From: Octopus bimaculoides
Taxonomy: Eukaryota
NCBI RefSeq assembly: GCF_001194135.2
Contig: NC_068992.1
Coordinates: 60,601,126-60,659,057 of the forward strand
DNA length: 57,932 bases
Direction: 5' to 3'
Part shown: positions 1-57,932 of the stretch, one piece after another
Layout of the letters: each line of letters opens with the position of its first letter
Numbering within the stretch: position 1 is the stretch's first letter
Notes under the pieces: model-generated
Seen by the model: only the letters and a program-made list of their open reading frames with translations
What the model was told of the DNA's origin: nothing
Database searches by the model: none
Program-made: the position numbers and the translations under genes

Positions 1-94
1 TATATATATATATATATATACAGAGAGAGAGGGGAAAGAGTGAGGAAGAGAGAGAGAGAGGGAGAGAGAGAGAGAGAGAGGGGGAGAGAGAGAT

Positions 95-146
<52 letters not shown>

Positions 147-432
147 TGGATATACACGTGCTTGTGTGTATGTATACAGGAATATACTGCACATATAAGA
201 ATATTCATAATGCAATTTGTTATATCCCTTACAATTTCAATCAATAAGACACATTCAAGAGAGAAGTACAACAGTTCATAATTGAGGTGACTATCAACAA
301 TGCAGCCGACTTATAATAGGTGTTAAAAGTTGCACAAGCATGCACACACAGGCATCAATGCATGTACTGAAGCACACGCACACGTAAATATAAATATACA
401 TTTATTTATATACACGCACATACACACACATG

Positions 433-466
<34 letters not shown>

Positions 467-1087
467 NNNNNNNNNNNNNNNNNNNNNNNNNNNNNNNNNN
501 NNNNNNNNNNNNNNNNNNNNNNNNNNNNNNNNNNNNNNNNNNNNNNNNNNNNNNNNNNNNNNNNNNTATATATATGCACTAGGCTGGGCATCATAGGCTT
601 GCTATGAACAAGTGATACTAAAGGTGTAAAATTTTGCATGCATTAATTTTAGCCCTTTTTAATTCTGCATGTTTTCTTTCCACTTAATCTGACTTTTGAA
701 ATAAAAATTCAAAGGTATATATTAGCGACTTCTGATGGAAATGGACAACATTTGTCATCATGGTTTTCTTATGTAACTACAGTCAAAGGGTTTAGCCTTC
801 AAAGACATTCATTGTTGCTATATTAAGTGATGACGCTCCATCTTTAACAATAGTGCAAAAGTAAGCATTTGAATATCCTGCAACTACCACCACTGTGAAC
901 AGAGACAGACGCATTGTTGACTCTCAGACATTTAACTTCGTAGAAGCGCTAAGATATGTCAGCTTGAGGGAGATGGATTTACCCTGCAGGTTTTCACTGC
1001 TGTTTTAGTTTATCGGCTCCACAAGGGTTACATGAAAGTTGATCTTAACTCACCGTGTGCGTATATATGTGTGTATATATATATATG

Positions 1088-1135
<48 letters not shown>

Positions 1136-1340
1136 TATAAATATATATACATGTGTGTGCGTGTGCGCGTGCGTGTGCGTGTGGACTACAGTCCCTATAA
1201 ATATAAATGCTTAAAACTCGATACATTTATATATATTGGCGTACACAGCAATATATATATTTATATGCATGTATATATAAATATAAATATATGCATATAT
1301 ATATAATATATACATATATATACGTATATATATATATATA

Positions 1341-1765
1341 TGTGGCTGTGTGGTAAGTAGCTAGCTTACCAACCACATGGTCCCGGGTTCAGTCCCACTG
1401 CGTGGCATCTTGGGCAAGTGTCTTCTACTATGGCCTCGGNNNNNNNNNNGGGCAGACCAAAGCCTTGTGAGTGGATTTGGTAGACGAAAACTGAAAGAAG
1501 CCCGTCGTATATATGTATATATATATATATATGTATGTGTGTGTATATGTTTGTATGTGTGTGTTTGTCCCCCCTATCATCCCTTGACAACCGATGCTGA
1601 TGTGTTTATGTCCCCGTATTCTAGTAGCGGTTCGGCAAAAGAGATCGATAGAATAAGTACTAGGCTCCTAAAGAAAAGTCCTGGGGTCGATTTGCTCGAC
1701 TAAAGGCGGTGCTCCAGCATGGCCACAGTCAAAAGACTGAAACAAGTAAAAGAAAGAATAGAATA
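1341..1765 (+). mobile_element. SINE family B (tRNA-derived head, CORE-like segment, internal microsatellite), near full length
   Basis: A-box-like TGGCTGTGTGG and B-box-like GGTTCAGTCCC. TTGGGCAAGT resembles the MIR/CORE motif. Internal (TA)n/(TG)n at about 1507-1562 and A-rich end. Many other copies in the window. The resemblance to octopus OR-type SINEs is from recall. Confidence 0.85.
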
Positions 1766-1851
1766 TATATATACATACATACATACATACACGCACACAC
1801 ACAAACACACACACACATACACACACACACACACACACACANNNNNNNNNN

Positions 1852-1889
<38 letters not shown>

Positions 1890-3351
1890 CCATATGCGCA
1901 TCTGTACGTCTTTATATATCTATATATATGTATATCAAATACATATTCATATTTATCAATGTATGTATCAATATATATATAGATATATATGGAAACGGCA
2001 CACATAAATGTATATATTAATGACTGACTAAGTATATATATATATATACACTCACACAAATGTATATTATATATTTATATATACTATACAGACATACATG
2101 CATACATACACACATACACACATACATACATAAAGAATATATATTAGATTATCTAAAATCAACACACGTCCTATGAACCGCCCCGTAACGAAACATCTGT
2201 AACTGATGCCATTTAGATTAACAATTAATTTGGTACTTTATTTTGTATTTCTAAATTGTGGACATATATGTAACCGGTAATATGTAAAAATGAGAATAAG
2301 TATATATGTGTCTTTTTACATAGATTTACACGTAGACACACTCATATGTACAAGCATTTGTAGAAAGGTATGCTTGTGTTATATGCATATGTAAATCTGT
2401 TGTTGATATTCTATGTCAACTTATGGAAAACAAATTCTGCTTCAAAGCATACATGCCTTCGTTGACGTGAGTGTGTGTGTGTATTTGTGTGATTGATCAA
2501 TATATATATATGTGTGGATACATATAAGTTTATGAAATAAATGCAAAATTTTAAGTATACATGCATAAACACATGCACAATCACGCACACACACACACAC
2601 ACACATACACACACATGTATATACATATGTATGTGTGTATTCACGCCTGGAAATGACGTTTAACTTATAAAATACAGAACGATCGTAAGTTTTTAGGACT
2701 GATTATTACTTAAAAAATGAATAGTAAACTTGACTATACTATTTTTTCTCACCAGCTGACCTGTCAACTAGTCAGCTTGATCCGAAATTGAAATCACGTC
2801 CACGGGAAATCCATGAACATATTCACAAAGATACAGACAAGCGGTGTGTTTGTGTATTTGTGTGTGTGTATGTTTTCTTCGTATTAATTGAAATTCTCTT
2901 TTTGAATGGAAGATTTAATGCATCCTACCTCTTAATTTACGACTCACTTAGTAGTTGTTTGCCTTTAGCGGGATACACTTTGTTGCAAACTTAACTTTCC
3001 GCCTACTTCTTTTCCTCTTTTGGGTGACGCGATCGCACGTTCTAGCGACATCCCACCAACAGTCGAGAGAATCCATTTCTTTCTCCCAATTGATATCTTT
3101 TTATTCTTCATCAGTGGTTGGCCACATCTTGATTTCACCAGTCCTAAGATTTTGTAAAGTAGTACTTCGTGTTAAGTTGCGTTTACTTATTCCTAGTTAA
3201 ACTGGCTCCAATCGGATTCACCACGTTATTACTTTGGAGAAATCTTCAGTTTCTCAACTCAGGAATTTTATAGAATGGAACAATTATTTAATGACAATTC
3301 TTAATTATTAGCTCAAAAAATATACTGTATTTATTATATTAAATAGCAGGT

Positions 3352-3358
3352 CTTCTAC

Positions 3359-3411
<53 letters not shown>

Positions 3412-3492
3412 CGTCTGTCTGTCTGTCTGTCTATCCATCTATCTTTCTATTTCTCTGTCTATCTATCTACCTATCTATCTATCTATCTATTT
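3352..3492. repeat. (ATCT)n/(GTCT)n compound microsatellite, left of the LINE
   Basis: Direct reading. The array resumes at 4300-4427 to the right of the LINE. Confidence 0.95.
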
Positions 3493-3498
3493 ACCAAG

Positions 3499-3987
3499 TG
3501 TTATCGAGAAGCTTTACCTGTTCGGGATAACCTCTACAGGCACGGTTTGAGACACACCGGACCAGTTTGCCCGAGATGTGGTCAGAGCGACGAAACCGTT
3601 CTGCACGCACTCGTGCAGTGTCCAACCATTTCGGCCCAGTGGGCTTATGCCGAACGGCTGCTGTCACGTGTGGGACGAATCCGCCTATCGGCCGAGTCTG
3701 TTAATGCAATTTCACCGCCACCTTCCCTCAACCGGGAAGGCAAGGCAGTCTTCATCGTACTGGTGACCATGGCGAAAGAATGTGTGTGGTGGGCTGGGCC
3801 GAAAGGATTAGAGACAAACACTTACCTCTCTGACCAATTGCTCATCAACTTTTTCAAGTATCACTTGAAAAGGAAAGTGAGAATGGAGAGGCAGGTTTTG
3901 TCTCGTGAAAGTTTCAAAAAAAGATGGGCGTATGTAGAAAAGATGGTGCGTGCGAGGGTCGAAACCACTTTGAGCGTGATCCTGTAA
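3499..3987 (+). pseudogene. Truncated LINE ORF2 fragment (162 codons, zinc-knuckle region, no RT catalytic core)
   Basis: Uninterrupted frame that begins exactly at the TSD junction and has no start codon of its own. Corresponds to ORF-track entry 3547..3987. Confidence 0.85.
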
Positions 3988-4297
3988 ATCGAAAAAAGAG
4001 AGAGAGTGAGCACTTTGCTCTCATGTGTTTATTCCCTCCCTGCCTGAGGTTCCGTGGTCTCTTCCGTAGGCTTTTTTTTTTCCACGGATAAACCTAATCT
4101 TGCTCCTTACATTTAAAAAATTTCTTCTGTGATACACGATCCCTTTTGATTGCCTTCCCCCCACCGACCCTTTTGATCGGAATTTTACTTTCTTTTTCTC
4201 CTTTTTTTCCCTTTTTCTTTTTCATTTTCGAAAAGAAAAGTTCTACATTTGTATTTGTCGCCTCTGTGTCCAGCCCTGTGTGGCCAATAAAGAAAGT
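3499..4297 (+). mobile_element. 5'-truncated L1/Tx1-type non-LTR retrotransposon (ORF2 C-terminus plus 3' UTR)
   Basis: Frame open from 3499 to stop at 3987. It reads [16 protein letters not shown]...CPRCGQSDETVLHALVQCP, a CCHC zinc knuckle (zf-RVT type) typical of L1/Tx1 ORF2 ends. T-rich 3' UTR ends ...CCAATAAAGAAAGT. Identical 15-mer TATCTATTTACCAAG at 3484-3498 and 4298-4312 is the TSD. Confidence 0.9.
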
Positions 4298-4335
4298 TAT
4301 CTATTTACCAAGCTATCTATCTATTTATCTGTCTG

Positions 4336-4398
<63 letters not shown>

Positions 4399-5159
4399 GT
4401 CTGCCTGTCTGTCTGTCTGTCTGTCTCTTGTATATATACACATGTATTTTGTTTTAATTTTAAAAATGTATACACTTGCAAAAAGGTTTTTCTTCAATTG
4501 AAAACTAATAATTTTATAAAAGTGTTCAAAACTAGATTAACATTAAGCTTCTTTCCAGTTTACACACTATATATACGTGTGTGTGTGTGNNNNNNNNNNN
4601 NNNNNNNNNNNNNNNNNNNNNNNNNNNNNNNNNNNNNNNNNNNNNNNNNNNNNNNNNNNNNNNNNNNNNNNNNNNNNNNNNNNNNNNNNNNNNNNNNNNN
4701 NNNNNNNNNNNNNNNNNNNNNNNNNNNNNNNNNNNNNNNNNNNNNNNNNNNNNNNNNNNNNNNNNNNNNNNNNNNNNNNNNNNNNNNNNNNNNNNNNNNN
4801 NNNNNNNNNNNNNNNNNNNNNNNNNNNNNNNNNNNNNNNNNNNNNNNNNNNNNNNNNNNNNNNNNNNNNNNNNNNNNNNNNNNNNNNNNNNNNNNNNNNN
4901 NNNNNNNNNNNNNNNNNNNNNNNNNNNNNNNNNNNNNNNNNNNNNNNNNNNNNNNNNNNNNNNNNNNNNNNNNNNNNNNNNNNNNNNNNNNNNNNNNNNN
5001 NNNNNNNNNNNNNNNNNNNNNNNNNNNNNNNNNNNNNNNNNNNNNNNNNNNNNNNNNNNNNNNNNNNNNNNNNNNNNNNNNNNNNNNNNNNNNNGTGTGT
5101 GTGTGTGTGTGTGTGCGTGTGTGTTTCTTATTTTAGTCTTTGAAATGCGGATATGAATG

Positions 5160-5335
5160 ATGCGACACCGCCTCGAAGAATTTGGTCGAGCTAATCAACA
5201 TCAGTACTTCTTGGTAAGTCTGTTCACACTCCAAGGGGCTCACTTTTCCGAGTCCATTAAGTGTTAAGGATGTAAACTAGCCAACACCGGTTGACAAACC
5301 GTGGAGTCACAAACAATAGAAACAGACACACACAC

Positions 5336-5400
<65 letters not shown>

Positions 5401-5565
5401 CAGATATGAATAAATATACCACTTGCATCTTTTCAGTTTCCGTCTTGCAAATCCACTCGTAAAGTTTTAACTGGTCACGGGTTATTCTGGAAGACATCTG
5501 CACAAAGTGCCACGCAATGTGACAGAGCCCACGGTCACATGTTTGGGAAACTAGCTCCTTAACTG
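5160..5565 (-). mobile_element. SINE family B, diverged, with internal (GATA)n
   Basis: GAAGACATCTGCACAAAGTGCCACGCAATG matches the reverse complement of the family B head. 5160-5320 matches the reverse complement of the 3' half of the 1341 copy. Confidence 0.65.
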
Positions 5566-6120
5566 TACAGCTGCAAGTTCACTTACACATTTGTTTCATT
5601 TATATCAGCTTAAAACAAGAAATATATTTTCATGAATGCACTTTATTATCAAGAGTAACAAAATTGGCATTCATAGACAATAGGCATTCATGGACATATG
5701 GATTACAAATTGAATAGAGACATATCATGTTGATTAATATAACCTTTCGTAAGTACAATGTCAATTCTAGACATGTTTTGACTATAAAATTTAGTTTTCT
5801 TCCGTCGGATCTGGTAAGAAAATATTCGAAATTATAAAAGTGGTTGCCGATGAAAACTCTCGTCCTGAAATATGATATAAAGTGACATTCTTCTTATCAA
5901 GTGACCATCAGCAAGAGCAACCATTTACATATGGAGTTGAAGTTTTGAATGCCAAAGCCATCCAGTTCCTATCGATCGCTGCAGGGAAATACATGGCTAC
6001 CTTGCATTACATACTGATTAGCGAGAGTAGCTGGAACAAAGATATGTGGTGGTGAGATGTCAAGTGTGGCTCTGAAGATACAAGATGGGGGACATCTATA
6101 TTTTAATATTTATTTAACGC

Positions 6121-6553
6121 TAAGGCGGCGAGCTGGCAGAAACGTTAGGACGCCGGGCGAAATGCTTAGCGGTATTTCGTCTGTCTTCGTGTTCTGAGTT
6201 CAAATTCCGCCGATGTCGATTTTGTCTTTCATCCTTTCGGGGTCGATAAATTAAGTACCAATTACGCACTGGAGTCGATATAATCGACTTAATACCTTTG
6301 TCTGTCCTTGTTTGTCCCCTCTGTGTTTAGCCCATTGTGGGCAATAAAGAAATAAGAAACGTTAGCACACCAGGCGAAATGTTTAGCGGTATTTCGTCAG
6401 TCTTTATGTTCTGAGTTCAAATTCTGCCGAGGTCGACTTCGCCTTTCGAGATCGATTAAATAAGTACCAGTCACACACTGGCGTTAATGTAATCGACTTA
6501 ATCCCTGTGTTTGTCCATTCTATGTTTTGCTCCCTGTGGGCAATGAAGAAATA
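6121..6553 (+). mobile_element. SINE family A head-to-tail dimer (6121-6355 full, 6354-6553 5'-truncated) with LINE-like tail
   Basis: Head GGCGGCGAGCTGGCAGAAACGTTAG and B-box GAGTTCAAATTCC (6196-6208). Both units end in TGTGGGCAAT(A/G)AAGAAATA. Confidence 0.88.
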
Positions 6554-7000
6554 CATATTTATTTCATTACTATTTTCCACTTGGATACAAAAATATCATG
6601 AAAATATCGCAGACACATACTGCAAAAAAGTCATGATAGAAGACGTTGCGTACAGTATGTTCAAGTCATTATTGTAACGAATGTGATACTAAACGAAAGT
6701 AGATATGGAAACATAATAAATCGAATTAAGATTTAAAGCTCTAGTAGTGACAGGAAAAAGAGACAGAAATCTATATTCATTCGTAAAAGGAACAACTAGG
6801 CTATTGCTGCTCTGTGTGTGCGTGTCGGTTTATGTGTGTGTTTGTTTTTATACATTAAGGTTTGCTTAAGAATTTATATGAATAGTGATTTCATGTTTGT
6901 ATAGAATTTTGTAATTTAATAGAAGATCATTTGTTTGAAAATGAATTTACAGGTTCGTGTAATATATGGCAACGTAAACAATTTTTAAAATATTATTGTT

Positions 7001-7031
7001 AATAATAATAATAATGATAATAATAATAATG

Positions 7032-7117
<86 letters not shown>
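7001..7117. repeat. (AAT)n microsatellite
   Basis: Direct reading. Confidence 0.97.
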
Positions 7118-7440
7118 CGGTTCAACATCGAATAAATGAAATATTAGGAGAAATGGAATAAAACATCTATTCATAAAATTATAAGGAGCTTTATGTTATT
7201 AAATGACTCTAGAAATCTGATGATTCCTTGAAACCGATTACAATTAATAACTGGCATTGATTTGCGCAGTTAAGAGACGCAAAATGAAAATATGAAGTAA
7301 ATTAATTTCTATGTAATAAGCCACAAAAGATTATTAATTTCTATGTTGTATTAAAAGAGAGAAAAGTATATTTTAACAAAAGTTAATGACAATCACCTAA
7401 AATTCATTCCGTCATATATATATACACGCACAAACACACA

Positions 7441-8126
7441 CACACACACACACGCATATGTATGTATGCACAGAAAGAGAGAGAGACAGTGAGTGTGTGT
7501 GTGAGAGAGAGGTAAAAATACATAGATATACATATACATATCNNNNNNNNNNNNNNNNNNTGTATGTATGTATGTATATTATTGCAAAATTAAATAAAAA
7601 GCAAGGGAACAGGAATTAAGAAACGAACTTCATTAGCTTACTGCTGCTTCGGCGCCACGATGCAAAGCATTCAGAGCCGAGTGTTTGTGCATCATCTTAT
7701 GGATTCCTCATATATTGCTTGATTTTTAAAATGACGCATGTATATATACATACATACATACATNNNNNNNNNNACACACACACGCATATGTATGTATGCA
7801 CAGAAAGAGAGAGAGACAGTGAGTGTGTGTGTGAGAGAGAGGTAAAAATACATAGATATACATATACATATCGAGCTATCAATACACACTCAGAATCACA
7901 TACATATATGTATGAATGTATGTATGTATATTATTGCAAAATTAAATAAAAAGCAAGGGAACAGGAATTAAGAAACGAACTTCATTAGCTTACTGCTGCT
8001 TCGGCGCCACGATGCAAAGCATTCAGAGCCGAGTGTTTGTGCATCATCTTATGGATTCCTCATATATTGCTTGATTTTTAAAATGACGCATGTATATATA
8101 CATACATACATATATATATATATATA
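7441..8126. repeat. Near-identical tandem duplication (offset about 352 bp) across a 10-N gap, probably an assembly artefact
   Basis: About 185 bp of non-microsatellite sequence (7576-7760 vs 7927-8110) reads identically in both copies, which are separated by N at 7764-7773. Confidence 0.8.
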
Positions 8127-9399
8127 NNNNNNNNNNNNNNNNNNNNNNNNNNNNNNNNNNNNNNNNNNNNNNNNNNNNNNNNNNNNNNNNNNNNNNNNNN
8201 NNNNNNNNNNNNNNNNNNNNNNNNNNNNNNNNNNNNNNNNNNNNNNNNNNNNNNNNNNNNNNNNNNNNNNNNNNNNNNNNNNNNNNNNNNNNNNNNNNNN
8301 NNNNNNNNNNNNNNNNNNNNNNNNNNNNNNNNNNNNNNNNNNNNNNNNNNNNNNNNNNNNNNNNNNNNNNNNNNNNNNNNNNNNNNNNNNNNNNNNNNNN
8401 NNNNNNNNNNNNNNNNNNNNNNNNNNNNNNNNNNNNNNNNNNNNNNNNNNNNNNNNNNNNNNNNNNNNNNNNNNNNNNNNNNNNNNNNNNNNNNNNNNNN
8501 NNNNNNNNNNNNNNNNNNNNNNNNNNNNNNNNNNNNNNNNNNNNNNNNNNNNNNNNNNNNNNNNNNNNNNNNNNNNNNNNNNNNNNNNNNNNNNNNNNNN
8601 NNNNNNNNNNNNNNNNNNNNNNNNNNNNNNNNNNNNNNNNNNNNNNNNNNNNNNNNNNNNNNNNNNNNNNNNNNNNNNNNNNNNNNNNNNNNNNNNNNNN
8701 NNNNNNNNNNNNNNNNNNNNNNNNNNNNNNNNNNNNNNNNNNNNNNNNNNNNNNNNNNNNNNNNNNNNNNNNNNNNNNNNNNNNNNNNNNNNNNNNNNNN
8801 NNNNNNNNNNNNNNNAAGGCTAACAATGCATTATCATAGGATTTACGGAAAGTAGAGTGTGCCGAAAATTTTCTTTGTTGAATTTACGTAACCACTTTAA
8901 ACAGGTCGGAGCACAATATAACAATATTTAGATGAGGGTACTCGGCCTTTGGTGGTCAGATTTTTCTTGGATATAAAGGGTTCTCTGATTGACCCTTAAT
9001 GGAAACCTTCCTGTGTTATGAAAACGATTATTCATGTATTCATAAATGAATATATTATTTGTATTAAGTGCACTTTTTTTCATTCCCTTTTTTCTCCCTC
9101 CTCATCACAATTTATGTAAACCTTCACACTATATGCAACTTTTGTTTTTGTAATGTTCCTTTTATCAGACAACGCAGTGGTAAATAAAACAAATATGTGA
9201 TATGAATAATACGATGTTTATCCGAATTAGTTGTTATTTTGTGTATGCTGGTGCGGGACGGATCGGTCTGTTTTCATATTGACCTTGCTTCGATGGTACG
9301 TTTACATGTGATATTAAGTTGCTAAAATACTGTAAACATTTGTAATACATCAATTATAGGTAATAACGATCGATAAATTTTACAGAGTACATATTGCCT

Positions 9400-10265
9400 C
9401 ACAACATTTTTGTCAATCTACTCACGCTGATCTGTCGTTCTTTAAACGTTATTAGTCAACAGTTTCGAAGCAATCCATCAACAACAAACTTAACTACGGC
9501 TGAGAATTTACTTGTCTCTCTTCATCCATTTAACATGTCATCTTTTCTTACAACTGTCAAACGCACCTCATCGCTATCAGTAACTTACTACCTTGAGTAA
9601 TACATCTTCTTCCGTACAGCGCTCTGAATTTAACGACCCTCTTTGTTGTCAGCAACATACTGCCTTAAAATCTCTACATTCTTTTTCTCCACAGTTTTCT
9701 ACATCAATAATTCCATTTTTTTCTATCACTTCTGCTGAGATTCAATCTGTCTACATCTACCTGTGAGTGTAAGGTCCTGAATATTTTCAGCTATTACCTT
9801 GTTTTATTTCAGTCTTGCACCTGATGGTAGATATAGATCTCATGACGTTTATGCTACTGAGTTAGAGTATTAGCATTCTGTTTATCCTCCAGAAATATAA
9901 CTTCTTGATTTACTTTTCATTGTTTTATCATTTATATCATTAGCTTTCAATATTCCCAGATACATATATCCATCAACTGTATCAATCTCCCCTACTTTTT
10001 TTCTCGTTCGATAAATTTATTCTATTACTTGCACCGTAATTCTCTTTCTTCATCATAAGGCGTCTGCAATGGATATAATGCAGATTCCGTTTTGATATTA
10101 TTGCTAAACACTTTCACATTACTGACAATGGTATTTAATTCCAGCTCAAACTTACTATATAAATTTTGTCATCCACGTATAGCAGACAGATAACTGCCTC
10201 TCGATTTTTTTCCTTGGTTGTATCCAGCTCTTTTGCTATTCTTACTTCTGAACAGAGCATTTTAT
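9400..10265 (-). mobile_element. Decayed R4/Dong-like non-LTR retrotransposon RT fragment
   Basis: Minus-strand translation, with frameshifts and stops, gives LLYVDD (YVDD at 10168-10179), GYMYLGILKANDI and TLHSQVDVDRLNLSRSDRKNGIIDVENC. These follow the order and sequence of R4-clade motifs HLLFMDDLKLY / GYKYLGILEAD / LHPKSDVDRLYLPRKEGGRGL. Confidence 0.75.
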
Positions 10266-10287
10266 GTTATAATAATTCTCCTGGTTC

Positions 10288-10570
10288 CTCCGTTACTTAG
10301 CCCGTCCGTAACGCTTTCACATGATTAGTTGAAGGTGGAGGGAAAGGAGAAATGCAATAGGGAGGGGAGAAAGGGAGAGGTGGTGTTGAGTGAAATGAAT
10401 AATTTTTCCTTTTAACTAAGCTTTTTCTCCGTTACTTAGCATCTGTAACGCATTCACGTATTTAGTTGAAGGGAAAGGCGAAGAGGGAGAGAAAAAGAGG
10501 GAGAAAGAAACAAAGAGAAAAGGAGGGTAAGGGGAAGAGTGAGAGAGAAAGAGGGAGAGTGCCCTCTTTC
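10288..10570. repeat. Two diverged direct repeats of about 48 bp, each followed by a GA-rich tract
   Basis: CTCCGTTACTTAGC...GTAACGC(T/A)TTCAC...TTAGTTGAAGG at 10288-10335 and 10427-10472. Confidence 0.75.
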
Positions 10571-10826
10571 TCTATAAAAGTCTATAAAATTGTGCATGAA
10601 GTATATAAAGTGTATATATAAAGTGCATTAAGTAATCATTGAATTCCAATTTCCTTCACTTTTCAATGAATAGCAGATGAGTGACTATCTTTTGATACAG
10701 ACACAACACAGGCTATGCTTTCAAGTTTCTTGGATAAAGTTTTCAGAAACAAACCAATAGGTTTACCATTAAGTCCGAGAAATATTCACCGGTCCCGCTA
10801 GTTATCGTCATCATCATCATCATCAT

Positions 10827-11011
10827 TAAGGCGGCGAGTTGGTAAAATCGTTAACACGCAGAGCAAAATGCTTAGCGGTATTTCGCCCGTCTTTACGCTG
10901 AGAGTTCAAATTCCGCCTTTCATCCTTTTGGGGTCGATAAATTCAGTACCAGCTGCATACTGGGTCAATCTAATCGATTGGCCCCTCCCCCAAAATTTCG
11001 GGACTTGTGTA

Positions 11012-11054
<43 letters not shown>
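10827..11054 (+). mobile_element. SINE family A, alternative-tail type, with (TTA)n tail
   Basis: Same head and body as 6121 with a short internal deletion. It ends GGCCCCTCCCCCAAAATTTCGGGACTTGTG followed by (TTA)n, and is preceded by (TCA)n. Confidence 0.88.
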
Positions 11055-12209
11055 CGAAACAAGAGCGGTAAAGTGACAGAAATTATTGAAAACCTGATAT
11101 GAAATACCTTTATACAATCGTAGAGTAACCGAATTTGCCCCGCTTTCTACATCCATCCCCGTTTCCTAGGTTCATGTAATAAATACTACATACATAGCGA
11201 GGTTATTCCATTGATTTTACTTCCGCCTACAGGTAAATATTAACCTTGTATGTATCTATGCAAAAGAAACCACCATGATTATTGCCAAAGAATCTCTTCT
11301 TTTATATTTCTCTTTGATATTCCCCTTTCCTTTTGATATTTCACATTTTCATCGTTTGATGTAAAAGCAATCCGATACGTTTTTAGTGTAATTCAAAGCG
11401 GATATTTGCCTTTCATTCGTTCTGGTTATTTTTATAAATATGTGTAATTAGCATAGCAGACTAATGCATTCAATAGCCGCTTTGTACCATTTTATTATTC
11501 GGCCAACAATAAAACTGTATGACTTTTGTAAATACATTACCGAATATGATTTTTTAAAAGCTTTATAGTGGAATAAAAATGTTTCATCGATTATTGTGAT
11601 ATAAGAGAGTATATTTTGTCGTTAAATAATTCGACTTTCTGTTTAGAATGAAGAAATCAATCGTTAAAAATACAAAAGTTGCTAAAAATATTGATTTATG
11701 ACATTGGCAAAACGCCACAAATCTTAAGTGAAGTAACAGTCGAATTTTTTTTTTTTGGTTTTAGCTTTATTTTCTTTATACAGGCATGTTCAAGAGAAAA
11801 CAAAACATAGCCTACGGCATTTTTCGTGATCTGGGAGAATGCTGATCTTAAGTAGAGGGACGTTATCGTCTGACCAAAAACGTACTCCGAATACCGAAAA
11901 TTGAGTGGATTCCCCTAAGACAACTAACACCCAAGAACAGGAACTGTCTCTCTTACAGTGGTTTGTATTCAGTTTCCGTGCATCAATTTACGTTCCAAAA
12001 GTTTTGGTTGACTCGTAACAACATTGTTTTAAGACTAATATCGTGACTAAACGAACACACGTAAGTTGATTTACAATGTGTCTCTCGTATTTATTTCATC
12101 GACTCCCATAAAAGCCAAAGGGGAAGAGGAAAATAACAGTTTACTTAAACGGTGTTTCACTTCATAAGTTAAAGTTAATGGCTCACTACCACAAAGCATT
12201 CTGTTCGGT

Positions 12210-13000
12210 ATTCACCAAGTTTGTTAATAAATCATTTTACCCGTTAATATTTTCCCATAATCTGTTAAAGCTGATCAGTTTTCTGAAAGTTTCTGGAAAG
12301 AAAATAGAAATGTGAGACCACCCTCACTTGATTTTGAATCCACAACGCTTTTTGATATATCAAGGTATCTAAATTGCCGTTTTGTTTCTCCACTACTGTT
12401 TCTGTTACTCGATCCGCATCGCCGAACTCGACACTTGCTGATACTATTGATTTTTCCCTAGGCACAGTGATTGGATGGATCTCAATTGTTTTACTGAATC
12501 GCATTTTATGGAATCTTGAAGAAGTAAATGTAAGTCTACCTCAGCGAAGTGTGAACTCTGAACGTAAAATTCTCTAACTAAATACTGCAATGCATTTTGT
12601 TCGACGCTCGAAAGAGTCTGTTAAGGTCTTTCTTTTATTTTTCATTGAAGATCTACATGGCTAACAAGTTGATCGAATTGATTTGCTCCAGTTCAGCCTC
12701 CACTGAGAGAAAGTATGATCAACGTGGTCCATCTGTGATCACGCGGTCTTTTATTCATAGTGAATTTCGACGTACTTTATCTAATATGAGCCTTTTTTTC
12801 CATAATAATAGAGGCAGAAGCAAGAATGGTGCCAGTGGTACCTATCTCAATGATAGCTTGCCAAAAAATTTGCCTGAACATGCACCGAGGTATAAGCTTT
12901 CTTTTCTAAAAACATTATTAGAGGGAGATTTGGTTGCTCTTTAGAGTACATTATGCGGCCATGTAGGGGTTACCACGTGGTTACCACGTCTCCTCGGTGG
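12210..13000 (-). mobile_element. Highly decayed Tc1/Tc3-like transposase remnant (tentative)
   Basis: Fragments across frames fall in the expected order: PRRRGNHVVTP, PLLLWKKRL, RVITDGP, LLQDS, KRQF..SVVDS..FQKLSEN. They loosely resemble Tc3 motifs (VIFSDEKKFNLDGPDG, FQQDNA, C-terminal helix). Many stops and no TIR found. Confidence 0.35.
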
Positions 13001-13554
13001 CTGTCAGGTATTCAACAGTTTTCTGACTACCAGATATGGTGATTAACCAAGATTAACCACTATTTCATTTACTTGATATATATTTTTTTAATATTATTTT
13101 GTATACTTCGATATCTTTCATCTGCTTGTCTCGACCAATAGCTATCAACTTTATTCGGCGTCCTATTAAACGTTTTGATGAAGACGCCATATTATTGCAT
13201 CGGCAATTTACTTGTCAGATATCTGCAGCGTATTCGAGTTGATAATTCAAATAAATGTTACCCAAATTCAATTTAGAGATATTTGAGAAAAGCAAATCTA
13301 ATGATTACTTATAACTTGTGTGATAAAATCTGTAAATCTCTCTCATTGACGAGTAAATGTTGTTAGCTTATCCCTCCATAAACTCTCACTTTTCAGTTGC
13401 CGATTTCCAGCTTTGTAGTTCTTCTTGAATCATTGCAGATTTTGCTCCATATATGTGGTTGGGTTGGGTTGGGTTAGGTATAGATTTAATTTTGTTGATC
13501 TAACAGAATAGCTGTTAAGGTACTCATATATTTAGTAGACCTTTGAGAGATTTT

Positions 13555-13790
13555 CGGCCTTTCTGCACCCCACTCGCACATTTCATGCTGGCATGGATCA
13601 GCACTCGATAAAAAGCAATCGACCCAACTATTTGACTGGTACTTTATTTTATCAGTTCAGAAAGGATAGAAACGCAGAAGCTTTGGCCATGGTAGAATTT
13701 GAACTCAGCATGTAACCAATCGAAATAAACAACACAAAATCTTATCCTTTTTTCCACGTGATTCTGTCAACCCACCGCCTACTCAAAATA
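13555..13790 (-). mobile_element. SINE family A, old
   Basis: GACTGGTACTTTATTTTATC, GAAAGGAT and AGAATTTGAACTCAG occur in reverse-complement order. Confidence 0.6.
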
Positions 13791-14963
13791 TTTACATTCG
13801 ATTGAATACTGACTGCATAAGAAAATTAGATCTCGGTTATCATGAAAATCTCTCATACATTTGCATGAATTTCTGAAATATATAGAGTTCTATGCATTAT
13901 TAACGAAACAGCAGCATGCAGGTAATGCACACGTTTGATTCAACTCCCTAACCAGTTGGAATCTATTCAGCTTTACACGCACTATTAGGATACTATGAAT
14001 TTTTGACAAGTTTAAATACAGTTTATTCATAGGCTAATGACCCGATGGATGTTGTTACGATAACATATATTCCAAAAGTGTGTCTACATTCCAGTTTAGG
14101 TAGAAGGATTGTTGGTCATATTTTATGGAGGAAATTCTTGGGATAAGGTAGCCAGATCGCATCACTAAATTCTTTCACAAGATACGAGCAGTAGATCACA
14201 TACTTAGTCCATAAAAACCAATATTCCAATAAAGTTTATAAATTAGAGAAATATCTTTGGGAAACGTTAATCCAGATGTTTTCGCTAATAAGTTTTGTCA
14301 GAGAGCGAAGTCTTTTCTATCTCCGTTGGAGAGAGAATATATTCAATTCCTTGTGGCTAGAACTACCAAAATTTATTAAATGCTTGTCGATGCAAATCAG
14401 TATTAATTCCCTTGGACTTAATTTTGATTTTATTTTTATTTGCTGCTTATTCAGTGTTTCGGTATTTTAATTATGCTGAAATAATAATTGTTTTCTTCAT
14501 CTCTCTTGCGTGTTTCATCTGTCACAATCGATATTTTATAAATATTTTAACATCGAATTTTTACGATATTTCTATGCCCCTATATTATACAGTGTACATA
14601 ATGGACATTATTTTGTAGTTGTTTTGATCCAATTCAACACGGAAAAAGCATCCCATTCATCACAAGTATTACAGTTGTGATCATTTCATGTTTTTCAGAC
14701 TCATTATTTTCGGCATTACATTCAGTTTCAATGTGGTTTTCTTTCATTTTTAAGATGAAAACTTGTTATATGAGAAGAAAATAAACTATAATTTTCTCTA
14801 GGTCGAATAACCCTAACGAGGCTGCTTCATTTGCTCAGGGATGTGCATGTATTTCATATAAGCAGTAAAGACCCGAACAGAATTGGATAGACAGCTCAAA
14901 ATATGAGCTTAACACATATTGTAACGATTCACGTAGGGAATATTTTCATTTGAGAAAGAACAC

Positions 14964-15100
14964 TTAAGCTTGTTCTCATATATCCTTAAACATGCTTACC
15001 CTTGTTCCTCATATATTCTTAAACATATTTAAGCTTGTTCCTCATATGTTTTGAAACATATTTAAGCTTGTTCCTCATATATTCTGGAACATATTTAAGG
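14964..15100. repeat. 33-bp minisatellite, about 4.2 units
   Basis: Consensus TTAAGCTTGTTCCTCATATATTCTTAAACATAT, with units starting at 14964, 14996, 15029, 15062 and 15095. Confidence 0.92.
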
Positions 15101-15834
15101 CATTCAAGCTGAAGAAAACGTAGCAGCCTGTTTATTGTATGTATTCACATTCTGCTGTCACATTCTGTTGCAGAGGTCAACGTTACGTTTCAACATTCCA
15201 GATTCAATAACTAAGTGTGGAATAGATAATTTCTAATCATTTTCTAGATATGTTTAGCTTTGAATCAAAGCAAAAAAAAACAAAACAATTTAAAATATAC
15301 AATGAATATTTAATTCATAATCAAAGAATTCCTATTGCTTTTTGCAATGCATTGTGTGTAACTCAGATTGAATGAATGTTCATGCAGGTGTCAGTTTTTA
15401 TAGAAAACGATTTTTCTTCACGAAATATTCACCTCCATTATCTTAGAACTGACAACATATACGTTTGAAATGTTTCAAACAATATGATTATCAACATATG
15501 TTGTTTCCCCAGAGACAAGTCCCCTGTTATGTTTAAACAAAATGACCCCTGTTTTATCCGCAGAGAGAAAACTACTTTCTACATGGATAAAAATATTCAT
15601 TTAATTCTTTTCTGGAAAAAAAGTTATATCTCAGTTTCAACAGCGAAAAGGATCAGCTTTTACTTCGTGGCGCGACCTGTTGCAAAGCGCACACTTATAT
15701 TCCACTCTTCCCTCTTCGTAATTCTCTGCTATCAACGGATAATGTAGAAGTAAATACTCCTAAAAAGCAAAATGAACCAAGTAAAACGATTTTTAACGTA
15801 GTTATGCTCAGTCAAGATTGATTTTGGACAGTAT

Positions 15835-15930
15835 GTCATCATCATCATCGTCGTCGTCGTCGTCGTCGTCGTCATCATCATCATCATTATCACTATCACC
15901 ATCATCATCATTACCATCCTCATCATCATT
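15835..15930. repeat. (CAT)n/(CGT)n trinucleotide array
   Basis: Direct reading. Confidence 0.95.
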
Positions 15931-17864
15931 CCTAATTGTTATCATACAAAGAATCTTGTAGCAACGCTAGTGCGGCTGCTTTTGTTGTTGTTGAGCTCTT
16001 AGTATTACTATTTAGATTTCAGACATTATTCCGTATATTTTTATCAGATACAATGTATCTAATATGCCCATAACTTTGAAGGCAACAGGTTGTAAAATGG
16101 AGTCTATTCCATTAATACAAGATTGAATTGCTAGGACTTGTGCAACTACGTCTCTCAGAGTGTTTCATTTCATTTAAATTAATTGAAGCCCTATCACATA
16201 TGGCTCCGAGTTCAATGAAATGCATACCAGTAATACAAAGAGGTCGTTTTAATTATCAATAACACATTCCCACAATTAACTTAGCATTGTACCCATTCAA
16301 GAGCAATTATGATTATGTTTTTCGACAGAACTGGTTTACAAGCAAAGCGGGGTTGTGTTTCGATTAAGCCCCTTGCTTTGTATTTCGGTTCTAATTAATA
16401 ACACAAATATATATGATCATAACGCTAAGCAGTGGTAAAGCTGATTCCCTTTTGGAATATAACAGCAAGACGAAGGATTCATTTTTGCTCGGATGTCTAA
16501 TCTTTTATTGGTTCAGGATAAATTATTTTCGAATTTTCAGATTTTCGTATTTATATGTAACAGGCTTATATATATGGTCGAAAGGTTTTTGGTGAAAAGA
16601 AGTTTCGAAACTGATCACAACTTCCACGGTAAGTATGGGATCATTATTCCTTTTGTGAAAAGCATAAATACACTTAAACTCCCTTGTTAAATGTTCCATT
16701 ATCGTACATCTGCCGTTCCATCGATAAATTGTGTTATCTACGTATTCTATAATCGTCGACAAACACAAGGCATTGATACAGGATTAATATTTTGTCACAA
16801 TTATAAATATTAGAATAGAGGGGGAATAATAAGTAGTTGTATATCATGCATATTAACTTCGATACACTTTTCGGCTTTTAATTCAGAAATTATATAAATA
16901 ACACTCATTGATTGTTACTGTGAATCATATTTGTGTCACAAGATAATGGTTTGATATGAGAGAATTTATTTCTATTTCCAGACCCAATTCAACATTTTAA
17001 AAAGCAATACTTTTTAAAGTAGGAGGTCGCCATTATTTGAAAAAAATAATTTGATAATATGCTTTTTGTACAGAACATTACATTTGCTCTCCTGAATCCA
17101 AACCCTAAAAAATATTTTCTATCTCTTCTAATTGATGAAATATATTTGGCTTAGAATCAATTTCATTCAATAATATGCTGTTATTTATTTTCATTTCCAT
17201 TTCGTTCCAAGATTCACTAATATTTTAGATGGTATGAAATTTAATATCATATCTAAAATGCCTTTGAAGAAATTGTATCGTTTTTAATCTTGTTTTAAAT
17301 CGTTTCTTTCCTTGTTTTATAAATATATCATAGAAATATCACGTTATTATTAAATTTCCTGTAAAGAAAAAATGGCTTACATTTTCGTTGAAACGTAATA
17401 GTTTATCCATTTGACTGCAAACCATTTCCTAAACAACTACTCTGTTTTAACATATTTAACTTTCCAATGATGAACAACTACGTTCACTTTGAATATATAA
17501 CGAATTTGAGGGAGAAAGTTTATATAGAATTGATCATATAAAATATATCCCTTTCTCACAAAAATACTCTAGAATTAAATTTACTGCTATGAGAATAATG
17601 TTTAGAAATTTCTCGTGAGAGAGAATGTGTTATGTATTTAAAAATAAATGTTTTGGTTTCTTGCTGAAACACGGAATGAAAATGTGTGCCAAAGGTTTCA
17701 CAAACGTAGTTGAATTGGTTTAAAAGTAAACTAACCAGGAGTTTCTCTTTAAATCTATCATCATCACCATTCTCCGTTTCATAATTTCAAATGCAGTTTT
17801 CTTCTTCTTCTTCTTCTTCTTCTTCTTCTTTCGCATGAGTTCAACAAATGTGACCACGCGTAAT

Positions 17865-18284
17865 CGGTTTCAATTTTGGTACAATGCCAGCAATTTTAGG
17901 AGAGAAGGTAACTTGATTGCATCAATCCCAGAGCTCAACTTGTACTTAATTATCAACTCACAAACGATACGATTTAAAGTTGACCTCGGCGGGATTTGAA
18001 CTATGAGCGTGGAGAGTCGGAAGAAATTTTGCTCAGCATTTTGTCTGCCACGCTAACGACTCTGTTAGTTCATTGTCTGCCTTAACTTGGATTTCAAATT
18101 TTGGCACAAGGCCGACAATTTCGGACGTAAGCGTAAATCAGTTATATCGATCCCAGTGTTGAACTGGTACTTATTTAATTGATCCCGAAATGATGAGAGT
18201 CAAAGTCAGTCCCAGCAGAATTTGAACATCAGAAAGCAAAGACGGACGAAATGCCGCAGAACGATTTTGCCAGCTCGCCACCTT
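17865..18284 (-). mobile_element. Two tandem SINE family A copies (17865-18084, 18089-18284)
   Basis: Each shows AAATTTTGG(T/C)ACAA(T/G)G, (A/G)ATTTGAAC and a head-like end (CTGCCTTA, CTCGCCACCTT), i.e. the reverse complement of family A. Confidence 0.8.
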
Positions 18285-19524
18285 GTTGGCAAATAAGGAA
18301 TTGATCAGAAAGTGGAATACAATATTTTGTTATAAGTGAAATAAATCAGATGTTTCATGCAGAACCCTTTATTAGACAGACATTCTTCCATGACGTAGAA
18401 ATGAGTCCTTTGCCTTTAAAGTTGGTTTTCCAGTTTCGACTTCCAATATTAATATGGTCTTCGTTTTATTATGTCACTCATTAGTTTCCAAAGCAGAAAT
18501 AAATTTTCAGTAATTTAGTGTACCAGTTCACTTTGAAATATGGAACTTCACATTCTAATAGTTTTGGGTGCATAGCTAACTGTGTGGCTATGAAGTTAGA
18601 TTTTCAACTTGTATTTTCATATATTATCGGATCGAAGACAATTGGCGTATGTTTGAAATTTGGGAGATCGTATCTGTGTGGTAGGCCGGCTGACAAGGAA
18701 CGTCTGCCGTTTTGGAGAAACAAAACTTAATCTAACGACTGTTAAAAAAAAACACCACCACCACATGACCATTGGGTGGCTTTCTTTCCCTCCTTCCACT
18801 GGTCCTGAAAATCAATTAGAAGTATTTGCTTTACATTTGTGTTATTTGATCAATTGTGTCAGACAATGATTTAGAATTCTATTGAAGCTACTAATTGTAA
18901 ATCATACTATTCTTTAGATAAATATTTGATATTGTCAATGTAAAAGTATCCATTTAATACCAATATTGCTCAGTTTAGTGAACAAGAACGCATTAAAGCA
19001 AATATTCGCTTGCTGCGAAAAGAGTAATAAATAACTGCAAATATACGTTGCCTATTTCGAAGATAGCACTAACACCATATTTCGTATTTCTGCTAGGTAA
19101 CCAGGTTAGAAATCAATAAATTCCTAGGTTACCATACTGATATTCAAGATGAAATATATTCTTTAATAAAATCATTATTGGCAACAACTCTGAAGCCTAT
19201 GTTAATTTCGCCGTGCAAGTCAAGTCTCGTCGTCTCTGTTCAACGAAGGAATCATTACAAAATCCTGTAGCCATAAAATGCCTGTCTTTATAATCCGCTC
19301 AGTTGTTGGGAGAGTACGTTTCTGGAGTGTTGTACAAAAAATCTATTTAAGTAAAGATGAGAATCAGTCTAGAACATATATTACTACCTTCTCATATGGA
19401 ACTCTATACTTACATCAGTTTTAGCTACCAGCGTTGAGCAAAAAACTGTAAACATAGTTGTCTGGTTAAGAAACGTCGATATGCAGACGCGTGGTTCTGT
19501 GATCGTTCCCAATGTACGGGCATA

Positions 19525-19650
19525 TATTTGGGTGAAGAAGATTTCTTTGCACGCACGTAACTTCGGGTTTAGTGCCGTAGCTTGGGCAAATGCCTTTTTA
19601 CTCCGGGCTGACCGATGCCTTGTGAGTGAAGTCGGTGGGCAGAAACTGTG
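19525..19650 (+). mobile_element. SINE family B 5' half, diverged
   Basis: CTTGGGCAAATGCCTT...GACCGATGCCTTGTGAGTGAA...GAAACTG, followed by (TG)n. Confidence 0.6.
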
Positions 19651-20015
19651 TGTATATAACAGAAACTGTTTATGTGTGCGTGTGCGTGTGTGTGTGTATG
19701 TTTGTGCGTGTGTGTGTGTGTGTCTCCCACATGAACTATATATATATATCCGTGAATATGTGTGTATCTCTATACACGTGACTGGATAAGCATAGGTACA
19801 TATATTCTTTTAAACGTACATGCATACGTATATATATATATATATACATATATATTGGTATATATATATATATATTGGTATATATATATATATATATATA
19901 TATNNNNNNNNNNNNNNNNNNNNNNNNNNNNNNNNNNNNNNNNNNNNNNNNNNNNNNNNNNNNNNNNNNNNNNNNNNNNNNNNNNNNNNNNNNNNNNNNN
20001 NNNNNNNNNNNNNAT

Positions 20016-20064
<49 letters not shown>

Positions 20065-21805
20065 CATACATACATACATACATACATAAATACATATACA
20101 GACCTGCATATAAATCAAAGATAAAGTTACTATTTAGAGTTTCTTTGTTATAAAGATCAGTGTAAAATATACTTCAAAATATATTTCACAACATCCTATC
20201 ATATGCTCCCACCTGTGCGCTATTTTGTAAATGAAACACTGTTTTAAATCTATGTTTTCCTTAGTTTCTCAATTAGCATACATTTTGTATCTCAATTGAG
20301 ATACATCAACATACTGAAAATGAGATTAGAAAGAAGTAGTTAATAGGCTTTCTAAATGTTTAATTAACTAAGCTCTCTCCTTAATAACTTGGTATGTAAT
20401 ATTTTAGTACGATAAAAGCAGCGGCACATTAAGTTGTCTCAAGTTGACCCACAGTAATCATTGCCAATGATAACGTGAATTCAATTGAGCAAATCATTAA
20501 CACTTGATGGAAAGAGAAGGGGAGTAGACTGAGTATGATGTATTATGAACCCATTCTATGATCTTTAACTGTACTACATACTCAAGTACGAGTTATTGAG
20601 AATCCGCAACAGCTGCGAAGTATTTATTTATCACTCTCGCAAATTCGAATCTCCATGACATTTTATTTCTCTTGCTGTAAAAGAATTTTACTTTTAGCTG
20701 GAACGGCGAAGCAAAATGAATGAATTACATGAGTCAACATTTAGAAGATTTATATTTCAATATACAATTGCTTGACGAACCGATATTTCGATATCATATA
20801 TCATTAGAAGCTTGATATTACGTTAGTCGATATTTGGCCTCCTGATATTTCGATAGACCTTGGTTTGAACTATACCTGTTTGATACATTTTGCGACTGTT
20901 CGATACATCGATATCAGATGGTAAAAACGTTACCGAATATTTGTTGTTAATTTGGTCAGGGTCATCCACGATCGAATAAACCTTTCATAGAAGTTCCATC
21001 TATGACAATTCAGGGTTTTCAATACCTAAGGAGTAACTGCCGTAGAAAGAGACCTAAAGGGAAAAAAGTGGAACGAAACAGAGTTCAAGGAAGTTAGAGA
21101 CGGGCGATATATAGGGAAAGATATATATATATATATATANNNNNNNNNNNNNNNNNNNNNNNNNNNNNNNNNNNNNNNNNNNNNNNNNNNNNNNNNNNNN
21201 NNNNNNNNNNNNNNNNNNNNNNNNNNNNNNNNNNNNNNNNNNNNNNNNNNNNNNNNNNNNNNNNNNNNNNNNNNNNNNNNNNNNNNNNNAGAGAGAAACA
21301 GAGAGAGAGAGAGGAACAGAGAGAGAGAAACAGAGAGAGAGAGAGAAACAGAGAGAAACAGAGAGATATACCAAGTGTGAGAGAGATTTATCAGGTTAAC
21401 TTGTGGATTATCAATGAATGTATTTCTTATACTTCAATAACAGTATCCCCATGACAAGTATATCTAACTTTTAGTGGCTCACACATCTACCTGTAAATAA
21501 CGGTTAAACAAGGTGGTACAGCTCACCATTGTAAACAGCAGGGACATTCTAGATTCGTCGAGTGTTTATTAGATTCTATTGTTAGGATTCAACTTTTACA
21601 TGGATGTAAAGCAGAGTACGATTGCTCCCACGTGATTAATTTTTTCCAGTACGTACTACGTGCACACGTAGCCTTAATAGGGCTTCAACAAGATGTGTCG
21701 TTCTCCACCATTATCATGGCGTCCATTTTGTAACAATGCATACCTCTGCTTTTTTTCCTAGAAATATCTACATAACAAATTTCGAATTACACCAATTGTA
21801 TGACT

Positions 21806-22032
21806 GTTCCAAATTTTGGTACAAGCCCAAGAAATTTAGTGGGGAGGTGTTAGTGGACTAATTCGACTCCAATACTTCACAGGTACTATATTTTATCGAT
21901 ACCGAAAGCTAGAAAGGAATAAAAGAATAACTGACCTCGGCGGGATTAGAACTCAGAATATAAAAGGTATAAAAAAATGTTACAAACTGTTTTCATCCGA
22001 CGCGCTAACGATTCCGCCAGCTTGCTGCATTA
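21806..22032 (-). mobile_element. SINE family A
   Basis: CAAATTTTGGTACAAGCCC, GACCTCGGCGGGATTAGAACTCAGAA and GCTAACGATTCCGCCAGCTTGC. Confidence 0.8.
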
Positions 22033-22148
22033 ATCTACTTCATAACAAACGGAGTCATCCAAAACAGAGACGAGTACCAACGTTCGATTTAATTTAGATG
22101 TTTTATCAAAACATCATTGAAATACAATTTGTTTGCAAATATAATATT

Positions 22149-22327
22149 GATTTCAAATTTAAGAACAAGTACAGCAATTTCGGGGGGGGGGAATAAGTCA
22201 ATTAGATCGATCACAATGCTCAACTCGTACTTACTTTATCGATCCCGAAAGGAAGAAAAGCAAAGTCAACATAGGCGGAATTTGAACTCAGAACGAAAAG
22301 ACAGACGAAACGCCGCTAAGCATTTTG
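22149..22327 (-). mobile_element. SINE family A, 5'-truncated
   Basis: GGCGGAATTTGAACTCAGAACG...GACGAAACGCCGCTAAGCATTTTG. Confidence 0.8.
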
Positions 22328-22409
22328 ATTTGAAAGTATAATAAGCACGGAAACTTTTTTACTGAGAATCATAGGAGTATATTATATTATATAAGATATA
22401 TATGCATAT

Positions 22410-22536
<127 letters not shown>

Positions 22537-22870
22537 TAACAACGCGACGGTTATGTTGGCAAACACAGAGGGACTTCTTAATCTGACCAGTTGGTTTACT
22601 GTTTCTTTGTGATTGAGCAAAGCTGTTTTCACTTTATTTTCCATACATTTTGATTCTTCGGTTCTATTCCATAGTGGAGCGGAATGCAAAAATCATTGAA
22701 ATATGTTTTTAGTTTTGTTTCTTGTGTGAAACAGAGAAAGAAGGGGGAGAGAGGGAAGGAAAGACGTTACAAAAATAAATGAAAGCTTTCCCATTCACAT
22801 AATATTTGATGTTCGTTTACATTTAATGTTTGGTATTTCATACATTCAATATATTCTAGACACACACACA

Positions 22871-22910
<40 letters not shown>

Positions 22911-23776
22911 ATATATTCTAACACTCCCATGAGTGTTTATATATATATATACATACATACATATATATATATGTATATATATATATANNNNNNNNNNNNN
23001 NNNNNNNNNNNNNNNNNNNNNNNNNNNNNNNNNNNNNNNNNNNNNNNNNNNNNNNNNNNNNNNNNNNNNNNNNNNNNNNNNNNNNNNNNNNNNNNNNNNN
23101 NNNNNNNNNNNNNNNNNNNNNNNNNNNNNNNNNNNNNNNNNNNNNNNNNNNNNNNNNNNNNNNNNNNNNNNNNNNNNNNNNNNNNNNNNNNNNNNNNNNN
23201 NNNNNNNNNNNNNNNNNNNNNNNNNNNNNNNNNNNNNNNNNNNNNNNNNNNNNNNNNNNNNNNNNNNNNNNNNNNNNNNNNNNNNNNNNNNNNNNNNNNN
23301 NNNNNNNNNNNNNNNNNNNNNNNNNNNNNNNNNNNNNNNNNNNNNNNNNNNNNNNNNNNNNNNNNNNNNNNNNNNNNNNNNNNNNNNNNNNNNNNNNNNN
23401 NNNNNNNNNNNNNNNNNNNNNNNNNNNNNNNNNNNNNNNNNNNNNNNNNNNNNNNNNNNNNNNNNNNNNNNNNNNNNNNNNNNNNNNNNNNNNNNNNNNN
23501 NNNNNNNNNNNNNNNNNNNNNNNNNNNNNNNNNNNNNNNNNNNNNNNNNNNNNNNNNNNNNNNNNNNNNNNNNNNNNNNNNNNNNNNNNNNNNNNNNNNN
23601 NNNNNNNNNNNNNNNNNNNNNNNNNNNNNNNNNNNNNNNNNNNNNNNNNNNNNNNNNNNNNNNNNNNTATATATATATATACATATACATATATGCACAC
23701 ATGTATATATACATATACAAATATATTGTGGTGAGAGATTTATAGACAGATAGCTGGCTAGTTAGCTAGCTAGCTT

Positions 23777-23852
<76 letters not shown>
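23777..23852. repeat. (GATA)n microsatellite
   Basis: Direct reading. Confidence 0.97.
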
Positions 23853-24217
23853 TGCACTAACGTAGAGCTTGTCAGAAACGACGTGCCGAAATTTAATCTT
23901 CCCTCAGTAATTCATAAGGAATTTGCTAGACATTTTTCTTCTGCTTTATTTTGTCTTCTTTTCGCCGAGTGCTATACTTTTTACCTCTATTCACACTTTT
24001 TCCTCACTCGAGATATTCATATACTTCATTATATTCTCTTTCTACGTACCTATATATGTATGCATGTATGTATGTATGTATATATGTAGTCATTGTTCAG
24101 TTCTATTTCAAGATATCTTGCCAATAGAGGAAAAGCCAGTTTTTAACCATGATCGTTTATTGGAATTTCAATACCAACAAGATGAAAGTTTTGCTCGTAT
24201 GTATCTATGTATGTAAG

Positions 24218-24254
<37 letters not shown>

Positions 24255-25001
24255 GTATATGTGCAGATTTGTATGCTTTGCTTTATGTATGTATTTTCAT
24301 GCATATAGTTGCATATCTAGATATGCTCATATATATTTAAATGCTAAACTTCTGCAAAGTTTTACGGACTTTTACAATTCCATTGATGGACTGGATCTGT
24401 AGTCTTCAAATTAACTTTGTCCTTTCCGGTTTTGAGAAGCTTAATTTCTCAAGATTGCTATTTAGGCAGTGTGTAACATATCCCAGGGCTCCAATAATTA
24501 CAGGTATAAACTTGAACTTGTAATCTGTATAGAGTAATTGCAGTCTTCTCAATAGCTCAGCGTAGGTATTCATTCACGTTTTCACTGATCTCAGCTTTAT
24601 GTTAACATCAACTGGGCAGCTAACTTCCATAACTGTACACAGTTTCTCTTCTCTATCCCAAATCATTATATTAGGTCTGTTGTGCTAAAATTTTATTCCA
24701 CCATTTTATTATTAGTCGCTACGGAATCTACCATACTGTGGGTTCTTATTTCTTTGTCCGCGGGGTTATCTTTCTGACGGATTTCATTATAGTGTCCTAG
24801 CTACAAATTCATGTCACATCGGTAGAAAATACCGCGATGACATTTTCCGACTACTGTTATCTTGATATCTTCGGTGTTAACTCCACAAAGTCCACATCGG
24901 TTGTCACATTTTACTGCTTTTCCTCTTGCATCCCTATCCCTTTTCTGCATCAGGTACTTGGTTGATATTACCTATTCCGGGAGGCAGTAATCCGATGTAT
25001 G

Positions 25002-25050
<49 letters not shown>

Positions 25051-25078
25051 NNNNNNNNNNNNNNNNNNNNNNNNNNNN

Positions 25079-25145
<67 letters not shown>

Positions 25146-25147
<2 letters not shown>

Positions 25148-25660
25148 TGAGTGGTACAACAAGGCACAAATATTTACAGGAAATAGCAGTCGATACAAAT
25201 ATGACGCTTATTAAAAGTTTCACTGCGTATGTACTGGCAAAGACGGGTGAGTGCAACAAACATGAAAAATTTGTCTTACCTCTAGGAAGAACATTCGATA
25301 AATGGACAACCCAGAATCGGATAATGCAGGATCGGTTTCTGACTCTTCAAATACGTTTGTTAACGTAAATTTGATTAGTCTTCATCAGTTGCATTTACCT
25401 AGACAATATTTCTAATGTTGCCACATCAATGGCTGTATCCTCGGCTGAACGCTTAGCTATTAACAGAACGCGAACAGTGAAAAAGTTTTCAATGAAAAAA
25501 TAATGCAATACAAACGTATTACTTTCCAGTAAAATAAAGCCCCAGAAGGGTAGAAGTATAAATATAAATACAGATGAGTGGTACAACAAGGCACCAATAT
25601 TTACTGGAAACAGCAGTCGATACAAATACGACGCTATAGTAAAGCTTCACTGCGTATATA
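25146..25660. repeat. Direct repeat pair of about 88 bp (25146-25233, 25573-25660)
   Basis: The first 63 nt match at 59/63. The offset is 427 bp. Confidence 0.9.
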
Positions 25661-26053
25661 ATTCCCCTTTGTTTTTCTCTTCAAAATATTGCTCCAATAT
25701 CTTTATCACATAAGAATTTCACTCTCTTTCTTTCTATCTATTGTATTCTATCTATCATTCACTCACTTTCTATAATTCCGTTATTTTACAGCTCTAATCA
25801 ATAACATGAACAACAATATACAATTCAGAATGGAATATATTCAAAATCAAATATTTTTCCGGATATTTTAATCATTAAAAAAAGACAGAAACATCGAAAC
25901 CGACATGGGCTACAAACGTCAGACTCAAAACAATACGTATTATTTACTTCTTGCCATCCAAAACAGACAAATACAATATACTGTTTTGACAAGTAACAAC
26001 AATATGCTCCGCAGTTTCGAATCTTTATACTCGGAATAAATGGCTCTAATAAC

Positions 26054-26241
26054 GATATCAAATTTTGGTACAAGGCCAGAAAGTTTGGGGGAGGGAGTAA
26101 GTGGATTACATCGACCCCAGGGTTCAAATGGTACTCATTTTGTCGAATCCCGAAAGGGTGAAAGGCAATGTCAACCCCGGTAGAATTTTACCTCAAAACG
26201 TAAAGATGGTGTGCTAACGATTCAACCAAGTTACCATCTTA
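26054..26241 (-). mobile_element. SINE family A
   Basis: CAAATTTTGGTACAAGGCCAG...GGGGGAGG...ACATCGACCCCAG...GCTAACGATTC. Confidence 0.8.
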
Positions 26242-26932
26242 AAAGTCTCTAGTAATGACATCGAATACTGCTTGTAAGTCGGAACGTGTCAGAGCAATAA
26301 GCAGTTAAAAACTACGAAGGACAAAAACAAACCAGGGCCGCCTGAGAGTTTTTCTTGATATTCCTTATCATTTAGGTTCTGGTAGGTTTGCCGAGATTTC
26401 AATCAAGTTTGGTTCCGTAAAAAGGAACGTTAAATTACAAGACTTAAAATTTTGCTACAAATAATTTTGTACCTGAATTAAGTGTAAAGAATTTTACGAA
26501 TAAATGCTTTCGGTAGACGCGTTGTAATTGTTATCGATATTGTTGATTTGATCTGAACTTCCATTGTAATAACTTCCTATAAAAACAAGTTAGAGGAATG
26601 TGGCTATAAATTTAATGCATGAATGATTATTAATAAGAGGGCTATTAAACAAAATAGCGTGATTTATTTATTGCCATATGTCAATATATTTCATAGCTTA
26701 CGAAAATCATGTCGGAAATAATTGCCGCCATCACCATCATGATCATCATCGTCGTCGTTGTCGTTATCATTACTACTACTACTACTACTGCTAAAAACAA
26801 CAACCAAGTCAGACAACAGATGACGCGTGTTTTGTCGTCCTGGATACACAACGTTCCACGAAAATATTGGATAGCCACAGAACGCTTTTCTTTTCGTACT
26901 GCGATCTTGAAAACATAAGGGCACATTGCAAG

Positions 26933-27483
26933 CAGGGCCTGATCTATCTATGGGCCAGTTTGGGCCATGGCCAAGAGGCCCCCAATTTCGTGAGAGACCA
27001 GGCATCGAGAAACCTTTAAAATATTTTACTTTATTTTGATCTCGGTTATTGCTCTCTATTATCGTTTATATCTTATAAAGACTAATTTTAGTTTGTCCTT
27101 AAAATATTTATATCTTGCATTTCATAAATTTATTTATATTCTGTTAGTTTCTATGTGCAATATTGTATGATCGCTTTTATTTGTTTCTTAGTTGTTGATA
27201 CTTTTGAAATAAGTTTTATCTTATTTAGCCTTAAATTGAACTAAATTTAGTTTTGTTAACCAACGATAATCAAACCAAAGGAAAATGAATATGTCATGTT
27301 TCAATTTAATTGTGTGACAGTCTTTGTTATTTTGGCTGCACCAGCCAAGTTTATTAGTTTTGACATTCATAATAATATGATTGACTTTAGACATTTAAAC
27401 AGTTGAAAATTGCATAAGCAAAATCGGATGGTCTCCAAAAGATGTTTTGGCCCAGGACCTCATTAGATCTAATACCGACTCTG
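26933..27483. mobile_element. Probable hAT-type non-autonomous element (MITE)
   Basis: The left end is CAGGGCCTGATCT with GGGCC-rich subterminal motifs. The reverse complement of the right end is CAGAGTCGGTATTAGATCT...GGTCCTGGGCC. The 8-bp flanks ATTGCAAG and ATTGTAGT match at 5/8, a possible decayed TSD. Confidence 0.5.
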
Positions 27484-28712
27484 ATTGTAGTCCTAGATAT
27501 ACTGCTCCTTCCTTTCGACTGAATACATTAAAGGAATCAGCGCTGGCTTATTTTTAGTCACTCAGTTGCTGCCGTAATTTTTACATATACCAGTTTAAAG
27601 TGTACCCGTAAATTATTCTACTAAATATAATCCAATTTCAACCTCTGTGAGCCAACGATAGAGCCTCTATGTTGTTGATACCCTGGGGAAAATATTGGAA
27701 TCAAACGTAAATAAAACTCGATTCTATAAATTAAAAGGAACGCATTGAATAAGTTAGCCCAAGATAGATTGGCACGATGTGGTTGAATGTAAGTGAAAGA
27801 CATCATAGTGGGAAGCCCTTTCTGATAGGTCTATTTAATCAAATACTTTCTGGTGCTAAACAATTATTACCACAAGAAAAACAGTAACTTTTAACCCTCC
27901 TCTCTATAAGTAAATATTCACTCGTGCCCAGCCAAATTATATTAATATATTGTGTAGAGTGTGATGCAGGAAAATTAAAGTTGTTTTCGATCCAAAACTA
28001 GAACTGCGAAAAATATGAGCCATACAATAAGAGCTACTGACCCTGAATCTAACACAGGAATCAAATATGATATAAAATTATTGAATGGAATTAAGTCTCT
28101 GAGGAATGTATCCTTCGATGTTATGATATCAAAATTAAAGTATTGCACACTTGGAATAAATTCTCGTATATTCATAACTAATGCAATTAAAACCAGTTCA
28201 AAAGGAGACATATATCTTGGTCTGGATAATAAAGAATCGATTTTGGAATTACCAATAGAATGATTCTTAAAACGTTCAATGATACCGACTCAAACACACA
28301 CACACACACACACACATACACACACACACACAAGCACAGACACATGCGCGTATACACACGAAAGCACACACACATGCACACATTTATATATACATTTATA
28401 TATATATATGTGTGTAACTTACAAACCTATTTAAACTATCTGCTTTTATATAATATTACCTCGTATAAAGAGACATGCACGTAATAAACCAAAATATTGG
28501 GACGTAGCGCATGGTCTCACACAAAAGCTGAGATTTATTGCACCTGTATACACATGTATATAATTAAGCATAAATGTCTGAACGTATATTTATATATATA
28601 TATGTATACGTACATATACACATACATATATTTACGTGTCTCTATATATTATATATACATGTATATATGCATATATATAAACATATATTTACAGTATATT
28701 ACATTTGTAGGA

Positions 28713-28763
<51 letters not shown>

Positions 28764-28885
28764 CATACGTGTGTCTCAGTGTGTGTTCAGAAGCACACAT
28801 GTATCTATATGTATACACAAATACACACACTCACGCGAGCACACACACACACACACACACACATACACAATACGTAAATGTGTAT

Positions 28886-28965
<80 letters not shown>

Positions 28966-29539
28966 GTGTAGGGCCATATGGTTGTAGCTCTATCTTGCAT
29001 ATTTTTCTGCTTCGTTACTCTTGTCAATAATGACCTTTCAAGAGATCGATGTTTCTAATATTTAATGGCTGTAAAAATATAAAAAAATATTTATATTTAT
29101 CATATTTTGTCAATTATTTACTTTGATCGTTCAACCAGAACGATATACGGCAATGATTTTCATAGTTCTTTGCAAGATATTATTTTACATTTTTTAATAT
29201 TTTTTGCATTATTTTGTTAGTGATGGCAGATATTCTGAGACTTTTATTTGGTTGAGAATCTACATTGATGGTTTGCCATTTTCTGGAATATATATTCTAT
29301 TAGTTATCGTGGTTTATTTATTTATTTACTTGTCTTTTAGTCTAAACATTAAGACAGTGGCCATGGCACTTTACAAGGCTCTTGAGATTGATGAGAGATG
29401 GTGTAGAAGTTTTCCTCAAACGAAGGTTCTAATTCGAATGCTTTCGACTGAATGAAATCCGTTTAGTGGTACTTCAGGGCCAAGTGGTGGTGTTAAAACG
29501 AACGATACACAAAAGTCTACCACTTAATATACCCACCAC

Positions 29540-29770
29540 AGTAGCATTTGAACTCGGAAAATAAAAACCGGAATAAATTATACACGGCATCTCCAAGTCT
29601 CAAACTTTTCTGCCAGTCCATCACCTTGAAGTGGTAATTTATTTATCTATCCCAGAAAGGATGAAAATCAATATTGAGTTCAATGAGATTTGGACTCAGT
29701 AATCAATTGTCCCAATAAATATAAGAAGTCAATTCGTCTGACACTCTAAAGATTCGACGAATTCGCCAGC
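29540..29770 (-). mobile_element. SINE family A remnants
   Basis: ATTTGAACTC, CCCAGAAAGGATGAAAATCAA and GAGATTTGGACTCAG motifs. Confidence 0.5.
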
Positions 29771-30088
29771 GATACTGTTGTAACGATGTTGTTGTTTTTG
29801 TGGTTGGCTAGCGTTGTCAGTTTTGATTGAGTAGACTTAAGATCATATGTATTTCAGTTGGCACTTTCGGCGTTTGAAAGACTGTATTGATTTAAAATGT
29901 TCGCACTGTTTTAAACTCGATGAATCTAATCAAATGTTGCATATAGCAATTTGAAAGATTCAGCTGCGATTTCTGTATTGCGACCTGGCTACCGTTTGGT
30001 TTAACATAATGAGTATCTTTTTTCTCTTGAATATATACGTATACATATATATGTAGACATAGATACATATATATACATATATATGCAT

Positions 30089-30136
<48 letters not shown>

Positions 30137-30965
30137 NNNNNNNNNNNNNNNNNNNNNNNNNNNNNNNNNNNNNNNNNNNNNNNNNNNNNNNNNNNNNNNN
30201 NNNNNNNNNNNNNNNNNNNNNNNNNNNNNNNNNNNNNNNNNNNNNNNNNNNNNNNNNNNNNNNNNNNNNNNNNNNNNNNNNNNNNNNNNNNNNNNNNNNN
30301 NNNNNNNNNNNNNNNNNNNNNNNNNNNNNNNNNNNNNNNNNNNNNNNNNNNNNNNNNNNNNNNNNNNNNNNNNNNNNNNNNNNNNNNNNNNNNNNNNNNN
30401 NNNNNNNNNNNNNNNNNNNNNNNNNNNNNNNNNNNNNNNNNNNNNNNNNNNNNNNNNNNNNNNNNNNNNNNNNNNNNNNNNNNNNNNNNNNNNNNNNNNN
30501 NNNNNNNNNNNNNNNNNNNNNNNNNNNNNNNNNNNNNNNNNNNNNNNNNNNNNNNNNNNNNNNNNNNNNNNNNNNNNNNNNNNNNNNNNNNNNNNNNNNN
30601 NNNNNNNNNNNNNNNNNNNNNNNNNNNNNNNNNNNNNNNNNNNNNNNNNNNNNNNNNNNNNNNNNNNNNNNNNNNNNNNNNNNNNNNNNNNNNNNNNNNN
30701 NNNNNNNNNNNNNNNNNNNNNNNNNNNNNNNNNNNNNNNNNNNNNNNNNNNNNNNNNNNNNNNNNNNNNNNNNNNNNNNNNNNNNNNNNNNNNNNNNNNN
30801 NNNNNNNNNNNNNNNNNNNNNNNNNNNNNNNNNNNNNNNNNNNNNNNNNNNNNNNNNNNNNNNNNNNNNNNNNNNNNNNTATGTATATATAGAGAGATAG
30901 ATAGATAGATACATACATACATACATACATACATACATACAGGAGTTATTTATAAATATATGCGT

Positions 30966-31001
<36 letters not shown>

Positions 31002-31447
31002 GGCGTCTGTATACATATGTATGTATATATAGGCATATCTATGCGAGTGTGTGTTTTATCATCGTCTGGATTTCAATTACTGCTAGATGCAAAAGCTAGA
31101 TCTCAACAAACTAATTGTCACACAATTCCTTGTCTAGTGCTCTTGTAACGTACAGAACGACACAGCAGGTGTTGTAAACAGTGTATAACTACATCCATTG
31201 ACGTCACTACAGATAAAATAAATATATCAAGCAACATTTTCTTTCACTCTGCAGCATTGTTAAACATTAAATGTCAATTCAATTTTCGTTTGTGTCACCT
31301 GTTCATTTAAAGTAATGGAAGTGTGCGCATAAATTACTCGCGCATATCGTGCATTGGAAGTATATAGTAGCAAACGAGTAGATGCATAAATAGGTACACA
31401 TAACGATATATACATATAGATATGCGTGTATGTATATATATGTGTGT

Positions 31448-31496
<49 letters not shown>

Positions 31497-31585
31497 CATA
31501 TATAATTTTATATAAGCGTATATGAATACAAATACATATGTACTTATATATATATATATATATATATAAATGTATATACGTATAT

Positions 31586-31748
31586 ATTACTTTTCTTTTC
31601 GGTCATTGGACTGCGGTCATACTAGCGCCCGCCCACCAGTATGTATTTTTATCGGTGCTTATAGGGCCGAGATGTAACGGCGTAACAAATCAAGACCAGT
31701 CGTTAAGCTGTTGGTGGGACAGTCACAAGCATAAAGATACACACACAC
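31586..31748 (-). mobile_element. SINE family B 3' half running into (CA)n and a gap
   Basis: GTCATTGGACTGCGGTCATACTAG corresponds to the reverse complement of CCAGCATGGCC(A/G)CAGTCAAA.GAC. Confidence 0.65.
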
Positions 31749-32220
31749 NNNNNNNNNNNNNNNNNNNNNNNNNNNNNNNNNNNNNNNNNNNNNNNNNNNN
31801 NNNNNNNNNNNNNNNNNNNNNNNNNNNNNNNNNNNNNNNNNNNNNNNNNNNNNNNNNNNNNNNNNNNNNNNNNNNNNNNNNNNNNNNNNNNNNNNNNNNN
31901 NNNNNNNNNNNNNNNNNNNNNNNNNNNNNNNNNNNNNNNNNNNNNNNNNNNNNNNNNNNNNNNNNNNNNNNNNNNNNNNNNNNNNNNNNNNNNNNNNNNN
32001 NNNNNNNNNNNNNNNNNNNNNNNNNNNNNNNNNNNNNNNNNNNNNNNNNNNNNNNNNNNNNNNNNNNNNNNNNNNNNNNNNNNNNNNNNNNNNNNNNNNN
32101 NNNNNNNNNNNNNNNNNNNNNNNNNNNNNNNNNNNNNNNNNNNNNNNNNNNNNNNNNNNNNNNNNNNNNNNNNNNNNNNNNNNNNNNNNNNNNNNNNNNN
32201 NNNNNNNNNNNNNNTATATA

Positions 32221-32252
<32 letters not shown>

Positions 32253-32575
32253 AAGGAGGCCACTAGGTGGACTGGTAATGTGCTAGAAGAAGATCACATG
32301 TCATGTATCTACTAAGACCGAATAATTCTCAAAGGGGATTTAGCGAAGCAACAAAAACGTAAATCGGGCAAGACCAGTGAAAATTCTACAAAAAAATACA
32401 ATTATCTGTAAACATATGTTTCGAAATCAATATTTACTTACCAAACATATTTGTTTCTCATCAGTAGAGACCGTCGGATAGATACAATTTAGAGAATCGC
32501 ACACTAAGTTGTACTCCACAAGGAACGCACGTTTGTGCGGTTCTAAACAATTATACACTCTGGCAAGTATTAGAT

Positions 32576-32871
32576 TTGGTAACTCCATTGGTTACGACAA
32601 CGAGGGTTCCAGTTGAGACGATCCACGGAACAGCCGGCTCGTGAATTAACGTGTCAATGGCTGACTTAAATCTCAGAGGAATTCATTCAATATGACTGTC
32701 ACAAGGCTGGCCCTTTGGATTAACGATACAACTTATTTTGGGCAGCTGAGTGGATTGGAACAACGTGAAATAAAGCGTCTTGCTGAGGGACACAACGCAC
32801 TGCCGGGAATTGAACTCAAGATCATAAGATTGTGAGCTGAAAACTCTAACTGCTGAACATGCGCCTTCACA
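32576..32871 (-). mobile_element. SINE family C (tRNA-derived), full length
   Basis: Reverse complement of the 50456 copy along its length. B-box-like GAGTTCAATTCCCGG. Confidence 0.82.
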
Positions 32872-32923
32872 AATTAGATAAGATACCAGGTGTAAGCATT
32901 ATCATTACAACACCTTCGGTGTT

Positions 32924-32981
<58 letters not shown>

Positions 32982-33059
32982 NNNNNNNNNNNNNNNNNNN
33001 NNNNNNNNNNNNNNNNNNNNNNNNNNNNNNNNNNNNNNNNNNNNNNNNNNNNNNNNNNN

Positions 33060-33093
<34 letters not shown>

Positions 33094-33686
33094 CTATCTA
33101 CCTATAGTTAGATAGATATTTTTGTCTTTCTAGCTTGCTTTTTATCTACGTATCTTTCGCTTATCTCCTGTTTTAGTCATTAAACTGTGGTTATCATATA
33201 AAGACACTGTTTTGACGGGGTTAGTCAAACACACACACATACACACACAGCCACACACACATATATATATAAACATACATATATACAATTTATATATAAA
33301 TATGTGTGCGTGTATGTGTATAAAGATAAATTAAATATAGAGAAACTATTAATAATCCAATAATTTATTTATATTATGATACTATATTATAATATTACAT
33401 AATATTATATGAATATAACAGAATATTAGATAACATAAACAATTATTAAAAAAAACCAAAAAGGCCAAATAATTGTTTCGACTTATATACATTTCTGATC
33501 TACATACACAATAACAGTTACCTTGTATATAAGCCACTTCAGGGTCATGGTTTAAAGATACACGAAATTCCGTGTGAAAAACGGCTGGATTGTACCAATA
33601 TTCATATGGTATTCAAATGACGTACTAGTGAATTCGATGTTTAACACGCCCTTTGAAGAATTTCTTTTCCTCAGTATGTTACTTTA

Positions 33687-33720
<34 letters not shown>

Positions 33721-34499
33721 ACTTTTTTAAGCGAAGTGTTTCAACTTATTACATTGCATCTATGAAATCCTGCCTACAGTATCTGTATTTCGTAGACAGA
33801 ACGCTTTCCCAGGGTATTTTCTCTCCACCATACTGTTATGCTCAGGATGATGGGCTAAGATTCGGTGACGTAGGATTGAACCTGAAATTACGTAATTGCC
33901 AAGGGAACAACTTAACCAAATAGTCATGCGTGCGCCAATGTGTTTGGGAAATTCTGGCTAATAATAGCGCGTTAAAATGTCCAACCTGTTGAATTAGGTG
34001 TTTAGAACCATTCTAATAGATAAACAAAACTAACTGGAAACAAGTCTTATTTGTAGAATTCAACTTTAAGAGGAACAAATATAGCCATGAACCACTGAAA
34101 GAGACTGGACGTTTCATATTCACAAAACACACTCGAACGGTTAGCTGGTAACAACACGCTTCTTTGAACTGTTGAATCATTTTCTGTCTTAGCTTGATAA
34201 GGGGGATTTTCCTCAAAATGTTGCATGCATCCAACAACTTATGTAAGGCAATTCAGGACGATTTTTCGTCTTCCTCCGATATATATATTGTATTTTTAAC
34301 AGCACATCTACAAAACGTTCGACAAAAGCCGCAGCATCTTGCTTGTCAACGGGTGTGTCATAATATTAAGTATATTAGGTATGCTACTTAGATGATTATT
34401 TTGATTCAATGCTGCTTCAATAGCTTAGATCGGATTTTTATTCAGTCTAGCGGGTATTTAGTGAATGCATTATTCAATTTCCTATATATCCGAACCAGC

Positions 34500-34600
34500 G
34501 AATCACACCTAGTCTGCGTGTGCACGCCAATGACAAAGCCGGAATGCTTCTGACGTTCTCACGAGCCTCTTCCGGGACTACTTTTCGTCTCCTTTCGATA
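34500..34600. promoter_or_regulatory. Candidate CpG-rich regulatory motif cluster
   Basis: CCAAT at 34527, CCGGAA at 34539, TGACGT at 34551, TCTCACGAG at 34557, CTTCCGG at 34569 and GGGACTAC at 34574, all within about 55 bp of non-repeat sequence. No linked exon was found. Confidence 0.3.
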
Positions 34601-35462
34601 TATCTTAACTATCGACGTTCTGTATAAAGTTATGTTTCTTCTGTTGCTTTTATTTATTGACATCAACATACGTATCTTGCTTAACTTCTCACCTGCATTC
34701 CTCAAATGTTTATCTTTTAAATTCTTAAGTAGTTATATCATACTGTATTCTGGAAACAGTGCTTATGAATTATTTCCAAAATAATTAGTTCCTGGTGGTG
34801 AAGTCCATATGCTATAAAAACAAACTACTTTACCTTAAAGAACAGTTGCCACCACATGATCGCTAGACCTGCTAGAAATAACTGCCAATTCCACTTTAAA
34901 CGACGCTCTAGTATGTGAATATAGAAAGCAAAATCTGTATAATTCTTAAATAAGGATACTATCGACCTGCAATATGGGATGGCTTTGTTTGAAATGCCTT
35001 TAATCACGTGTTTTTTCTCGACCAGTGTTGAAGTAGGTAAGATTAATAACAACAACGACGCTAATAACAACAACTGTATAGAGTACAAACGAACGAAGAC
35101 GACTTGGAGTGTCAGTCAACTCTTGACCAGGCGATTCTCCATGAAACAACCTCAGCGTTTGCCATCTGGATACAGAACTGATAACAGGGAGATAAATTGG
35201 TTAATGTACTCTGATAGACGTGCAGAAAGAGTGGATGGTCACGGTCATGAACGTTTTGATCACAGCTCTTTTGAAACAGAATTGGTCTGTGGAAAAACAA
35301 CATAAAGGTACTACCAGCTATTACTCGTGTACCGTTTTGTGAAATGTCTTCTGTTGCAATTATTCGGATGCAAATCTGGTCTCAAGACACCCACCTCTCA
35401 TTTAGTCTCAGAGACCTCGAAATGGTCGTCGCCGCTATCATTTTTTGCTCTGGTTAAATAAT

Positions 35463-35671
35463 GTCTTCAAATTTTGGCACAAGTCCAGCTATTTTAAGCA
35501 GAGGAGGTAAATATATTACATTGACCCCAGTGCTCAAACATTGTCTTTTTTATTAACCCTGAAAGAATGAAATGCACGCTCGACCTTCGCAGCATTTCTA
35601 CTTAGAACATGAAGTCAAAAGAAACGCCGCTAAACATTTTGTTTGACAAAGGTTCCGTTATCCTGCCGCCT
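35463..35671 (-). mobile_element. SINE family A
   Basis: CAAATTTTGGCACAAG...GACCCCAGTGCTCAA...GAAACGCCGCTAAACATTTTG...GCCGCCT. Confidence 0.78.
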
Positions 35672-36429
35672 CAATATACCAGCCCGCTAGGAATTAATGC
35701 AACTACTTTATAATTCATATATATGTCGTTAGTATGTTTATGCAAGTTCAATATTCTCAACTTCACTGAGGTAGGCGATGGAGCAAACAATTTTGTAGTC
35801 CCCTTAAGAAATAAAGCAAAACGTGGGCAAAAACAATTGGTAAAATGCCGTATTTTGAGAGAAACCGAAATGAAATTTATACCATCTTACTTCAAAGATT
35901 GATGAGTTTCACTGAAGAGAAAGCTTTCCGTCAGACATAAAGGACAACTACTTAAGTACTTCTTATATATATTACCGAATGATTTATTGTCTACATTTGG
36001 CAAATATCAACGGGATTATTCCATGGAATATTCTTAACATAATACCAAGCTTTTTAAAATGCCATTTATATTATCTCCCGTAAAATAGTTACTCCAAGAT
36101 CAATTGCCTCGCTTTTTTTCCTTCGTCTATCTTCATATTTTTTTATCACAGGTTTCATAGTAGCGACTAACGCCAGTTGAAATATTAGAGGGCGGGGAGG
36201 TGGCTGCAGTTTGCCAGGTGTTTTATGCGATTGTCAGATTTGCCAGCCACTTAATCATCATATGGAAACTGACACATGCAATGACAAAATTATAGTTAAG
36301 ATACAAGATTGAGGATAGTGGCCTTGTCCCCACCGCCACTGATGTACCGAGAACACTGACGATGAACGGGATGTGTGGCATGTTAGCCGTCGTGCGTGAC
36401 GCATGTACAAGTTGTAGAACATAAGTGAT

Positions 36430-36860
36430 GACGATCATGATCATGAGAATCCTCATGTGATAGTGATAATGAAGATGATGATAAGGAGGAGGAGGTTGGT
36501 GTGTAGGTGAGGAAATGATGATAGTGATGATGAATTCGAAGATGACGACGACAACGACGAGTACGGCGACGGCAGCAATGATGACGATGACGACGATGGT
36601 GGGAATAAACGATGGTGATCTTGTTTGTGATTGTGTTGGCAGTGGTGGCGGGGGTGGGGCTGCTGCTACTGATGATGATGATGATGATGACGATGGCGAC
36701 AGTGACGACGACAGTGATAATGACGATGGTGGTGGTGGTGGTAATGGTGATGATGATGGCGAAGTTGATGATGATGATGATGATAATGATGATGATGATG
36801 ATGATAATGATGATGATGATGATGATGAAGATGATGATTTGGAGGAGAAGGAGGAAGACA
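36430..36860. repeat. Long degenerate (GAT)n/(GAC)n/(GGT)n trinucleotide tract
   Basis: Direct reading. It produces poly-D/M/S/I ORFs in several frames. Confidence 0.93.
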
Positions 36861-38491
36861 CTGTTGAGCACTTATATATTTAGCACTTATATATATCTTT
36901 CGTCGTTCGATCGCCTCAGTTCAAATTCTGGTGTGCTGGCAATTTACTTTCCAGCCAAATGTGGCAGTAATATAGAAGGTGTTACTTCTATTGACTATAC
37001 CACCTGCTCCTCTGCTGATCATGCTAATAAAAGTAGACTTTATTGCTAAGAGAAATATCATCGCAAAATAAGAAAATCTACTTTTTTCATCTTTATTTTA
37101 CAAAGTTATTTCTCCCCTACTGAGTCTTCTTTGATCATTAAATAGAAAGCAAAATTTAAACCAAAACGTTTTCTTTTTTTTTTCTTTTCTAAAATCTTAT
37201 TCGTAATTGAAAAGAACTTAATTGTTGAGAGCACAATTAGTTAACAATAGCCCCTGCATATCGCTCGATTTGCAATTCGGTTTGTGACAATTGTTTAAAA
37301 GATAAACCAAAGCAGTGACGCAGTAGAAGTAGTAGAGTGTCGGCTTAGAACCTGAGACCTTTGTCAGTACACAGAAATATATCTTGACGGGTTTGTAAAA
37401 TTTGTTCGAAGAGATTAATTATAACTAAATGGTGAAATTTTCTGCACAGCAGACTTGTTCTAGAAACCTTCACCTCCATGTAATAAATTCTTCTCTTTAT
37501 CTCTTTTTCTCTATCGCTTGGCTGAAAAAATATCAGGAATTCCTTTTAAACTAAAAGATTATTTTCTGTCTATCAGAAATGTCTAACTTCGTAAAATGCT
37601 TGAATTACTTTTGCTTATATTTTTTAAGCTACACCTTGCTGACGCTACCCAAAATGATGAATCGGCGCTATACATTGACGACATGAACCTAACATCTTTA
37701 CAATGTGTAAAAGAAGAAAAGTAAAATATTTAGTGTGTATACTTTGTATATCTTTATTCTTTGATGTAAAAAGTTCCACGACTATCAACGACAGATCATT
37801 TGTTAGCGTTGAAAATTAAAAAGGAATACTAAGCGTCAGTCAACTTCAAGCAAAGGAAAACGCGAGGAAGAGAGATGTGGGAGAAGAGAAAAGAAGGTGT
37901 TTCCTTATCCAAAGAAATTACCGAAGAATCATTAGAAGAAAAGAGCTATATTTCGGTTTTTCAAAGAAACGTAGGCGGTTCTATATGCACTCGAATTAAA
38001 AGTTCAAGGAAGCTCCACTCTCTGCCTGAAAGGATGTATGCGTTCTCACTAACAAAGCAGGACGTGTATGAAGTGTTCAGGATTGAAGACGAAACTAAAA
38101 GGTAAAAAGAGACGGACGGACAGACAGAATGAGAGAGAGTGAGATATAGAGATTCAGCTGCCCAACAGACTTGCTCCTAGACTGGTTTAACATTATATGG
38201 TCAGAGGCATTAATATTTACCTTGATCCTTGGTTTACCGACATTTCCATAGCACATTAAAGATAGGTATTGGTTGCAAACGCAGTGTGACATGTGGTCTG
38301 GTAGAGTCTGCATGGATTTCTAGTTCTTGATGAGCCCCAACGACCACAAGGTAATAATGAGATCGGAGAAGTCAATTTAACTGGTGGGACAAAGCAGAGA
38401 TCCCAGTTGCCATATGTGTACGAGTGGGAGGTGGAAAATAAAAGGCAATAAAATGAAAAGACAAATAGTGATTGATAGCATCAGAGTTTGG

Positions 38492-38675
38492 AATAATGAT
38501 TTAAAATTTTGGCACAAGGCCAGTAAGTTCAGGCAAGGGTGTGTCAATTAAACGATCCCAGTGCTCAACAGGTACTTATTTTACCGACCCTGAAAGGATG
38601 AAAAGTAAACCCAACTTCAGCGAAACTTGAATGTAGTGACGGACAGCATGCTAAGAATTTTGCCTACTCACCGCC
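38492..38675 (-). mobile_element. SINE family A
   Basis: AAATTTTGGCACAAGGCCAG...CCCAGTGCTCAACAGGTACTTATTTTACCGACCCTGAAAGGATGAAA. Confidence 0.8.
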
Positions 38676-38779
38676 GTAGCAAAGGTTATAATAACAATAG
38701 TCTCCTGATGGGAAGACCACAGTTTCACTTGATATTCCCTGCTGATCCTACTTTTCTGCTACTGTAACTACAACGTTCT

Positions 38780-38880
38780 TCAGTAGTACCGGTTGAGCAT
38801 TAGGGTCGATGTACTCGACTTAATAACTACTCGCCTGAAATTGTTAGCCTTGTGCAAAATTCGAAACCGATATTATTATT
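38780..38880 (+). mobile_element. SINE family A 3' half, inverted relative to the 38492 copy
   Basis: AGTACCGGTTGAGCATTAGGGTCGATGTACTCGACT...GCCTTGTGCAAAATTCGAAACC followed by (ATT)n. Confidence 0.75.
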
Positions 38881-39127
38881 GTTGATGCACGTTTTATAAC
38901 CATACATCAAGATGGAAATATTTTCAAACACTCACGATCAACATTCAGAGCAATTGCATTGATTTACAAAAGAGTTAATTAAATCATTTCGCAGGCGATG
39001 TTTAAAGAGGAAATTGACATTTGATGCAGTTGATAATAAGGAAAGGTACACATAAAGTATTTACAGAACAACAACAACAACGCATACATATTAGACATAC
39101 ACACGCACATATATTTGTGTGTATGTA

Positions 39128-39164
<37 letters not shown>

Positions 39165-39508
39165 NNNNNNNNNNNNNNNNNNNNNNNNNNNNNNNNNNNN
39201 NNNNNNNNNNNNNNNNNNNNNNNNNNNNNNNNNNNNNNNNNNNNNNNNNNNNNNNNNNNNNNNNNNNNNNNNNNNNNNNNNNNNNNNNNNNNNNNNNNNN
39301 NNNNNNNNNNNNNNNNNNNNNNNNNNNNNNNNNNNNNNNNNNNNNNNNNNNNNNNNNNNNNNNNNNNNNNNNNNNNNNNNNNNNNNNNNNNNNNNNNNNN
39401 NNNNNNNNNNNNNNNNNNNNNNNNNNNNNNNNNNNNNNNNNNNNNNNNNNNNNNNNNNNNNNNNNNNNNNNNNNNNNNNNNNNNNNNNNNNNNNNNNNNN
39501 NTGTGTGT

Positions 39509-39544
<36 letters not shown>

Positions 39545-40868
39545 GTGTGTGTATGTGTGTGTGTGTGTGTGTGTAACAATTAGAAAATGGAGGATAATAT
39601 GCTGAACCCAACTACTTGCAGACGGTGTATCCCGTTGAATTCATTAATTTAATTCATAGCAAAAGTGACAAAAAAAGAAAGAAAAAGAAAGAAAGAACCA
39701 AAGCACAGGTGTCTATGGCAGACTATGTTATTTTGCCAACCTGGTTTACATATAGAAGTACAAAGTACATAAGGAACTAGATAGATATAACTAAGTTAGG
39801 CAAGTCGATATACAGAAAAAATTAAGTACATTTAAAACAAACAATGCACATGTGCTTACATATAAAAACGTCCGACATACACAGAACATCGGATAGCACC
39901 AGCTTCCCTCTTTATTTGAGGTGTCGATACCTCAAATGTAAAACTTCTTCCCTGAAGAAGGAGGCTGGTATTACCCGATGATGGAATCAATTTACAACCC
40001 CCAAGAAACACCTGTTAGCCTCGTAAAACTCTTAATCAACCCCTTTAATTCTTGATATCATTTCTATTCTGTGTAAGTCGGATCTTTTTAAATGTAAACA
40101 TATGCACATTGTTTTAAATGTACTTAAATGTTTTTGGTATATCGACTTGTCTAAGTCATATATACACACCATCATCCGCATACCCACAAATCATCATCAT
40201 CACACAACCACACGTTACAGACATCTTTTGTTTATCTATAAATTTCGACTATACATACATATATACAGAGAGGGAGAGAGAGGGAGAGGCTGAGCGAGAG
40301 ATTGATAGATAGATATCCATATATACATAAATATTCACAAAAAACAAGTCTAAATATATACACATGTATATATATNNNNNNNNNNNNNNNNNNNNNNNNN
40401 NNNNNNNNNNNNNNNNNNNNNNNNNNNNNNNNNNNNNNNNNNNNNNNNNNNNNNNNNNNNNNNNNNNNNNNNNNNNNNNNNNNNNNNNNNNNNNNNNNNN
40501 NNNNNNNNNNNNNNNNNNNNNNNNNNNNNNNNNNNNNNNNNNNNNNNNNNNNNNNNNNNNNNNNNNNNNNNNNNNNNNNNNNNNNNNNNNNNNNNNNNNN
40601 NNNNNNNNNNNNNNNNNNNNNNNNNNNNNNNNNNNNNNNNNNNNNNNNNNNNNNNNNNNNNNNNNNNNNNNNNNNNNNNNNNNNNNNNNNNNNNNNNNNN
40701 NNNNNNNNNNNNNNNNNNNNNNNNNNNNNNNNNNNNNNNNNNNNNNNNNNNNNNNNNNNNNNNNNNNNNNNNNNNNNNNNNNNNNNNNNNNNNNNNNNNN
40801 NNNNNNNNNNNNNNNNNNNNNNNNNNNNNNNNNNNNNNNNNNNNNTATATATATATATATATATATAT

Positions 40869-40943
<75 letters not shown>

Positions 40944-41149
40944 TATATATAGATAGATAGATAGATATAGACGATTTACGCTATATGTGTGTGTATGTGT
41001 GTATGTGTACATATGTGTACATACATATACGTATAGATGGATGACGGATGGATGCATGTGATATTGTGCCGATAGTGGTGGTCGTATTGGCGGAAGGGGC
41101 GGTGCCTTACAATTGCGATATACAACATCTAGGCGTCACTGACAGAGAA

Positions 41150-41177
41150 TGGTGATGCTGATGAGAATTATGATGAC

Positions 41178-41222
<45 letters not shown>

Positions 41223-41410
41223 AATGATGATGAGGATGATGAGGATGATGATGATGATGATGAAGGTGACCACGTCGACCATGCCAGTGATGGTGGTGGT
41301 GTTGATGTTTTATGATTTGGTGGCGTTGGTGGTGATGGTACTGTTGATGACGATCACCATGGCAACGACCATGACAACGACGACAACGGCTGTAACAATA
41401 ACAATAATAA
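41150..41410. repeat. Degenerate (GAT)n/(GGT)n/(AAC)n tract
   Basis: Direct reading. Confidence 0.93.
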
Positions 41411-41521
41411 AAGAATGCAAAAGAAGAAGACGCTCGGTTATTAATGACGCAAGTAATTAATATACGTGTATGAAATTATTTAACGGAAGCCGGGCAAGAG
41501 AGAGAAAAGGATAGAGAACGA

Positions 41522-41563
<42 letters not shown>

Positions 41564-42689
41564 CGGGAGCAGAAGGGAAATGGAGATGAAGATAGGAAGA
41601 GAGAATAATGGTCGTTATATAGATTAATCGATTTAACATTAAAGAATATAGAACACGTATAAAAGTAATTTAACGGATATAGCACAGAAAGCCCTATATT
41701 ATATCGTGTTATTTGTTTCTGCTCGTAACGGAGAGTATTCACGCCAAATTTAGCAAATTTAGTGTTTCTTAAATTGACTATCCAATAAGAGAGGAGCGAA
41801 ATTGGCATTTATTATTGCTATTATTATTGTTGTTTTGTTGTCGTTGTTATGTTGTTGTTATTATTATTATTATTTTATCACAAATTAGCTATTGAAATAA
41901 ACACACCATTAAGAAATATAATGTGTTCAATTATAGTTTTGGTTTTTGTTTACTTATAGCAAGCAAAATTACGTGACATCATGAATCGTTTCGAAAAGTC
42001 TTTAAGAAACGCAAAACGTGATATTTCGAAAGAAACCTATAAATATCATTTATTACTTTAAAGTCATCCTTCTTAAATAATTATTTTAAAATTAAGAATT
42101 TTTTTCAAAGAAAAAAATGTACTTTTAATTAATGCTTTGAAAAAATATTTTTAATTTTATTTTCATCATCTTCACCATCATGATCATCATTGCCATTTTT
42201 ATTATTATTGTTATTTTTTCAATTTCATTAAACTATTGAAATAGCGTTATTTTAGGTTTCAAGAATATTTTAAAATATAATTCCAGACATTAAACAAAAA
42301 AAATAATAAATAAATAAAATGCAAGGTAATATAAACTTAAAATAACATAAATTTATAAATTAAATATATTTAATAATGTTCATAAGATGTAATTATGTAA
42401 TAATACAGCTTAGTTTATCCATATTAATTAACGAGGAGTGTAATCAGTTAAACAGATGGTCAGTACTTGACTGGTACTTAAATTATCGTCCCTGGAAGAA
42501 TGTAAAAGCAGAAACAGTCCCGACATTAATTCAAGCCCGGCATATAAAGTTATATAAATAGATGTCTGCTAGCAGTAGCGTGCTTCATGTGTAGCCGATA
42601 AGAGAATCCTTGGAACTAAGGTTGCGTCGAATGCACTGAGAAGCCGTGAACCAAAGTTAGTGAAGGTCAATAATTAAAGTGAAAGATAA

Positions 42690-43330
42690 GAGCGTTAAGC
42701 TTACAGAATCGTTACCATGCCGGGCAAAATAATTAGCAGCATTGCCTCCATCACTACATTGAGGTCGATTTTATCGACCGAATCCCTTCTCTAAAATTTG
42801 AGACCTTGTGTGCATAGCAGAACGGAATATTACAATTACGTTCTGAGTTCAAATTCTGTCGAGTTAAACTTTGCCTTTCATCCTTTCGGGGTTTTGAGAC
42901 CAATATTTAAAGCGAAAGTTATGGGCGGTCAGCTGGTACAGTTGTTAGCATGCCGCGCAGAATGCCTTATGGAATTTCGTCCGTCATGACTCTGAATTCA
43001 AATTCCACTGACATCAACTTTGCCTTTCGTCCTTTCGGGGTCGATAGAATAATTACCAGTTGAACACTGGGATCGATGTAATCGATTTACATTTTCTCCA
43101 GAAACTGTTAGCCTTGTGCCAAAATTTGAAACCAACATTTATAAAGTGAAAAATCGCTCGACGAGTTTTCGAGTTTTCTACGTTCTGTATTCAGATCTGG
43201 CCTGCATCAAATTTTCCTTTCATCCTTTGGGGGTCGATAAAACAAAGTACCAGTCAAGTACTAGGGATCATGAAATCGACTTACAACTTCCCCTTAGAAA
43301 TACTGGCCTTGTGCCAAAATTAGACACAAA
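42690..43330 (+). mobile_element. Cluster of about four head-to-tail SINE family A copies or fragments
   Basis: Repeated TTCAAATTC/TTCAGATCT, TTTCATCCTTT(C/G)GGGG and GCCTTGTGCCAAAATT. Approximate units are 42690-42815, 42836-42905, 42921-43136 and 43165-43330. Confidence 0.8.
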
Positions 43331-43717
43331 ATCTTTTAATGGTCTACATTAAAGCAGCGATTTCTCAAACGGTTGTTGAGCATACTCTTTGCTGATATAT
43401 ATTGGCGAAATATTTATTGAAATTAAAGACACCTTTGGCCTGAATAGATGAGTGTTTTAGATTCAGCTCACACACCAGTCGGCCATCGACTCATATTTAT
43501 GAATGGAAGACTAGAATAAGAGAATAATGGATAATTTCATTTAATTGTCCAATTAAATCATTGATTGATTGATTAATTGATTGACGGACTGATGGTTTGA
43601 TTGATGTATCGTTTGAAATGTATGTAGTAAAGTTTACTACCTCAGGCGCGTATTTTACTGTCTCAGATATACTCGGCCTAGTCCTACACCCAGTAATTAT
43701 TTAAAACTTGTCGGTGT

Positions 43718-43864
43718 GATAAAGAAGCTCACTTTGCAACCACAACCACATGGTTTCAGTTTCAGCTCCCTGTACATCATTTTCGCAAATGTCTTCTGAT
43801 TCTGCAGGCCAACCAATGCCTAGTGAGTGCATTTGTAAGTCGGAAATTTTGTGGAAGTCCGTCG

Positions 43865-43866
<2 letters not shown>
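43718..43866 (+). mobile_element. SINE family B 5' half, followed by (CA)n/(TA)n
   Basis: AACCACATGGTTTCAGTTTCAG...GCAAATGTCTTCT...AATGCCTAGTGAGTG...GGAAGTCCGTCG. Confidence 0.7.
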
Positions 43867-43901
<35 letters not shown>

Positions 43902-44424
43902 NNNNNNNNNNATATATATATACATATATATATATATATGTGTATGTATATATATATATATATATATAGGAAAAATTGAAATCAGAGAAATAAGCTTAGG
44001 ATTGTATTTCAAGGCAGAAGAGTGGTTCGCCAGTCTGGATTTAAAATTTGTAGGAGGTAATCCAATATAGAAAATTTCCTTTGTTCCAGAGGTAATCTTG
44101 CATTAGTACACGGTATTTTTAATACTACAATTTCCATTTAGGACACAGTTTTTATTTGGACACGCAGCTGTAAGGCCTAATATCATTGATATTATTATTT
44201 AAGAAGAGATTATTGTTAATATTATTGTTAAAAACTATTAAAGTTGTTAGAGTTTTTAAGAGAGACACTGTTACCTTTTAGAATACAACTGTTACGTGAT
44301 GGTATAATTTGTGAGAGATTGCTGGTGTTAGAGAAACCTATTCTGATACCGTGTGTGTTGAAAATTGAGTGATACCTTGAATTAATGTGGAAGTTCCTAT
44401 CTATGGCTTGACAAAATATGTATG

Positions 44425-44479
<55 letters not shown>

Positions 44480-44614
44480 ACATATATATATATATATATA
44501 TAAGTATGTATAGATATACGTATATTTATATATTTGTTTTTATTTATGTATGTCTGCGTGTCTGTGTGGGTTGTTTGGGTGTATGTAAATATATGTGAGT
44601 GCTTCTCTCCTACT

Positions 44615-44792
44615 TATATCATGACAGCCAGTGTTGGTTTGCTTATGTCCCTGTAAGTTAGCGGTTCGGTAAACGCGCCCCACAAAATAAGCATTAGAAA
44701 TTAAATAAGTACTGAAGTTCGACTAAACCCTTGCAGGTAGTGCAACAGTATGGCCATTGTCCAATGACTGACACAAGTAATAGATTAAAAGT
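44615..44792 (+). mobile_element. SINE family B 3' half
   Basis: TTATGTCCCTGTAAGTTAGCGGTTCGG...TTCGACTAAA...CAGTATGGCC...AATGACTGACACAAGTAA. Confidence 0.7.
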
Positions 44793-45829
44793 GTACATAA
44801 ATAAGTGGTGAAAGGATGTTCCAGTGAGTGTAAGAAGTAAGCATGATGGGAATTGAATCAACATGTGAGATTCTCTTTCTCATAAGAAGGCAATTCATTT
44901 CATTTTCACCCTTAAATCCTACTTGTTTCACGTGAGTTTACGTGGTCTCTAAATTTGTTACAATAGTACCTAGGGTTAAACAATAACATCACCATTTGCT
45001 TCATTTGCTCCTGCCACATGGCTAAAATTTAACCCAGTTCATTATTGATGAATATTCTATGGACCCCAGATTGATTAAAAACACTGATATGAATTGAACA
45101 CAGATCGTAAAATTTTGTATTTTTACAAGAGACATCGTATCTGTAGCACACTTGTGGTTTATCTTTAGATAGAAGTCCAGTTACTTTTGAATGGAGAGCA
45201 TCGACTTCAGTAACCAAGCAGTTACTTTTTCCAAAGGTTTGTAGGGTGTGATTTGCATGATATTTAGCTGAATACGTGACCCCTTAAAGGCATCCTTTGT
45301 AGTTCACTCCGAACCGAGTCAGTTATGTAGTAATAGGGCACAGGTTACAGAAACAACGTTTATTTAGCGTGTCTTATAATGCATGGAAATCTATCTTGAT
45401 TTCTATCTTCAGAAAATAGATTGCAAAATAGCGTGAAACTGAATCGGACCCAGTGTATACATAAATCTTTAATCGCAGAGAGATTAAGAAGAAAAATAAT
45501 CCGCCTCTACGATTTGAAGTCGGAATGTAAAGGATCTTAAATATTAAATGGCATTTTGTTTCTTCTCATGCACAAGGTTAAAGATTTTCATAATTCGTTG
45601 TAAACAAAACAAGTAAAGATGCAAAGCAACATGAAATTCTTAACGTCTTAACATGATATAAAAATATATTTAAAAGTTTAAGATATAGATCTGGAGAAAT
45701 GATTAATCTGAAAAGATATTGTTTACTACACATAAAAAAATTCCATCTCATTTAATGCTACAATTATTAGAGAGGGAACAGATTAAAATATGTGCTATGA
45801 GAAATAACAATTTCGAAATTCATAGATAT

Positions 45830-45937
45830 ATGAAGATGTATGTGTGTATGTATGTATGTATGTATGTATGTAAGTAAATGTAAGTACATATATATATATT
45901 TATATATTATATATATTATATACATATACACAAATGC

Positions 45938-46036
<99 letters not shown>

Positions 46037-46315
46037 TATTTATACATATTCATAAATATATACGTACATACACATATACATATGTATATATATACATACA
46101 TGCATACATACATATATTATACATATATATACATAAATACATACATACATACATATATATATATATATTTACATATATATATACATAGGTACATATATAT
46201 ATAATATAAATAATATATATATGCATATATACATACATATATGTACATACATATATATATATATGTGTGTGTATATATATATATAGAAAGAGAGATAAAT
46301 ATATAGATAGATAGA

Positions 46316-46345
<30 letters not shown>
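45830..46345. repeat. Compound (TATG)n/(TA)n/(CATA)n tract
   Basis: Direct reading. Confidence 0.95.
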
Positions 46346-46347
<2 letters not shown>

Positions 46348-46680
46348 CAGGTACAAAACGTAAACAACATGAAATACGAACTTTTTTATGCGAACAATGA
46401 AAAAAACAAATGGAAATAAAACAAGTAACAAAAAGAACGACCCTTCATCAGTTGTCGGCAGTTTATCTACTCCACATTTCGAGTAATTTCGACAAGATGT
46501 GCCTTCGAGAAAACAGTTGCTCCCGCAAACCAAAATAAAAATTAGGGATTTGTGGAGGGTCAAATTTGGTAACAAAAACAGGACAGTGAAAACAAAATAG
46601 TGAATTGAAACAGCGATGGCTGCGAACGGAGAAGGAACAAGCTTTGACAGGAGAAAAGATAGGAGACGAGACAAACAAGT
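46348..46680 (-). mobile_element. Dispersed repeat family D, copy 1 (possibly a Penelope-like terminal repeat)
   Basis: Colinear with 57369-57800 in the opposite orientation. They share blocks such as TTTTCACTGTCCTGTTTTTGT and GCCGACAACTGATGAAGGGTCGTTCT. The family assignment is inference from the CTGATGAAGG motif. Confidence 0.7.
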
Positions 46681-46738
46681 ATGAGAGCGTCTATCTGATA
46701 TATATATATATATATATAACATAGACATACGTACCTTT

Positions 46739-46930
46739 AGCGTAGCTCTCAGAGAGATTCAGTGTGACAGGTTGTGGTAAGTCTGGCCTTTCGAAGCATG
46801 TTACTACTCATTTTGGCCCGCTGAATGGACTGGTGCAACGTGAAATAAATTTCCTCACCACTAGGCATCGAACTCACAATCTTACGATCTTGAGCCGACT
46901 ACCCTAACCACTTAGCCACATATCTTCAAC
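46739..46930 (-). mobile_element. SINE family C, 3'-truncated with an internal deletion
   Basis: CAACGTGAAATAAA, ATCGAACTCACAATCTTACGATC and CCCTAACCACTTAGCCAC. Confidence 0.78.
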
Positions 46931-47440
46931 CATACGTACATACTTAATGTGTATGTATTGTTAAACGTTTGAGGTTTTGGTAGTTCAACCTCAAGAAGGT
47001 CTCTTTAAAGGCAGGAGTCAACGAGAATAACATATGTCGATACTTCGCGGAATTTTCTGCTCATCGGTGACGTATACTCACCCCACTTCCGAAAGCAATT
47101 CGAATTGCGAGCGAGTAAAATATAAAGATAGCGGAAGCTGATGTGTAAAATGGTTGCCGTTCATTTCTGGGTTCGTTTCGCTTAGTATACTTCAAAATGT
47201 ATACTGTGATTTATATTACTATAGCTCTTTAAAGGAACCTCTCTTAGATGAAGTACTGCAGCTACAAGCACCTAATCACACATACATACACTATGTGATA
47301 ATGATAATCTTTACTTTATTGGTGTCCTTCTAACTGAAAATTAGAATTTTGTTCTACATGTGCTGCGCCTTTGCACATCAGCAAATAGGTTTTACGCCAC
47401 GTGTATATACTTCTGGCTGGCAGAATTATATACAAGTAAC

Positions 47441-47541
47441 GAGGCTTTAGTAGAAGACACTTCGCGTCCAAGGTGCCGCGCAGTATGCGTGAACCTGAAA
47501 TCATATGGGTTCGAAGCAAGGTGTTTAAACACGCAGCCATC
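47441..47541 (-). mobile_element. SINE family B head fragment
   Basis: AGTAGAAGACACTT...CCAAGGTGCCGCGCAGT...GAACC...ACACGCAGCCA. Confidence 0.72.
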
Positions 47542-48950
47542 CTAGGGTCTATTTTATTACTCTTTTTTCAGTATTTCTGAATAGAACGGTATGGCTAATA
47601 ATTCTTGTTTAAATTTACCTTCCTCCATATATGCACATTTTGATATGTTTTTAGTGATTTCTGCTGCCACATACTTGCTTCAATGCTGCATGATTAATGG
47701 TTAGCTTTAATATAGTTGCTTTCTATGTTATAATAATTTTCATGTCGCAAGTTCATCTTAAGTTTGGTTTAAGACTGCATCTAGTAAATACAGTTCTCTA
47801 ACGAATGATAGCAAAAAAATGTAAACCTATTAAAGGCAAGAAGTGTTTAGCAGTATAAGAAAAGGAGGTGTAAATCATAAGTTAGCAGTTTCTCTGCTTG
47901 GTATTGTATAGCGATGGTTTATAGTTATAGGAGACATCTTTGATTATAGGTATGCTCTGTCAGGACTGATTTGGGATATGCAACAACATCAAATACAATA
48001 ACATCGCATAAATATATGAAGCCACAGAATCTGCAGGAACTGTATTTAGACTTCATCTATTCACTTCGTCACTGGTATATGTTTTAACGACGCTATAGAG
48101 GTAAAAGATGGAGTTAGATCTGGCGGAATTTGAACAGAGAATGTAAAGATACGAATATATATGATACATTAAACAGCATTATATGATACATATAATATAT
48201 AGTATCCCGCACCATTTACTTTGATGTCCTTTTATATTAGTCTTTATCAGAGACCTTTCTACAGGTATTAACGTTATTAAGCTGGTTAACCCTTCGCAAA
48301 GTTGGTGCATGAATCACAACAGATGTTTTGGAAGAAATATTCAGAAACTACATCGAAATTTTGCAGATCGATTCACCAACTTGTCATGGTAACACAGTTA
48401 CGTATTATCTGTCACCATAATCTAAATATATTACCGAATTATTGATCAATTCAATATATTTTAATGTCTTCCATTTTTTCACTTCATTACACTCTTTTCA
48501 CATATTTTTGAAGAAATTATTGCAAGTATATTATTATCTACTTATTTTTTTTATAATTTGAAGCCAATATTCTTTTCGAAATTCTTTCGAAAGTCAATGT
48601 TAAATCTACTGTGACATTTGTCATGTTGGTCCTTTAGTGTTTTTTTGTTTTTTAAATATGTTTTTATATGAATGTTTAGCAAAACTACCTTCAACATTTG
48701 CATTTTTCTCAATAAATAGTTTTAACTGCGAGGATATAATCCTTGAAACCTCTTCAAACATATAATGAAGTTTGACATTTCAAAAACACCGCAGGATATA
48801 TTAAATCAGTTGTAAGAAATGGTCGGCAGATGGTGAAAACAAATAGAATGTAAGCATATGTAAGTATANNNNNNNNNNNNNNNNNNNNNNNNNNNNNNNN
48901 NNNNNNNNNNNNNNNNNNNNNNNNNNNNNNNNNNNNNNNNNNNNNNNNNN

Positions 48951-48988
<38 letters not shown>

Positions 48989-49559
48989 TTGAGTGTGTGA
49001 GTGTGTGTGTGTATTTACATTCATGACATCGTCTGGAACATACACGTTCAATTCAGATTTTTAAAGAAACGTATTAATATTTATGAGTTAACATAAAACA
49101 GATCGTGTTATTAGAATATTTAAGGGTAAGAAGATTCGTTAAATATTCAGTCTCAGTCATGTTTCTCTGGATAAAGTTATCGATCCTGCTCTAACTAAAG
49201 GACGTTAGATGTATTTTAAATACTAATCAGCAACTACTGAGTAAACAAAAAAGACCTCCTGCAATGGTTCGACCTACTAAAAGCAATAGCCAAAGCTGAT
49301 CATACTGTCTTAAAGAAAGTAGCTTCACATCTAACAATTTAGTTCTGGTTAGACTATGTCTGCGAAAATGACGTAAGGTTAATGGATTACGTGTCTTTGA
49401 TTTTAAGATAATAAAAATGCATTATTTACAACATCCATACACTAGCAAATGGTATTTCAGTGGGAAAAACTTAATATTGGGTGGGAAAGTTTTGCATTGA
49501 AAATATTAACATATCAAATGAGATTGTTTTTGTTGATCTTTTAGTCTCAGATCCGTCCT

Positions 49560-50320
49560 GTACGAGCAAACCTATTACAACAAGCGTTCAAATTATGACC
49601 AGCCCGTTGCTTTTTGAGGTGAATAAGGCCACCCTCTCAGACACCGATAGCAATTCTTGAAGAAAATCAGCAACAGAAGACACAACCACGCAGGGGACCA
49701 AAACCTCGAAACTGTCTCTGCTTATACTGTGTCTAGCGTGAAGCCTGATAAAGGAGGAAACTTCGGAAATGGTGGTATTTTCCCTGCTGCAGACGATAGT
49801 AATACCTCAATCCCTGCAGTAGATGATCTACAGTTTGTCTATGATTCGAAGAAGCTGGAACTCTGAATTGCGCTCGAATTGAAATGTGAGAAAGGATTTC
49901 GCTGGAGCAGCCACACGCTCTCTTGCATGACATTTTATGCCACTGGCTCATAGGACTGAAACACCTGCAGATATACTAAGGGTGCCATTGAATGATCTGG
50001 ATGACCCTTGTTTCACCGTGCTGAGTGACGTTAACGAGTAAAGCCTTTGTATTGTTGTAACTTGTTCACAGATCATTGGAATTCCTTCGTACCGGCGGCC
50101 AATGATCCAGCCTTCATATCTGTACGGTGACAAGCATTAGATAATTTCAACAAGGATTTAAGACTTGTCCATATAAGCCCTGATTCAGGAAATCTTTCAT
50201 TGCTGCTAGCCATCAGTTCGTAGAGCCGTAGATGTGGTCTGGATGTGAGGCGGGAGCCAGTAGCAGATAGGCTGTCCAGGAAAGGAACTTGTAGGGCATC
50301 TACACACGGTACATGTATTA
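49560..50320 (-). mobile_element. Highly decayed non-LTR RT fragment (RTE-like)
   Basis: The minus strand gives GIPMICEQVTTIQRLYSLTS...GSSRSF...AGV, resembling the RT motif GIP.K.V..I..LY....S.V...G..S..F....GV.QG. It is preceded by TTSTALR and followed by GITI..RLHAR and LQELL..NGLVI segments in RTE order. No intact YADD. Confidence 0.45.
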
Positions 50321-50455
50321 GATATCGGTTAATTTAAATATAGGCTTTTGATAATTTCTTAATTTAAAATTCGTATAACTTAACTAATTATATATAAGGC
50401 TGAATGGTTAAGCAGTTCGCTTCGAACCGACTGCGTCAGTGGTTAGTTCCAGAGC

Positions 50456-50777
50456 GTGAAGCATCGTGGCTTAGTGGTTAGAGTATTCGGTTCGCGATAG
50501 TAAGGCCGTGAGTTCGATTTCCGGCAGCGCGTAGGGTCCTGGAGCAAGACACCTTATTTCACGTTACTATAGTCCATGAAGACGTCAAAATGAATTGTAC
50601 TCGTAATTCAAAGGGCCACCCTTGTCGCATTCTATGTCACCCTGAATTTCTCTGAGAACTACGTTAAGGGTGTGCGTTTTTGTGGACTGCTCGACCACTT
50701 GCACGTTAATTTCACGAACAGTTTGTTCCGTTGATCGGATCAACAGGAACACACAGCGTAACTGACGGGGTGACATG
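50456..50777 (+). mobile_element. SINE family C, full length
   Basis: A-box TGGCTTAGTGG and B-box GAGTTCGATTTCC. GTCCTGGAGCAAGACAC segment. Third copy of this family in the window. Confidence 0.85.
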
Positions 50778-50879
50778 CCTTGTCCGATGGTCTTCACAAT
50801 GTATGTGCGTGTGTGTGTATGAATGTATGTGCGTTGAGAGTGTGTCTATGTGTGTAAGAGTGTGTGTTTTTATATTAGT

Positions 50880-51047
50880 ACCGCCTCCACTTGACAACCA
50901 ACGTTGGTTTATTCATGTTTCCGTAACTTTAGAGGTTCGGAAAAGAGCCGATAGAATTTGAACTAGTCTTAAACTAGTCTGGCAACAACATTCAAAGCGT
51001 TGTGCTATCGGGGACGCAATCCAATGACTTAAACAAGTAAAGGAATA
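50880..51047 (+). mobile_element. SINE family B 3' half
   Basis: CTTGACAACCAACGTTGGT...CCGTAACTTTAGAGGTTCGG.AAAAGAGCCGATAGAAT...AATGACTTAAACAAGTAAA. Confidence 0.72.
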
Positions 51048-52382
51048 ACGGTTTATATATTAAGTATAATATCGAAATATACTCTATTCAATACAATACT
51101 CTAGGAAATTATGCTGAAATGTTATTGATGATATCTGAAATGTTATTGATGGGAATCAAACCAATACCTTCCACAGGATATAGTATATATATCACGTTTC
51201 ATCGAAATAAGATTACCCGAAATTTCCGAGTAATCCCCAACTGACGGTGGCACTCTAAAGACAGTGAGAGGACACCTAGATATCATGATCTGAGTGTGAC
51301 CGGCTCCCTTATAGTTTAACGAACTAACAGACCGAAAGTGTTGTCTGATGAACATCATTCATCTGAAGACATCTGCTGTAGCGAGGGTCTTAGTAGTTGT
51401 TTTGCTGAAGCTGATGGTGGGATATGAACTGCGAGCTCTTCGATGGTTTGTCTGATATTTTATATTGATCCAACCAACTGAAATTCGTTTGTATCTTAGA
51501 TGTGCGATGTATCTTAAGGCAATGTGTTAGAATATTGTAGTAATTAAAATAAGATCTATTTATTAAATAATGAATTGCAGGATGATTAATCACATCTATA
51601 TAAACTGCTTAAAATGCTTATTCGTCCTCCGTGTTTCATCCATCATTGGTGGAGAGCAGATAATTGACATTTATTGGATAAAACATATATTTCAAAGAGT
51701 TAATACCATTAGAAACAGAGATAAGTACGGGATGGATATAGCAAAGACAGAAAGCAGGCTTCCAATGTTTGATAACAAAATTAATAAAATAATTAATAAT
51801 AAAATGAAAAAATACAAAACACAATTAGAACTCATTAGTTATAGTTTCATTTGGTCTTTGATTAAGTCTAATTAACTTTAATTAAATTTCCACCATGTTT
51901 CTTCCAATATCCCATATACGGAAGATGTGTAAATGAAGTGGATCATTCTGGGAGGTTTGAAAGTAAATTAAAAATTTTTAGTTACGAAGCGAATTTTCTG
52001 GATGAATCCACCTCGAGCCTAATTTTCATCAGTACATTCTAGATTTAATTTTAAGCCATTAGAACTTGTATTAGTTTTAAAATAATTAAATTTGATAAAT
52101 GGAACATTTATTGCTGTGTGTGAGAAGGAATTAATCCTGACTGAAACATGACATTGTCAATTTCCTTAAATTATCTTCAAATTTCAAAGTTTATTTTGTT
52201 TCACTTTTATTATTATTTTTTTTTTAACTAGATATGCATTTTGTGAACCATAGCCTCGTTGTGAGGATGTTCCCAGTAGACCAGTCATTTGATCATCGCA
52301 GTTTCAATAGTGCAAGTGATAAGAATGAGTGTCCGTGTGTGTATGTGTGTGCGCGTGCGTGCGTGTTTCATCCGCAAACGTG

Positions 52383-52420
<38 letters not shown>

Positions 52421-52874
52421 ATTTTCCCAGAGGATGTAGCAACCGTTACCAATATAGCATAAGAACTTACCTTAGGAGATCATTAATTAGATTCCTTAAG
52501 GGTCGTTCTCACAGTTTATATTTATATCATAAGGTTTTTAAACTTTTAAATTTTCATATTCAAAAGAGACAGAGACTTCAAATTCGATATATCGATTTAT
52601 TTGGATAAGTTTGGCACAGAAATGTTAACATAGAGTGGTGAATAAATCGATATNNNNNNNNNNNNNNNNNNNNNNNNNNNNNNNNNNNNNNNNNNNNNNN
52701 NNNNNNNNNNNNNNNNNNNNNNNNNNNNNNNNNNNNNNNNNNNNNNNNNNNNNNNNNNNNNNNNNNNNNNNNNNNNNNNNNNNATATATATATATATATA
52801 TATAAATATATATATCCATATATATCCTTCAGTTTACTGTTAAATTGTTTTTTTATTTATAAATTGGTAAAACA

Positions 52875-53030
52875 TGGTGTGTGGTAAGAAACTTGCTTCG
52901 CAACCACATGATTCCGGGTTCAGTCTCATTGCGTAGCACCTTGGGCATGTGTCTTCTACTTTAGACTCGAGTCGACCAAAGCCTTGTGAGTGGATTAGGT
53001 AGACGGAAACTGAAAAAAAACCATCGTATA
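52875..53030 (+). mobile_element. SINE family B 5' half
   Basis: GTGTGGTAAGAAACTTGCTTCGCAACCACATGATTCCGGGTTCAGTC...GACCAAAGCCTTGTGAGTGGATT.GGTAGACGGAAACTGAAA. Confidence 0.85.
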
Positions 53031-53039
53031 TAATATTTA

Positions 53040-53392
53040 GGGTGTTGCATAAAGATCTCCCACATTTGGAGGAGGCAGCATGTGGATGTAAGTAAAGGTA
53101 GAGAAGCGGGGCAGGCTTCATTTGGAAAAAGAACAATGAAGCCTCTTCAAAGCCAGATCTTTTGAGATTACTGCATGAAGCTTGGCAAGAAATTCCTCAA
53201 GAGAATATTCGTCATCTGCTCATTAACATGCCTAATATGATTCTTGAATTGAAAACTGCAAGGAGCATGTCTAATAAATATTAAATACTCACATTATATA
53301 ACCATTAATAAATAATTTGAATATATAATTTCAGATTTAAATAACTTTTAACGATTATAAGGGTATCTATTTACTTCTGCCATGGCTGTGTA
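53040..53392 (+). mobile_element. Tc1/mariner-like transposon 3' remnant with right TIR and TA
   Basis: 53141-53284 translates to ASSKPDLLRLLHEAWQEIPQENIRHLLINMPNMILELKTARSMSNKY*, matching the Tc1 C-terminal pattern L..AW..IP.E.I..L..SMP.R...V..A.G..TKY. The end, read as reverse complement, is TA|CACAGCCATGGCAGAAGTAAATA. Confidence 0.75.
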
Positions 53393-55226
53393 TATGTAGC
53401 AATGTGTAGCCTTCTCGCAATTTGCCACCGTTAAATTTCACTCACAGAGTATTAGCCGAACATAAGTTGATGTTTGTAGTGAGATGGAACCCGGTAAAAC
53501 ATGTCTCAGTAACGATCTTCTTGACCACACATTCATACTACCGAATAGAAACGGAAGAAACATGTAACGCGTCTAATGAAAATAAAGGACATGAGTCTAT
53601 TCGAATTTCCAATTCTGCTAATTGCTAATCTTTCTTAAAATGAGATTTTAACTTGATAGTAACAGAACATGAAGGAAATTGAAATTTACCCCAAATTGAC
53701 AATTTCACAACGCAATTATGTAATAATTATTGGAAAGTTTTCCTTCGAAATCTCACTTTATTGATTATCTCTTTAGCATTCGTTAGTTTGATCTCGATGT
53801 AGCGTTCATTTTTACCAAGTTCCTTATAATGTAATAAACTCTTTGTGTGTGTTTGTGTGTGTGTGTGTGTGTATGTGTGTGTGTGTGTGTGTGTGTGCGT
53901 GCGTGTGCGTGCGTGTGTGTAAAAATCTATCCAACCCTGTCACAAGTTCAGTTAAAAGGATAGCTCGAGCATTTTATATATAAAAAAATCTGTAATTTTA
54001 ATTCATTTAAATGTTCCAACCCAGAGACTCTGAACATACTGGGGCACCGCCATTTAATTTAACTAATTTTTTTTTTTTACAGAAATCACGTTAAAGGCAT
54101 AAATCCATAAAAGCCTTGCGTTCAGTTAGTTTCAAATTAATAGCTTAGTATTATGATAACTAGCTTGTACTAAAAGCCAAACCCTTGTGCCATTTATCTT
54201 CCTTTATAGCAGATGCTTTACTCATATTTTAGAAGTGAAATACAATAAATGGCATGCGGGAGAGGAAGTTATATATACATGTTTTTTAGAACGATGGATC
54301 TCAAAGCAGATAAAAGTATATTAGTGTATAAAGGTAACCACCCCCCATTCGGTCATAAATGACCATGTGATGGCACCTAGAATGTACCGCTCCAATGTAC
54401 AAGTCCGGGCATAGTTCTTTATGGAACTATAAACATGACATGCGTTCTACCATTTGATCAAGAGAGTTCTTGAAATGTTTCTATCCACCCCATTTTAGAA
54501 ATGTTATTCTTACCAGCGAGAATTGTATGCTGTTGACATCATAAGAATTTATGAGCTTTGAGAGAAAGTGAAATAATACCGTACAAAGCAGATTCGTACA
54601 AATATATAATATAGATCTAAGATACGTTAGTTTTAAATCCCTCCGCGCCAGTCATGTGTATATTATCAGAGTAGCCAAGCAGTAAATGCTATTCTGGTCA
54701 GGAGTAACAATAATTAAATTATTTTATTTTATTTATTAATTCATTATAGAATATAAGGATAAAAATCACGTTAATGATTTTTATCAGGCAGTCAGCATGC
54801 TATAAAAAATTATAGGTGATTTATACATTAAATTAATAATAATATACAAATGTATATAATGATATTAAAGGAGAAAGGGCAAAAAGGACCTAACTCTAAC
54901 ATGCATAAAGTGCCGAGACCTGTATATAGGCGTGCGAATCTGCTTTGTAAGGTGTGTACAATTATTTGTACTTATATTGGCCGTCTATTTTACTGACGAA
55001 GGTACAAAGCCTGTTCTTTGATTTTAGTCCAGAAATTTGAGCCAAATCTCAATTAACGTGAAGTCTTTTAAATTTTTTAATATTCTTTCAATAGCACACT
55101 TTCAGTGTATATTTAATATGGAGTTTTGGCTAATTGTTTGAAGGACTCAGCACTTGAAGCATGTTGAAGTTAGGACATTATCGCCCTTGGTCCCTTAATA
55201 TAATTATATACATATGTATATTATTA

Positions 55227-55274
<48 letters not shown>

Positions 55275-55280
55275 GACTGA

Positions 55281-55551
55281 GAGTGCTAGAAACACCTACA
55301 TCACTAGAAATAAGAGCTAAACGCTCTAATGCCGCACTCAAAGCATATAATTGTACACATACATGCTGACAGAGACCGCAATCGACCGGAATTTTGCTGA
55401 AGAGGCTACAGCAAAGGCCGAAACTGACCGATTTTTCTGGAAATATCTCGACTGCTGCTTTTCGGCCGATTGCAATCCCTGCCAGCATGTGTGTATACAA
55501 CGATGTGCTTTGAGTGCAGTATTTTTATCAATGTTGGTTTCTAACGCACTC
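55281..55551. mobile_element. Foldback / MITE-like element with long imperfect inverted repeats
   Basis: 55334-55383 vs the reverse complement of 55468-55517 matches at 41/50, ungapped. The outer ends are GAGTGC-TAGAAAC and GTTTCTAACGCACTC. Confidence 0.8.
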
Positions 55552-55639
55552 AATAATGTTTAATGACGGTTATAGTTTTCCTCTATGGTACACATTTGCT
55601 TAATGCTGTCTAAATCAATTATACATATACATATACGCA

Positions 55640-55835
55640 AACCAGTCTTGGTATGTTTACGTCTTAATTGGTGTGTGATTACGTCATAATTTAGCGGATA
55701 ACAACACCGGAAGAGTATGAGTGCCAAACTTTACTCAAAGATGCCTGGTAAGGTATATTAGATCTACCAAACAGTTTAAGGTGGTGCCAGCAAAGCTTCA
55801 GTGACATAAACATAGAATAAGAGAATAAAAGAATG
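55640..55835 (+). mobile_element. SINE family B 3' half, old
   Basis: TGTTTACGTC...TAATTTAGCGG...AAGGTGGTGCCAGC...AATAAAAGAAT. Confidence 0.5.
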
Positions 55836-57059
55836 CACTGGATGCTCTGCTCTTTTGTCACTACATACACATAAATTCATACGGGCATACACACAGAGAA
55901 ACATACGCACACATATGTACAGAGTGGTATACAAACATGCATGCATACATTCATATATATATATATATAAAGATTGCCGATATTCTTATAATCGAACAGA
56001 ATCTCGTGCTAGTTAATTAACCATAATCACATTTCTCAAAGTTGGTATATATATNNNNNNNNNNNNNNNNNNNNNNNNNNNNNNNNNNNNNNNNNNNNNN
56101 NNNNNNNNNNNNNNNNNNNNNNNNNNNNNNNNNNNNNNNNNNNNNNNNNNNNNNNNNNNNNNNNNNNNNNNNNNNNNNNNNNNNNNNNNNNNNNNNNNNN
56201 NNNNNNNNNNNNNNNNNNNNNNNNNNNNNNNNNNNNNNNNNNNNNNNNNNNNNNNNNNNNNNNNNNNNNNNNNNNNNNNNNNNNNNNNNNNNNNNNNNNN
56301 NNNNNNNNNNNNNNNNNNNNNNNNNNNNNNNNNNNNNNNNNNNNNNNNNNNNNNNNNNNNNNNNNNNNNNNNNNNNNNNNNNNNNNNNNNNNNNNNNNNN
56401 NNNNNNNNNNNNNNNNNNNNNNNNNNNNNNNNNNNNNNNNNNNNNNNNNNNNNNNNNNNNNNNNNNNNNNNNNNNNNNNNNNNNNNNNNNNNNNNNNNNN
56501 NNNNNNNNNNNNNNNNNNNNNNNNNNNNNNNNNNNNNNNNNNNNNNNNNNNNNNNNNNNNNNNNNNNNNNNNNNNNNNNNNNNNNNNNNNNNNNNNNNNN
56601 NNNNNNNNNNNNNNNNNNNNNNNNNNNNNNNNNNNNNNNNNNNNNNNNNNNNNNNNNNNNNNNNNNNNNNNNNNNNNNNNNNNNNNNNNNNNNNNNNNNN
56701 NNNNNNNNNNNNNNNNNNNNNNNNNNNNNNNNNNNNNNNNNNNNNNNNNNNNNNNNNNNNNNNNNNNNNNNNNNNNNNNNNNNNNNNNNNNNNNNNNNNN
56801 NNNNNNNNNNNNNNNNNNNNNNNNNNNNNNNNNNNNNNNNNNNNNNNNNNNNNNNNNNNNNNNNNNNNNNNNNNNNNNNNNNNNNNNNNNNNNNNNNNNN
56901 NNNNNNNNNNNNNNNNNNNNNNNNNNNNNNNNNNNNNNNNNNNNNNNNNNNNNNNNNNNNNNNNNNNNNNNNNNNNNNNNNNNNNNNNNNTATATATACT
57001 TGGAATAGGATGCGTGGTGCTCAATCATATAATAATATCTGAATAATTCTGATGTAACT

Positions 57060-57365
57060 CTCTATTCTTCCTATTACTCTTTCGTTTTTTTTTCTATCTT
57101 CCTTTCTCTTATTCTTTTACCTCCTCTTCTCCCACTATTCTATTTATTTTATTCTTTTGTTTTCTCTCTTTCTTTCTCTTATTCTTTTACCTTCTTTTCT
57201 TCCACTATTCCATCCTTTTACTCTTTCGTTTTCTCGATTTCTTCCTCTTATTTTTCACCTCCCATTCTCCCCCTCTTTTTATCTCTGTTATCCTATCTCC
57301 AAGTCTTTTCTTCTCCCCTTCACAGTTCTCTGTCTGTCACTCTCTTCCCCTCACTCTTCCTCCTT
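57060..57365. repeat. Polypyrimidine (CT-rich) low-complexity tract
   Basis: Direct reading. Confidence 0.9.
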
Positions 57366-57368
57366 TGC

Positions 57369-57800
57369 TCACGTGGCTCCCACGTGACCATCAGCCATTT
57401 TTCGTTCTTCTTCTAACTTGTGTTCCTTTCTTTCCCCCTGTTGCAGCTGGTCAAGGAAGACGTATTTTTGTCTATCTCCTGTCCAAGCTTGTTTCTTCGC
57501 ATTCGCAGCCCTTCCTGTTGTTTTCACTGTCCTGTTTTTGTCACCAATTTTGACGCTCCACAAAATCCAAAATTTTATTTAATTTGCTTTGTGAGAGCAG
57601 CCGTTTTATCCAAGGCGTATCTTGTCATGAAATGCTCGAAATACAGATTAGAAAAACAGCCGACAACTGATGAAGGGTCGTTCTGTGTGATGTTTGCCTT
57701 GTTTTCCATTTGTTTCTGTCGTTGCTCGCAAAGAATGTTCATATTCCATCTCCCCGTACTTCGTACTTTTTGCTGTTTACGTTTTGTGACGTCCTGTGCC
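57369..57800 (+). mobile_element. Dispersed repeat family D, copy 2 (longer)
   Basis: Homologous to the reverse complement of 46348-46680, with about 100 extra bp at the 5' side. Confidence 0.7.
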
Positions 57801-57932
57801 CACATATGCATATGTATATACGTATACGTATTTATATGTGCATATATATATATATTTATATTATTTTATATGTATACATATATATATATAAATATTTATG
57901 TATATATCAATGAAGATAGATAGATAGATAGA

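What the first reader, a model, noticed from the sequence alone, without database searches (positions are those of the whole stretch)
4254..6352. SINE family A variant shares its 3' terminus with the neighbouring Tx1/L1-type LINE
Seen: LINE 4254-4295 (TTTGTCGCCTCTGTGTCCAGCCCTGTGTGGCCAATAAAGAAA) and SINE 6311-6352 (TTTGTCCCCTCTGTGTTTAGCCCATTGTGGGCAATAAAGAAA) match at 36/42 without gaps, and both sit at the extreme 3' end of their elements. The second SINE unit (about 6510-6553) has the same tail. Established: many SINEs take the 3' tail of a partner LINE so that its RT recognises them. This is typical of L2, CR1 and RTE partners, whereas mammalian L1 recognises poly(A) only. Inference: this SINE subfamily is mobilised by a tail-stringent L1/Tx1-clade LINE, and I do not know this pairing from cephalopods.
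Basis: partly seen in the sequence, partly recalled or inferred. Interest (0 to 1): 0.8.

Follow-up and report, generated by a model that had tools for sequence, protein, structure and literature searches.

The report
Octopus SINE carries L1-like LINE tail
An abundant short mobile element (SINE, at least 18,000 copies) in this octopus-type genome ends in a roughly 66-base hairpin tail copied from a group of L1/Tx1-like LINEs, so it very probably hijacks their reverse transcriptase, although the LINE copy lying next to it is probably a cousin of the real driver.

Summary
Window 4254-4295 and 6311-6352 match 36/42 without gaps, and the family consensuses match 37/42. The 42-mer is native to the LINE: every fetched copy that reaches the 3' end carries it. 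It is also fixed in the SINE subfamily (18,129 genomic matches).

The LINE has an APE endonuclease, an RT, a C-terminal CCHC (zf-RVT), and an ORF1 zinc knuckle. An intact relative aligns colinearly with human L1 ORF2p (E 6e-74). It inserts at preferred targets, as Tx1-type elements do. No RT tree with reference clades could be built.

The interpretation needs correcting on one point. The neighbouring LINE family always ends GTT(ATCT)n and looks older (86-95% to consensus). The SINE never carries that terminus (4 near-matches against 18,129, none with GTTATC). A sister LINE family (fam4) fits better:
- it shares 26 further bases exactly with the SINE tail;
- it shares the terminus GAAATAA(A)GAAG;
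- it shares an insertion site in another SINE;
- it has a young subfamily.

Tail hairpin stems covary among families. An Argonauta LINE and Argonauta SINEs show the same pairing.

Verdict: a genuine tail-sharing SINE/LINE partnership in an animal L1/Tx1-like group. It is a new member of a known kind, and the exact driver is unresolved.

The parts
3361..3483 (.). (CTAT)n/(CTGT)n microsatellite upstream of the LINE insertion
   Evidence: Read directly. About 10 of 24 LINE copies with a readable 5' junction have such a repeat upstream.
3484..3498 (+). 5' target-site duplication of the LINE copy (TATCTATTTACCAAG)
   Evidence: Exact 15-mer repeated at 4298-4312.
3499..4297 (+). 5'-truncated copy of LINE family 'fam1' (L1/Tx1-like). 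It holds the ORF2 C-terminus 3499-3987 (stop at 3985-3987) with the CCHC zf-RVT motif, and the 3'UTR 3988-4297.
   Evidence: Pfam zf-RVT E 1.3e-6, above its cut-off. At least 5,031 candidate genomic copies; the best 40 scored are 80-89% identical.
4254..4295 (+). LINE 3'-terminal 42-mer: predicted hairpin plus AATAAAGAAA
   Evidence: Present in all fetched fam1 copies that reach the 3' end. The last 60 nt are 0.89-0.90 identical to consensus, against 0.67-0.78 for the adjacent UTR. Hairpin prediction.
4298..4312 (+). 3' target-site duplication of the LINE copy
4313..4427 (.). (CTAT)n/(CTGT)n microsatellite downstream of the LINE. This is the usual 3' neighbour of this LINE family.
   Evidence: almost every copy ends ...AAAGAAA(GTT|CTT|CAT)(ATCT)n.
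4590..5094 (.). Assembly gap inside a (GT)n run. It lies between the two elements and belongs to neither.
6106..6115 (+). 5' target-site duplication of the SINE dimer (ATATTTATTT)
   Evidence: Repeated at 6555-6564.
6116..6354 (+). SINE-A variant, unit 1 (head and body shared with other SINE-A copies)
   Evidence: 7% from the 243-nt subfamily consensus. The best 40 genomic hits are 97-99% identical to the consensus.
6293..6358 (+). LINE-derived 3' module of unit 1 (about 66 nt): TACCTTTGTCTGTCCTTG + the 42-mer (6311-6352) + TAAGAA
   Evidence: The consensus of this module aligns 45/60 to the fam1 tail (37/42 ungapped) and 52/67 to the fam4 tail. The fam4 alignment includes 26 identical bases, TTTGTCTGTCCTTGTTTGTCCCCTCT.
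6355..6554 (+). SINE-A unit 2, 5'-truncated, starting at AGAAACGTTAGCAC, with its own copy of the tail at 6510-6551
   Evidence: 81% identical to unit 1. Tail 34/42 against unit 1. The same arrangement follows 16 of 30 genomic copies.
6555..6564 (+). 3' target-site duplication of the SINE dimer
42944..43130 (+). Example of a SINE-A copy with the other tail (tail-1: ...GCCTTGTGCCAAAATTTGAAA). Others lie near 10827-10977(+), 18142-18257(-), 22194-22325(-), 26092-26199(-), 35549-35639(-), 38543-38603(-) and 43211-43283(+).
   Evidence: Same head and body, different 3' module. This shows a tail swap within the SINE-A lineage.

Best explanation
The 42-mer is the core of a roughly 66-nt 3' module. 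A subfamily of the SINE-A element acquired this module from a group of L1/Tx1-like, target-preferring LINEs, in place of the older SINE-A tail.

The module has three parts:
- a pyrimidine-rich leader (TTTGTCTGTCCTTGTTTGTCCCCTCT);
- a short hairpin (4-bp stem, 5-6-nt loop) whose lower stem pairs UCUNUGUU with AAUAAAGA;
- an A-rich terminus.

Inferred mechanism: the ORF2 protein of a LINE of this group recognises the hairpin tail on the SINE RNA in trans (stringent-type recognition). It nicks DNA so that the freed 3' end pairs with the terminal ...AAGAA of the RNA, and it reverse-transcribes the SINE into the nick. This would explain why the duplications start with AGAA.

The LINE family lying next to the SINE in the window (fam1, ending GTT(ATCT)n) carries a homologous tail but is most likely only a relative of the driver. 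The SINE-B-targeting fam4 lineage, or an unsampled close relative of it, is the better candidate.

Shown: the homology, that the tail is native to the LINEs, its conservation, and the target patterns. Inferred: trans-recognition and the identity of the driver.
For: 1. The match is real. 36/42 in the window and 37/42 between consensuses; alignment score 59 against a maximum of 32 in 2,000 shuffles.

2. The tail is native to the LINEs. All fam1 copies that reach the 3' end carry it, and 286 genomic 31-mers match with reversed-pattern controls at 0. Homologous tails occur in four other families of the same genome, fam2, fam3, fam4 and fam4y. An Argonauta hians LINE is 61% identical in protein; of its 3'UTR only the last 33 nt align, at 88%.

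3. The tail is fixed in the SINE. The consensus carries it, there are 18,129 genomic matches to hairpin plus terminus, and the best 40 hits are 97-99% identical to consensus.

4. The direction is LINE to SINE. The same SINE-A head and body exist with a different tail.

5. The structure is conserved. MFE folds place an apical hairpin at the same position in 13-14 of 15 tails. Stems differ by paired changes: GCCC/GGGC in the SINE, CGCC/GGCG in fam4, TGCC/GGCA in fam4y, GATC/GATC in fam3, CATC/GGTG in fam2, GGCC/GGCT in Argonauta.

6. There is an independent replicate. Two Argonauta SINE-A-like copies end ...GGCCCTTGTGGCTAACAGAGAAATCTAT, and the Argonauta LINE ends ...GGCCCTTGTGGCTAATAAAGAAATCTAT.

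7. The fam4 link is specific. 52/67 identity includes a 26-nt exact block and the terminus GAAATAA(A)GAAG. About 12 of 15 fam4 copies and 8 of 10 fam4y copies sit at GGTAAG(A/T)AG^CTTGCTTACC in SINE-B, and 3 of 30 SINE-A-variant copies sit at the same site. The fam4y copies are 96-99% identical to one member, comparable to the SINE's age. One locus joins a fam4y 3'UTR to the SINE-type hairpin and terminus (L113).

8. The LINE is L1-like. It has APE, RVT_1 and zf-RVT domains. An intact relative, P0139, aligns to human L1 ORF2p residues 8-880 at E 6e-74, against 6e-27 for R2. The L1 endonuclease scores 2e-14, and no R1-clade endonuclease chain appeared among the hits at E <= 0.01.
Against: - No LINE family with exactly the SINE's hairpin sequence was found. 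A chimeric query gave at best 94%, and only one fam4-like 3'UTR, L113, carries the SINE hairpin. The donor or driver is therefore unidentified.
- The hairpin sequence is closest to fam1, while the leader, terminus and target are closest to fam4. No single sampled family matches throughout.
- Predicted folds are weak (z -0.8 and -1.4).
- The covariation was read from family representatives, not from a statistical test.
- The age comparison rests on the best 40 scored hits of each search, not on random samples.
- AATAAA could be conserved in the LINEs as a polyadenylation signal rather than for RT recognition.
- Trans-mobilisation has not been tested experimentally.
Confidence: 0.75

Rival explanations
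1. Literal reading of the finding: the neighbouring LINE family itself (fam1, the (ATCT)n-associated family at 3499-4297) is the partner that mobilises this SINE subfamily.
For: It gives the best match over the hairpin and AATAAAGAAA (37/42 between consensuses). The two 42-mers have the same predicted fold. The duplication length of the window copy (15 bp) lies within the SINE's range of 10-20 bp.
Against: - fam1 copies end GTT/CTT/CAT + (ATCT)n almost without exception and often lie in (ATCT)n.
- None of 30 SINE copies has ATCT at its 3' end.
- The SINE hairpin joined to the fam1 terminus occurs 4 times against 18,129, and none of the 4 has GTTATC.
- The best 40 fam1 hits are 86-95% identical to consensus, against 97-99% for the SINE.
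- The 26-nt leader of the SINE tail is interrupted in fam1 by an 8-nt gap.
Confidence: 0.1
2. Reverse direction or artefact: the LINE picked up a SINE fragment, or a SINE fragment is appended to this one LINE copy, so the tail is not a LINE feature.
For: One chimera between a LINE 3'UTR and the SINE tail exists (L113), so recombination between the two RNAs does occur.
Against: - The tail lies inside the duplications of the window LINE copy.
- It is present in every complete 3' end of fam1.
- Homologous tails occur in LINE families whose sampled RT segments are 53-81% identical in protein to the fam1 query, in Argonauta, and in a relative about 40% identical from a third genome.
- The SINE-A body exists with another tail.
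Confidence: 0.03
3. The shared tail is a historical relic. The SINE is now, or was always, mobilised by another LINE clade abundant in octopuses (RTE, CR1, Dong-R4), or by relaxed recognition of its A-rich end.
For: No experiment links the SINE to any LINE. Other LINE clades are abundant and recently active in octopus genomes (PMC13282606, PMC8967140).
Against: - 18,129 copies keep hairpin plus terminus within 2 mismatches.
- The youngest copies keep the whole tail.
- Duplications start at AGAA, which matches the SINE terminus.
- The insertion site in SINE-B is shared with fam4.
- The tail co-varies with the resident LINE in Argonauta.
Confidence: 0.1
4. Chance similarity of two AT-rich, low-complexity ends.
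For: Both ends contain AATAAAGAAA, a common kind of motif.
Against: P is about 6e-10 after correction for offsets. Reversed-pattern controls are 0. The similarity recurs in independent families and genera.
Confidence: 0.01

Closest known systems
L1-clade SINE/LINE pairs with a common tail: maize ZmSINE2/ZmSINE3 with LINE1-1_ZM, and Chlamydomonas SINEX-3_CR with L1-1_CR (Ohshima 2012, PMC3472496; Ohshima 2013, PMC3747384)
   Same: An L1-group LINE has a conserved 3'-end sequence that forms a stem-loop with compensatory changes. A SINE carries the same tail. Stringent recognition is inferred from these features.
   Different: The known cases are in plants and a green alga and end in poly(A). By that survey only 3 of 58 tail-sharing SINEs had L1 tails. 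Here the host is an animal (octopods), the LINEs have no poly(A) and insert at preferred targets, and several sister LINE families carry tail variants.
SINEU and Tx1-Mar in crocodilians (Kojima 2015, PMC4494074)
   Same: The partner is a Tx1-type LINE with target preference. The SINE-LINE link is supported by a shared insertion target; here that target is the SINE-B head site shared by fam4 and 3 of 30 SINE copies.
   Different: SINEU have snRNA-derived heads and poly(A) tails, and no LINE sharing their 3' end was found. Here the link also rests on tail homology.
UnaSINE1/UnaL2 (eel, L2 clade) and other stringent-type pairs of the L2, CR1 and RTE clades (cited in PMC3747384)
   Same: A 3' stem-loop plus a terminal motif is shared between SINE and LINE. 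Tails are swapped between SINE subfamilies.
   Different: The LINE clade differs. In UnaL2/UnaSINE1 both partners end in the same (TGTAA)n repeats. Here the SINE terminus (TAAGAA) differs from the neighbour LINE's (ATCT)n and only resembles that of fam4.
Microsatellite- and repeat-specific Tx1-clade LINEs: Kibi (TC)n, Koshi (TTC)n, Tx1 in Tx1D, Keno in U2 genes (Kojima and Fujiwara 2004, as summarised in PMC4494074)
   Same: fam1 is associated with (ATCT)n on both sides in many copies. fam4 sits at one site of an abundant repeat (SINE-B). The relative from the third genome sits at one repeated site and in tandem arrays.
   Different: The targets are new ((ATCT)n and a SINE head). For fam1, only about 40% of 5' junctions show the repeat, so (ATCT)n may be partly a self-made 3' tail. 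Membership of the Tx1 clade was not tested by phylogeny.

Membership tests
Tail-sharing (stringent-type) SINE/LINE pair | Sequence similarity confined to the 3' ends of both elements and well beyond chance | tested here: met
   37/42 between consensuses, limited to the tail. Score 59 against a maximum of 32 in 2,000 shuffles. P about 6e-10.
Tail-sharing (stringent-type) SINE/LINE pair | The tail is the native 3' end of the LINE family (most copies, several subfamilies) | tested here: met
   All complete 3' ends among 42 fam1-type loci carry it. 286 genomic 31-mer matches. Homologous tails in fam2-fam4y, in Argonauta and in a third genome.
Tail-sharing (stringent-type) SINE/LINE pair | The tail is part of the SINE (sub)family consensus, not of single copies | tested here: met
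   Consensus of 30 copies. 18,129 genomic matches to hairpin plus terminus.
Tail-sharing (stringent-type) SINE/LINE pair | Conserved 3' stem-loop supported by compensatory changes | tested here: inconclusive
   The hairpin sits at the same place in 13-14 of 15 tails, with stems GCCC/GGGC, CGCC/GGCG, TGCC/GGCA, GATC/GATC, CATC/GGTG and GGCC/GGCT. Fold energies are not better than shuffles (z -0.8 and -1.4). Covariation was read from representatives, without a formal test.
Tail-sharing (stringent-type) SINE/LINE pair | Same terminal motif or repeat and same target-site signature in SINE and LINE | tested here: not met
   This verdict applies to the neighbouring family fam1: GTT(ATCT)n against TAAGAA, and a cross type at 4 against 18,129. 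For fam4 the feature is partly met: the terminus GAAATAA(A)GAAG and the SINE-B site are shared.
Tail-sharing (stringent-type) SINE/LINE pair | Overlapping periods of activity | tested here: inconclusive
   The SINE's best hits are 97-99% identical to consensus, fam1's are 86-95%, and fam4y copies are 96-99% identical to one copy. Only the 40 best-scored candidates per search were seen, so these are not random samples.
Tail-sharing (stringent-type) SINE/LINE pair | Tail-dependent mobilisation of the SINE by the LINE's proteins | not testable with these tools
   Needs a retrotransposition assay.
L1/Tx1 group of non-LTR retrotransposons | ORF2 with an N-terminal APE-type endonuclease, an RT, and a C-terminal CCHC zinc-binding region | tested here: met
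   zf-RVT in the window copy. RVT_1. An endonuclease fragment of an octopus copy hits Exo_endo_phos at E 4e-4 and aligns to P0139 residues 3-138. Intact relatives carry PF03372 + PF00078 + PF13966.
L1/Tx1 group of non-LTR retrotransposons | Closest solved relatives are L1 ORF2p and L1-EN, with colinear alignment through the EN-RT linker | tested here: met
   P0139 residues 4-863 align to human ORF2p 8-880 at E 6e-74. R2 scores 6e-27 on the RT only. L1-EN scores 2e-14, and no R1-clade endonuclease chain appeared among the hits at E <= 0.01. The octopus RT scores 5e-28 against L1 and 2e-12 against R2. The PDB holds no CR1, RTE, L2 or Jockey proteins, so this comparison is one-sided.
L1/Tx1 group of non-LTR retrotransposons | Placement within the L1/Tx1 group in an RT phylogeny with reference clades | not tested
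   No labelled reference sequences (Repbase, Dfam) were available. Database names were uninformative, and no supplement with Tx1 sequences was held.
L1/Tx1 group of non-LTR retrotransposons | Tx1 hallmark: sequence-specific insertion | tested here: met
   fam1 is followed by (ATCT)n in nearly all copies, preceded by it in about 10 of 24, and nested behind other copies' tails. fam4 and fam4y sit at one site of SINE-B in about 20 of 25 copies. The relative from the third genome sits at one repeated site or in tandem arrays.
L1/Tx1 group of non-LTR retrotransposons | ORF1 with a CCHC zinc knuckle (as in Tx1 and plant L1, unlike mammalian L1) | tested here: met
   zf-CCHC at E 1e-5 in the ORF1 of the intact relative. 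A CX2CX4HX4C remnant lies upstream of ORF2 in L070 (by inspection).
tRNA-derived SINE | Head recognisable as a tRNA with A and B boxes | tested here: inconclusive
   ARAGORN and Rfam (E <= 1) report nothing in 6000-6700 and 6090-6580 respectively. A B-box-like GAGTTCAAATTCC is visible by inspection only.
tRNA-derived SINE | Short, non-coding, very high copy number, flanked by target-site duplications, modular (head/body/tail) | tested here: met
   About 240 nt. 18,129 tails. Duplications of 10-20 bp. Two tail types on one body.

The most novel reading that the evidence does not exclude
A whole group of target-specific L1/Tx1-like LINEs in octopods uses a conserved 3' hairpin for stringent template recognition. 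This group has donated tails repeatedly to the dominant octopus SINE lineage.

On this reading, both the tail studied here and the older SINE-A tail (CTGGCCTTGTGCCAAAATTTGAAA) come from this group. The hairpin of the older tail, GGC-CTTGT-GCC, matches the 3' end of a related LINE in a third genome.

If so, the large octopus-specific SINE expansion was driven by L1/Tx1-type elements rather than by RTE or CR1. It would also mean that stringent recognition is ancestral in animal L1/Tx1 lineages, as has been proposed for plants.
Probability: 0.3. Interest if true: 0.75.

Novelty: new member of a known kind. Interest (0 to 1): 0.55.

Why it matters
SINEs make up a large share of octopus genomes: 11.6% of the O. 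vulgaris assembly (PMC13282606) and about 40% of the repeat content (PMC8967140). Which LINE drives them is not stated in the papers I could search.

Tail-sharing partners are typical of the L2, CR1 and RTE clades. For the L1 group, a 2012 survey found only three such SINEs, all in plants or algae (PMC3472496). The one SINE group attributed to Tx1 elements shows no tail homology (PMC4494074).

An animal L1/Tx1-like group with a conserved, covarying 3' hairpin shared with a SINE of at least 18,000 copies would have three consequences:
- it would extend stringent recognition to animal L1 relatives;
- it would bear on the question of whether relaxed, poly(A)-only recognition in mammalian L1 is derived;
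- it would give a concrete, testable driver for the octopus SINE expansion.

Tried and rejected
- **tRNA origin of the SINE head.** ARAGORN and Rfam at E <= 1 found nothing, so a tRNA origin is not confirmed here.
- **Clade names from protein databases.** Two large searches and a cluster look-up returned almost no informative names. A supplement with Tx1 sequences was not held. No RT tree with reference clades could therefore be built.
- **Intact LINE copies.** The stretch holding the copy with a 1,207-aa open frame reads N (L091).
- **A LINE with exactly the SINE's hairpin.** A query joining fam1 upstream sequence to the SINE tail gave only fam1 copies at 94% or less, and none reached the SINE terminus. 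A fam4-type leader plus SINE hairpin pattern gave 852 hits. Nearly all listed hits begin with SINE-type prefixes. Of five atypical ones fetched, one was a chimera (L113) and the rest were SINE copies.
- **The 3'UTR of L113.** It led to the young fam4y family, whose own hairpin is TGCC/GGCA, not the SINE's.
- **Target-site duplications of fam1 copies without an upstream microsatellite.** None was found, and the 5' boundaries are only approximate.
- **Fold energies of the 42-mers.** They are not significantly better than shuffles.
- **A LINE carrying the other SINE-A tail (tail-1).** None was found in the 318 kb held at the time; all 14 hits were SINE copies.
- **Physical adjacency of LINE and SINE in the window.** Rejected as meaningful, because each has its own target-site duplication.
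Full report
**1. The observation**

Window 4254-4295 and 6311-6352 match at 36 of 42 positions without gaps. With the local base composition, the chance of 36 or more matches is about 9e-16, or about 6e-10 after allowing for every offset between the two elements. The second SINE unit carries the same tail at 6510-6551, 34/42 against unit 1.

Both 42-mers are truly terminal.
- The LINE fragment 3499-4297 is bounded by a 15-bp duplication, TATCTATTTACCAAG, at 3484-3498 and 4298-4312.
- The SINE dimer 6116-6554 is bounded by ATATTTATTT at 6106-6115 and 6555-6564.

The assembly gap 4590-5094 lies in a (GT)n run between the two elements and belongs to neither. Continuity across it does not matter for the finding. 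The proximity of LINE and SINE is coincidental, since each has its own duplication.

**2. Is the 42-mer native to the LINE?**

Yes. The genome (2.34 Gb) holds at least 5,031 candidate copies of this LINE 3' region. Of the 30 loci fetched, every copy that reaches the 3' end ends in ...TTTGTCCCCTCTGTGTTCAGCCCTGTGTGGCCAATAAAGAAA. This is followed by GTT, CTT or CAT and then (ATCT)n. Twelve further RT-centred loci and six more tails agree where the 3' end can be read.

The 31-mer spanning hairpin and terminus occurs 286 times with at most 2 mismatches; the reversed-pattern control gives 0. In an alignment of 34 copies, the last 60 nt are 0.89-0.90 identical to consensus. The adjacent 120 nt of UTR are 0.67-0.78 identical. 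The refuting case 'a fragment appended to this one copy' is excluded.

**3. Is the tail fixed in the SINE?**

Yes. Thirty copies give a 243-nt consensus that ends in the tail. Consensus against consensus is 37/42, and the similarity stops exactly at the 42-mer under strict scoring: score 59 against a maximum of 32 in 2,000 shuffles.

Hairpin plus terminus, TAGCCCCTTGTGGGCAATAAAGAAATAAGAA, occurs 18,129 times with at most 2 mismatches, control 0. The best 40 hits are 97-99% identical to the consensus.

Other SINE-A copies in the window share head and body but end in a different module...CTGGCCTTGTGCCAAAATTTGAAA. The subfamily studied here therefore arose by a tail swap. This points to transfer from LINE to SINE.

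**4. What kind of LINE is it?**

- The window fragment encodes the ORF2 C-terminus with the CCHC zf-RVT motif.
- Longer copies show RVT_1.
- An N-terminal endonuclease fragment hits Exo_endo_phos at E 4e-4 and aligns to residues 3-138 of an intact relative.
- An ORF1 remnant carries a CCHC knuckle.
- Homologues in the protein collection have the architecture Exo_endo_phos + RVT_1 + zf-RVT.
- An intact relative from an unidentified assembly (P0139, about 40% identical) has an ORF1 with zf-CCHC. Its residues 4-863 align colinearly with human L1 ORF2p 8-880 at E 6e-74. R2 proteins score 6e-27 on the RT only. The L1 endonuclease scores 2e-14, and no R1-clade endonuclease chain appeared among the hits at E <= 0.01.

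Together with the insertion preferences described in section 5, this is what one expects of the L1/Tx1 group. That group is known to be present and recently active in octopus genomes (PMC13282606, PMC8967140). I could not build an RT tree with reference clades, so membership is well supported but not formally shown.

**5. Is the neighbouring family the partner?**

Probably not, for three reasons.

First, the termini and targets differ. This family (fam1) ends in (ATCT)n in nearly all copies. About 10 of 24 readable 5' junctions also abut (CTAT)n, and several copies sit directly behind another copy's (ATCT)n tail. The SINE ends in ...AAAGAAATAAGAA. Nine clear duplications of 10-20 bp start with (A)GAA or TAAGAA, and none of 30 copies has ATCT at its 3' end. 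The SINE hairpin joined to the fam1 terminus occurs 4 times in the genome against 18,129 for the SINE's own terminus, and none of the four reads GTTATC.

Second, the ages differ. The best fam1 copies are 86-95% identical to their consensus, which is older than the SINE.

Third, a query made of fam1 upstream sequence plus the SINE tail found only ordinary fam1 copies, at 94% or less.

**6. Sister LINE families**

The RT of fam1 finds many related families at 53-81% protein identity. I read the 3' ends of four of them. All have the same layout: a T/C-rich leader ending CCCCTCT-N-TGT, a short hairpin, and an A-rich end containing AATAAA.

One family, fam4, ends ...CCCTTATGTTTGTCTGTCCTTGTTTGTCCCCTCTCTGTAACGCCTCCAATGGCGAATTTTAATGAAATAAAGAAG. 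It links to the SINE in several ways.
- The SINE tail upstream of the 42-mer (CCTTTGTCTGTCCTTG) continues this similarity. Twenty-six bases are identical, and 52 of 67 positions align, including the terminus GAAATAA(A)GAAG. Against fam1 the figure is 45/60, with an 8-nt gap. The LINE-derived module of the SINE is thus about 66 nt (window 6293-6358).
- fam4 is site-specific. About 12 of 15 copies, and 8 of 10 copies of a young subfamily (fam4y), are followed by CTTGCTTACCAACCACATGG. This is one position in the head of another abundant SINE (SINE-B; a copy lies at window 1340-1745).
- fam4y has at least 306 candidates, 96-99% identical to one member.
- Three of 30 SINE-A-variant copies lie at the same SINE-B position, one of them with the duplication TAAGAAGCTTGCTTCC.
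- One locus (L113) joins a fam4y 3'UTR to the SINE-type hairpin and terminus, followed by a SINE-A unit. This is what a template switch within the shared 26-nt block would produce.

fam4 is therefore the better candidate by leader, terminus, target and age. Its hairpin sequence differs, however, and no sampled LINE matches the SINE throughout.

**7. Structure**

The two 42-mers are predicted to fold alike. UCUNUGUU pairs with AAUAAAGA, and an apical stem (GCC/GGC or GCCC/GGGC) closes a 5-6-nt loop. All five consensus differences fall in unpaired positions or preserve pairing. The energies are not better than shuffles (z -0.8 and -1.4).

Across 15 LINE and SINE tails from three genomes, an apical hairpin is predicted at the same place in 13-14 of them, with different stems:
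- GCCC/GGGC (SINE)
- CGCC/GGCG (fam4)
- TGCC/GGCA (fam4y)
- GATC/GATC (fam3)
- CATC/GGTG (fam2)
- GGCC/GGCT (Argonauta)
- GGC/GCC (tail-1 and the third genome)

The pattern looks like compensatory change, but I read it from representatives and ran no formal test.

**8. Other genomes**

An Argonauta hians LINE (61% protein identity) ends ...TTCTGTGTCGGCCCTTGTGGCTAATAAAGAAATCTAT. Of its 3'UTR, only the last 33 nt align to the octopus consensus, at 88%. Two SINE-A-like copies a few kilobases away end ...TTCTGTGTTTGGCCCTTGTGGCTAACAGAGAAATCTAT and ...TGTTCGGCCCTTGTGCCTAATAGAGAAATCTAT. They carry the Argonauta version of the tail, terminus included. The pairing is thus replicated in a second genus and tracks the resident LINE.

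In a third, unidentified assembly, intact LINEs of the group end ...AAGGCCTCGTGCCTT...AAAGAAATAAAG at one repeated site or in tandem arrays. A tRNA-like SINE with a GGCCTTGTGCC tail sits at the same site. Another LINE there ends ...TTAGGCCTTGTGCCAAATTTG..., which resembles the older SINE-A tail. That resemblance is an 18-19-nt core only, so I treat it as a lead.

**9. Mechanism**

The elements are modular. The tail is native to, and conserved in, the LINE group. The SINE keeps it in at least 18,000 copies, and its insertion sites begin with the bases that match its own 3' terminus. All of this was shown here.

What follows is inference. A LINE ORF2 protein of this group binds the hairpin tail of the SINE RNA in trans and primes reverse transcription from a nick whose 3' end pairs with ...AAGAA. 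The same microhomology would explain why 16 of 30 copies are followed at once by a 5'-truncated SINE-A unit beginning AGAA(A/T)CGTTAGCAC. Two routes could produce this. One is insertion into that site of older copies; L060 keeps the old head and a duplication, AGAATCGT. The other is a template jump.

AATAAA might serve polyadenylation in the LINE. Its retention in the SINE, which is not expected to need such a signal, and its predicted pairing with UCUNUGUU argue for a structural role.

**10. Comparison and novelty**

Tail-sharing SINE/LINE pairs are textbook for the L2, CR1 and RTE clades. For the L1 group, a survey of 58 pairs found three SINEs, in maize and Chlamydomonas, with a covarying stem-loop (PMC3472496, PMC3747384). 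Crocodilian SINEU were assigned to Tx1-Mar by shared target only, and have poly(A) tails (PMC4494074).

I found no paper in the held library that describes this pairing in cephalopods. I could not check Repbase or Dfam annotations.

I rate this a new member of a known kind. It is of real interest to transposon specialists, and of more interest if the broader reading holds, namely that L1/Tx1-like LINEs drive the octopus SINE expansion.

Noticed in passing
window 3361-3483 and 4313-4427; loci L001-L030, L061-L072: The LINE family at 3499-4297 is nearly always followed by (ATCT)n and often preceded by it. Some copies sit directly behind another copy's (ATCT)n tail (L063, L072, L069). It is either an (ATCT)n-targeting element or one that seeds its own target microsatellite.
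   Followed up: partly
L095-L112, L118-L129 (G000); SINE-B copy at window 1340-1745: A sister LINE family (fam4 and fam4y) inserts at one position of the head of a second abundant SINE: GGTAAG(A/T)AG^CTTGCTTACCAACCACATGG. About 20 of 25 copies are at this position. This is Tx1-like site specificity for a SINE.
   Followed up: partly
window 6352-6360; L031-L060: 16 of 30 SINE-A-variant copies are followed immediately by a 5'-truncated SINE-A unit starting AGAA(A/T)CGTTAGCAC. In the window the dimer as a whole is flanked by one duplication. The cause may be insertion into a preferred site of older copies or template jumping; this is not resolved.
   Followed up: partly
L113 = G000:C5:80096560-80096880: A chimera: about 85 nt of fam4y LINE 3'UTR joined, within the shared 26-nt block, to the SINE-type hairpin and terminus. 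It is inserted in a SINE-B head and followed by a SINE-A unit.
   Followed up: partly
L074-L083 (ENA assembly ERZ21867824, organism unknown): Intact full-length LINEs of the same group (ORF1 633-647 aa, ORF2 1153-1155 aa) in head-to-tail arrays and at one repeated flank (TCCAGCC...). In L080 a tRNA-like SINE with a related tail lies at the same site.
   Followed up: partly
LINE 3'UTR, window about 4058-4117 (181-240 nt from the 3' end): A second conserved block in the 3'UTR, 0.87-0.91 identical to consensus. It contains the inverted repeat CCGTGG...CCACGG, which could form a 6-bp stem.
   Followed up: no
L091 = G000:C2:16625500-16626900: The 3' region of the LINE copy with the longest open frame (1,207 aa) reads entirely N. 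It is either withheld or an assembly gap.
   Followed up: no
window 7437-7542 / 7774-7872 and 7561-7650 / 7916-8000: Two stretches of about 100 nt are repeated about 340 bp apart, on either side of short assembly gaps. This could be a local tandem duplication or an assembly artefact.
   Followed up: no
whole window: There are twenty assembly gaps in 58 kb, mostly inside microsatellites: (TA)n, (GT)n, (CTAT)n, (AAT)n. Distances and repeat lengths in this region are unreliable.
   Followed up: no
P0216: A fish protein of the same architecture (27% identity, E 3e-96) also carries Pfam PF23057 and PF23058 plus zf-CCHC in what seems an ORF1-ORF2 fusion. It may help link the group to vertebrate Tx1-type elements.
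   Followed up: no
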